Below, in pieces: positions 1 to 64,000 of a stretch of DNA of 64,000 nucleotides; the first letter of the stretch is position 1; every line of letters starts with the position of its first letter. Location of the stretch: contig OX597838.1 of the NCBI GenBank assembly GCA_951406725.2, positions 1 to 64,000 on the forward strand, in the 5' to 3' direction. The translations under genes and the position numbers were made by a program. Under the pieces are notes generated by a model. It had not been told where the DNA came from and made no database searches. It saw only the letters and a program-made list of their open reading frames with translations. Source of the DNA: Octopus vulgaris. Taxonomy: Eukaryota.

Positions 1-3000
1 GATTTATCTTTCTATCTCTCTCTCTACAAAATTTAACCTTAGGCTAGACTACCTCAAGCCGTAATCCCATCTCTTCCCATCTCTTTCCATCTTTCAGCCA
101 TTTGGCGGTCTTTTTTCCTCCTCTTACCATTACGATTCTACAATTTAAATTCCCAATTCAACTAACTTACTTCTTCAATTTCAACTCCCGACCGATGTCC
201 GCAGCAAGTTCTTTAAAAATTTATCTTAATATTTCTATTCGTTGTTACTACGTTTATTCATACATTGTTACGAAAATTTAACCTTTTAAGGCTACTTTCA
301 AGCCTTCGCCATAACTTGATTTATCTTTCTATCTCTCTCTCTACAAAATTTAACCTTAGGCTAGACTACCTCAAGCCGTAATCCCATCTCTTCCCATCTC
401 TTTCCATCTTTCAGCCATTTGGCGGTCTTTTTTCCTCCTCTTACCATTACGATTCTACAATTTAAATTCCCAATTCAACTAACTTACTTCTTCAATTTCA
501 ACTCCCGACCGATGTCCGCAGCAAGTTCTTTAAAAATTTATCTTAATATTTCTATTCGTTGTTACTACGTTTATTCATACATTGTTACGAAAATTTAACC
601 TTTTAAGGCTACTTTCAAGCCTTCGCCATAACTTGATTTATCTTTCTATCTCTCTCTCTACAAAATTTAACCTTAGGCTAGACTACCTCAAGCCGTAATC
701 CCATCTCTTCCCATCTCTTTCCATCTTTCAGCCATTTGGCGGTCTTTTTTCCTCCTCTTACCATTACGATTCTACAATTTAAATTCCCAATTCAACTAAC
801 TTACTTCTTCAATTTCAACTCCCGACCGATGTCCGCAGCAAGTTCTTTAAAAATTTATCTTAATATTTCTATTCGTTGTTACTACGTTTATTCATACATT
901 GTTACGAAAATTTAACCTTTTAAGGCTACTTTCAAGCCTTCGCCATAACTTGATTTATCTTTCTATCTCTCTCTCTACAAAATTTAACCTTAGGCTAGAC
1001 TACCTCAAGCCGTAATCCCATCTCTTCCCATCTCTTTCCATCTTTCAGCCATTTGGCGGTCTTTTTCCTCCTCTTACCATTACGATTCTACAATTTAAAT
1101 TCCCAATTCAACTAACTTACTTCTTCAATTTCAACTCCCGACCGATGTCCGCAGCAAGTTCTTTAAAAATTTATCTTAATATTTCTATTCGTTGTTACTA
1201 CGTTTATTCATACATTGTTACGAAAATTTAACCTTTTAAGGCTACTTTCAAGCCTTCGCCATAACTTGATTTATCTTTCTATCTCTCTCTCTACAAAATT
1301 TAACCTTAGGCTAGACTACCTCAAGCCGTAATCCCATCTCTTCCCATCTCTTTCCATCTTTCAGCCATTTGGCGGTCTTTTTTCCTCCTCTTACCATTAC
1401 GATTCTACAATTTAAATTCCCAATTCAACTAACTTACTTCTTCAATTTCAACTCCCGACCGATGTCCGCAGCAAGTTCTTTAAAAAATTTATCTTAATAT
1501 TTCTATTCGTTGTTACTACGTTTATTCATACATTGTTACGAAAATTTAACCTTTTAAGGCTACTTTCAAGCCTTCGCCATAACTTGATTTATCTTTCTAT
1601 CTCTCTCTCTACAAAATTTAACCTTAGGCTAGACTACCTCAAGCCGTAATCCCATCTCTTCCCATCTCTTTCCATCTTTCAGCCATTTGGCGGTCTTTTT
1701 TCCTCCTCTTACCATTACGATTCTACAATTTAAATTCCCAATTCAACTAACTTACTTCTTCAATTTCAACTCCCGACCGATGTCCGCAGCAAGTTCTTTA
1801 AAAATTTATCTTAATATTTCTATTCGTTGTTACTACGTTTATTCATACATTGTTACGAAAATTTAACCTTTTAAGGCTACTTTCAAGCCTTCGCCATAAC
1901 TTGATTTATCTTTCTATCTCTCTCTCTACAAAATTTAACCTTAGGCTAGACTACCTCAAGCCGTAATCCCATCTCTTCCCATCTCTTTCCATCTTTCAGC
2001 CATTTGGCGGTCTTTTTTCCTCCTCTTACCATTACGATTCTACAATTTAAATTCCCAATTCAACTAACTTACTTCTTCAATTTCAACTCCCGACCGATGT
2101 CCGCAGCAAGTTCTTTAAAAATTTATCTTAATATTTCTATTCGTTGTTACTACGTTTATTCATACATTGTTACGAAAATTTAACCTTTTAAGGCTACTTT
2201 CAAGCCTTCGCCATAACTTGATTTATCTTTCTATCTCTCTCTCTACAAAATTTAACCTTAGGCTAGACTACCTCAAGCCGTAATCCCATCTCTTCCCATC
2301 TCTTTCCATCTTTCAGCCATTTGGCGGTCTTTTTTCCTCCTCTTACCATTACGATTCTACAATTTAAATTCCCAATTCAACTAACTTACTTCTTCAATTT
2401 CAACTCCCGACCGATGTCCGCAGCAAGTTCTTTAAAAATTTATCTTAATATTTCTATTCGTTGTTACTACGTTTATTCATACATTGTTACGAAAATTTAA
2501 CCTTTTAAGGCTACTTTCAAGCCTTCGCCATAACTTGATTTATCTTTCTATCTCTCTCTCTACAAAATTTAACCTTAGGCTAGACTACCTCAAGCCGTAA
2601 TCCCATCTCTTCCCATCTCTTTCCATCTTTCAGCCATTTGGCGGTCTTTTTTCCTCCTCTTACCATTACGATTCTACAATTTAAATTCCCAATTCAACTA
2701 ACTTACTTCTTCAATTTCAACTCCCGACCGATGTCCGCAGCAAGTTCTTTAAAAATTTATCTTAATATTTCTATTCGTTGTTACTACGTTTATTCATACA
2801 TTGTTACGAAAATTTAACCTTTTAAGGCTACTTTCAAGCCTTCGCCATAACTTGATTTATCTTTCTATCTCTCTCTCTACAAAATTTAACCTTAGGCTAG
2901 ACTACCTCAAGCCGTAATCCCATCTCTTCCCATCTCTTCCATCTTTCAGCCATTTGGCGGTCTTTTTTCCTCCTCTTACCATTACGATTCTACAATTTAA

Positions 3001-4868
3001 ATTCCCAATTCAACTAACTTACTTCTTCAATTTCAACTCCCGACCGATGTCCGCAGCAAGTTCTTTAAAAATTTATCTTAATATTTCTATTCGTTGTTAC
3101 TACGTTTATTCATACATTGTTACGAAAATTTAACCTTTTAAGGCTACTTTCAAGCCTTCGCCATAACTTGATTTATCTTTCTATCTCTCTCTCTACAAAA
3201 TTTAACCTTAGGCTAGACTACCTCAAGCCGTAATCCCATCTCTTCCCATCTCTTTCCATCTTTCAGCCATTTGGCGGTCTTTTTTCCTCCTCTTACCATT
3301 ACGATTCTACAATTTAAATTCCCAATTCAACTAACTTACTTCTTCAATTTCAACTCCCGACCGATGTCCGCAGCAAGTTCTTTAAAAATTTATCTTAATA
3401 TTTCTATTCGTTGTTACTACGTTTATTCATACATTGTTACGAAAATTTAACCTTTTAAGGCTACTTTCAAGCCTTCGCCATAACTTGATTTATCTTTCTA
3501 TCTCTCTCTCTACAAAATTTAACCTTAGGCTAGACTACCTCAAGCCGTAATCCCATCTCTTCCCATCTCTTTCCATCTTTCAGCCATTTGGCGGTCTTTT
3601 TTCCTCCTCTTACCATTACGATTCTACAATTTAAATTCCCAATTCAACTAACTTACTTCTTCAATTTCAACTCCCGACCGATGTCCGCAGCAAGTTCTTT
3701 AAAAAATTTATCTTAATATTTCTATTCGTTGTTACTACGTTTATTCATACATTGTTACGAAAATTTAACCTTTTAAGGCTACTTTCAAGCCTTCGCCATA
3801 ACTTGATTTATCTTTCTATCTCTCTCTCTACAAAATTTAACCTTAGGCTAGACTACCTCAAGCCGTAATCCCATCTCTTCCCATCTCTTTCCATCTTTCA
3901 GCCATTTGGCGGTCTTTTTTCCTCCTCTTACCATTACGATTCTACAATTTAAATTCCCAATTCAACTAACTTACTTCTTCAATTTCAACTCCCGACCGAT
4001 GTCCGCAGCAAGTTCTTTAAAAATTTATCTTAATATTTCTATTCGTTGTTACTACGTTTATTCATACATTGTTACGAAAATTTAACCTTTTAAGGCTACT
4101 TTCAAGCCTTCGCCATAACTTGATTTATCTTTCTATCTCTCTCTCTACAAAATTTAACCTTAGGCTAGACTACCTCAAGCCGTAATCCCATCTCTTCCCA
4201 TCTCTTTCCATCTTTCAGCCATTTGGCGGTCTTTTTTCCTCCTCTTACCATTACGATTCTACAATTTAAATTCCCAATTCAACTAACTTACTTCTTCAAT
4301 TTCAACTCCCGACCGATGTCCGCAGCAAGTTCTTTAAAAATTTATCTTAATATTTCTATTCGTTGTTACTACGTTTATTCATACATTGTTACGAAAATTT
4401 AACCTTTTAAGGCTACTTTCAAGCCTTCGCCATAACTTGATTTATCTTTCTATCTCTCTCTCTACAAAATTTAACCTTAGGCTAGACTACCTCAAGCCGT
4501 AATCCCATCTCTTCCCATCTCTTTCCATCTTTCAGCCATTTGGCGGTCTTTTTTCCTCCTCTTACCATTACGATTCTACAATTTAAATTCCCAATTCAAC
4601 TAACTTACTTCTTCAATTTCAACTCCCGACCGATGTCCGCAGCAAGTTCTTTAAAAAAATTTATCTTAATATTTCTATTCGTTGTTACTACGTTTATTCA
4701 TACATTGTTACGAAAATTTAACCTTTTAAGGCTACTTTCAAGCCTTCGCCATAACTTGATTTATCTTTCTATCTCTCTCTCTACAAAATTTAACCTTAGG
4801 CTAGGCTACCTCAAGCCGTAATCCCATCTCTTCCCTTCTCTTTCCATCTTTCAGCCATTGGCGGTGCG
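1..4868. repeat. Tandem satellite array, ~317-bp unit, ~15 copies, runs off the left edge
   Basis: GATTTATCTTTCTATC restarts at 1, 318, 635, etc. Copies differ mostly by homopolymer length, and the last unit has extra substitutions. Confidence 0.98.
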
Positions 4869-4880
4869 CCCGCCCCCCAC

Positions 4881-5010
4881 CCCCACCACCAATACCGATG
4901 AACACTGTTCTCACCCCCACCACCAATACCGGTGAACACTGTTCTCACCGCCAACACCACCAATACTGGTGAACACTGTTCCTCACCCCCACCACCAATA
5001 CCAGTATACC
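4881..5010. repeat. Short C-rich minisatellite (~30-33 bp x4) at the satellite boundary
   Basis: Repeats of CCACCAATACCGGTGAACACTGTTCTCACC. Confidence 0.85.
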
Positions 5011-5584
5011 CTGTCCTCACCATCTACACCGGATACGCCTTACTCATCTACACCGGGTACGCCCTACTCCCTCCTCCTCCCCCCACTACCCCTTCTCCTC
5101 ATATGCTTTCACTGTGAAAAGACAAGCTGCTAGCGCCATAGCTCATCAACTGCCCACCGATCTTACGCTTCCTCCTGACACTGCTTCATTCCGACTATCC
5201 CCCTTTAGCACCCTCCCGCCTCGTAATATCCTACGTTTTTATTTCTTAGGAACCTACACCAACCCTTCCTGCCATCGTTCCTCCTTACCCCAACCTTCCC
5301 CACTGGTTGCTCCCCTATATTACCCACCTCAACTGGACCCCCCCTCCCCAACTCAACTCTAGAATATCTGTATTCTTTCCTCTACCTAATAACGTTACTC
5401 AGTGACGATAACGAATGTCTTTATTTCTTAGGAACCTACACCAACCCTTCCTTACTCAGTGACGATAAATGCTGTGACTACAAAGACCCGGGCTGCTTTC
5501 TGCAGCAATTCCACATACCCCCTACTCATTCTAAGTACCCCGGATCCCCAAAGTACCCTGGATCCCCAAAGTACCCCGGACCTC

Positions 5585-5852
5585 GTTGCCCCCGTGCCGC
5601 TGACACGTTAAAATGCTCGAACCGATCGTGACGATGCCGGACCCTCCGGCCCCTGTGCAGGTGGCACGTAAAAAGCACCCAATCCACTCACGGAGTGGTT
5701 GGCGTTAGGAAGGGCATCCAGCCGTAGAAACTCTGCCAGATTCAGACTGGAGCCTGGTGCGGCCCCTGGCTTCCCAGACCCGGTCAAACCGTCCAACCCG
5801 TGCTAGCGCGGAAGGCGGACGTTAAACGATGATGATGATGATGATGATGATG
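5585..5852 (+). mobile_element. RTE-LINE 3' UTR fragment ending in (GAT)n
   Basis: GGAGTGGTTGGCGTTAGGAAGGGCATCCAGC...GGACGTTAAACGATGATGAT matches the 3' end of the RTE at 16.8-18.7 kb. Confidence 0.85.
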
Positions 5853-7210
<1,358 letters not shown>

Positions 7211-7329
7211 ATGTGAGATAATAGTTTCACTTTAATAGTTTCAGCATTAATAGTTAAACTATTGAACTGAAAGTATCTCATATGACGATAGAGATGTTGT
7301 TTCAATTTTGACACATAATACTGAAATAG

Positions 7330-7513
7330 AGTAAGAAATAAAAGACTGCTCCGGGCTCACATTAGGCAAGAAATTGAAAATTTTTTTGGTCCACAACACT
7401 GCATGTAACCAAAGTAAGGCATGTGTAAAATTTGAATGAAATCAGTTGTGTAGTTCTCAAGTTTTAGGGATTCACACAGACAGTCACATGTTTTCAGTTT
7501 TATGTTATGAAGA
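7330..7513 (-). mobile_element. Non-autonomous Helitron-like 5' end
   Basis: Minus strand reads a|TCTTCATAACATAAAACTG...GTCTGTGTG...CTTGAGAACTACACAACTGATTTCATTCAAATTTT, resembling the Helitron 5' end at 13908. Confidence 0.5.
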
Positions 7514-8292
7514 TTCCTCATATATTAGTTATTGTTTATTATTTAATTGAACGGAACGCATCCATTTCCAAGTAAGTTTATCTTCACCTTTTTTATGCCA
7601 CTCTTTACTCTCTACTGTTTTCTTCCTCCATCTTTCTCTAATTCCCTTTTTCTCCTTCCCTCCTTCACCAGTTTCAATTTCTCTCTCTCTCCCTCCCCCT
7701 CTTTCTCTCTCTCCCCCCCTCTTTCTCTTTATTTCTCTCTCTCTGCTCACACTTGACCTTTCTTTTCCTGTACAGATGGTTAAACGAATGGACGTGTTTC
7801 TCTCTCTCTTTCTTCTATCTTTTCTCTTTACAAAAGAAAAAACAAAAATGTTTCTCCTAGCGTTCACTATTTTCCTCTCATTGTGGCCTAACAACCCTCC
7901 ATGTTCATTTTCATTTCGTTTCCTTGTATGTCACCACTGTCATTTTTTAATTCTCAAATTTTACCCTCCATAAATCCTAAATTTTATTTTAGAATTTATG
8001 GGAGCAACTGTCTTTGAAGACTCATATTGTCGTTGAATGCTCGAAATGAGTAGTAAATAGACAGCCAATAACTGATGAAGGGTCCTTTCTCTGTATTAAC
8101 TTGTCCTGTTTTCCATTTTTTTCTCATTGTTTGCATATTTCATGTTATTTGCATGTACATACATAGATAGCATTGTTTGAAACGTTAAACCATCTTTCTT
8201 TCCTTCCTTGAGTGTCTGTTAATACTTTACATGTACCTCATCCTCACATTGTTGTTGTTTTTTGTGTTTGTTGTTCTTTTTGGGATTTACTA

Positions 8293-8336
<44 letters not shown>

Positions 8337-8391
8337 AGGTAAGCAACGTAGCACACAACTAATCCACATTTGATAACATTCATATTATAAT

Positions 8392-8622
8392 TGGGTATAA
8401 GAGGCATTAGATGTGTGCAAGAGAGAAGATTGTGCTGGTGTGGTCATGTGATGCATATAGATGAGGACAGCTGCATAAAAAAGTGCTGATTTCTAATTGT
8501 GGAGGGAGCCTGTGGAAAGGGTAGACCCAAGAAAATATGGTGAGAAATAATCTTCAGATATTGGAGCCTCACAGAGAGTGCAAGTGACCAAGATATCTTG
8601 TGTCTGAAATGAGCCCAAGACT
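8392..8622 (+). mobile_element. Degenerate RTE-LINE ORF C-terminal fragment
   Basis: Similar to 17860-18100 (GIRC..QERRL.W.GHV...DEDSC). Confidence 0.75.
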
Positions 8623-8624
8623 GT

Positions 8625-9210
8625 TCAAAGATGTGGGGAAAGCAGCATGACATCACCGTTACTGGAACCATACTCAAAGACCATCATAGTTGGGTGGACC
8701 TGGCTTGTTACACTGGACATCACCTGGATTGTAGACAAGCAACCTGTTGTTTTAGGTTGAACTGTGGAACTGCTCCTGGCAGAAGTTGTTTTACATCTGA
8801 GAAGAACTAGATTATTACCAGCTCAACAGGATACCTCAAGCTTTTTCAAGAGCTTCTTTGCCTTTGTCAAGCTGTAGAATTTGTCCGATGTGCCTCTCGA
8901 TAATGAAGGTCCTAATTCAGAGTCAGCTTCATAGTGGCACCTCCAACACCGAACGGTCTCACCAAAGCTTGGATCTATCCCACAATTGTTGGATGAATTC
9001 CAGTGTGTGGATGCAGTCAGAATGCTTGCTGTGTCCCTTTCTGCTGACCCCAGCCTCATAGTTTTCGTTGCAACTATCCCTATCACATTCTACAACCTTT
9101 ACAGTGTTTACAGAGCATTGTGCAGCAATCTTGATGTCTGCATTTTGATGGTGCAAATCATCATGATACAAATAACTCTTTCCCAATATCCAGATGGCTT
9201 CCACTCATCT
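8625..9210 (-). mobile_element. Degenerate Tc1/mariner-superfamily transposase fragment
   Basis: QCSVNTVK...YEA..SRKGHSKHSDCIHTLEFIQQL and a decayed FFSD.KNFCQ motif, related to 19618-20250. Confidence 0.7.
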
Positions 9211-9344
9211 ATTTCAGCTGAGTTTTTCTCAACTACAACTTCAGTCCTTAGGCTCTTCAACACCATTGATTGTTCACCAATACAGCAAGCTGTTCACCAA
9301 AAAAAAGGGGACATAAAAATCACCAAATTTAGCCTAAGGCATAA

Positions 9345-9680
9345 AACTATGTGGTAAGAAGTTTGCTTCTGAACCACATGGTTCTGGGTTCTGTCCCACA
9401 CAGTGGACACAGAACCCAGAACGATGTGTACAGAACCCAGAACACTGTAAAGGTTGTAGAATGTGATAGGGATAGTTGCAACGAAGGCTATGAAGCTGTG
9501 GTCAACAGAAAGGGGCACAGCAAGCATTCTGACTGCATCCACAGACTGGAATTCATCAAACAACTGCTGGATAGAGTGATGGAAGCAACTTCTACAATAA
9601 CCTTGGGTTGAGCAAAGCCTTGTGAGCAGATTTGCTAGACAAAAACTGAAGGAACCTGTCTTTTGTGTGTGTGTGTATTT
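9345..9680 (+). mobile_element. Degenerate tRNA-derived SINE interrupted by an inverted mariner fragment (9441-9575)
   Basis: Head GTGGTAAGAAGTTTGCTT..AACCACATGGTTC and body AAAGCCTTGTGAG match the SINE at 39110; the middle is the reverse complement of 8974-9108. Confidence 0.75.
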
Positions 9681-10732
9681 TTCTCTCTCCTTTTGTTCCT
9701 CATCAATGCTTGAGAGAAGTACATGAAAAAATGGTTGCTGAATACAATAAAGTATGTTACCTTTATATTTCTATGTATATACACCAGGGTAAATTACTTC
9801 TATACTTGTAAAGCATAAGGTACATTTCTTCTATTTTTGTGTAATATAAGTTAACGTGTAATCCAATGTGACAGTTGGTAGATAAGATGTTTGTTGTAAG
9901 ATTTTTATATAAGAAGAATTTAAACAAGCCCATGTTATAACTATGCAAATAAAATGACACGCTTGTTATACATAGCAAGACAGACTTTTCATGCATTGAC
10001 TGATGGTTGCCTTACAAATATAACAAAAGAGACAAGAATCCTATTAAATAACAAATTCCCAGCATGTAACTTCAAGATCCATATGTTTTTTTATTCTAAG
10101 AAAAAACCGAGACCCAACACATACAAAACTGAGGGAGACAATCATAAAACTGTTAGTGTTGTTGTTGTTCATCTCCAGTCAGCTCATCTTCAGTAGATTC
10201 AGAGAATCAGCCCATGGATCACAAATACATAAGATTTGTCATTAAAATTTTCTTACAAAAACCAAATTGTGATTTACACCACTCAACTAAAATATATTGC
10301 CTAGAAAAGCTTCAACTATTATTTTATGCCTTTCTTCTACTTTTACTCTGGAGTTTTGTCCTCTTAGAAACAACAGAAAGGCCTTGTAAACATTTCACAT
10401 CCATATTTGTGTGCACAAACACACATACATATGTCTAACAGAAAGTGACACATAATTTAATCAGTGTAATTATTTCAAAATAATTAGTCTAAATTTACAC
10501 AAGCATTTCAATGATGAGCTTAAAAAGTCAATAAATATTAATACTGTAATTACTGTTGTTGTTGCTGCTGCTTGGAATTGTTGCAAACACAGAATTAGAT
10601 GAAATTCAATGTCAATAACTCAATATAAACCGTTGCAGCAGACAAACTAACAGCTGCACCCATTGATGCATTAACAACATTAATGGTGCACAATAAACAC
10701 TATAGCAACAGAGAACGGAACAACAATGGTAA

Positions 10733-11320
10733 CATCATCATCGTTTAGCATCCGCTTTCCATGCTAGAATGGGTTGGACGGTTCAACTGGGGTCTGGGAA
10801 GCCAGAAGGCTGCACCAGGCCCAGTCTGATCTGGCAATGTTTCTACGGCTGGATGCCCTTCCTAACGCCAACCACTCCATGAGTGTAGTGGGTGCTTTTT
10901 ACGTGCCAGGCGAGGCTGGCAACGGCCACGATCGGATGGTGCTTTTTACGTGCCACCGGCACGGAGGCCAGTCGGGGCGGTGCTGGCAACAGCCACGTTC
11001 GGATGGTTCTCTTACATGCCACCGGCACTGGTATCACAGCTGCAATTTCCATTGATGTTGATCGATTTTGATTTTGATTTTCACTTGCCTCAACAGGTCT
11101 TCACAAGTAGAGTTTTGTGTCCCAAGAAGGAAAGGTATGCATAAGTGGACTGGCTACATCCCATGTAGAGGCCACAGGTTATGGTCTCACTTGTCCTGCC
11201 GGGTCTTCTCATGCACAACATACTTCAAAAGGTCTCGGTCTCTAGTCATTTCCTCGGTGAGACCTAAAGTTCGAAGGTCGTGCTTCACCACCTCGTCCCA
11301 GGTTTTCCTGGGTCTGCCTC
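10733..11320 (-). mobile_element. 5'-truncated RTE-LINE (3' UTR plus ORF end)
   Basis: (CAT)n tail, 3' UTR repeats and RPRKTWDEVVKHDL on the minus strand. Confidence 0.9.
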
Positions 11321-13489
11321 TTACAGTGAACAGAAAAAAAAAACAGTGAACAGTACAACAACAATAATTCTAATCACTTCTCACAACAATAGTCCTAAAT
11401 GTGTTTAGAATGGGAGAGGGGTGATGTGATATCAGTTGAAATAAAGAGTTGCTATTTTTCTAACATAATTTGTAAGCAACAATCCATTGTTTCTATAGCA
11501 ACATTTGAAGCAGGATGAAGTGCATTCTGTGATCTATCAAATGTTAGAACTGAAAGTTGCTGTAAAAATATGTAATTAACAATAATTAATATTGTCACTA
11601 ATCATTAGTAGGTGAAAGGACATCAGAGAATCTTTTCATATAATGAATGAATAATCTATTTACTTTACTAATTAGTCTACATTACTATTCTTTTTCCTTC
11701 ACAAATTTGCCCACCACCAGCTAATAAAAAGAGATCCTGTCTAGGTTTAAGGTTTAAACAAATTATAGCTCAATTTGTATCGATGAATACTGACAACTAT
11801 CAGGAGGACTGAACAATGAGATTCTGAGTGAATGGGAAACTGGTGTTCATTGAGAGGTTTAAATATAGTAACTTACCTTAGATTTGTTTGGTAGTTCTTC
11901 CTAACCTAAATAGGATATTGTGATAGTTTGGAGGCAATTATTAATAAGATGGTTCATATTCAGCAATATTTAGCTACAAAGGCTTGTAGAATATGTCAAA
12001 CAAATAAAATTTCTACATAATTAGTAGAGTCCAGGGCTAAGCACCAACAACAGTAATCTGAACATCAGTTATTGATTGATTTTCCTAACCAAAGTTAATC
12101 AATACTATTAAAGCAGTTGCAATACAATAGGATGAATGTATAATTGTTTTCTGATAACTAATTCATCATAGAATGATGGTTTAACACTGGAGGATGAAGA
12201 AGAGGGTACCACCACCATCATCTCAGATTGGAGGCCTGCCCTGAATGCTTGCAACAGAGTGGATTTAATTAAAAGCACACAAGTATAAGGTGGTGGTGGT
12301 GGTGGTGTTAAAGCAAGCCAGAGGTTAAATCTATAATCCAACAAGGATAATCCTCCAGTAGGTTTTTACTTTTTCTACCTGGCAAATTTCGCTCAAATCT
12401 TTGGTAGAAGACACATGCCCAACGTGCTGCACAGTAAAGTCAAAACTGAATCTCCAGTTATGCTGTTGCCTTAATACAGATCTTCTCCACACTGAACAAA
12501 CTGAGTGAACCTAAGCTTGATTATAAGCATTACAGCTCTGATTATCCTATACTTTTTGTGCTCTTTATGTGGGTACCACTATGAAGTTTTGAAAATATTT
12601 GAATGCAATTTCTACTGTACTTTTTCTTGGAGAACATCCAAAAAAAAAACAAAAAAACATTTGATACCTCATTTATGAAATTTAGATGAATATTTTGGTA
12701 AATATGACAATTTGAATGGTCAGCAAAATGGTTGAAATCTTACCTAATTAGCCTAAATCAATAATTCCTAAACTTTTGGGGGGCTACTGCACCCTTGACA
12801 CCCAAGCCACATTCCTCCCAAACTAACCATCACAAACACAGACTTCCTATAGCAAGTTCAAAGCAACTGTATTTCACAAATAAAACAACCTAATGAACCC
12901 ATTATTTTGTGGTTTTTACATGAATTGCCACCCCATTACCACCCAGATTTTTACATGAATCACTACCCCATCATCATCCCACTTTTCTTCAAAGACCCCT
13001 TGGAACTTTACACTGCCCCAGGGTGGCAATACTGCCCACTTTGAGAACCACTGGCCTAAATGAATAATTAGCCATATTTGTGATGTCATATCTTTGAAAC
13101 TGAGGTGAAAATCATCTTCAAATTATGTAAATTAATAGTAACCATGGTAATAGAGCAGTTGTCTATTTTATCTTTTTCGTGTTCTTGGAAAGAAAACTTT
13201 CATTTTGACAATTTTAAAAATATTTATGTAAAGCCTATTTTGTTACATGTCACAGTCAATTTCACAGTGTTTTCAGACCTAGCTAAATCCAAAAGTACAA
13301 GTCATAGGAACTTGAGGATTGACACATTTGTAAATGGCATAGAACTAAATAAATCTTGAGATTTTGGAGACAACACTTCAATAAAATTTTAATGGGCTAT
13401 CAAAAATGGCTAAAATGGTAAAATTTCAGATCAAGACACCAATATTTTCTGTTTTAATGGGGATTTTCCCAATTTATTTTTATGTCACC

Positions 13490-13808
13490 AGCCCCCTCAC
13501 CCTGATTAGCTCCTGTGCCAGTGACACAAAAAAGCACCATCCGAACATGGCCAATGCCAGCACTGCTTTGACTAGTTCCTGTGCAAGTGGCACATAAAAA
13601 GCACCATCAGATTATGGTCGACGCCAGCTCCTTCTGGCCAGTGCCATGTAAAAAGCACCCGCTACACTCTCGGAGTGGTTGGCGTTAGGAAGGGCATCCA
13701 GCTGCAGAAACAATGCCAGATTAGACTGGAGCCTGGTGCAGCCTCCTGATTTCCCAGACCCCAGTTGAACCTTCCAACCATGCCAGCAGTGAAACGATGA
13801 TGATGATC
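13490..13808 (+). mobile_element. RTE-LINE 3' UTR fragment
   Basis: Same tail motif ending in GATGATGAT. Confidence 0.85.
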
Positions 13809-13907
13809 TTGCAAACGATGGGGTAAGCATTTTATGTGGAAAATGTTTGAAAATTTATGATTTTTTTCCACTAATCCCACCCCCATCATATACAATGATA
13901 TCACATA

Positions 13908-16807
13908 TCTATCTATATATATATATAAAATCCTTTGCATCGCTGTCTGTTTCCAAAGCATTCTCAAATGGCTGAACGAAATCAAATCAAATTTTACATG
14001 GTAAATACTATGAGACTCCAGGAGTGTCAACATGTACTTTTCGGGGATTAATTTACACTACATACAAAAATACAGGCATACTATACACAGTATATTAATA
14101 AACACACACACATCTACACATACATACCTGACAACTGACATGCGTGAAGTAGCCAGTGTGAATAGGAATTTTTATTTTCATTTCCATTAAAACAATACAC
14201 ATTTACTGTTCCATTACCAGTTAATAATTATCGCAACAGTTGCAAGGTTGGAAGGTAAAATATAAAATTCCTCGTCTCTCTGTAATAATTATTGTTGCAT
14301 TTCCTGTTAAATTAGCAGTTCCATACATGTGCTTCTATTTTGTTCATTTGCTTATATTTCGTTAATTTACACAGCATACAAAAATACAAACATACTGCAT
14401 ACATACAACTGCTTACAAAAATATTGATTAATGTATAATTTTGTCTATGTTCATAATTTTGTGTTTTACAATACTGCAAAAAATATGCCACCAAAGAAAA
14501 GATGTAATCTCTCAAACACATATAAAGCGAGGACAATTGCAGAAAACCAAAGGTGAGAGACTCAACAGAAAAGGGAGACGAGACTTTCTCAAGATCAGCA
14601 GAGGCATGCTGCAGCACGTCAAATGGAGTCTCAAGAGGGAAGGGTGATGAGACTTTCCCAAGATCAGCAGAGGCATGCTGCAGCACGTCAAATGGAGTCT
14701 CAAGAGGGAAGGGTGATGAGACTTTCCCAAGATCAGCAGAGGCATGCTGCAGCACGTCAAATGGAGTCTCAAGAGGGAAGGGTGATGAGACTTTCCCAAG
14801 ATCAGCAGAGGCATGCTGCAGCACGTCAAATGGAGTCTCAAGAGGGAAGGGTGATGAGACTTTCCCAAGATCAGCAGAGGCATGCTGCAGCACATCAAAT
14901 GGAGTCTCAAGAGGGAAGGGTGATGAGACTTTCTCAAGATCAGCAGAGGCATGCTGCAGCACGTCAAATGGAGTCTCAAGAGAGAAGGGTGATGAGACTT
15001 TCCCAAGATCAGCAGAGGCATGCTGCAGCACGTCAAATGGAGTCTCAAGAGAAAAGGGTGATGAGACTTTCCCAAGATCAGCAGAGGCATGCTGCAGCAC
15101 GTCAAATGGAGTCTCAAGAGGGAAGGGTGATGAGACTTTCTCAAGATCAGCAGAGGCATGCTGCAGCACGTCAAATGGAGTCTCAAGAGAGAAGGGTGAT
15201 GAGACTTTCCCAAGATCAGCAGAGGCATGCTGCAGCACATCAAATGGAGTCTCAAGAGAGAAGGGTGATGAGACTTTCCCAAGATCAGCAGAGGCATGCT
15301 GCCGCACATCAAATGGAGTCTCAAGAGAGAAGGGTGATGAGACTTTCCCAAGATCAGCAGAGGCATGCTGCAGCACGTCAAATGGAGTCTCAAGAGGGAA
15401 GGGTGATGAGACTTTCCCAAGATCAGCAGAGGCATGCTGCAGCACGTCAAATGGAGTCTCAAGAGGGAAGGGTGATGAGACTTTCTCAAGATCAGCAGAG
15501 GCATGCTGCAGCACGTCAAATGGAGTCTCAAGAGGGAAGGGTGATGAGACTTTCTCAAGATCAGCAGAGGCATGCTGCAGCACGTCAAATGGAGTCTCAA
15601 GAGGGAAGGGTGATGAGACTTTCCCAAGATCAGCAGAGGCATGCTGCAGCACGTCAAATGGAGTCTCAAGAGGGAAGGGTGATGAGACTTTCCCAAGATC
15701 AGCAGAGGCATGCTGCAGCACGTCAAATGGAGTCTCAAGAGGGAAGGGTGATGAGACTTTCTCAAGATCAGCAGAGGCATGCTGCAGCACGTCAAATGGA
15801 GTCTCAAGAGGGAAGGATGATGAGACTTTCTCAAGATCAGCAGAGGCATGCTGCAGCACGTGAAATGGAGTCTCAAGAGAGAAGGGTGATGAGACTTTCC
15901 CAAGATCAGCAGAAGCATGCTGCAGCACGTCAAATGGAGTCTCAAGAGGGAAGGGTGATGAGACTTTCCCAAGATCAGCAGAGGCATGCTGCAGCACGTC
16001 AAATGGAGTCTCAAGAGGGAAGGGTGATGAGACTTTCCCAAGATCAGCAGAGGCATGCTGCAGCACGTCAAATGGAGTCTCAAGAGGGAAGGGTGATGAG
16101 ACTTTCCCAAGATCAGCAGAGGCATGCTGCAGCACGTCAAATGGAGTCTCAAGAGGGAAGGGTGATGAGACTTTCCCAAGATCAGCAGAGGCATGCTGCA
16201 GCACGTCAAATGGAGTCTCAAGAGGGAAGGGTGATGAGACTTTCCCAAGATCAGCAGAGGCATGCTGCAGCACGTCAAATGGAGTCTCAAGAGGGAAGGG
16301 TGATGAGACTTTCCCAAGATCAGCAGAGGCATGCTGCAGCACGTCAAATGGAGTCTCAAGAGGGAAGGGTGATGAGACTTTCTCAAGATCAGCAGAGGCA
16401 TGCTGCAGCACGTCAAATGGAGTCTCAAGAGGGAAGGGTGATGAGACTTTCCCAAGATTATCTAAGGCATACTGCAACACTTAATGCTGAATCATTAGAA
16501 CAATGTTTAGCATGCCAGATTAGACAGAAGTCCAATACAATAGCTCTCAGAAATAGACCACATGCAAATTCGTTCTTCACAACTCCAGGAGCTGCTTTCA
16601 TATATGATCCATCCTAGTCTTATAAAAATGATAATTCTGTACAAATTCTCATTTCTGCAAAGCTTTCAAATTATCAAATGAAGCTAATAGCATGTGCTGC
16701 TCAGGCATTAAGGTAAGACTGCCAGCACTACCAGCTCCTCCTTCGGCCTCTTATGGATCTTCTGGAAAGCTTCCTTCCAGTCAAAGGATTTTCTGAACAA
16801 TATCAGC
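13908..16807 (+). mobile_element. Helitron 5' portion, truncated by an RTE insertion
   Basis: 5' a|TC start (TCTATCTATATATA..AAAA). Coding begins MPPKKR, then STPR-like repeats, AAFIYDPS*SY, HFCKAFK..E..SMCCSGIKVRLP..P.PP and SKDFLNNISQYN, all typical of the RepHel N-terminus. Confidence 0.85.
14485..16807 (+). pseudogene. Helitron RepHel N-terminal pseudogene with a 69-bp (23-aa) STPR-like tandem repeat
   Basis: ATG at 14485, in-frame TGA at 14554, ORF 14623-16617 of (MESQEGRVMRLSQDQQRHAAARQ)n, TAG at 16615, then a frameshifted Cys-rich region. Confidence 0.8.
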
Positions 16808-18729
16808 CAATACAACTTTCGTGCCAGGGAAAAGCACCACTGATGCCATATTTCTGGTGAGACAGTTGCAGGAGAAATACCTAGCCAAAGATAAAACTCT
16901 GTACCTGGCTTTCGTTGACTTGGAGAAAGCCTTTGACAGAGTCCCCCGATCCCTTATCTGGTGGTCAATGAGGAAACTAGGGATAGATAAATGGTTAGTG
17001 AGAGCTGTGCGTGCCATGTACAGGGACGCTGTTAGTAAGGTGAGGGTTGGCAACGAGTACAGTGAAGAATTCCGGGTGGAGGTTGGGGTCTACCAAGGCT
17101 CAGTCCTCAGCCTCATCCTATTTATCATAGTCCTCCAGGCAATAACGGAGGAATTCAAGACAGGATGCCCCTGGGAGCTCCTCTATGCTGACGACCTTGC
17201 TCTAATAGCTGAATCACTATCAGAACTCGAGGTGAAGTTTCAGGCGTGGAAGCAAGGATTAGAATCGAAGGGCTTTAGAGTCAATCTAGCTAAAACCAAA
17301 GTCCTAATAAGTAGGAAGGTAGACAAATCTCAAACGCCTTCAGGTAGATGGCCCTGCTCAATCTGTAGAAACTCTATAAGATGCACCAAGTGTAAGCTAT
17401 GGACACATAAGAGGTGCAGCAATGTCAAAGGAAGGCTAACTAGGAAGATAGTTTTTGTATGTGGCAGATGTTGTGGTTCAATAAAGACTGAAAATGTGCA
17501 GAGACCATCTTCCGCCACATTCCAGGGAGAAAAACTTGAAATAGTTGATAGTTTCCGTTACCTAGGTGACCAAGTCAGTAGCGGGGGTGGGTGTGCCGAA
17601 AGTGTAACTGCTAGAGTAAGAATAGCATGGGCAAAGTTCAGAGAGCTCTTACCTCTACTGGTGACAAAAGGCCTCTCGCTCAGAATAAAAGGCAGACTGT
17701 ATGACGCATGTGTGCGAACAGCCATGCTACATGGCAGTGAAACATGGGCCGTGACTGCTGAGGATATGTGTAAGCTTGCAAGAAATGAAGCCAGTATGCT
17801 CCGTTGGATGTGTAATGTCAGTGTTCATACCCGACAGAGTGTAAGTGCCTTGAGAGAAAAGTTGGACCTAAGAAGCATCAGATGTGGTGTGCAAGAGAGG
17901 CGTCTACGCTGGTATGGACACGTAGTAAGAATGGATGAAGATAGTTGTGTGAAAAAGTGCCACACCCTAGCGGTTGAGGGAACCTGTGGAAGAGGGAGGT
18001 AGACCCAGGAAAACCTGGGACGAGGTGGTGAAGAACGACCTTCGCGCTTTAGGTCTCACCGAGGAAATGACCAGAGACCGAGACCTTTGGAAGTATGCTG
18101 TGCGTGAGAAGACCCGGCAGGACACGTGAGGCCATAACCCATGGACCCTACCTGGGACGTAGTCAGTCCACCTGTGCATACCTTCTTGGGACACATAACT
18201 CTACTTGTGAAGACCTGTTGAGGCAAGTGAAAATCAAATCAAATCAAATCAAAATCGATGAACATCAATGGAATTTGTATTTTTGTGGTACCAGTGCCAG
18301 TGGCACATAAGAAAACCATCCGAAAGTGGCCGTAGCCAGTACCGCATCGACTGGCCTCCGTGCTGTGGGCACATAACAAACACCATCCGATCGTGGCCGT
18401 GCCAGCCTCGACTGGCCTCCATGCTGGTGGCACGTAAAAAACACCATCCGAGCGTGGCCGTTCGCCAGCCTCATCTGGCACCTGTGTCGGTGACACAAAA
18501 AAAAACACCATCCGAGCGTGGCCGTTCGCCAGCCTCGTCTGGCACCTGTGTCGGTGGCACATAAAAAGCACCCACTACACTCACGGAGTGGTTGGCATTA
18601 GGAAGGGCATCCAGCTGTAGAAACACTGCCAGATCTGACTGGCCTGGTGCAGCCTTCGGGCTTCCCAGACCCTAGTTGAACCGTCCAACCCATGCTAGCA
18701 TGGAAAGCGGACGTTAAACGATGATGATG
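16808..18729 (+). mobile_element. 5'-truncated RTE-clade LINE (RT with YADD, PHD-like insert, repetitive 3' UTR, (GAT)n tail)
   Basis: ORF 16821-18002 has FVDLEKAFDRV, QGSVLS, LLYADD, FRYLG and RLRWYGHV. Confidence 0.95.
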
Positions 18730-18800
18730 ACACACACATACATATATATTTACACACACATACATATATACACACACACATATATATATACATACACACA

Positions 18801-18832
<32 letters not shown>

Positions 18833-18859
18833 TTATGCCAAGTCACTCTGCAGTGCTAC

Positions 18860-19015
18860 TGGTAACATGTAACCAGTACAACCTGTTGCATGGTCGGGTC
18901 GGCGGCGACTAAACTGCTTGGTGAGGAGGGTGTGTTGGACACCCTGTGGGATAAAAAAAATAAGACCCGTCAAAGGGCGGAGGAACTCCATGAACAGTGA
19001 ATGGCTACCCAACAA
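18860..19015 (+). mobile_element. Fragment similar to a putative RTE 5' UTR
   Basis: GGCGACTAAAC..TTGGTGAGGAGGGTGT..CACCCTG..CGTCAAAGGGCGGAGGAACTC matches the minus strand of 51175-51303. Confidence 0.5.
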
Positions 19016-19086
19016 AATGTTTGTAAAAAGAAAAAGGAAAAAATGCCTGTAGTATATATCATGTCATATTTTAAATCATATTTCTA

Positions 19087-19123
<37 letters not shown>

Positions 19124-19439
19124 TTTTACACTTTATTTCTATTTTATTTTATTTTTTATTTTATTTTTTTTAAGTATATCCTTGTAAGTGTGTGTGGGTC
19201 AGGTCAGACTAGTGGTGCTATTTAAACCCTTTGGTCATGCATTATTCCCCAGAACTACTCTGCTTGTTACCTTCTCCCATGTGTGACAAAATGACTAGCT
19301 ACGTTGTCTGGCTTCTTCACCTTTAATTGTACATTATTCATCTATTTGTGGTTCTACCCTGTTAATACTAACCCACCTTCAATTTAATTTAATTAACTTA
19401 TCATAATCGTAATTCTGTCTCTCATAGCCGAGGTATCTT

Positions 19440-19617
19440 CCATATTGTGCATGGAGGCCATGGAGTTGGCTCCCATAAAGAGGAAGGAATGAAGCTTCTA
19501 GAGTTCTGTGATGCAAATAACCTAATGATCTGCAACACCAACTTTGGGAAACCTGCCAGTCACCTGATAAGCTGTCAATCTGGAGCCAAGCTAGCCAGAA
19601 TGACTATATTCTTACCA
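19440..19617 (+). mobile_element. RTE AP-endonuclease fragment
   Basis: HGGHGVGS..EEG.KLLEFCDANNLMICNTNF.KP, similar to 36183-36960. Confidence 0.85.
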
Positions 19618-20250
19618 GGGCAGCACTACCTCCTCCAGGTACTTGATGTAGGCCTCTGTGTTGAGCCTGAGGCCATGTGGGAAGATCACTCCAAACACCA
19701 TGATGCTGACTGGATGTTTGACTTATCACTCTCGGTACATGTTAAGGGGACACAGCAAGCCAATGGTTGTTCTGTGTGTTCACCATCTGGCCCTGGCGGA
19801 AATTTTTCTCAACTGAAAAAAACCAAACCATGTTTGGTTGGAGGGGATGCTTGAGTTTGTTCAGAAACTTCGTAGCAGGGTTTTTACTCTTGTCTTTAAA
19901 GGCTTGGGATGAAAATTGACCCTCTCTCATTTTGACAAGGAATACCGAATGTCTTCATGAACTCTGCCTGATAAGAAACTCAGACACAAATTCAGGAGTT
20001 CTTTTCTTATCGGAATGATCAAAGTGAGTTTTCTGAGTTGCTGTAACTTCGTAATCACCATTAAATTCATCCAACTCATTCTGAACCCTCTGCACTGTCT
20101 TTAGATTCACACCCAAACACTCTGAAATGTTCTTATTGGAACTTCCAGCACGAATGCCAAATCATTACAGCATGTCGTTTCCAAATTTCTAGCAGAGTGA
20201 ATTGTATCATGGTGCTGGTTTTCGTTGACAAAATCAAAAACAATGCACAT
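19618..20250 (-). mobile_element. Tc1/mariner-superfamily transposase remnant
   Basis: LNKLKHPLQPNMVWFFSVEKNF (decayed FSDEK), NTQNN.WLA, FPHGLRLNTEAYIKYLEEVVLP and an N-terminal HTH-like ISECLGVNLKTVQRV. Confidence 0.85.
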
Positions 20251-20672
20251 ACATTATATATATATATATATATATACATACATACATTATATATATATAC
20301 ATACATACATTATATATATATACATACATACATTATATATATATACATACATACATTATATATATATACATAAGTACATTATATATATATATACATAAAT
20401 ACATTATATATATATATACATAAATACATTATATATATATATACATAAATACATTATATATATATACATACATACAGTATATATATATACATAAATACAG
20501 TATATATATATACATACATACAGTATATATATATACATACATACAGTATATATATATACATACATACATTATATATATATATACATACATTATATATATA
20601 TATATATATAAATACATTATATATATATATACATACATTATATATATATATACATACATACATTATATATAT

Positions 20673-20705
<33 letters not shown>

Positions 20706-20831
20706 CATACATACATTATATATATATACATACATACATTATATATATATATATATATACATACATACATTATATATATATACATACATACATTATATAT
20801 ATATATTTATATATATATATATATATATATA

Positions 20832-20882
<51 letters not shown>

Positions 20883-20911
20883 GTATGTATATATATTTAT
20901 ATATATATATA

Positions 20912-20947
<36 letters not shown>

Positions 20948-21002
20948 AACGTTCGCCAGCCTCGTCTGGCACCTGTGTCGGTGGCACATAAAAAAAAGCA
21001 TC

Positions 21003-21355
21003 CATAAGTCGGAGGGCAGAAAAAGCGCTACAAGGATAGTCTCAAGGTCTCTCTCAAAGACTTCTCCATCGGAACAGAGACCTGGGAGACGCTGCCAACC
21101 GCTCATCCTGGCACAGCGCAATCACCGTGGGAGCAGGGACAGCCGAGGAGGGACAGATTCGGTCAGCGGAGCAGAAACGTCAGATGCGTAAAGTCAGAGC
21201 CGCCTGCACCAGTAGCACGGCCCCTACCCACTTCTGCCCCACCTGTGGGAGGGGCTTCCTTGCCCGGATTGGCCTCACCAGCCACCTCCGGTCTCATGGC
21301 GCCAGTTCCATCAGATGATGTCAGTTGGTCATCTTCGAACCGAAGGACGAACATT
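21003..21355 (+). mobile_element. 3' end of a different RTE family (BovB-like) with a C-terminal C2H2 finger
   Basis: GGQKKRYKDSLKVSLKDFSI, CPTCGRGFLARIGLTSHLRSH, and a 3' stem-loop CTTCGAACCGAAG. Confidence 0.85.
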
Positions 21356-21477
21356 ATTATATATATATATATAAATATATATACATACATTATATATAAA
21401 TATATATACATACATTATATATATATATAAATATATATACATACATTATATATATATATAAATATATATACATACAT

Positions 21478-21508
<31 letters not shown>

Positions 21509-21824
21509 ATATATATACATACATTATATATATTTATATATATATATAAATATATATACATACATTATATATTTATATATATATATATAAATATATATAC
21601 ATACATTATATATATTTATATATATATATAAATATATATACATACATTATATATATTTATATATATATATAAAAATATATACATACATTATATATATTTA
21701 TATATATATATATAAAAATATATACATACATTATATATATATATAAAAATATATACATACATTATATATATATATATAAATATATATACATACATTATAT
21801 ATATATATAAAAATATATACATAC

Positions 21825-21920
<96 letters not shown>

Positions 21921-21983
21921 CATACATTATATATATATATATATATACATACATACATTATATATATATATATATATACATAC

Positions 21984-22043
<60 letters not shown>

Positions 22044-22047
22044 CATT

Positions 22048-22325
22048 ATCATCATCATCATCATTTTTTAACGTCCGCTTTCCATGCTAGCATGGGTTGG
22101 ACGGTTCAACTGGGGTCTGGGTAGCCCGAAGGCTGCACCAGGCCAGTCAGATCTGGCAGTGTTTCTACAGCTGGATGCCCTTCCTAACGCCAACCACTCC
22201 GAGAGTGTAGTGGGTGATTTTATGTGCCACCGACACAGGTACCAGACGAGGCTGGCAGACGGCCACGCTCGGATGGTGTTTTTATGTGCCACCGACACAG
22301 GTTCCAGACGAGGCTGGCGAACGTT
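22048..22325 (-). mobile_element. RTE 3' UTR fragment (similar copies at 26905-27055, 29107-29310, 31807-32290, 37573-37707)
   Basis: (CAT)n followed by TTTAACGTCCGCTTTCCATGCTAGCATGGGTTGG. Confidence 0.9.
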
Positions 22326-22494
22326 TATATTATATATATATATATAAATATATATACATACATTATATATATATATATAAATATATATATATATACATAC
22401 ATTATATATATATATATATAAATATATATACATACATTATACATATATATATATACATACATTATATATATATATAAATATATATACATACATT

Positions 22495-22539
<45 letters not shown>

Positions 22540-22542
22540 CAT

Positions 22543-22577
<35 letters not shown>

Positions 22578-23009
22578 TACATACATTATATATATATATA
22601 TATAAATATATACATACATTATATATATATATATATATATATAAATATATACATACATTATATATATATATATATATAAATATATACATACATTATATAT
22701 ATATATATATAGATATATACATACATTATATATATATATATATAAATATATATACATACATTATATATATATATATAAATATATATACATACATTATATA
22801 TATATATATAAATATATATACATACATTATATATATATATATATATATATATATACTCTTTTACTTGTTTCAGCCATCCGGCTGAGGCCATGCTGGGGCA
22901 CCGCCCTTGTTGCTACCCTCTCTAAGTCCAGTTTGCCATGGCTGGCTACTGATCTAAGAGAGAGTTTGTAGCTGCTGCCCTTAGGTTACCTTCGTACCTT
23001 GCAGTGGGT

Positions 23010-25940
23010 TCATCTGGGATCCCGGAAAGCAGCTTGTCTAGATGTTTTTTTGAAAACGTCCACATCCGCATCATGTAGATCTCTTAGTTTTCTTGGCAGT
23101 TTGTTGAACAGCTGAGGGCCCCTGAACCCCAGGCTATTACAGTATCTGCTCCTTACCCTGGATGTGGAAGACGGGACCTTTGGCACCACACAGTGACGTC
23201 CTGTACGGGGATTGGAACAGCTCTCAATTCCAAAATTTGGTGCTAGTCCCTCCAGGATTTTCCATATGTATATCACTGCATATCTCTCTCGTCTTCGTTC
23301 CAAGGAGTACAAATTGAGTTCCCTAAGCCTCTCCCAATAGTTCTTTTCTTTCATGGTGGAAATCCTCTTGGTGAAATATCTTTGGATTGTCTCAAGCTCT
23401 GTGGTTAGTTTGACACTATGCGGTGACCAGAGTTGGGAGCAGTAGTCCAGGCGGCTTAGGACAAATGTCCTCCATAGTGTCAACATGGTCTCGCAGTCTC
23501 TTGTCCGGAATGTCCTCAGGATCCAGCCAGTGAGTCGTCTGCACATTGTCGCCACCTTCGCGATGTGTGAAGAAAAAGATGCATCGTCACTCATGTCTAT
23601 CCCCAGGTCCCGTATTGATTTCGATACTGGGATTTCGATCCCTCCTGGACCAGTATAGTTGTGTTGTAATGTATATGTGTTTACAGCTTGATATTGTAAG
23701 GCTTGAAATTTACCAGCATTAAATTGCATGTTGTTGTCTTCAGCCCATTTGTATATGGCATCCAGATCTTGTTGTAAAAGGTCAGCATCAGCTGGGTTTT
23801 TGATTGCCTGTGCTACCTTTGTGTCATCAGCATAGCTAGTGAGGGATGTTGTTTGTGCTACCAAGGGCATGTCAGAGAGCGCCACCAAAAACAGCAAGGG
23901 TCCCAAGACTGTGCCCTGTGGCACCCCGCTTGCTATTGGTGTCTTTCCCGAGAGGGCTCCATTGGCTGCAACCATCTGGCTTCTGTCCTTCAGGAAGTCA
24001 TGTATCCACTCACCTACTTTTCCTGTTATGCCGAGTCTGAGTAATTTGTGACATATCACTCCGTGGTCGACTTTGTCAAAGGCCTTCGCAAAGTCGAGAT
24101 ATACCACATCCACCTGTGAGCGATCCAGTAGTTGTTTCAGTACCCAGTCGTAGTGTTGTAACAGCTGCGTAAGGCAGCTTCTTCCTGGGCGAAAGCCATG
24201 CTGTGTGTCAGTGAGACGGTTAGTTTCTTCGAGGAACGTGATCAGTTTTTTTCTGATGATTCGTTCCATGACCTTACTTATGTGTGACGTCAGGGAGACT
24301 GGCCTGTAGTTTTTGGCCTCTGCTCTACTCCCTCCTTTGTGGATAGGGCATATGGTGCCTTCTTTTAGCGCCCTGGGCAGTTTACCGTTAGCCAAGGAAC
24401 CACTGAAGAGCTTCTTCAGTGGTCCCGCTAGGGCATGCCTGCATGTTTTTAGGAGGACTGCTGGGAATCCATCTGGTCCAGCAGCTGAGTTTATTCTCAT
24501 TTCTTCTATGGCAGATATTACATCCCTCTCTGTTATGTCTATGTGGTCGATGGTTGTTGTTTGGTTTTGGAGTGTTGTGGCATCAAAGAAAACTTCTGGG
24601 TTTGTGATTTGCATGTGCCCCAGAGGGGATGTGAACACACTTTTATACTGTTCCTTTAGTATTTCACTTATCCCTTGGGGGTCCTCAGTTAGAGAGCCCT
24701 TTTTATCAAAGAGTGGGCCAATCTTGCAGTGTACCGAGGTGGTTTCTTTCACAAATTTAAAGAAGGCTTTAGGGTTTGTTTTAATATTCTCTATGGCCCT
24801 GGCTTCTCTCTCTGCCCTCTCCTCATAGGAAAGTTTGAGTGCAGTTTCCGTTTCAAAAAGTTTCAGGTGGAGTCCCTCATTGTTTCTCTGCCGTGCATTC
24901 AGTTGCTTCGAGAGCTTAGCTCTTCGCCTCATAAGTATTTTCCTGTCTCTGGGAATAACGTTCCTATGCCCGCTGGCTTTTTTCTCCGGGACAAACTTAT
25001 GGCATATGTTCTGTATTGTTGTCATGAAATGTTGGAAATGTGTGTTGGTGTATTGTGTGGTGATGAAGTCACTCCAGTCATGTTTTCGGATCTCTTCGTT
25101 GATCTTCTTCCAGTTTGCCTTATGGAAGTTTAGACTGGATAGGCCTGTGGTATTTTCTAATGGCTGCGTCTCAACTAACTCTCTCATACCATATATCATT
25201 ACCTCTACTAAGTTGTGATCTGAGAGAATTGTTGGTGTTACCATTATGTTGTGGATGAGCATTGGGTTGCTTGTGAAACAGAGGTCCAAGACATTCTCAC
25301 CTCTTGTTGGCCGAAGCACTGCTTGTTCCATGAAAAACTTGCGTGTGAGAGCCAACAAGGACTCTGTCTGTCTCTGTTCAAGTGATGTCATTCCAGGGAG
25401 ATGGCCATCTGGCCATTTGACTTTCGGAAGGTTAAAATCTCCCAGCAGTAGAATGGTGTTACCCTGGTCCAGTTTGTCCAGGACTTCTTCTATTCTTCTG
25501 AGGCTATCTTCAAACACTCCTTCATGACTAGGGGTGTCTGGTGGCCGATATGTGACACATATTACTATTTTCGGTTGTTTCATGTGTACTATCAGTGTGT
25601 CACAGACTGAGTTTGAGTGTGTCAACAGTACTATGGGTGTGACATCTTCACGGATGTACAGGGCAACCCCACCATGAGTTCTTTCCTTCCTGTCTGACCG
25701 AAAAACAGTATACTTTGGTATGTGTATTTCTGCATCTGCTATACTGCTTGATAGGTGCGTTTCAGTCAGTGCTATGCATATTGCATGGTTGCTTGTGCTT
25801 AAGTCCCTAAGGTAAGGAATTTTACTCATATTAGTGGGTTTCACCAGACCTCTGACATTCAGCAGAAGCACTGGTGAGATATTTGGGGTGTCAATAAAGG
25901 CTGACGGTGTGGCACCTGGGCTGGTGTCAGCGGTGGCCAC
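23010..25940 (-). CDS. LINE ORF2: AP endonuclease + reverse transcriptase; C-terminal frameshift in an A-run near 23050
   Basis: LNVRGL, LTETHL, YRPP, LGDFN, LDL, SDH, NYRPVSLTS, QHGFR, YLDFAKAFDKV, GVPQG, YADD, SLERRRER. The ORF-track start is GTG, not ATG. Confidence 0.92.
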   Translation of the reverse strand: MATADTSPGATPSAFIDTPNISPVLLLNVRGLVKPTNMSKIPYLRDLSTSNHAICIALTETHLSSSIADAEIHIPKYTVFRSDRKERTHGGVALYIREDVTPIVLLTHSNSVCDTLIVHMKQPKIVICVTYRPPDTPSHEGVFEDSLRRIEEVLDKLDQGNTILLLGDFNLPKVKWPDGHLPGMTSLEQRQTESLLALTRKFFMEQAVLRPTRGENVLDLCFTSNPMLIHNIMVTPTILSDHNLVEVMIYGMRELVETQPLENTTGLSSLNFHKANWKKINEEIRKHDWSDFITTQYTNTHFQHFMTTIQNICHKFVPEKKASGHRNVIPRDRKILMRRRAKLSKQLNARQRNNEGLHLKLFETETALKLSYEERAEREARAIENIKTNPKAFFKFVKETTSVHCKIGPLFDKKGSLTEDPQGISEILKEQYKSVFTSPLGHMQITNPEVFFDATTLQNQTTTIDHIDITERDVISAIEEMRINSAAGPDGFPAVLLKTCRHALAGPLKKLFSGSLANGKLPRALKEGTICPIHKGGSRAEAKNYRPVSLTSHISKVMERIIRKKLITFLEETNRLTDTQHGFRPGRSCLTQLLQHYDWVLKQLLDRSQVDVVYLDFAKAFDKVDHGVICHKLLRLGITGKVGEWIHDFLKDRSQMVAANGALSGKTPIASGVPQGTVLGPLLFLVALSDMPLVAQTTSLTSYADDTKVAQAIKNPADADLLQQDLDAIYKWAEDNNMQFNAGKFQALQYQAVNTYTLQHNYTGPGGIEIPVSKSIRDLGIDMSDDASFSSHIAKVATMCRRLTGWILRTFRTRDCETMLTLWRTFVLSRLDYCSQLWSPHSVKLTTELETIQRYFTKRISTMKEKNYWERLRELNLYSLERRRERYAVIYIWKILEGLAPNFGIESCSNPRTGRHCVVPKVPSSTSRVRSRYCNSLGFRGPQLFNKLPRKLRDLHDADVDVFKKTSRQAAFRDPR

Positions 25941-26575
25941 CCTGGGTCCCTTGATTGTGGTGGTCTTGAGTGCTGTTGTGAGTGCCCCTGGCTCTGAAGA
26001 CGATGTATCCAGGCCAGTTGTCCCACAATTTTCTCTGCTATTTCCACAAAATTTCTTTGTTCTGCTGCCGCCGTCTGCATTTCCTCTGCAAATGTGCGCC
26101 TTCTCCTTGTTGGGGCATTACGCACTATGTCTGCATATTTCTGGGGCAGCTTGTATTTGTTCTGGTTTTGGTTTCGGTCTTCGTTTTGGTTAAGGCATTT
26201 TGGTCGAGTGGGTTTGATGCAATTTCCATAGGGCCTGGGATGAGCGAACCTGCATCCTTCCCCTGTTTCTCCATGCCAGCAGGTTCCATTCCGGAAGAAT
26301 TTGCATGTTATCTGGGTTTTCTTGTCCCCAGTTCCTCTCTGTTTTTTCTTCCTCCGTTGGACGGTTGTCCACTGGTTCCTTTCTGCATAGGTATTTTCAT
26401 CCGGGTGGTTATTTTCCGTTTCCCCATCGCCGCCTATCTGTTGTTTGCCCTGCTTGCCTTCTTCGACTGTGGCAGTGGGCGTGTCATTTTTTGACACTCT
26501 GTGGTTGGTGTTTCCTGTTTCCATCTCTCTCTCTTTGTCTTTGTCCACCTTGAGGACTTGGCTTAGCAAAGCCAT
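25859..26575 (-). CDS. LINE ORF1 fragment with a CCCH-type zinc finger
   Basis: CKFFRNGTCWHGETGEGCRFAHP; the frame stays open upstream to the truncation junction at ~26646. Confidence 0.75.
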   Translation of the reverse strand: MALLSQVLKVDKDKEREMETGNTNHRVSKNDTPTATVEEGKQGKQQIGGDGETENNHPDENTYAERNQWTTVQRRKKKQRGTGDKKTQITCKFFRNGTCWHGETGEGCRFAHPRPYGNCIKPTRPKCLNQNEDRNQNQNKYKLPQKYADIVRNAPTRRRRTFAEEMQTAAAEQRNFVEIAEKIVGQLAWIHRLQSQGHSQQHSRPPQSRDPGWPPLTPAQVPHRQPLLTPQISHQCFC

Positions 26576-27192
26576 GTGTGGTGCAATGAGAGTGTAGGCC
26601 CTTTCGACTTCTCTTTTCTTCCTCTCTACTTCTCTTTTCTTCCTCTATATAAATATATACATACATATATATATATAAATATATACATACATTATATATA
26701 TATATATAAAAATATATATACATACATTATATATATATATATATAAATATATACATACATTATATATATATATATATATATATACATACATTATATATAT
26801 ATATATATAAATATATACATACACTATATATATATATATATATAAATATATACATACATTATATATATATATATATATAAATATATACATACATTATATA
26901 TATATCATCATCATCATCATCGTCGTTTAACGTCCGTTCTCCATGCTAGCATGGGTTGGACGGTTCGACCGGGGTTCTGGGAAGCCAGAAGGCTGCACCA
27001 GGCTCCAGTCTAAATTTGGCAATGTTTCTACAGCTGGATGCCCTTCCTAACGCCATATATATATATAAATATATATACATATATATATATAAATATATAT
27101 ACATACATTATATATATATATATATATATATATACATACATTATATATATATATATAAATATATACATACATTATATATATATATATAATAT

Positions 27193-27232
<40 letters not shown>

Positions 27233-27305
27233 TATATATATATATATATAAATACATACATTATATATATATATATATAAATACATACATTATATATATA
27301 CATAC

Positions 27306-27374
<69 letters not shown>

Positions 27375-27506
27375 TACATACATAATATATATATATATAT
27401 ATATATACATTATATATATAAATATATATACATACATTATATATATATATATATACATACATTATATAACCCATGCTAGCATGGAGAACGGACGTTATAC
27501 ATACAT

Positions 27507-27566
<60 letters not shown>

Positions 27567-28404
27567 TATATACATACATTATATATATATATACATTATA
27601 TATATATATATATACATTATATATATATATATACATACATATATAAATATATATATATATACATACATATATAAATATATATATATATATAAATATATAT
27701 ACATACATATATACATATATACATACATATATAAATATATATATATATAAATATATATACATACATATATAAATATATATACATACATATATACATTATA
27801 TATATATATACATACATATATAAATATATATATATATAAATATATATACATACATATATACATTATATATATATACATACATATATAAATATATATATAT
27901 ATAAATATATATACATACATATATACATTATATATATATACATACATATATAAATATATATATATATAAATATATATACATACATATATACATTATATAT
28001 ATATACATACATATATAAATATATATATATATAAATATATATACATACATATATACATTATATATATATAAATATATACATACATTATATATATATATAA
28101 ATATATACATACATTATATATATATATATATATAATATATACATACATTATATATATATATAAATATATATACATAAATTATATATATATATATATAAAT
28201 ATATACATACATTATATATATATATATATAATATATACATACATAAATTATATATATATATATATATAATATATACATACATTATATATATATATATAAA
28301 TATATACATACATACATTATATATATATATATATACATACATTATATATATATATAAATATATATACATACATTATATATATATATAAATATATATACAT
28401 ACAT

Positions 28405-28437
<33 letters not shown>

Positions 28438-28589
28438 TACATACATTATATATATATATATATAAATATATATACATACATTATATATATATATATATAT
28501 ATATATAAATATATATACATACATTATATATATATATAAATATATATACATACATTATATATATATATATAAATATATATACATACATT

Positions 28590-28620
<31 letters not shown>

Positions 28621-28993
28621 AATATATATACATACATATATACATTATATATATATATATACATACATATATAAATATATATATATATAAATATATATAC
28701 ATACATATATACATTATATATATATACATACATATATAAATATATATATATATAAATATATATACATACATATATACATTATATATATATATACATATAT
28801 ATATAAATATATATATATAAATATATATACATACATATATACATTATATATATATATACATACATATATAAATATATAAATATATATACATACATATATA
28901 CATTATATATATATACATACATATATACATTATATATATATACATACATATATAAATATATATATATAAATATATATACATACATATATACAT

Positions 28994-29025
<32 letters not shown>

Positions 29026-29363
29026 CATTATATATATACATACATTATATATAAATATATATATATATATATACATACATTATATATAAATATATATATA
29101 TATATATCATCATCATCATCATCGTTTAGCGTCCGCTTTCCATGCTAGCATGGGTTGGACGGTTCTACTGGGGTCTGTGAAGCCAGAAGGACTCATCAGG
29201 CCCAGTCAAATCTGGCAGTGTTTCTACGGCTGGATGCCCTTCCTAACGCCAACCACTCCGTGAGTGTAGTGGGTGCTTTTTACGTGCCACCCGCACAGGT
29301 GCCAGACAGATATACATTATATATAAATATATATATATATATACATTATATATATACATACAT

Positions 29364-29395
<32 letters not shown>

Positions 29396-29439
29396 TATAC
29401 ATACATTATATATAAATATATATATATATATACATACAT

Positions 29440-29473
<34 letters not shown>

Positions 29474-29570
29474 CATTATATATATACATACATTATATAT
29501 AAATATATATATATATATATACATTATATATATACATACATTATATATAAATATATATATATACATACAT

Positions 29571-29608
<38 letters not shown>

Positions 29609-29666
29609 ATATATATACATACATTATATATAAATATATATATATATACATTATATATATACATAC

Positions 29667-29706
<40 letters not shown>

Positions 29707-29737
29707 TATATACATACATTATATATATGTATTATAT

Positions 29738-31653
29738 ATGCATCCTACGGTGCACTGTAGGATAGGGCCACTCCTTGAAAAGGATGACACACTCACAGGA
29801 AAACCAATGAGGGTAAGTGAAATACTGAATGAACAATTCAAGAGTGTTTTCACTCCACCCCTTGGGCATTTCCAAATCAGCAATCCAACTGACTTTTTTA
29901 CCACTGCAGATATAGAATCAGAGGCGGCGACGTTAAATTACATCGATATAAAGGAAGACGATGTAATAAAGGCTATAGATGAAATGAAAATAGACTCAGC
30001 TATTGGCCCCGATGGATTCCCGGCAATCCTCCTAAAAGTATGTAAGAGAGTCTTAGCAAGACCACTGCAGTTCCTCTTTCAGAGCTTCCTTGCAGCTGGC
30101 AAACTTCCAAGAAAACTGAAGGAAGGTAAAATATGCCCTATTCATAAAGGAGGTAGCAGAGCGGAGGCCAAGAACTACAGACCTATCTCTCTGACCTCAC
30201 ACATCAGCAAGGTCATGGAACGAATAGTCAGAAGGAAACTAATCACCTTCCTTGAAGAAAATGACTTGCTGCCTGACACCCAACATGGTTTCCGACCAGG
30301 AAGAAGCTGCTTAACTCAGCTCCTGCAGCACTATGACTGGGTGCTGAAACAACTGCTCAACCACTCAAATGTGGAAGTCATATATCTCGACTTCGCAAAG
30401 GCCTTCGATAAAGTCGATCATGGAATGATATGTCACAAACTGCGTGATCTTGGCATAGTTGGAAAACTAGGAGAATGGCTTCACGACTTTCTGAAGAATA
30501 GAAGTCAGGTGGTAGTAGCCAATGGGGCCACTTCCATTAGCACGCAAATAGTGAGCGGTGTTCCACAGGGCACTGTTTTGGGACCACTACTGTTCATAAT
30601 GGCCCTCTCAGACATGCCCTCAGCCACGCAGAGAGCCACGATCACAAGTTATGCAGATGATACAAAAGTTTCACAGGCAATACAGAACCCTGAAGACACT
30701 AGGCACCTGCAATATGAGCTGGACGAAATATACAAGTGGACTGAAAAGAATAGCATGCAGTTCAATGCTGAAAAGTTTCAAGCTTTATACTATCAGCATG
30801 CAAAACTGAATGCAATACCCAAGGAATACACTGGACCCGGAGGGATTGCAACCCCAGAGGCACAATCAGTGCGTGACCTGGGTATTCACATGAGTGATGA
30901 CGCGACCTTTCATGTACATGTTGCTAAACTGACAATGAAATGCAGACGGCTGGCTGGATGGATTCTTAGAACCTTTAGAACAAGAGAACAAGAAACCATG
31001 ATGGTCCTCTGGAAGACACTTGTCCTAAGTCACTTTGACTATTGCTCTCAGCTATGGTCACCATCCAGTGTCAAGTTGATCACAGAACTTGAGGCGATCC
31101 AACAAAGCTACACGAAGAAGATAGCCTCTATGCAGAATGTAAGCTACTGGGAAAGACTCAAGAGATTAAAATTATATTCCCTGGAGCGTAGGCAGGAAAG
31201 ATATGCCATAATATACATCTGGAAGATCCTGGAGGGAAGTGTCCTGAACTTTGGCATCGAGAGTTACGCAAACGCCAGAACTGGGCGCCACTGCGTGGTG
31301 CCTAGGACTCCAAACTTGCCATCAAGATGTAGGACAAGATTCTGTGATAGCCTGGGCTTCCGAGGCCCACAGCTCTTCAATATCCTCCCGATGAACCTGA
31401 GAGACCTGCATGGGGTGGATACAGATGTCTTTAAAATGGAGCTGGATCTCTTCCTGTCAGGTGTCCCAGATGAACCAACTTCACGGCAGGAGGGGCAGAT
31501 GAGGGCAGCTGCATCGAACTCTCTCATGCACCAAATAGCAGTTGCTAGAAAGCCTCCATGAAGTGAAACCAAGTAGCAACACCAAATGGCGGTGCCCCAG
31601 CATGGCCACAGCTCGTGAGCTGAAACTGGAATCAATCAATCAATCAATCAATC
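29738..31653 (+). mobile_element. 5'-truncated CR1-group LINE (second subfamily), intact RT ORF 29738-31561, (AATC)n tail
   Basis: RT motifs homologous to 23010-24730, ending DEPT..QMRAAASNSL. Confidence 0.95.
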
Positions 31654-32295
31654 ATATATATATATACATTATATATATATATATATAATGTATGTACGTA
31701 TGTATATATATATATAATGTATATGTATATATATATGTATGTATATATATACATACATTACATATATATACATACATACATTACATATATATATATATAC
31801 ATACATACATCATCATCGTTTAACGTCCGTTCTCCATGCTAGCATGGGTTGGACGGTTCGACCGGGAATCTGGGAAGCCAGAAGGCTGCACCAGGCTCCA
31901 GTCTTATCTGGCAATGTTTCTACAGCTGGATGCCCTTCCTAACGCCAACCACTCCGTCAGTGTAGTGGGTGCTTTTTACGTGCCACCTGCACAGGTGCCA
32001 GGCGAGGCACAGTCGGATTGGTGTAGTTTACGTGCCACCGGCACGGAAGCCAGTCAAGGCGGCGCTGGCATCGGCCACGAGTCGGATAGTGCTTTTTACG
32101 TACCACCAGACCAGGGATCCTGGCTGGTTCAATTCGATTTCGATTTCGCTTGCCCCCAACATGTCTTCGCAAGCAAAGGGGGTTGGCATGGGTGCCTGTC
32201 GTCGGATGAGGTTCTATATCGACTTCGCTTGCCTCAACAGGTCTTTGTGTCCAAGGGAGGAAGGGCATGCATAAGTGGGCTGGGCTCACATACAT

Positions 32296-32335
<40 letters not shown>

Positions 32336-32537
32336 TACATATACATACATTATATATATATATATACATACATACATACATTATATATATATATATATAC
32401 ATACATACATTATATATATATATATATACATACATACATTATATATATATATATATATATAACATATATATATATATATATATACATACATTATATATAT
32501 ATATATATATACATACATTATATATATATATATATAT

Positions 32538-32584
<47 letters not shown>

Positions 32585-32588
32585 CATA

Positions 32589-32930
32589 GGCGCAGGAGTG
32601 GCTGTGTGGTAAGTAGCTTGCTAACCAACCACATGGTTCCGGGTTCAGTCCCACTGCGTGGCATCTTGGGCAAGTGTCTTCTGCTATAGCCCCGGGCCGA
32701 CCAATGCCTTGTGAGTGAATTTGGTAGACGGAAACTGAAAGAAGCCTGTCGTATATATGTATATATATATATGTATGTTTGTGTGTTTACGTCCCCGTAA
32801 CTTAGCGGTTCGGGAGACCGATAGAATAGGTACTGGGCTTACAAAAAGAATAAGTCCCGGGGTTGAGTTGCTCCAGCATGGCCGCAGTCAAATGACTGAA
32901 ACAAGTAAAAGAGTAAAAGAGAAAAGAGAG
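32589..32930 (+). mobile_element. tRNA-derived SINE with CR1-type tail
   Basis: A box TGGCTGTGTGG, B box GGTTCAGTCCC, CTTGGGCAAG core and tail CCAGCATGGCC..CTGAAACAAGTAAAAGAG. Confidence 0.9.
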
Positions 32931-32939
32931 TATACATAC

Positions 32940-32977
<38 letters not shown>

Positions 32978-33015
32978 CATACATTATATATATATATATA
33001 TATACATACATACAT

Positions 33016-33049
<34 letters not shown>

Positions 33050-33094
33050 TACACACACACATATATATATATATATACACATACATACATACAT

Positions 33095-33126
<32 letters not shown>

Positions 33127-33448
33127 CATACATACACATATATATATATACATACATACATTATATATATATACATACATACATTATATATATATATATA
33201 CATACATACATTATATATATACATACATACATTATATATATACATATATACATACATACATTATATATATATATATATACATACATACATTATATATATA
33301 TATATACATACATACATTATATATATATATATACATACATACATTATATATATATATATATATACATACATATATATATATATATATATACATACATACA
33401 TTATATATATATATATATACATACATTGTATATATATATACATACATA

Positions 33449-33479
<31 letters not shown>

Positions 33480-33517
33480 CATACATTATATATATACATA
33501 CACACAATATATATATA

Positions 33518-36500
33518 TCATCATCATCATCGTTTAACGTCCGCTTTCCATGCTAGCATGGGTTGGACGGTTCAACTGGGGTCTGGCAAGCCCGAAGGCT
33601 GCACCAGGCCAGTCAGATCTGGCAGTGTTTCTACAGCTGGATGCCCTTCCTAACGCCAACCACTCCGAGAGTGTAGTGGGTGATTTTATGTGCCACCGAC
33701 ACAAGTGCCAGACGAGGCTGGCAGATGGCCACGCACGGATGGTGTTTTTTATGTGCCACCAACACAGGTGCCAGACGAGGCTGGCAGACGGCCACGCTCG
33801 GATGGTGTTTTCTTATGTGCCACCGACACAGGTGACAGACGAGGCTGGCGAACGGCCACGCTCAGATGGTGTTTGTTACGTGCCCTCAGCACGGAGGCCA
33901 GTCGATGCGGTATTGGCTACGGTCACGTTCGGATGGTTTTCTTATGTGCCACCGGCACTGGTACCACAGGGATACAAATTCCATTGATGTTCATCTATTT
34001 TGATTTGGTTTGATTTGATTTGATTTGATTTTGATTTTCACTTGCCTCAACAGGTCTTCACAAGTGTCACAAGAAGGAAGGTATGCACAGGTGGACTGAC
34101 TACGTCCCAGGTAAGGGCCACGGGTTATGGCTTCACTAGTCTTGCCGGGTCTTCTCACGCACAGCATACTTCCATAGGTCTCGGTCTCTAGTCATTTCCA
34201 TGGTGAGACCTAACGTTTGAAGGTCATGCTTCACCACCTCGTCCCAGGTTTTCCTGGGTCTACCTCTTCCACGGGTTCCCTCAACTGCTAGGGATTGGCA
34301 CTTTCTCACACACCTATCTTCATCCATTCTCGCCACATGACCATACCAGTGCAATCGTCTCTCTTGCACACCACAACTGATGTTTCTTAGGTACAACATT
34401 TCTCTCAAGGTACTAACGCTCTGTCGAGTAAGTACACTGACATTACACATCCATCGGAGCATACTGGCTTCATTCCTCACGAGCTTACGCATGTCCTCAG
34501 CAGTCACGGCCCATGTTTCACTGCCATGTAGCATGGCTGTTCGTACACATGCATCATACAGTCTGCCTTTTACTCTGAGCGAGAGGCCTTTAGTCACCAG
34601 CAGAGGTAAGAGCTCCCTAAACTTTGCCCAGGCTATTCTTATTCTAGCAGTTACACTTTCAGCGCACCAACCCCCACTACTGACTTGATCACCTAGATAA
34701 CGGAAGCTATCAACTACTTCTAGTTTTTCCCCCGGAAAGTGACGGAAGTTGTTTTCTGCAGATTTTCGGAGGTCAATGCTCCCAAGCATCTGCTACATAC
34801 AAAAACTATCTTCCCAGTTAGCCTACCTTTGACATTGCTGCACCTCTTATGTGTCCATAGCTTACACTGGGTACATCTTATAGAGTTTCTACCTACACCT
34901 TTTCTACAGATCGAGCAGGGCCATCTTCCTGAGGATATTTGTGGATTGTCTACCTTTCTACTTATTAGTATTTTGGTTTTAGCTAGATTGACTCTAAGGC
35001 CCTTCGATTCTAAACCCTTCTTCCACACCTGGAACTTCTCCTCCAGTTCTGATAGTGACTCAGCAATTAGAGCGAGGTCGTCAGCATAGAGGAGCTCCCA
35101 GGGGCAACCTGTCTTGAATTCCTCCACAATTGCCTGGAGGACTATGATAAATAGGAGGGGGCTGAGTACTGAACCCTGGTGGACCCCAACCTCTACTTTG
35201 AATTCTTCTGTGTACATGTTGCCAACCCTAACCTTACTTACGGCATCTCTGTACATGGCTTGCACAGCCCTCACCAGCCATTCATCTATCCCTAGTTTCC
35301 TCATTGACCACCAGATGAGGGATCGGGGGACCCTGTCAAAGGCTTTCTCCATGTCAACGAAAGCCAGGTACAGGGGCTTATCTTTGGCTAGGTATTTCTC
35401 CTGCAGCTGCCTTACCAGGAATATAGCATCAGTGGTGCTTTTCCCTGGCACGAACCCAAACTGCATCTCATCTAAACTAACTCTCTCTCTAATTAGTTGG
35501 GCTATGACCCTCTCCGTAACCTTCATTACCTGATCCAACAGCTTGATACCTCTGTAATTATTTGTATCTAGGGCATCACCTTTACCTTTGTAGCAGTTGA
35601 CTAGTATGCTGCTACACCAATCATTGGGTATGACTCCTTCGTGTATCACCTGGTTGACTATACGGGTGACTAGGTTATAGCCGACACTGCCAGATATTTT
35701 GAGCATCTCTGTAGTAATTCCTGATGGGCCTGGGGCTTTCCCTGTCTTCATGCTTCTAATTGCCTTAGCTACCACAGAACTATCAACTCGGATAGCTGGT
35801 CCCTCTGTTGGGTCAACATTCGGCAGACTCTCTTTATCCCATTCATTTTCTTTATTCAGCAACCTTTCATAGTGGCATCTCCAAACCTCTCTCTTTGCAT
35901 CCTCATTTAGCGCAAGTGAACCATCATCCATGCGAACACACTTCTCTCCTACCACATCACGATTCTCTCTCACACACTGTCTTGCAACACGAAATACCTC
36001 AAGTCTTTCATCCTCACAGCTTAGAACATTGGCAAATTTTTCTTATCCGCTTCCCCTCTGGCTAAATAAACCTGTCTCCTAGCTTCCCTTCTGGCTGTCT
36101 GATACAATTCCCTGCTACCACCGTTCTTCCAGTCCTTCCAAGCCTGTCTCTTTTGTCTAATAGCCCTGTCAACCATAGTGTTTCACCACCATGTTACTCT
36201 GGGTCGAGATGGTACTTTGCTCCATCCACAGATCTGGTCAGTGGCTGTCAGCAGATTGTCCCGTAGGAATCTCCAGTTGTCTTCCACATTAAGTGAAGCT
36301 ATATCCCCTTCTATTTCGTCAAAGGCTTCGAGTAGTATGTCTCTAAATCTCTGTCCATTTGCAGGATCTTTAAGCTTCCAGACCCTTCTCCTCCAAGCTG
36401 GTCTTCTTCTGGGCAACCATTTAGCTCTGATCCTGAAGTCGCTAACTACTAATCTATGTTGAGGAGTACATTCTTCGCCTGGAAAGGTTTTGGCATTTAT

Positions 36501-36962
36501 AATCAGCCCTCTTTCCCTTTTTCTGGCAAGGATGTAGTCAATCTGGCTGGTGTGTCTGCCAGAACAGTAGGTGACTAGGTGAGAGGTGGGTTTCCTGAAG
36601 TTGGTATTGCAGACCATAAGGTCATTTGCATTGCAGAACTCCAGCAGCCTGGTTCCCTCCACATTACGAGAGCCAAAACCGTAGCCTCCATGGACGCCAT
36701 GGAAGCCCCCGACATGTCCATTGAAATCACCTGCCACGAAGAGAAGGTCACTGTCATTTGTCAACGAGGTAGTCCGCAATAGGGTGTCATAGAATTGGTC
36801 TTTTTGTCCTTCCGGTAGCCCTGGTTGAGGGGCATATGCCGAGATGATGGTAGCTGTCCTATGGTGAAGGACTAATCTAATTTTAATTACGCTGTCACTT
36901 ACTCTGACTACCTCGATTACCTTACCTACCCATTTCTCCGCAAGAAGTATACCCACGCCCCC
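33518..36962 (-). mobile_element. RTE-clade LINE, nearly complete APE-RT ORF with ~3 frameshifts, 5'-truncated
   Basis: ORFs 36183-36960 (GGVGILL, SAYAPQ, GDFNGHVG, QIDYIL, QHRLV), 34720-35973 (RT, YADD) and 34136-34789. Confidence 0.95.
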
Positions 36963-36989
36963 ACATACATACATTATATACATACATAC

Positions 36990-37025
<36 letters not shown>

Positions 37026-37093
37026 CATACATTATATATATATACATACATACATTATATATATACATACGTACATTATATATATATATATAT

Positions 37094-37294
37094 ATAATCA
37101 AAATAAGCAACAAGAATGACTCCGGTAATTTGGTACGATTGTTTCGTACTACATCATTTTATCAAATGTTGTAAGTATTACAACAGTTTTAAAATGCTGA
37201 GCATTCATCATCCAATTATAGATTGGCTGATGAGTGCTCAGCATTTTAAAACTGTTGTAATACTTACAACATTCTTGTTGCTTATTTTGATTAT
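37094..37294. repeat. Palindromic element, possibly Penelope-derived
   Basis: ~55-bp near-perfect arms centred ~37218, outer AATCAAAATAAGCAACAAGAATG arms, and a CTGATGAGTGCTCAGCA motif. Confidence 0.75.
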
Positions 37295-37391
37295 AATCAC
37301 CCCACGGATTTTTATGGATAACACCATACAGAATTCTGGTGCATCTAAAATTAAGTACCATATTCATTTGAATCTAAATTTTTGCTGAATT

Positions 37392-37424
<33 letters not shown>

Positions 37425-37442
37425 GTACACACATATGTATAC

Positions 37443-37480
<38 letters not shown>

Positions 37481-37705
37481 CATTATATATATATATATAT
37501 ACATACATTATATATATATATATATACATACATTATATATATATATATATATGCATACATTATATATATATGATCATCATCATCATCGTTTAACGTCTAG
37601 CATGGGTTGGACGGTTCGACCGGGGATCTGGGAAGCCAGAAGGCTGCACCGGGCTCCAGTCTTATCTGGCAATGTTTCTACAGCTGGATGCCCTTCCTAA
37701 CGCCG

Positions 37706-37755
<50 letters not shown>

Positions 37756-38417
37756 CATTATATATTTATATATACATACATTATACATGCCCTTCCTAAC
37801 GCCAACAATATATATACACATACATTATATATATATATATATATATATACATACATTATATATATATATATACATATACATTATATATACATATACATTA
37901 TATATATATATATACATATACATTATATATACATATACATTATATATATATATATACATATACATTATATATACATATACATTATATATATATATATACA
38001 TATACATTATATATACATATACATTATATATATATATACATATACATTATATATACATATACATTATATATATATATATATATACATATACATTATATAT
38101 ACATATACATTATATATATATATATACATATACATTATATATATATATATATATATATACATACATATATATATATATATACATACATACATTATATATA
38201 TATATACATACATACATTATATATATATATACATACATACATTATATATATATATACATACATACATTATATATATATATACATACATATACATTATATA
38301 TATATATATACATACATATACATTATATATATATATATACATACATATACATTATATATATATATACATACATATACATTATATACATACATATACATTA
38401 TATATATACATATACAT

Positions 38418-38449
<32 letters not shown>

Positions 38450-38718
38450 CATTATATATACATATACATTATATATATATATATACATATACATTATATA
38501 TATATATATATATACATTATATATATATATACATACATACATTATATATATATATACATACATACATTATATATATATATACATACATATACATTATATA
38601 TATATATACATACATATACATTATATATATATATACATACATATACATTATATATATATATACATATACATTATATATATATATATACATATACATTATA
38701 TATATATGGCGCATGTGA

Positions 38719-39055
38719 AGGCACATGGCTCAGTGGTTAGCGCGTCGAGCTTACGATCGTGAGGTTGTGAGCTCTAATCCCGGACCGGGCTGCATGTTGT
38801 GTTCTTGAGCAAAGCACTTTATTTCACGTTGCTCCAGTTCACTCAGCTGTAGAAATGAGTTGCGACGTCACTGGTGCCAAGCTGTATCGACCTTTGTCTT
38901 TCCCTTGGATAATACTGGTGGCGTGGAGAGGGAGGCTGGTATGCATGGGCGACTGCTGGTCTTCCATAAACAACCTTGCCTGGACTTGTGTCTAGGAGGG
39001 TAACTTTCTAGGTGCAATCCCATGGTCATTCATGACCGAAGGGGGTCTTTACCCT
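38719..39055 (+). mobile_element. tRNA-derived SINE (second family)
   Basis: TGGCTCAGTGGTTAG A box, decayed B box, GTGTTCTTGAGCAAAGCACTTT core. Confidence 0.85.
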
Positions 39056-39109
39056 TATATATATATATACATATACATTATATATATATATACACATTAT
39101 ATATATATA

Positions 39110-39493
39110 TGCGCAGGAGTGGCTGTGTGGTAAGTAGCTTGTTTACCAACCTCATGGTTCCGGGTTCAGTCCCACTGCGTGGCACCTTGGGCAAGTGTCT
39201 TCTACTATAGCCTCGGGCCGACCAAAGCCTTGTGAGTGGATTTGGTAGACGGAAACTGAAAGAAGCCCATCGTATATATATACGTGTGTGTGCGTGTGTT
39301 TGTCCCCCTAGCATTGCTTGACAACCGATGCTGGTGTGTTTATGTCCCCGTTACTTAGCAGTTCGGCAAAAGAGACCAATAGAATAAGTACTGGGCTTAC
39401 AAAATAATAAGTCCCGGGGTCAAGTTGCTCGATTAAAGGCGGTGCTCCAGCATGGCCGCAGTCAAATGACTGAAACAAGTAAAAAAAAAAAAA
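39110..39493 (+). mobile_element. tRNA-derived SINE, same family as 32589
   Basis: Near-identical head and tail. Confidence 0.9.
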
Positions 39494-39552
39494 ACATTAT
39501 ATATATATATATATATACATATACATTATTTATATATATATATATATAATGC

Positions 39553-39872
39553 TAAAATAATTTCATAAAAAACATTTCAGTACCGGTTTCGGCCATTGAG
39601 ACTTTTTTTCAACTGTAAGTATCGAAATCAATTAAATTTTGGAAAAATTAAAAGAAAAGTTTTTTAAAAGAATATTTGCATAGTATTCAAATATGAGACA
39701 GAGACAGGCAGAAACAAGGAAAATGCCCCTTGTATTTGAATACTATGTGAATATTCTTTTAAAAATCTTTTTGTTTAATTTTTCCAAAATCCAATTGTTT
39801 TCCATACTTATAGTTGAAAAAAGTCTCAATGACCGAAACCGGTACTGAAATGCTTTTTATAAAATTATTTTA
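39553..39872. repeat. Long inverted repeat (~145-bp arms)
   Basis: CATTTCAGTACCGGTTTCGG...CCGAAACCGGTACTGAAATG. Confidence 0.9.
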
Positions 39873-40378
39873 ATTTTTTTCTACCTTGACTTTATATATA
39901 TACATATATGTAATTAGTTTTGGTTTGGGTCTTGTGGTTAGTTCAGCAGCCTCCAGTGGGTAATTGGTTTGTGGTGTAATATGTGGGAATACAAATATAT
40001 ATTCCTATTTTATCATCCCCTCACATGATTAATAGCTACATGTTATGTAGTGAAGGAATATAATAAATGAACATGAATAGACAATGACAGTTCAATTACA
40101 TGTCACAAATGTTTCAATTGAATGGCAACTTATTTGCAGTTAGTGTATCACATAAGCTAAATTTGTCAGCCACTCCCTCAAGCATTTCAGAACCATTGAA
40201 AGTCTATTTCTTATTTCTTTCTTCTAATGTTTCTGAAATGCTTGAGGGAAAGGCTGGCAATTTTTGCATATGTAATACACTGATTGCAAACAAACTGCTT
40301 GGGTATTGAAACATTTGTACCATGTATTATGCTATTATTACTCCTTCATCTATCTATCTATTGATATATATATATATA

Positions 40379-40541
40379 CTTTATTAAAAAGCAGCAAAAA
40401 TATCACAAAAACTGTTACTCAGTTTCATGTTCCTGTTCCTCAGACAGTTTTCTTTATATTCTAAACAAAACTGTCCAATGAACAGGAACATGAAACTCTG
40501 AGCAACAGTTTTTGAGATATCTTTGCTGCTTTTTAATAAAG
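40379..40541. repeat. Inverted repeat (~70-bp arms) carrying a decayed minimal hammerhead motif
   Basis: Minus strand 40450-40409 reads AACTGT CTGAGGA ACAGGAACAT GAAAC TGA GTA ACAGTT. Confidence 0.8.
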
Positions 40542-41339
40542 CATATTACTCTGAGCTTACACTAGTGTGTGTGTGTATATATATATATAAGATAACCTAT
40601 TGGAACCTTCCAAGTGTAGCAAGATAAATTTAATCAGTCATACCCGAGGAATTTTAGCTTTACACACTTGGAAGATTCTTCAGCATGAAACCATTCGGTA
40701 ACATGAATTGGCTGTTATGAGACTAAATTTATAATATTGTATAAATAGTATACCCACTCTTTTACCAGATATACGAATACCTGTTTCTTTTTCTTCTGAC
40801 TTATAGATGTGTGTGCGCGTGTAAATATCCAGCTGTGTATTATACGTATGCATGCAGTGTGATAACAATATCAGCTCTTCCAGGCTTGGACTCAATTTCA
40901 ATCACTAAAACTCAGGTCTAATACTACAACACGACCATTCGAAATACTCGAAATGGGTGCCAAATATCTATTGAATCATATCTTACAGTCTTAAAAAGAG
41001 GAAAAGGACGGTTACTAATATAATCTTAACGAGGATGCTAGCAAAAAAATTTTTTAAATGGGATGGTCACAGCTTGAGTGTCATTGATCATAGATTTGCT
41101 CATTCAGAACAGTCCGGGGATTAAACAAAATTCCATTATAATTCCATTCACTTTCCGTACGACTGGTATTTTATCAAACACGAAAGGGGAAAGGCAAATA
41201 CGACCTCGGTGGGATTTGAAATCAGAATGTAATGAGTCATAATAATACCTTAGACATTTTCTTCTACGCTCTAGTGATTATGCTTTGTTTATGAAGTACA
41301 ACAGAAGTGCATAAGGTGAGAAATCGAATACTTTCTTAC

Positions 41340-41619
41340 CTTCCGTGACTTTCTCCAGACGTAGTACTTCTTCAGGGGTGATGTTACCTCTCCTGGCCAG
41401 TTCCTCCTCACCCAGTAAGGGCTCACTACCGTCTCCGCCATTACCAGTCGTCGCCGTCCCCTTCTTGGACTGTGTATGATGTATTTGTTGCTGGTGGTTG
41501 TCGTGTTTGCTCTTCACCTGCCGACTCAAAAAGCTGCCCGATTTCTTCTTATTTCCAGTCGCCGTTGCCGCCGCCGCCGCCGTGGTGGCGGTGGCACCAG
41601 CCTGGTTGTTCATCATCAT
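41340..41619 (-). CDS. unc-119: Probable first coding exon of UNC-119 (myristoyl-cargo chaperone)
   Basis: Low-complexity N-terminus then EEELARRGNITPEEVLRLEKVTE, resembling UNC119 I(T/G)PE/DDVL.L..IT. A phase-1 GTAAG donor sits at 41339. First ATG is 41619 (41664 is GTG). Confidence 0.72.
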
Positions 41620-43025
41620 ATTGTTGTTCTTCCAACAACTCTCTTCACCTTCTCTCTCATACACACCACTCTGTCTTTTTATCTCTTTTTCACTCTCTGC
41701 CTATTATCAAGAATTCTCTTTATACTTCGTCTATTTCTACCTAGTTCCACTCTCTTATCGCTCTATCCCTACGCCTTGTGTGTGTATGTGTGTACATGTG
41801 GATTAGTATTTCCCTGAATATGTGTCCCCCCTCTCACCTTTTCTATTTATTTTCCTCTTCACTCTCCTTGCTCTTGTTTCTTTTCTGTGAAAGACTTCGA
41901 GATTCTTTTGTCATAATTTAATATATATTATATCTGATATATATATAAATAAATACGTAACAATAATATCTCTCACACAATTACACATACATAACATATA
42001 TATATGTGCGTGTGTGTATTTACATTTTACCGCGGTCTTGCTGTCTCTATGATTTCTCTCTCAACCCCTCACTTTAAGTTTTCACTCTTTCTCTCACACT
42101 TCCCCTCCAACTTACTCTCTTTTATCACTCTTTCCTCCCCTTCTTCCTCCAGGCTCACCAACAACAAACGGTGAAGGCAGCCCAATGTCCCCTTTTTAAG
42201 AATGTCCCCTATTCGTTATTAGTAACCAGTTTCACACCAAATGTTTCAATCTATGCACAAGTAAAATAAACAATTTACACACTTTATCAATTCACGTAGC
42301 AAACATACTCGTGATGTCAAATAGATAAATGAAGCATAAAATGCTGTTGTGTATTATATATACGCATGCTGTGTTATGAATCTACACAACCAGTTGGCAA
42401 TGAAAGCATATATTCAGTTATGTTAAAGGTGCATACAGGAAAATGTATACAATACATATCACCACACAGACCATAAGATAATGTATATTCATATATATTC
42501 AGTCATGTTAACAAGATTGGTATATGTTAATTATACAAGACAAAACGTTCTTGTTACTAAACAGAAGTATAAATATATGCAACAATAGGTGTATATATAA
42601 CACACACACATAAATAAATATACATACACGTGTGTGTTATAAGAGAATGTACATACATATATATATATATAAATTATTTTACGTGTTGTAAGTCTGGACT
42701 ATTTTTCTGTTTTCTAAACGTATATATTCGTCTTGTAGGTCTTCCCGTTTTCTCTCTGTGTATATGTATTTACCTATTCATTCATCCATCTATCTAGTGT
42801 CTTGTCCACATCACTTTATCCCATAATGATCAAACAAAAAGTAGAGGTGGATCCTTTCCACACAACATGGTAAAAGTGAATATCTTTCAAGACTGCGTAT
42901 ATAAATTCTTCGCTGTATATATATCTTGTATATGTATATATGCTTGAATATTAAATTTGTTCCAGCCTGTGTAGAGTAGAGGGTTCGGTTCGTGCATACA
43001 CACGAATAGGTGCAGTGAGCAACAG

Positions 43026-43100
43026 TCAGTAGACAATCCAAGAGATCCCTAGGCCTTCACCTCAGTAGACAATCCAAGAGATCCCTAGGCCTTCACCTCA
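43026..43100. repeat. 36-bp perfect tandem duplication
   Basis: TCAGTAGACAATCCAAGAGATCCCTAGGCCTTCACC x2. Confidence 0.9.
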
Positions 43101-44034
43101 TCAGACAAACATTAACAGTCGCCATGGTAGTCTGTTGTCGCTGTTACTAAGAGGACTCTCACTTTCACTTCCTCTCTCACTAAATTTCTCTCCCCCTCTC
43201 TCTCTCTCTCTCTCTCACTAAATCTCTCTCCCCCTCTCTCTCTCTCACTAAATCTTTCTCCCTCACTAAATCTTACTTTTTAATTCTCTCTCTCACTTAG
43301 TCATACTCTTTCATTTTTTATCCTCCCTTTGTTTCTCATTGTTTTACCCTTTTTATTTACCTCCTACCATCTCTCTATTATTCAGTCTTACCATTTTTAT
43401 TCTATCGTTTTCTTTCATTTATTTTGTGGCTGTTACAATTTCTTTCGGAAAGATCCTTTCTTTCTCACATTCACTTTTAAATACAACCCCCCCCCCCCCA
43501 ACAATGCATTTCTCTTTCTGTTTCACTCTTTCTTTTCTCTATGTCTCTCTTCTACTCTCTTGTCTTTCTTGATTAAACCCAGTCCCTAATTGACTTATCA
43601 CCGAAAATACTAAACAAGTACATTCCCTTGCTTTTTGCCTTGCACGTAGTTTGTCTCCCACACTGGACTGCGACCATACTGGAACACTAATTTGATGGAC
43701 TTTAGTCGAAGAAATCACCTCCCAGGGCATATAAATATATATATATATTTACACAAACATGTATGTATGTATAGATAAGTATGTATATATGTAGGTGTAA
43801 ATACACGCCACGAAAATTATGGAATAAATAAATAAATATATAAATAAATAAATTGAGTGGAAATCGAACCGGTGAGTGTGTTAGTTAATAAGGCGTAAAG
43901 ACAAAATGACCCTCCCCAGTGACAATATAGAAAGAGAGAGACAGAAAAAAATACAAATTTCTCCGATGTTACTCTTTCTGTTCAAGTTTTACAGTCTGTT
44001 CTTCCAACCAGCTTTTTCTTCTATCAACCCTCCC

Positions 44035-44114
<80 letters not shown>

Positions 44115-44771
44115 TCATTCATTCATCGATTCCCTCTTCTGTGATGTCATTCTGCACTTGCTCCGTCCCTACAGTCCGCCATACATCATTTAGAACTCTT
44201 TCCTACATTAACTTTTGTCTCGATGACTCTCTTCCTCGTTTTGTTTTATTTTCTGTGGGTTTTTTGTTAAAAATCTTCCCATCTCTCCGACTCCACAGGT
44301 TGTATGTAGACAGTAAGTGTTGCGTAGGAGATATGTATAGTGTATTTACTATTTGTTGTCATCTTTCTCACTTGCAAGTATTGCGTATGCGTGTGTGTTT
44401 TGTATATGCACACGCACGACAACAACGTGAAGCCTACTTGCTGGATGAATCCGGAGATTATTTATTATACGAAAGTAGATTATGATTCTCAGTTATTACC
44501 GTGTGTTAAACTGACAACAGAATTGGAAGCGTTGGACTGCTTCCAATTCCAACGCTACGATAGATAGAAGAGTGTTCTTTTCAACAGACTATGCCACTGG
44601 GAGATCCTCTGGAGAATGAAGAAGATAATGTGTGTGTGTTGTATTTTGTTGGGGGTTTTTTTTTTTGGGGGGGGGGCTTTTTTATTTTTACTAGTAGGAG
44701 TGGATTCTCAGTCCCTTAGCTCCCGCCCCATTTAGTCGCTTCTTACGCCACGCAGAGCTTACAGCGACTGT

Positions 44772-45320
44772 AGGCGGCGAGCTGGCACAAACGTTAGAAC
44801 GCCGGGCGAAATGCTGAGCGGTATTTCATCTGTCGCTACATTCTGAGTTCAAATTCCGCCGAGGTCGACTTTGTCTTTTATCCTTTCGGGGTCGATTAAA
44901 TAAGTACCAGTTACGCACTGTTGTCGATATAGTCGATTTCATCCGTTTGTCTGTCCTTGTTTGTCCCCTCTATGTGTAGCCTCTTGTGGGTAGTAAAGAA
45001 ATAGGTATTTCGTCTGCCGTTACGTTCTGAGTTCAAATTCCGCCGAGGTCGACTTTGCCTTTCATCCTTTCGGGGTCGATAAATAAAGTACCAGTTACGC
45101 ACTGGGGTCAATATAATCGACTTAATCCGTTTGTCTCTCTGTGTTTAGCCCCTTGTGGGTAGTAAAGAAATAGGTATTTCGGTTGTTTTACGTTCTGAGT
45201 TCAAATTCCGCCAAGGTCGACTTTGCATCGTTACTGGGTCGATAAATTAAGTACCAGTAGCATACTGGATCGATCTAATCGACTGGAACTCTCCCCAAAA
45301 ATGTCAGGCCTTATAGCATT
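44772..45320 (+). mobile_element. SINE with a tandemly triplicated body (~170-180 bp)
   Basis: TTCTGAGTTCAAATTCCGCCGAGGTCGACTTTG..AAGTACCAG occurs three times. Confidence 0.85.
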
Positions 45321-45509
45321 CTGCCCCCCCCCCCCCCGCCGCAGTCGCAGGGGATTAGCTAGTTAACCCATAGCTGGGACCCTTACAGTTGCTACCATTC
45401 CGGGCTAGAGTAGACCTAGGAACAATAGTGGCTAAGAGGTGGTTCCACACTCCTCAAGCCCTGAAACAGGGCCTCAGGATCCCATTACCGAATGTAGTTT
45501 AGTCATATC

Positions 45510-46330
45510 CAGGTGAGATGTTAGAGGAGGTGAGTAGTTCTAAGTATCTGGGATCACATGTGGCGGCGGATGGGGGAGGGCTGAGGAGATGGGATATAGA
45601 GTGAAGGAGGGGAGTAAGATACTTGGAGTTGTGAAAGATATGCCGAGAGATAAAAGATTGATTATGAAAGGAGAAGAGGTGTGTACGAGGGTGTGACTAT
45701 GCCGACAATGCCATATGGTGAAGAGACATGGGGTGTATGAGAGGTGGAAAGGAGGCGACTAAATGTGTTTGAGATGAGATATTTGAGGGCTATGGTTGGT
45801 TTGACACGGATGGACAGGATGAGGAATGAGGAGGTGTGAAGGCAAGCAGGGGTCAGAGAATGGAGAATGTACCAGAATGGATAGACGAATGTTGAGGTGG
45901 TTTGGCCACATGGAGAGGATGGATGAGGAGCGGATGGTAAGGAGGATGATGAAGGCAGAAGTGGTAGGCAGCAGAACCAGAGGCAGACCTCGGTTTGTGT
46001 GAATGGATGGATGGATGGATGGAGGAAAGCTTTGGTGGTCAGAGGTGTTGGAGTGAGAGAGGCAAGAGGAAAGCTCGGAGAGTGTTTGTGGACGGAGGAG
46101 TGAACTGATGTTGCTCAAAGGGCTGCGGAACCAGCATGATGCAGCGGAGGTAAACCAGCACATGCTGTCAGGCCCCGCTGCTGATATCGGGGGTTGCTTT
46201 CTATGCCTTGAGCCAAGCATAGGACGGGGCTCGCTTCTTTGAGCTGGGAAATTAATGGAATGCCTGGTGTGTGTGTGTCTTGTGGCTACCTACTCCTATG
46301 GGGAGTTTAGTCCTTGGTGTATAAGAAAAA
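45510..46330 (+). mobile_element. Degenerate RTE-LINE 3' part (third family)
   Basis: KYLGS, YGEETW, RLNVFEMRYLR, LRWFGHMERMDEER, RGRPR. Confidence 0.85.
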
Positions 46331-46723
46331 ATCGATCAGTAGTTCATAAGTCCGAAAAGAAGCACTCTAAAACTTCAGAGCTGACCACCATAGCCACTGC
46401 CACTAATATTACTAGCTACTAGTAATGTGTGTGTGTGCGCGCGCGCGTGTGTGTGTTTGTGTGTGTGTGTGTGTAGGATTGTTGGAGCCCCGGGCAAACT
46501 GAACTTTGGTGTGTACAAGCTGACGGTCGTGGAAATTTCCTTTTCTTTGTCAAGTCCTCTTTGACGCCCCCTAGCACATGGTCCCTGGGCGGCTGCCCGA
46601 GTTGCCGTTACCTGGAGCCGGCCCTGAGTTAGAGGAGGGAATATGATATCCAGCCAGATATCGAATTTCCCTGAGTAAATTTCCAAGGCTGGTTCCCTCC
46701 GATGGGGCGTTTTTTTTTATTTT

Positions 46724-48522
46724 TGTAATCTACGTAGGCGCAGTTGCCCTCCTTAACAGCAGGTTAAATAATTGAACATATAGGGGGCGTTGCGCAACAT
46801 TAAGATTCAGACACTCATCTCTTTCTGTTTCTGCATTGGAACGCGAATTGTGAAGACGTAACGTGACTGGCTCTCTGTCATACCACACGCCAGCTACCTG
46901 ATAGGAGCAAAAGCACAGAAGACCATGGCCTCTATGCACCAACCATTTATCATTCCGTTGTGTATATACGTGTGACCACAATAAACGTGTTTAAAGTTAC
47001 AACCTTGTTTATATGTCTTCATCTGGGTTTACTACCAAACGAGATTACAGCCTTCTGAGTGAGTCACATTAGGTGGCCCAACAACAACCTACCCATCTAT
47101 AATGGTGACCCTGACATGGACAACTATCCATCTATAATGGTGACCCGACGCGGAACAGAACTATACTTCTAAAATGTTGAACACCGGACGAATGTGCAGA
47201 GAAGTTGCTTCCTATGACCCAGCTCTTGAAAGATCAGCAAAAGAAAGACGCCCAGATAATGCTGTCTCCTACAGCCATCAAAGCTTTTCAGTCTGTCAAA
47301 GCTGACCTTGCTCAAGCATCCTTCCTCGCTCATCCCGCTCCGGATGCAAGATTACTGTTGATGTGTCATCATCTGCTATAGGCGCAGTTTTAGAGCAATC
47401 TGTCAACAGCCGAAGCCAGCCATTAGCCTTCTTGCGCCAGCTAAAATATACCAAATTGAGGCACAGTGTTTGGTAAAGAACTCTTAGCAATTTATCTGGC
47501 GGTGAAGCTTTTCTCTTATCTTTTCGGAGGTAGAGATTTCACGATTTTCACCGACCAAAAAGCGCTAAAGTCCGCCTCTTTGCCAAAACGGACCGGTACT
47601 CGCCCAGAGAAACAAGGCAACTGGACTACATCATAGTTCACTAGTGACATTCGCCACATCGCTAGCAATCACAACATCCCCGCCGACGCTTTATCTCGCC
47701 TGCCTATCGGTGCATCGTCGTCTCCTGCTTCGATTGATTTGGTCGCTATGGCTACTGACCAACCCTGCTTGGATTCTCTGGACGTCTCTTCATTATAGTT
47801 TTCCTGCTGCAAGTTTGAACACCTGCCTCTGCCTTTTTCAGAAGGAACCATTCTCTGCAATGTTTCTACCGGGTCACCACGACCCCTCGTTCATGAATGT
47901 CACCGTCGTGCTGTTTTTGAAGCACTGCATTCACTGTCGCACCCCAGCATTGTGGCCACAGTAAAGCTTATCTCGGCCCGCTTTTTCTGGCCGAATATGC
48001 GACGGTCTATTACTGCTTGATCATGTGCCTGTCTACCGTGTCAGCGTCCAAGGTGCATCGTCGCGCGAGAGCACCTCTTGGACACTTCCAGCCACCGGAC
48101 ACCAGGTTCCGTCACATCCACATCGACCTGGTTGGTCCTTGGCCGGTCAGTTGCGGATTTACTTATATATTGGCCTGCATCGACCGTTTCTCCAGATGGC
48201 CTCACGCCATCCCTTTCGTAGACATTTCCTCGGAAACAGTCGCCAGAGCACTCATCTCTGGGTGGATATCTCGCTTCGGAGTACCCTCTAGAATTACTAC
48301 TGATCGTGGATGCCAATTTGAAGCTTGTCTCTTCCGTGAGTTTTCGAAATTGCTCGGAATTCAGCACACCCACACCACCAGTTACCATCTCGCCGCGAAC
48401 GGTATGGTAGAAAGATTCCACTGACTTCTGAAAGCCGCAATTCGCACGGCTCCTGACCCTCATCGTTGGTCCGATTTTCTTCCCATTGTTCTGTTAGGGT
48501 ACCGCTTAGCTGTCAAGGAGAC
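46724..48522 (+). mobile_element. Internally deleted Gypsy/Ty3 LTR retrotransposon (probable LTR, duplicated PBS, RNase H, integrase)
   Basis: TGGTGACCC PBS-like motifs at 47103 and 47138; ELLAIYLAVK, FTDQK, ADALSR; [34 protein letters not shown] boundaries are uncertain. Confidence 0.85.
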
Positions 48523-51303
48523 AGCCACCGAAACCTCTTCACAGGTAGTCCAGGGATGAGATTGAGAACATCCTCACTAACTACAGACTGCTGGTTCAAA
48601 AGTCCATCAAAGTGTTCTCACCACCTTCGCAGAATCCCTTGTGAATCATGAAGTTCTTTACCATTCCTGCTTCATCAGAGAAGAAGTCGGTCCATAAACT
48701 TCTCGCAAGAGACCATACAACAGCTTTGTGTTATTGGAATCCGCTGCCGCCTGTATCTCATCAGCCTTCTTACTCCACCACGTATCCCTCATCTGAGAGA
48801 GCCTCCGCCTCACACGTGATTTCACATCCTTGAGTTCCCTATGCAACACCTCCCTCTCCTGTGGCTTTGCTGACAAATAGCGTGACAAAGTACATCTTTT
48901 ATCAGCCAATAAATCTTCTATATGTTCATCATTTTCTTTAAACCAATCTTGATGCTTTCTTTGTATCAATCCCAGAACTTTCCTGCCTATATTATAAACT
49001 AATTCTTTAAGGGTCAGCCAATCCTCCCCAATAACTGCAACATTCATTTCCTCTCGTAAAGTTCTCTTCACATTATTACATCTGAGGAGCAACATTCATT
49101 CTTTTAGGCAGGGTAATACCTGCAGCCCGGATTTTACGTTTTGTGATTAATTTCACTTTTGCACGTACCAGGTGGTGATCAGTCCAACACTCAGTCCCAC
49201 GAAGAACACGAACACACTGCACATGTCGTCTGTCATGCACACTAACAAGGATGTAATCCAGAATGGATTTCCAATTGCAGTCAATGTGTTAAAATCCCTA
49301 CCCACTCTAGCATTAAAGTCACCCAGTACGACGACTGTCTGCCCGAGGGATATTTACCTCCGCCAAGGAAGGAGGTTATGTTTTCATTGGCGTTGGTTTG
49401 TCCATCAGCCCGTCTGTGTGCAAAATAACTCAAAAAGTTGTGATACAAGGAACAGATGATGAGATTTTGGTAGTGATCCGGGAATTTTTATGGATTCTTG
49501 AAAGATTTTTCATTTGTTATATCTACTTTACATGAAGTATTACAATGTTACGTTCTTTGGTTATCTCCCTTGAAAACACGCTCATCGTTTCCACGTAACC
49601 TATGGTGGCGTTGCTGTTTCCAAAGTTTATTTTCGTTTCTCTATTAGTAACCAAGGTAGGGGGTTATGTTTTCATTGGCGTTGGTTTGTCCGTCTGTCTG
49701 TCTGTGTGCAAAATAACTCAAAAAGTGTTGTGAACGGTATTTGATGAAACTTGCAGGATGTGTATCACTCAAGTTTTAGGTGATTGTTGTTTCTTTTCAG
49801 TTGTATGGTGAAACTAGCTTGCTGTTGTCCTTGACGTATTAGAACTACTTCAGATGATTCCTGTTTTTAAAGGGTTTTTTTTAAAGTCATATGGCCGTGT
49901 TTTTTTACCCCCCCCCCCCGCCAAGGGGTTATGTTTTTGCCGGCGTTGGTTTGGGAAATGGGGCGATTTTCAGCATGCGTGTATATGGGTGGAAATGAGC
50001 TGCTTGGCGGAGGTCTGCGCTCTCCGAGTGCTTTTCTAGTTCTTATAATGCCCTTCAAAGCATGGTAGAAAGAAACTTTTTCGTCATCAGTAGAGCTCAT
50101 AGTTGGAGCATACACACTCACCAAGGTTACATAATTTCCTTTCACCAAAGGAATTCTCATGGACATAAGACGCTCGTTAATCCCGACTAGGAATTCTTCC
50201 AAATTGTCCACAAAAGTAGTCTTAACAGTAAATGCTACTCCAGCCTCTCCTCTAAACTTTTCATCTCTCCCTTTCCAGAAGAATGAATATTTTCCACAAG
50301 ATGACCATCTCCAGCTAATCTCGTCATAGCGTCAAAACTCCTTTGCAACAAGAGCAGTCCTTTGTTCAGGACATTCTGAGGACTCGCAGTCAAGCAGTGT
50401 CCGTACATTCCAACAGCCAATATTCAATATTTTATTTGATTCTATCACAGAAGCATGATGATGGCCGGGTTCAGATTGTGATGCTCTGGAGCCCCTGCCG
50501 GACCAGACACTTTCACCTAATGTGGTTCCAGAGTCCTTATTACCATATATTTTTATATTGTTTTGGTACAGCATTGATTGTTTGCTATTTAAGGCTACAT
50601 CCAGCCATTCAGTTGAGACTCATAGCACTATCAACAATCATCAATTAGTTAATTCATTAATCAATCAATCAATGTTGTTATCGTGCAGTGCCTGTGCAAG
50701 AAGATTTTATTTTTAAAGTGAGGGAATGCTGTGCACAGAGTCAATCCCACTCACTAAACAACAGCAGCCATAACCTGAAAAGAAGAACAAGTCAACATCA
50801 TCGGTAACCACTGAGCCGCAGGTTTTATGTCGGAGTTATCCCATTTACCTGAGTTGCCTTCTTTTAGAATGATGCCCTAACAAGGGCTAGGGGTCTTTCA
50901 CTCCCAATGGTTTAACCGCGCGATAAGGTATTCAGTCCGATTATTTCTATGTCCCCGCGCAAAATACAAACATTAGCTGGATAAAATAGATATAAGAAAG
51001 AAAAAAAAACACGCACGATATATAAAAATATTGATATACAATATATACATAAAATATACGATATGGAATACAAAACAATATATATAATGAGCAAACTATA
51101 AAAATATACAATATATAAAATTAGCGAGAAAAAGTGGGATATACAGTAAATACATAATTACACACATATTAAATGGCCGTTGACTCTCAAGAGTTCCTCC
51201 GCCTTTTGACGACGAGCTTTGTTTTTCATCCGGCAGGGTGGCTAATAAACAAACACCCCCCTTACCAAGTAAGCTTGGTGGGGTTGCCGGTTTAGTCGCC
51301 GAT
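48523..51303 (-). mobile_element. Degenerate RTE-clade LINE 5' half (5' UTR, APE, linker)
   Basis: NIGCWNVRTLLD, ERLMSMRIPL, SVYAPT, LGDFNARVG, RKHQDWF.EN, WWSKKADEIQ.AAD. Confidence 0.85.
49353..50040 (+). mobile_element. Helentron-associated (DINE-1/HINE-like) non-autonomous element inserted in the RTE
   Basis: Subterminal inverted repeats CCTCCGCCAAG / CTTGGCGGAGG, 3' hairpin GCGCTCTCCGAGTGC then TTTTCTAG, GTCT repeats, T-rich junctions. Confidence 0.8.
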
Positions 51304-52001
51304 GATTAGCGGTAGAAAATCTTATACAAAAGCTGAAAATATGCATGCCCCAGATTTGGATGTACTGTGTGAATTTGTTATCAAGGTATGGAATGATATT
51401 AAAGCGGAAACGTTCATCAGGTCTTTTAAAATGTGTGGATTATCTAATTCACCAGATGGTACCGAGGATAACTTGTTGTGGGAGGATGAGAGGGAAGCAG
51501 AAGTCGAAGCCACTTCATCTGATTGTGAGTTTGAACCTTACGATGATTCTCTGGTAAATGTATCTCACAATGTTCTTCAAGGACTTCTGCTGTCAGCTGA
51601 TGATGATGATGATGATGATGATGTGCCTTTTGAAGGTTTTTAATACATGATGACTGAAATTGTGATAATTTTATTAAACCATGATAATTAAAATCTTCAT
51701 TGTTTAATTTGCTTTTAAAATATTGTGAAACAGTATATTAAATGGATGATGTATATGTATATTTCTGTAATAAATGTATTCAGTATACATGCCATCTTTA
51801 GCACGTACCTCCTGGTGTAATCAAATAAATTAGAAAAGAGTCGATCAGAAACTGGTGCAAACAGTTCCAACACAGTCCTGCCAATAGTCTCGTGAAGCAA
51901 GACAAAATTTACAAATTAAAGAAAATAGCAGTGTACTTTTAATGGAAATTCTGAGTGTCGTCTTGTACACCCAATCGTATTATACGCCGGCATATACAGT
52001 A
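51304..52001 (+). mobile_element. pogo/Tigger transposase C-terminus and right end
   Basis: WNDIKAETFIRSFKMCGLSNSPDGTEDNLLW, acidic tail, end TATACGCCGGCATATACAG|TA. Confidence 0.75.
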
Positions 52002-52079
52002 GTATATATATAAGATTGATTCAATTGAAAATTAGTACTTAAACTGAGGCACCTCGTTAGGTCGGAATAATATACACAC

Positions 52080-52438
52080 ACAACGTGGCACTCCGTCGGT
52101 TACGACGACGAGGGTCCCAGTTGATCCGATCAACCGAACAGCCTGCTCGTGAAATTAACGTGCAAGTGGCTGAGCAGACACGCGTACTTTTACGTACTTC
52201 TCGGGAAGATTCAGCGTGACACAACGTGTGACAAGGCTGGCCTTTTGAAATACAGGTACAACAGAAACTGGAAGAAAGAGTGAGAGAAAGTTTTGAGGAA
52301 AGAGTTCAGCAGGGTTTACCCCACTTCTCCCACTGCCGGAGCCTCGTGGAGCTTTAGGTGTTTTCGCTCAAACACTCGCCCAGTCTGGAAATCGAAACCG
52401 TGATCTACGACCGCGAGTTCGCTGCTCTAACCACTGGG

Positions 52439-52440
<2 letters not shown>
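52080..52440 (-). mobile_element. tRNA-derived SINE inserted in (CA)n
   Basis: Minus strand GGCCCAGTGGTTAGAGC..GGTTTCGATTTCC. Confidence 0.8.
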
Positions 52441-52500
<60 letters not shown>

Positions 52501-53391
52501 ATATTAAGTAAATATCAAGCTTGGCACATAAGTATCGGCCGAATGATATTCTTCCGGTGCATGTAGACAAAAAATCTTACGAAGGGCAGATTCCGAGATA
52601 ATTAAATAAAATATGAGTAACAGTAGAAGTACAAATGTCAACCCATTACAGCCGTTTCTAACGACTCCTTTGATTGATTAATGAAAACATTACATCATTG
52701 TAAAGAAACTGTTTTCATCAGATAAAATCATGAACTTCAAAATAAAGGACATTCAAAATAATTTAACAGTTTAAAATCCACGGAGCAAAAAGATTCACAG
52801 TGATTCTGCGACTATTTCAGTTGGCAGAATGGATTTACCGGAATAGTGTATATTTGACCAGAACAGAGAAATCTAGGGGTTAGTAGAGTTTTTATAGAAC
52901 ATGTGTTGCGTGTTAACTCGTGGAAATAATACAAGAAACGAACTTTAGAATAACAACAAGGCTTATTCTTCTGCTAAATTATACAATGGACCAAATAACG
53001 CATCATAAATTCTGTTGGTTGGATAGTTCATCCATCGTTAGGATAATTCATCTCTGGCCATCGTTCGTTACAAGTGCCTCATTATCAGCAAGAAAATATG
53101 ATGTATGCCCTGGGAAATTCTCTCACCTCTCTAATCATAATAATTTTTTATAACGTAGTTTCTGTATATATCACCTTCGTGTCGTGCACTAATAACAGTG
53201 TCATATATACAGTACTACGGAACGGGGTAGACACCAACTGTCTCCATTTGTTGTATTCCTAAAATACTCTGCCAACAACTGTAACCAATTCAAAACTACT
53301 CTTAACGAATTATAACAACTGCTCTTCAGTTTCCTGCAATTCCACAAACTCACGAACGACACCTTTCGACTTCATGTGATTTCTCACCTCT

Positions 53392-55200
53392 CTGTTTCTT
53401 CATTAAGCACTCAGGCTCGTATACAGAGGGGACAGCAAAGGACAGACAGAATACCACAGCGGGAACAAAAATATAAAACGAATGAAAAAGGAGTGATGTA
53501 TAAAAATAACTGATGGTAGAATGGATGCATTGAACCCCACTCCCAAGCAGTACCATTTAACAGTTAAATTATACAAATTAACAAATCTTTCTTACACTGT
53601 CTTTTTTTTTTTACTTTTAGTATCGTTATCTCTTCCTTTTTTCCCCTTTTTTGGAGGGAAAGTCTATTATTTCTGTATTTAAAAACAAATTTTTTTACTT
53701 ACTTTACTCATTTTAACAGTTCATAAAGGGTTTCAAATCTTTATGGCAATTCGTCGAATTCGACTTTTACCCCCAACGGGTCTATACTATTTCCGAACAG
53801 TTCTTTCAGTTTCTCATATCTATCCTTGTCAATAATTATTCCCGAGGTTTCTTCTTAATATTTTTCCGGTGGTAACCTCACTCTTATGACTGATCTAAAC
53901 TTCGTAATCTTCCGCTCGATTGCCCTACTTTTGGCATATGCGACCATGTGCCACTTGTTTTTTCTCGTTTTAACATCCGTTTGCTTCAGCGACGGACCTG
54001 GGCTGTCCGCGCGAGTCGTTCCCCTTGGTTCCTTTCTTGCTGCACCAAAATAAGCTTCAATGTGTAAGTCTTCCACATCGTGAAGTACCGATGTTTCTAC
54101 TTCCACTCTACTTTCCATTGTTGATTCTGCTGGTGTTTCGCACTATTCCTTTCCTCCATCTCAATCTCCTTCATACTCTTCTGGCTCTCCGGCGGAGAGA
54201 TCATTCTTTCATTCCTCTTCTTCATATTTACGACGGTGAATGATTCCTCCACTCTATCTTTCTCTCTTTCCGGTATTACCACTTCGGCACTGATTTTCCC
54301 TTTTTTGCTCATCTTCGGTTTTCTTTCTGGGGGCACTTTGCTTTCAGGTGCCCCCTTTGACCACATAAGAAACACGTTTGTGGTCTTCCTTCCACTACTA
54401 CTCTCAGTCAGACGTCTTCTGGGAGAATGATCTCTGTAATTTCGTGCCAGACTTTTAAGCTCACTTCTATGGCCATCTCGAGGCTATACTCCCATCAATT
54501 AACCTTTTTAGTTCTCATAATCTTTAAGATTTTAACCTCATCCTCCATTCTATGCCTGACTGCTGCCACCAGCCCTGCTTCATTAATCTCGTGGGGTACT
54601 CTGCCAATTCTTACTCTGGCGACGCGTTTGCCACAATAAGTCGGCAGAAGTACCCATTCTTCTGTCCTTATCGGCTCAGTGGCGTGGTTTATCGCGTCTT
54701 CTTTGCTAAACCTTACTTCCACTGTGCCGTATTTCCACGCCTCTTTATTTCCTTGGGGCACTCCTCAATTGTTTTGATTGGAGTAACCGCTATCTTTTTA
54801 GAGGACCTAGATAACGTTCTGTACACCACCGTCCTCTTCATCACATTGTTCGTCAATTCTTGCGGTGCAGTCAGCTTCAAACTGCCTCCTTTCTTTTCTA
54901 TTAATTTACTTCCTTCCACTTCCTGGGTTTTACTTTAATTTCACGTACTTCCAAGTCGTCGGCAGATATTCCTTTACTCGTGGCTGATGCGTAACTTCCA
55001 GTTGGTTTATTTTCCATACCTCCTCTTTTTCCCACCTCACCCATAATTGGATAGGAAAATAAATACGATAACAGCAAAAACAGCAACAAAAGTTCAAAAT
55101 TTAACCAATTTAACCAATTTAACAAATCCTAGGTTCACACACACGGGGAGACTTATAACAAACAAACAGCTTACTTCGGAATCACAAGAAATCCAGTAAA
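53392..55200 (-). mobile_element. ORF1-only Tx1/L1-like element (E0), frameshifted
   Basis: SYASAT, YGTVEVRF, LLPTYCGKR, VVEGRPQTCFLCGQ knuckle, C-terminal KWHMVAY; no ORF2; 3' tail like E1-E3. Confidence 0.8.
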
Positions 55201-55209
55201 CAGAGTTGT

Positions 55210-56110
55210 CTCTGATCTTGAGAGCTCAGCAAATACATTCTGAAGACGAATTAGATAGATTACTGGAGAAAAAAATGTATCAGCAAATCCAGTCTCCTCA
55301 GGTCACCCCCACCCGTTTCTAGATAATTATGGTATTTTCAGAATAGGTGATAGATTGGCTGAGTCTACAGTTGAAACCAAGAATCCGGTCATATTGTCAA
55401 GTAAACATGCCCTTGCTGAGTGTATTGCTGCTCATTTTCACAGAAAAGCTCATGTAGGGGAAGAATGGGCTTCGGGACTTATCAGACCGCATTATTAGAT
55501 TACAGGTGGTAGAGCTGTTGTCAAGAAAGTTATCCGTTCATGTGTTGTTTGTAGGAATTTATTTTCCAAGCCGGTTCCTCAAATTATGACGAATCTCCAC
55601 AGGGTGAGAGTTGAATCAGATAAACCTCTTCTTACACACACTGGTGTAGATGTCTTTGGACATTTCATGGTCAAAGTCAATCGTTCAGAAGTAAAGCGTT
55701 ACGATTGTATGTTCACATGTCTTGTAACTAGAGCGGTACATATAGAGATGTTACATAGTCTAGACACTGAATCTTTCATCAATTGTTTTCGCAGATTTAT
55801 GTCTACAAGGCGTCACACAGAGAAGGTTTACTCAGACAATGGTACAAACTTTGTTGGGGCTAAAGCTGAGTTAAAAAGGGCTTTACAGGAGTTATCTCAG
55901 ACTGATATCCAAGCTTATGAATTGGATCGAAACATAGATTGGCATTTTAACCAACTTGCAGCTTCTCATATGGGGCGAGTTTGGTAACGCATGATAGGTT
56001 GTGCTAGGAGAGTTATGGAAAGATTACTGTCTGGTCCTGTTAGACTTACTGATGAGATTCTAGAGACGATGTTCGCAGAGGTTGAATCTATTTTGAATGG
56101 TTAGACCGTT
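55210..56110 (+). mobile_element. BEL/Pao integrase remnant
   Basis: PVIL, C..C, TGVDVFG, FTCLVTRAVHIE, YSDNGTNFVGA, WHFN..AASHMG.VW. Confidence 0.92.
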
Positions 56111-56230
56111 AGACAATTTAAATATATTTAGTTATTTTCTCATGTTAACCTGAGATATACTTATGATATTTTTCATCATTTAGTAATTTTCGCGCATGTG
56201 TATCAGTCATAATAAACACGTTGAATGTAT

Positions 56231-57286
56231 TGTTACGGAGATGAAAAAAACGAGAAAATGCTATGACCCAGTTCTGTTGGTTGGAGTCGGACCGGCGGGG
56301 AAAAGAAATAATGGGTCTTTGTCTTGTCAACGGCAACAGTAAATAATGAGGGTAGGAAGTATCTCTGACCCTTACACGGTCAGCGAAAGTTAAGAAAAAA
56401 ATAAATATGCCACCCCTTTAAAATGCGACAAGCTGGTGTTAGTGAGATCAGACAGCGAAGGGTCGGAGGAGAGTTCGGTTGGAAAGGGACAGCGAGTCGA
56501 TGCAGACAGCCAGCCAGGAGATGACAGTTGGTGGAGATGGCGAGAAGCAGCGACAACGATGAGAAAGACAGACAGTGAATGTGAGAGATGACAAGCGAGA
56601 GGAAGTAAGGAAGATGGCAGTGAAGGGGGCAGAGAGAGACATTTTGAATTTGGACTACTTATAGTAGGGTTTTGTGATGTGTTGTTGCGGACGAGAAACA
56701 TGCGGTAATGTTTATTTATGTTTTTGATTGGTTTGTGTTTTTGAATTCTGATGCTTGGAATAAAAAAAGACTCTGTGACATAAACTGTGGAAAAGAAAGA
56801 GAGAAAAAAAAGAACTGTAAGATGTGTTTCTAAAAGGAAAAGAACATTGTGTCAGAAGGAGGAGAAAAGAAAAGAGAAAAACTTTGTTTTGATTGTTTTC
56901 CAAATTCTGTATTGTGCATGTCAACTGATTGTTGTCGGACGTTGTACTATGTTTAAATGTATTGGATTTGGTTATTCGAACTGTGTTGTGTTTAAATGCA
57001 TTGATTGTTTTTTCAACTCTGTGTACGATCTGTTAAATGTTTTTAAATGTATTTGAAATGTATTACGTTTAATTGATGTTGTAAAAATTATATAAATTGT
57101 GTTGTTAAATGTAAGAAACTGCATTCCGCTGTCTCTCTCTCGTGTTGTTGTTGTTGTCTCCGGTAACTGGTTTGCGTTCGCTGCCCACACTCTCGCTTCC
57201 TGAGGTGGATTTCCGTTTGACTGAGCATAGACGTCGTCGCTCGACTTAGGGTCCTGAGCCGAGTTGAGCGACGGCACGTCCTAACA
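56231..57286. mobile_element. Solo LTR (~1056 bp)
   Basis: TGTTA...TAACA termini with a 4-bp flanking duplication GTAT (56227-56230, 57287-57290). Confidence 0.75.
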
Positions 57287-57374
57287 GTATTTATTTTGTA
57301 GTCAAACTTTGTTACAAAAAAGTTCTATAGTCAAGAAAGTTCAGGAAGTCAAATATCAGCAAAACCTTGTTCAC

Positions 57375-57603
57375 TATCGTGAAGTATATTTGCCACTTAA
57401 ATGTGGCTAACCCTTAAGAGTGGATGCTACTGTAGCTGGTAGACCCAGGAGGACTCCTCCTCCAGTTGGCTATTGACACACCTTCTGTGACCTATCAGTA
57501 TTTACAAAGGGAAGCCACCCTTCCCATCTCCAACCTGACGTGATACACACTGACTCGAGTTTCTGGATATTAACCTGTCATCAGCGTGTGACAATCACCG
57601 GTT
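57375..57603 (-). mobile_element. Penelope-like pseudo-LTR segment; continues at 61270-61492, where 57375-57453 is repeated
   Basis: ATCGTGAAGTATATTT..GGATGCTACTGTAGCT..CCCAGGAGGACT occurs at both sites; contains a hammerhead motif. Confidence 0.6.
57546..57590 (-). ncRNA. Minimal type-I hammerhead ribozyme motif
   Basis: CACAC-G-CUGAUGA-CAGG-UUAAUAU-CCA-GAAAC-UCGA-GUC-A-GUGUG: intact core, palindromic stem III, GUC site; stem II is weak and the stem I closing pair is mismatched. Confidence 0.6.
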
Positions 57604-58090
57604 TTTCTATTTACTATAGGCATAAAGCCTTATATAGAAAGGACATTACAAGGACAAACGTGGGGTACATAGAATGATTTACGAATGAATTATGAGATGT
57701 GAAAAATTATGGTAATGAAATGGCTTCCCACTCCCTGGAGTAGAAATTTCCATTTTGCTGTTTTTACAATTCAACTTATATCGTATTTATAACACAGAAG
57801 CCATTACCTCTTCAAATTCTACCACATGTGGTAATTCATCATATCGAAATCGGAACTCTACTTCCAAACATCTTTTGCCTGTCACCGCAGCATAACTACC
57901 TGTCTGGACCTGTGAATTCATATTTCCGTTATTCACCGCTTCACCCATAAATGGGGAAGCCAAACAAAATCTTCAACAATTTCACAAATGCAACACAATA
58001 TTCAACAATTCAACAGTACATTAAATCAAAAATTCCGTAATTCAACATTTCAGAAATTCAAATAAAAAGCCGTAACTCACATCCACAAGT
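57604..58090 (-). mobile_element. ORF1-only family element E1 (internally deleted, ~490 bp)
   Basis: Retains the C-terminal FRYDELPHVVEF and the shared 3' tail; flanked by the 14-bp repeat. Confidence 0.75.
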
Positions 58091-58104
58091 GGCAATCACC
58101 GGTT

Positions 58105-59628
58105 TATCTCTTTATTATAGGCACAAGGACTGAATACAGAGAGGACATATACAAACATGCGGGAACAAAAAAAAACACATGAAAGAATGAATTACAATGA
58201 ATTAAATTATAATGAATATGAGACAGTTTTCTCGGTTCCGCTCCGAGACGAAACCGCGATTACTTTTTTTACAATTAAACGTTCTTACAGTCTTTTTTCT
58301 TTTTTTTCCTTTTTCACTTGTTCTTTTTCTTAGTCTTTTTTTTTATCGTTTTTTTCCTTTTTCTTTATACATTTTAACAGTCTATTTTCCTATTTTTTTT
58401 TATGAAGTACGAATTTATTGATTTATTTTTAAATGCTCATAAAGGGTTTCAAATCTTTTAATTCCACGATCGGTGGGAGCTCGTCAAACTCGACTTCAAC
58501 CCCCAGCGGGTCTATGTAAAGTTGATACATCTCTCTTAATTTCAAATATCTCTCTTTATCTATGACTATTCCGTTTGTATATTCCGGGTATTTTCCTGGC
58601 GGCAGGTTTACTCTTATTACCGATTTAAATTTTACAATCGTTTTCTCTATTTCTTTACTTTTGAAATAAGTGACCAAATGCCACTTGTATCTCTTCCTTT
58701 TCACTTCTTCTTGCTTCGGCTCCCGTCCTGATCTGTTTGGGCGTGCAGGAACATCATAACCAATTTTATGAACGCTTCATTTTTCTCCCTGTTGTAATGC
58801 TGTTTTTTCCTGTGTGCCTTCTTTCATCATTGCTTCATTTTAGTGCTTCCCACCTATTTCTCTTTTCTTCCATCACAATCTCCTTTAGCCTTTTTTGACT
58901 TTCTGGAGTCCACCAATTGGACTTTGGGGTCCTCTTCATCTTGAATATTTCTACTCCATCCTTCATATCGTGCATAATGGCTGCTACCAGCCATTCTTCC
59001 TCGATTTCGGTGGGTACTCTTCCAACTCTCACTCTGGCTGCGCGTTTACCACAGTACGTCGGAAGTAGTATCCATTTTGTTGTCCGTAATGGCTCCATGG
59101 CGTGGTTTATGGCATCTTCTTCGTTGCCAAACCTTACTTCCACTGAGCCATACTTCTTTCCACGTGTATAGAACGTGGTCAATTTTTTCACATTTTCTAG
59201 GCATTCCTCTCTTTCTTCTGTTGGGGCTACCTCTTTTGTTCGAGGATGAAGATAACGTTCTGTATACTACCGTCCTCTTTTCTATGCTTTTCATCAGTTC
59301 TTCTGGGGGAGTCAGCTTTAGACTATTTCCCTCCTTTTTTACAAATTTTCTTCCTTCCTTCCTCTTTCCTGTGTCCATTTCTATTTCTTGCAATTCCAGG
59401 GTGTTGGTATTTATTCCTTGTGTCGTTGCCGCTGCATAACTTTGTCTATTCTCCATCTTTCTTCACTCCTCCCGTAGACAGGGATTATACAGGTGACTGA
59501 AATTCAATAATTTACACAATCCAACGAATCTTGGTTCACCCGCGCGGGGAAACCTACAACAAACATACAATATCCGTGTGTAACGATTTGAACTCACATC
59601 GAAGAAATCACAACCAACACCCGTTAGA
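58105..59628 (-). mobile_element. ORF1-only Tx1/L1-like element E2
   Basis: MENRQSYAAAT, YGSVEVRF, LLPTYCGKR, C-terminal EFDELPPIVE; closely related to E0. Confidence 0.85.
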
Positions 59629-59642
59629 GACAATCACCGGTT

Positions 59643-61269
59643 TCTCTTTATTATAGGCACAATGGCCTGAATGAAGAGGGGACATAACAATAAAATACAG
59701 GACATGGGGTACATATAATAAAAATACAAAAAGGATTATATGAAATGAAATATTAACCATGAATTAAATGAAATGGCTTACGAGCCCCCCAAAGCTCGCA
59801 GTTTCACTTACAATTACAGTTATACTATCCTGGGTGTTCGTCCGTAATTTAAACGAGTAATTCATCTTGCTCTATAACGCCGGGCAAACTGTCATATCGA
59901 ACGTAATGCTTTATGGTTACAACTGTATCTGAAAATGAATTTCTTAATTTATTTACCGTCTCTCTTTCCACTATTGCAGCCTTTGTTTTGTCATCGTACA
60001 TCCTCGGGTTCAATTTCACTCTCGTTAGATTCTTCGTTACTGCTAATTTTTTCTCAATTTCTTTATTTTTGTGTACAATATTACAGCTCTGAGATTCTTT
60101 CCTTTGGGTCTTCCTCCTTCCTTGCATGTTTTCAGACATTCTTCCACTTTTGTTGACCATTTTACCGCTTCCTCCACCTTGAACCTTCACTCACTTTAGT
60201 TGCTGTATCTCTCCCTTCGTGCGTTCGATCCTCTGTCTCGTCAGCATACTTCTTTTTAGTTTTTTTTCTTTTTTTGGTCTTTGGGTGGTGATTCCACCCG
60301 TGTTCGCTTTCTATCCTCTTTTTCTTCTGTTCTTCACTAACTCGTCGTCACTTTTCATATTATCTCCTAAATCCTCTGTCAAAGCTCTTATTGCTTCCTC
60401 CAGGATCATCTTCTCTTGTATTTCTCCTTCAGGACACACATCCTTCATGTGCCCTCTTCTCTTACATTTATAACACACTGGAGGTCTCCCCTCCACCACG
60501 ACTCTCAGTCGTGTCTCGTCGGGGAACACCAACTCCTCCGGGATGTTATACAAATCTGGCATGGTTATGTGGACTAAAGCTTGCACCGCATAACCCCACC
60601 AGTTTATTTCATTCGACTTTTCCACCTTAAGTATGTCCATGCTCTCCTTGCAGTTGTAGATTATTCAGCTACTATTCTTTCGGTATCAAGTTCCGGTGGG
60701 ATTTTGCTTATTCGTATCCTCACTACTCTTTTCCACAATAACTAGGGAATAAAACCCATTTTTTCCGATCTCAACACTGTCGTTGCGTTCCTTTTCGCTT
60801 CGTCTTCATTTTAGAAGCGAACGTCCACCGTAGCGTATTTTCTACCTCTATTGTAGAAGGTAGTTCTTCCTTTAATTTCTTGTAGACATTTTTCAATCTC
60901 TTCCACCTCTGCTACTTCTATTCTCTTTGAGACCACATTCCTTGTTCTGTATGTTATGATTTTTTTCTCCGCTTTTTTCAATTCGTCTTCAGGTGGTGTA
61001 ACCCTCAGACGGTCTCCTTCCTTTTTGAAACTGTCGTAGTATTTCCTCAAATTTTCCTTCTCGATAATTATTTCTTCCAACTGTAGAAGGTAGTTCTTCC
61101 TTTAATTTCTTGTAGACATTTTGCCTGCTGCTCCCGCATAAGTTTGGGCTTGCATACCCAACAAATAATTCAACAATTCAACACGACGCAACATTTTTCA
61201 ACAACAATAATCAACAAAATTCAACTCACAACCGCAAATCCGAAAAAACCGACACAAACACTTCCGCGC
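59643..61269 (-). mobile_element. ORF1-only Tx1/L1-like element E3 with a CCHC zinc knuckle
   Basis: YATVDVRF, NWWGY, VVVEGRPPVCYKCKRRGHMKDVC, C-terminal RYDSLPGVIE. Confidence 0.85.
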
Positions 61270-61939
61270 GACAATCACCGGTTGCCGATCTGGAGTGGTT
61301 CCCAACGCAAATATATACATTCTTTTTCCAGTGACGAAAAGTCACTGATCTCGAAAAAGTGTAGACAAGCAATAATAATTCTCTGAGCGAGGTATAAGCA
61401 GTAGCTGCATGACATCGTGAAGTATATTTATCACTTAAATTTGGCTAACCCTTGAGGGTGGATGCTACTGTAGCTTGTAGCCCCAGGAGGACTGTTCAAA
61501 TAGTTTTGTATTTAAGTTTATCGTATTTTTGTATTTTTTTAAATTTTGCAGTCTACCATACACTTGCCGTACATTTGTATGTTCACGGGCAATACGTGCA
61601 GAGTGTAACGTATGAGTAGAAAATAAAAGGTTCTAAAGTTTAAACCATTGTTCGTCTTTGTTATTACAGTAGTGATTGTGACTCCGCTCGCCTGGATTTC
61701 TACACGAAGCCGCAATACCATTCACATGCTTTATCTTAAATACATACAGCTGTCTTAGAAGCTAAATCAATTGAAAATCACACAATAATGATATGAAAGA
61801 TCACAGATAATGGCTATGAGAAGCAGAGTCAAATAAGCCAGTACAAAATGAGTTAAAGCAAAACATTAAAACTTTATTTGAAGTTAAGACTAAAACAGCA
61901 ATAAAACTGAATCCCTCTTACAGTCATTCACATCTTCGT

Positions 61940-62136
61940 ATTCTACGTCACTATCACATGGAAGAAAGAAATGAATTGTAAACCAATCGGAGTTGTCCAC
62001 GTCAGCAAACACGCGTTAATTTTCGAGAAATTACCCTATAAATATCGACACTTAATTACTTGCCACGCATTCGTACAAATTGCTCTTAGTTATAAGTAAA
62101 TAAACTGGTTAGCTCTGTAGACAGAAATAGGTAAGT
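61940..62136 (+). promoter_or_regulatory. Candidate stress-inducible Pol II promoter with a short non-coding exon 1
   Basis: ERSE CCAAT-N9-CCACG at 61983-62001 overlapping CCACGTCA, TTCGAGAA at 62022, TATAAATA at 62037, AG|GTAAGT donor at 62131. Confidence 0.6.
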
Positions 62137-62942
62137 TTTCGTGTTTCCATTATCACGGAAGTGATTTGAAATTTCTGAAAATAATTACGTTGTGAATTAT
62201 TCCAAACTGATCTCCGTTTATTTACACACTTGCATTTGAGATGGAATTAAATATTTCTCTTGTGACTAAAGTCGTATCATTACTATAAAATTAAGTGTTA
62301 TTTATTGCTCTTTTTCTTTTAATTTCTTGTTCAACCCTTGCAACGTTCGACAAAATTCAAAACAGCCCTTATTCCTAAGCATGTGTCTGTACACACAAAT
62401 CAAACTTGTTGCAGATGCAGTAGCAGTCTTTATTGCACCTACCTACAAATCTTGACAGTCTTTTAAATTGTACTTTTATTCACAATTTACATTCATAAGT
62501 GATAGATATTCAGTTTTGCTTATTTACTTATTCACAGTATAAAATCTATCATTTATTATTATTGCTTTGTGTGGTTGGCTATTGTCAGTGTTGTGATTGA
62601 GGCTAACAAGCGGTTTATTACATTCGAATTTTTAAAATCTATTTTAAACAGGATACAAAGCTAAAAATCTGTATTAGTGCACTTAGCGCTTCTTTGTCCC
62701 TAGGACTCATAAAGATTTACTCTTCAACGCCCCTCTCCGGATCGGTTCGACCCATTTGGAGAAGCACTGGCCCAAGCTGCATGTTGTCTTAGAGGAACTC
62801 ACCAGCTAAAAGATTAGTAATATCTATGATGCTTTATAGAACATTAGATGAACCAAGTACTTGACTGTTACTTTTTGCATATCGACACTGAAAGCTGAAA
62901 TGCAATGCTGACATCTACAGGGTTCGAACTGATAACTTAAAG

Positions 62943-64000
62943 CAGTGTTTCCCAACCTTTTTATGACAAACGCCCCCACCCCAGAACATTTGGATGCCTT
63001 CACCGCCCCGCCAATCCAATATGAGCGCTGACGGAAGTAATGTTTCTTATGATTTATTTAGAAATAGAACAAGATTTTACATGTATACATTTTATTGACA
63101 GCAACATTTACCGACTGCATTGGATGCTTGCACATCAGTGTGATCCCTGCTGGTGATCAGCCGCAAGTTTAAGAATACTTGGTTCTAAATTTCACAAAAG
63201 AAGTCGTAAATCACCAGGCTGTAGTACGACGCCTAATCAGTTTCTGCCTTTAGTAAAAACTTGGTTTACCGCGCTAAATACCTTCTTCATCAGGTAAGAT
63301 GATGGGAATATAATGAAAAATAGCATTGCTTCATTCCAGAGTAAAGAAAACTTCACACTGCAATGCAACCACATTTCATGCAGGCCTTCATTTTCAAAGA
63401 TCATCTTTCCTTCTTCGTCACATTGTAACTCGACAATGTCCTTCTGCAAATCAATATTTTGTTCCTCTGGTTTGCACACAGATGGCTTCTTTACCCAATC
63501 AGGAATATTCAATTCCATCAAATCTTTAAATCTTGTCTGAAAGTCATCACTGAGTTGCTGTAGATGTGCACAATAGGCTCTCAGATCATATTCAGTAAAT
63601 ACGTGTGAAATGCTTTTCATGGACGGAAACTGACAAAACTCCTTCCTTCCCAGGTTTTGTTTGTACAGTTTGATTTTGCTTATGAAACTGATTGCACTTT
63701 TCGCTTGAATGAGGGTAAAATTATTCCTTTGCAGTTGCAAATTTAAAACGTTCATCTTGTAAATATATCAGCCAAGTAAGCCACATCACCGCGTATGAAG
63801 TCAACATGTGTTGTTGCTAAGTGGAACTGATTTCAAAGTCTTTGTGTCAGCTTTAAGAACAGTCGTAAGAATTTCGAGGATTGAGTGCATTATCAGAGTT
63901 TCTTCAATTGTGTGCGGTTTTCCACATTTAGTTATAAATTTTGATATCCTGGATGAAGCAATGATATTAGTCTCAATTTCAGGCTTAGGTGCTTTAAATG
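62943..64000 (-). mobile_element. hAT (Charlie/Buster-like, ZBED/SCAND3-type) transposon remnant, internally deleted
   Basis: TIR CAGTGTTTCCCAACCTTTT; VAYLADI, MNVLNLQLQ, FPSSYL...FSAV, CGKPHTI.E.LI. Confidence 0.9.

Follow-up and report, generated by a model that had tools for sequence, protein, structure and literature searches.

The locus

The window analysed here, that is, the whole stretch of 64,000 nucleotides (positions 1 to 64,000 of Octopus vulgaris contig OX597838.1, assembly GCA_951406725.2), carries three retroelement copies, E1, E2, and E3, stacked within one copy of a dispersed, non-coding 358-bp repeat and delimited by a recurring 14-mer (Table 1). This layout, first described from the letters alone, is real, with three exact 14-mers, one with a single mismatch, and three different, co-oriented spacers. 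Its reading as three ORF1-only elements holds for the families, whereas the copies themselves are worn. E1 (487 bp) is mostly deleted, with no alignable ORF1 body and, by eye, the first and last codons alone left; the deletion in E2 takes out the zinc-knuckle region, and both E2 and E3 are frameshifted.

Table 1. Features of the stack and of the host repeat that it interrupts (TSD, target-site duplication)
Feature	Position	Strand	Description	Evidence or state
Host repeat, downstream half	57376..57589	-	358-bp monomer, hammerhead-bearing, retrozyme-like	84-91% identical to uninterrupted copies
Hammerhead motif (predicted)	57546..57592	-	type I	descriptor scan and covariation across 35 copies
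TSD copy	57590..57603	+	beside predicted ribozyme motif	exact 14-mer
E1	57604..58090	-	internally deleted remnant of an ORF1-only family	3' 230 bp 91% to L068/L174; 5' part 72-75% to L153/L154
TSD copy	58091..58104	+		14-mer with 1 mismatch
E2	58105..59628	-	ORF1-only family member (family ~1.8 kb)	~300-bp internal deletion and frameshift
TSD copy	59629..59642	+		exact 14-mer
E3	59643..61269	-	full-length ORF1-only family member (1.6-1.7 kb)	CCHC ORF1, frameshifted
TSD copy	61270..61283	+	upstream side	exact 14-mer
Host repeat, upstream half	61284..61413	-		77-88% identical to uninterrupted copies
Partial second host monomer	61414..61493	-	partial-tandem arrangement	91% to 57376-57455

Copies of the E3 family, ~1.6-1.7 kb long, occur at 30 loci and form a discrete family with ORF1 and without ORF2; a tblastn search for ORF2 returned nothing in E1-E3 or inside the E3-family loci L076-L105. 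The intact ORF1 of this family (460 aa, in L103) has a CCHC knuckle that scores 18.2 bits against PF00098, under the cut-off. Comparison of L103 with L160, which represent two ORF1-only families, points to selection on ORF1 (240 codons, dN 0.215, dS 1.73, dN/dS 0.12), as judged from this one pair with dS near saturation.

The host repeat and its predicted hammerhead

Removal of the three elements restores the target, as had been proposed: joined together, the sequences on either side of the stack make up a single repeat, which is uninterrupted in L012, L013, and L016. The repeat bears a hammerhead motif 5 nt behind the 14-mer, with a catalytic core (57584-57578 in the window), a GAAAC box (57563-57559), a palindromic loop 3, and a predicted cut between 57552 and 57551; mismatches interrupt stems I and II of the window copy. 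Its three helices are supported by covariation, with 87.3% of positions paired versus 69.4% after shuffling and two-sided changes in 11 of 13 pairs, in an alignment that omits 11 of the 45 thinned rows. Judged by these features, it is a type I hammerhead, predicted to act as a self-cutting RNA motif. Rfam returned no match at all in the window, no hammerhead in 10 loci examined, and nothing on 20 loci of sister-family and E0 targets. Short non-coding tandem monomers with a type I hammerhead are one mark of non-LTR retrozymes, and this is what we find in host A (358 bp) and in the tandem host C (~330 bp). Another mark is expression as linear and circular RNA; the records listed here were contigs, with no run registered as RNA. 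The upstream half of the window repeat further contains a TATA-like run (61317-61309), 28 nt before an ATCG (61289-61286).

Inverted pairs had suggested that the host might be the terminal repeat of a DNA transposon (MITE), a reading that was dropped because these pairs proved to be the ribozyme repeat itself in inverted arrangement. Junctions with the tail TATAATAAATCTCTG (L139, L143, L161, and L166) are host rearrangements instead of elements. Penelope pLTRs flank an ORF with RT and GIY-YIG domains. In a search that covered one Penelope-like family (motifs identified by eye, no Pfam hit), no Penelope ORF was found linked to these hosts; 29 other loci of that family carry a different hammerhead repeat, not these hosts.

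From a 14-mer to a class of targets

At up to two mismatches, the 14-mer occurs 5 times in the window versus 0.27 expected, and the genome holds 527 exact copies (control, 8), most of which are empty sites. Among the first 30 exact copies, 25 have the hammerhead core 5 nt on and one is filled. The 3' tails adjoin the 14-mer at all three window elements, and every insertion is bordered by duplicated local host sequence. These TSDs range from ~9 to 21 bp and vary by locus, with both sides in agreement. In the E3 set (n=21), a TSD matches its own partner over 9.9 nt and those of other loci over 5.2 nt, a difference reached in 0 of 10,000 permutations; in the smaller E2 set (n=6), the same test was not significant (791 of 10,000). 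The proposal that target-primed insertion generates the TSD and regenerates the site, with stacking by repeated insertion, is supported.

The 14-mer is, however, not the specificity itself. With copies chosen by element similarity alone, the flanks in the E2 set (n=25) comprise 13 hosts, 8 stacked elements, and 4 others, and those in the E3 set (n=26) 19 hosts, 4 stacked elements, and 3 others; outside the window, 41 of 48 E2/E3-family 3' ends adjoin either a hammerhead repeat or another element of a stack. Host flanks came up in 0 of 1000 random controls, twice, so that the flanks of these families are not random, contrary to one of the two objections raised in the first-pass annotation. This figure holds with masking, which also took L051 and L097 out of the host class; in a first, more lenient host test, microsatellites had inflated the random matches to 121-150 of 1000. 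The E3 family also enters diverged hammerhead repeats that have other sequence in place of the 14-mer, with the nick always 18-30 nt before the core, and no single sequence motif covers all nick sites of this family. In several diverged repeat families, insertions occupy a constant place 5' of the hammerhead motif and invariably follow the ribozyme sense. The target is therefore the class of hammerhead-ribozyme repeats and not the window 14-mer. E0, the related element already noted to lack the target flank, does indeed lack it, as do its relatives (0 of 11 junctions at a hammerhead repeat).

The stack had also been taken as an ordered record of insertions. This part finds no support: TSD mismatches, nick offsets, and divergence (all ~90-92% to the nearest relatives) gave no order.

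Autonomous relatives

Intact two-ORF relatives with an APE endonuclease and a reverse transcriptase (RT) sit in these same hammerhead repeats too and form stacks. They encode a CCHC ORF1 (in family A1, PF00098 at 23.1 bits, over the cut-off) and a 1140-aa ORF2 with APE, RT, and C-terminal zinc-finger domains (PF03372, PF00078, and PF13966, all over the cut-off), for which human L1 ORF2p is the best PDB match (E 1.6e-66). We file these LINEs by sequence under the L1/Tx1 group, and the suggested link to Tx1 LINEs stands at the level of that group.

Their preference for repeat targets, with TSDs, is evident from 72 ORF2 3' ends: 29 of them are found at a hammerhead core, 5 where a host TSD is followed by the next element, and 4 at position +1 of U2 snRNA. 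The remainder comprises 4 ends without a tail and 30 classed as other, namely different targets used by sister families, some degenerate hosts, and a few off-target cases. None of 18 outgroup ends lies at any of these three kinds of site. Full-length autonomous copies sit in host A variants with 14-20-bp TSDs, and the ORF2 fragment L344 has the same tail-plus-14-mer junction as E3. No full-length copy with the exact nick position of E1-E3 was found (L356-L358 are truncated or deleted), and a search of 40 junction loci for the mobilizer met ORF1-only or truncated copies throughout; the mobilizer of E1-E3 is therefore a putative one. No distant ORF2 relatives were confirmed in metagenome contigs.

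Taken together, E1-E3 are decayed copies from ORF1-only families, stacked at one site of the 358-bp repeat with its predicted hammerhead, and were very probably inserted serially by the endonuclease and RT of a related site-specific L1/Tx1-group LINE. The APE endonuclease would nick the bottom strand at the 5' boundary of the TSD, guided by a short, degenerate sequence preference. The A-rich tail would then prime reverse transcription, the TSD would result from a further nick 9-21 nt along, and reuse of the duplicated site would build the stack.

How the site is chosen

A rather unlikely alternative is that position or structure selects the site in place of an endonuclease sequence preference, be it through the base of the long ribozyme hairpin, which might extrude from DNA or form within an R-loop, or through tethering to the host promoter. 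The nick of the E3 family 18-30 nt before the core in hosts of different sequence would fit, as would the insertions at U2 +1 and the 14-nt TSD of host type that U2-inserted copies on two chromosomes retain 5'. The sub-lineage that inserts at U2 +1 has a 98% identical endonuclease. Among 5 hosts folded, 3 have the nick close to the foot of a long hairpin (z -2.9 to -4.5), but the other two folds are not significant and, with the 5' arm covered in helices, chance alone would often put a nick beside a helix boundary. Moreover, the A4 targets share a plain sequence motif, the off-host site L290 included, and sister families with ~90% identical endonucleases have switched to targets without ribozymes. 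For one family, the preferred sequence would be ATCG-N5-YGG, common to the hosts and U2 +1.

Far less probable is that one or a few chance insertions in a ribozyme repeat were amplified as composites by the mover of that repeat, a Penelope-like RT, so that the flank was inherited. Penelope-like elements are thought to move retrozymes (excerpts of PMC7229834 and bioRxiv 10.64898/2026.07.22.740005), host flanks are nearly identical across the young A1 family, and flanks are common to the E3 copies L078, L082, and L084. On the other hand, the E3 family resides in hosts that cannot be aligned to each other beyond the ribozyme region, both TSD copies follow the local host allele, at least seven ORF2 subgroups occupy hammerhead repeats, and the stacks L361, L368, L421, and L357 mix different families in differing orders.

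Local tandem duplication or unequal recombination, or a 14-mer that is the elements' own terminal repeat (the other objection raised at the outset), can be dismissed for the window, even though multiple copies of a single family are found in some stacks (L175, L236-L238), because the window elements share little at the DNA level past a ~50-nt tail, and the 14-mer is present in empty sites and changes with the host, as the TSDs do by locus.

Possible use of the host by the inserted element

Returning to serial, endonuclease-directed insertion, it is possible, if somewhat short of probable, that the target site lies at or just past the transcription start of the host, so that the inserted element would be transcribed from the host promoter. 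The case for such promoter capture is weak: a TATA-like motif is present in 5 of 8 non-U2 flanks, Penelope of Drosophila has an internal promoter without a TATA box (excerpts of PMC2377424), and the U1 pieces at 5' ends are not explained by insertion in U1 genes. U1 was rejected as a second start-site target because a LINE tail lies upstream in 0 of 20 examined (of 42 places), and the U1 pieces on L097 and L424 are therefore better read as template switches.

More tentatively, and in our view rather unlikely in full, the LINEs could be a clade specialized on retrozyme transcription starts that uses the upstream half of the host as promoter and the downstream hammerhead to form its RNA 3' end, recognizes its site by position or fold in sequences that are otherwise unrelated, and moved from this ancestral niche to U2 +1 and other start sites via a few endonuclease changes. 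This would amount to a three-tier parasitism of ORF1-only elements on LINEs on retrozymes. If inserted LINEs do draw on the host promoter and ribozyme, as they may, they would follow the R2 strategy, in which co-transcription is combined with ribozyme processing, by means of borrowed parts.

Significance and comparison with known systems

Tx1 LINEs that target transposons are already known, as are tandem stacking and elements with ORF1 alone. The claim of an undescribed specificity survives for a different target than proposed: the hammerhead-ribozyme repeat had been missed, and a ribozyme or retrozyme as a LINE target was not found in the literature searched (the supplement of Tx1 targets to PMC4494074 lay outside its scope). 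Hammerhead-repeat targeting is thus likely undescribed for site-specific retrotransposons and adds a target class to the short list for APE-type site-specific LINEs. How APE endonucleases change target specificity is a long-open question. Here, young and intact families with endonucleases of 79-98% identity coexist in a single genome and go to different targets (several ribozyme repeats, U2 +1, and others), so that a change of specificity becomes directly testable by swapping a few residues. With a multi-copy, non-genic target, such LINEs are also of interest as gene-insertion tools.

The hosts resemble animal non-LTR retrozymes and Penelope pLTR hammerheads. In both, tandem monomers of 150-450 bp carry type I hammerheads that have a helix I of 6 bp, a short helix III ending in a palindromic loop, and the U3-A8 core variant, and inverted neighbours lie 100-700 bp away; the excerpted parts of these sources make no mention of LINE insertion (PMC7229834, PMC4209133, and bioRxiv 10.64898/2026.07.22.740005). 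The ORF1-only families recall HAL1 (half-L1), likewise non-autonomous LINE derivatives with ORF1 only, which are mammalian and L1-derived and for which the excerpted passages mention no site specificity (PMC5753468). In the octopus, by contrast, several ORF1-only families have a common specific target.

The U2 site of Keno and Utopia is internal, whereas the octopus U2 insertions lie at position +1 and stem from a sub-lineage nested among ribozyme-repeat-targeting copies. Like that sub-lineage, Keno and Utopia target U2 snRNA, with one site common to both, and occasionally insert in tandem (excerpts of PMC4640811). Xenopus Tx1L, likewise an APE-type LINE, inserts at a fixed site of the non-autonomous transposon Tx1D, which is one DNA-transposon target as opposed to several diverged ribozyme-repeat families (excerpts of PMC4494074). 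The crocodilian Tx1-Mar LINEs and their non-autonomous partners, SINEU, are similar in several respects: they belong to the Tx1 group, insert preferentially in another transposon and in tandem, have U1/U2 pieces added at their 5' ends, and are proposed to be co-transcribed from the target, but they go to Mariner, Harbinger, and LTR elements or microsatellites, with SINEs as partners (excerpts of PMC4494074). In the octopus system, insertions go to non-coding repeats of one class, those that bear a hammerhead, and the partners code for ORF1.

Architecture of the stack and its host repeat

The stack holds three copies of ORF1-only families, E1 to E3, bounded by a 14-nt repeat. The four positions reported for this repeat in the first-pass annotation are correct (five matches at up to two mismatches in the window vs 0.27 expected). 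The elements are, as described there, all different and all co-oriented; E1 is a remnant. At the DNA level they share little apart from a tail of ~50 nt. An intact ORF1 of 460 aa with a CCHC motif persists in another E3-family copy (L103), and the sole protein relative found for ORF1 carries an Octopus bimaculoides name.

Features of the window discussed in the text
Feature	Position	Strand	Remarks
14-mer	57590, 58091 (one mismatch), 59629, 61270		bounds E1 to E3
E1	57604-58090	minus	deletion remnant
E2	58105-59628	minus	~300 bp missing relative to own family
E3	59643-61269	minus	full-length, frameshifted; family size 1.6-1.7 kb
E0	53394-55190	minus	related element
12-mer	53121-53132, 53382-53393		bounds short element (~250 bp) adjoining E0
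Integrase fragment	55260-56100	plus	broken, weak rve match, directly upstream of E0; presumably BEL/Pao-type LTR element
LINE fragment	49867-50331	minus	other LINE clade
RT-like pieces	near 16806, 23910, 29948, 34921
Open frame	63237-63767	minus	176 aa; weak, probably spurious Pfam match; resembles a hAT/SCAN-type transposase remnant
Hammerhead-like match	40443	minus	second, isolated; six stem I pairs; unrelated to host repeat

The exact 14-mer occurs 527 times in the searched genome (2.8 Gb), against 8 for the reversed control. In the first 30 of these 527 places, an element tail precedes it once, the remainder being uninterrupted repeat; a CUGANGA-type core lies exactly 5 nt behind it on the element-sense strand in 25, and five pairs of inverted neighbours are spaced 109-382 bp apart. 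The flanks of the window's stack are the two halves of a single 358-bp monomer (host A), plus 80 bp from a second monomer. Insertion sites are mostly empty: apart from the window's own copy, the best 29 copies of this host include 5 with an insertion and 24 without.

The host repeat carries a type I hammerhead motif, a predicted ribozyme. It shares the anatomy of metazoan type I hammerheads as set out in PMC4209133: helix I spans 6 bp, helix III is short and has a palindromic loop, and copies occur as inverted neighbours. In 35 copies picked via core anchors, 87.3% of cells in the predicted helices are paired (69.4% when shuffled), and 11 of 13 predicted pairs show two-sided change, with slid controls at 47.5% or less; 11 of 45 thinned rows, either close relatives or visibly damaged, were dropped from the alignment, which raises the pairing figure. 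Rfam called no hammerhead in the window or the examined loci, and the window's own copy has mismatched stem pairs.

Evidence for targeting

The system is real and site-specific. Copies were chosen via element similarity alone. The 25 distinct 3' junctions of the E2 set fall at the hammerhead repeat (13), another element's 5' end (8), or elsewhere (4), and the 26 of the E3 set divide into 19, 4, and 3. Leaving aside the window's own three rows, 41 of 48 junctions lie at the hammerhead repeat or the next element, vs 0 of 1000 random 110-nt stretches in both of two controls; the family flanks are not random. A tail-plus-site pattern finds 40 matches in the genome against 1 for its control. E0 lacks this flank, as first noticed, and its relatives score 0/11 at hammerhead repeats.

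The duplicated sequence tracks the local host: in 21 E3 copies the two TSD sides match over 9.9 nt within a locus vs 5.2 nt across loci, and 0 of 10,000 permutations attain the within-locus figure. On 6 E2 copies, the same test lacked significance (791/10,000). E3 copies also lie inside hosts B, repeats unalignable to the window's host beyond the ribozyme region, again in sense orientation and 18-30 nt ahead of the core; their TSDs measure about 9-21 bp. The proposal that the 14-mer itself is the specificity is therefore not supported, and the 14-mer is the TSD of one host subfamily.

Autonomous relatives

A zf-RVT search plus a protein search recovered two-ORF LINEs, many of them intact. Their ORF1 has a CCHC knuckle and 29% identity to that of E3; their ORF2 (1140 aa) combines APE, RT, and zinc finger, human L1 ORF2p being the closest solved structure. 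Loci selected blind to flank (the 30 best protein-search matches plus 40 from the remaining 83) gave 72 ORF2 3' ends from 70 loci: 29 at a hammerhead core, 5 at a host TSD plus next element, 4 at a U2 start, 30 at something else, and 4 without tail. The core was found at 0 of 18 outgroup ORF2 3' ends. Full-length two-ORF copies within host A variants have TSDs of 14-20 bp, and family A1 inserts into a third host (U3-A8 core variant), with a tandem array on chromosome C2.

Autonomous and ORF1-only elements are mixed in some stacks (L357, L361, L368, L421), and ORF1 dN/dS between two ORF1-only families is 0.12 (240 codons). L344, an ORF2 fragment, has a tail and exact 14-mer junction identical to those of E3. 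No full-length copy of its family was recovered, so the mobiliser of E1 to E3 is only inferred.

Target switching

A quick tree built on the final 330 residues of ORF2 (51 rows, L352 excluded, midpoint root) places 35 rows in one clade with support 100. Hammerhead-repeat insertions are present in every early branch and other-target families are nested within, which tentatively suggests that the ribozyme repeat is the clade's ancestral target. Family A4 occurs in hosts and also immediately 5' of U2 snRNA sequences, which are full-length and score 179-185 bits in Rfam. The endonucleases of its two forms are identical at 234 of 238 residues, and ATCG-N5-YGG is a reading common to both sites. U2-inserted copies on C3 and C23 retain at their 5' end a 14-nt host-type TSD starting at ATCG. 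A LINE sub-lineage (L277, L279, L282, L366, L367, L406) sits stacked at U2 position +1 with a 17-bp TSD. In one contig, from a run whose label names a different organism, an E3-type tail is joined to the U2 start; a single contig is no more than a hint.

Sister LINE families (L302-L309, L292, L293, L311, L314, L313, L317, L320, L422) insert at no fewer than four additional fixed targets, none of them matched by Rfam, and many of these families form 5.3-kb tandem arrays; the target of L320 sits 30 nt behind a clear TATAAAA. Two off-target copies (L097, L424) carry at their 5' ends a fused piece of U1 snRNA, namely its initial 17-26 nt, and ~20 U1-like copies cluster on C18 (48.97-49.21 Mb).

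Proposed mechanism

In APE-type LINEs, it is the endonuclease that determines where insertion happens, and the TSD results from a second, staggered nick (PMC4494074). ORF1-only RNAs bearing the shared A-rich tail would borrow ORF2 and be inserted at the 5' border of the ribozyme domain; the TSD left behind would be a re-usable site, giving rise to stacks, and the ribozyme motif would remain intact behind the last element. Long hairpins start near the nick in 3 of 5 hosts (z -2.9 to -4.5); earlier folds gave a weak one in 1 of 3.

Inserted elements may also use the host promoter. Insertion at U2 +1 and the host pieces retained at 5' ends count towards this, as do TATA-like motifs starting 24-35 nt ahead of the TSD in 5 of 8 non-U2 flanks. 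Against it, the genome is AT-rich, U1 targeting was absent (0/20 examined), and the Drosophila Penelope promoter is internal and TATA-less (PMC2377424).

Other elements

Since the repeated 12-mer bounds the short element, this and E0 look like a second small stack, with a target of another kind. Relatives of E0, which are 70-80% identical, occupy other repeats, six of them (L379, L381, L383, L395, L396, L401) about 25-45 nt behind TATA-like boxes. Endonuclease- or RT-like fragments of other LINE clades in the window are merely 24-27% similar to the studied ORF2. Elsewhere, an abundant decayed Penelope-like family (L426-L455) bears a different hammerhead-like motif with long stem II in its terminal repeat, and a long tandem repeat (~135-bp unit; L252, 2758-6447) adjoins an outgroup LINE 3' end.

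Comparison with published systems

The specificity was at first called apparently undescribed, and among the openly available papers searched none presents hammerhead repeats, retrozymes, or the ends of Penelope elements as LINE targets; the accessible parts of PMC3846280, PMC8869645, and PMC11167929 hold nothing about LINEs with such targets. A repeat annotation made for an octopus species counts 13 L1-Tx1 families with recent activity (PMC13282606) and contains none of the words "target", "nested", or "ribozyme". Tx1-group LINEs targeting other transposons, with non-autonomous partners and tandem insertions (PMC4494074, PMC4640811), ORF1-only LINE derivatives (PMC5753468), and retrozymes of animals with their relationship to Penelope pLTRs (PMC7229834; bioRxiv 10.64898/2026.07.22.740005) are all published. 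The mechanism class is familiar and the target class, hammerhead repeats, appears undescribed; the target switches seen side by side are useful for experiments.
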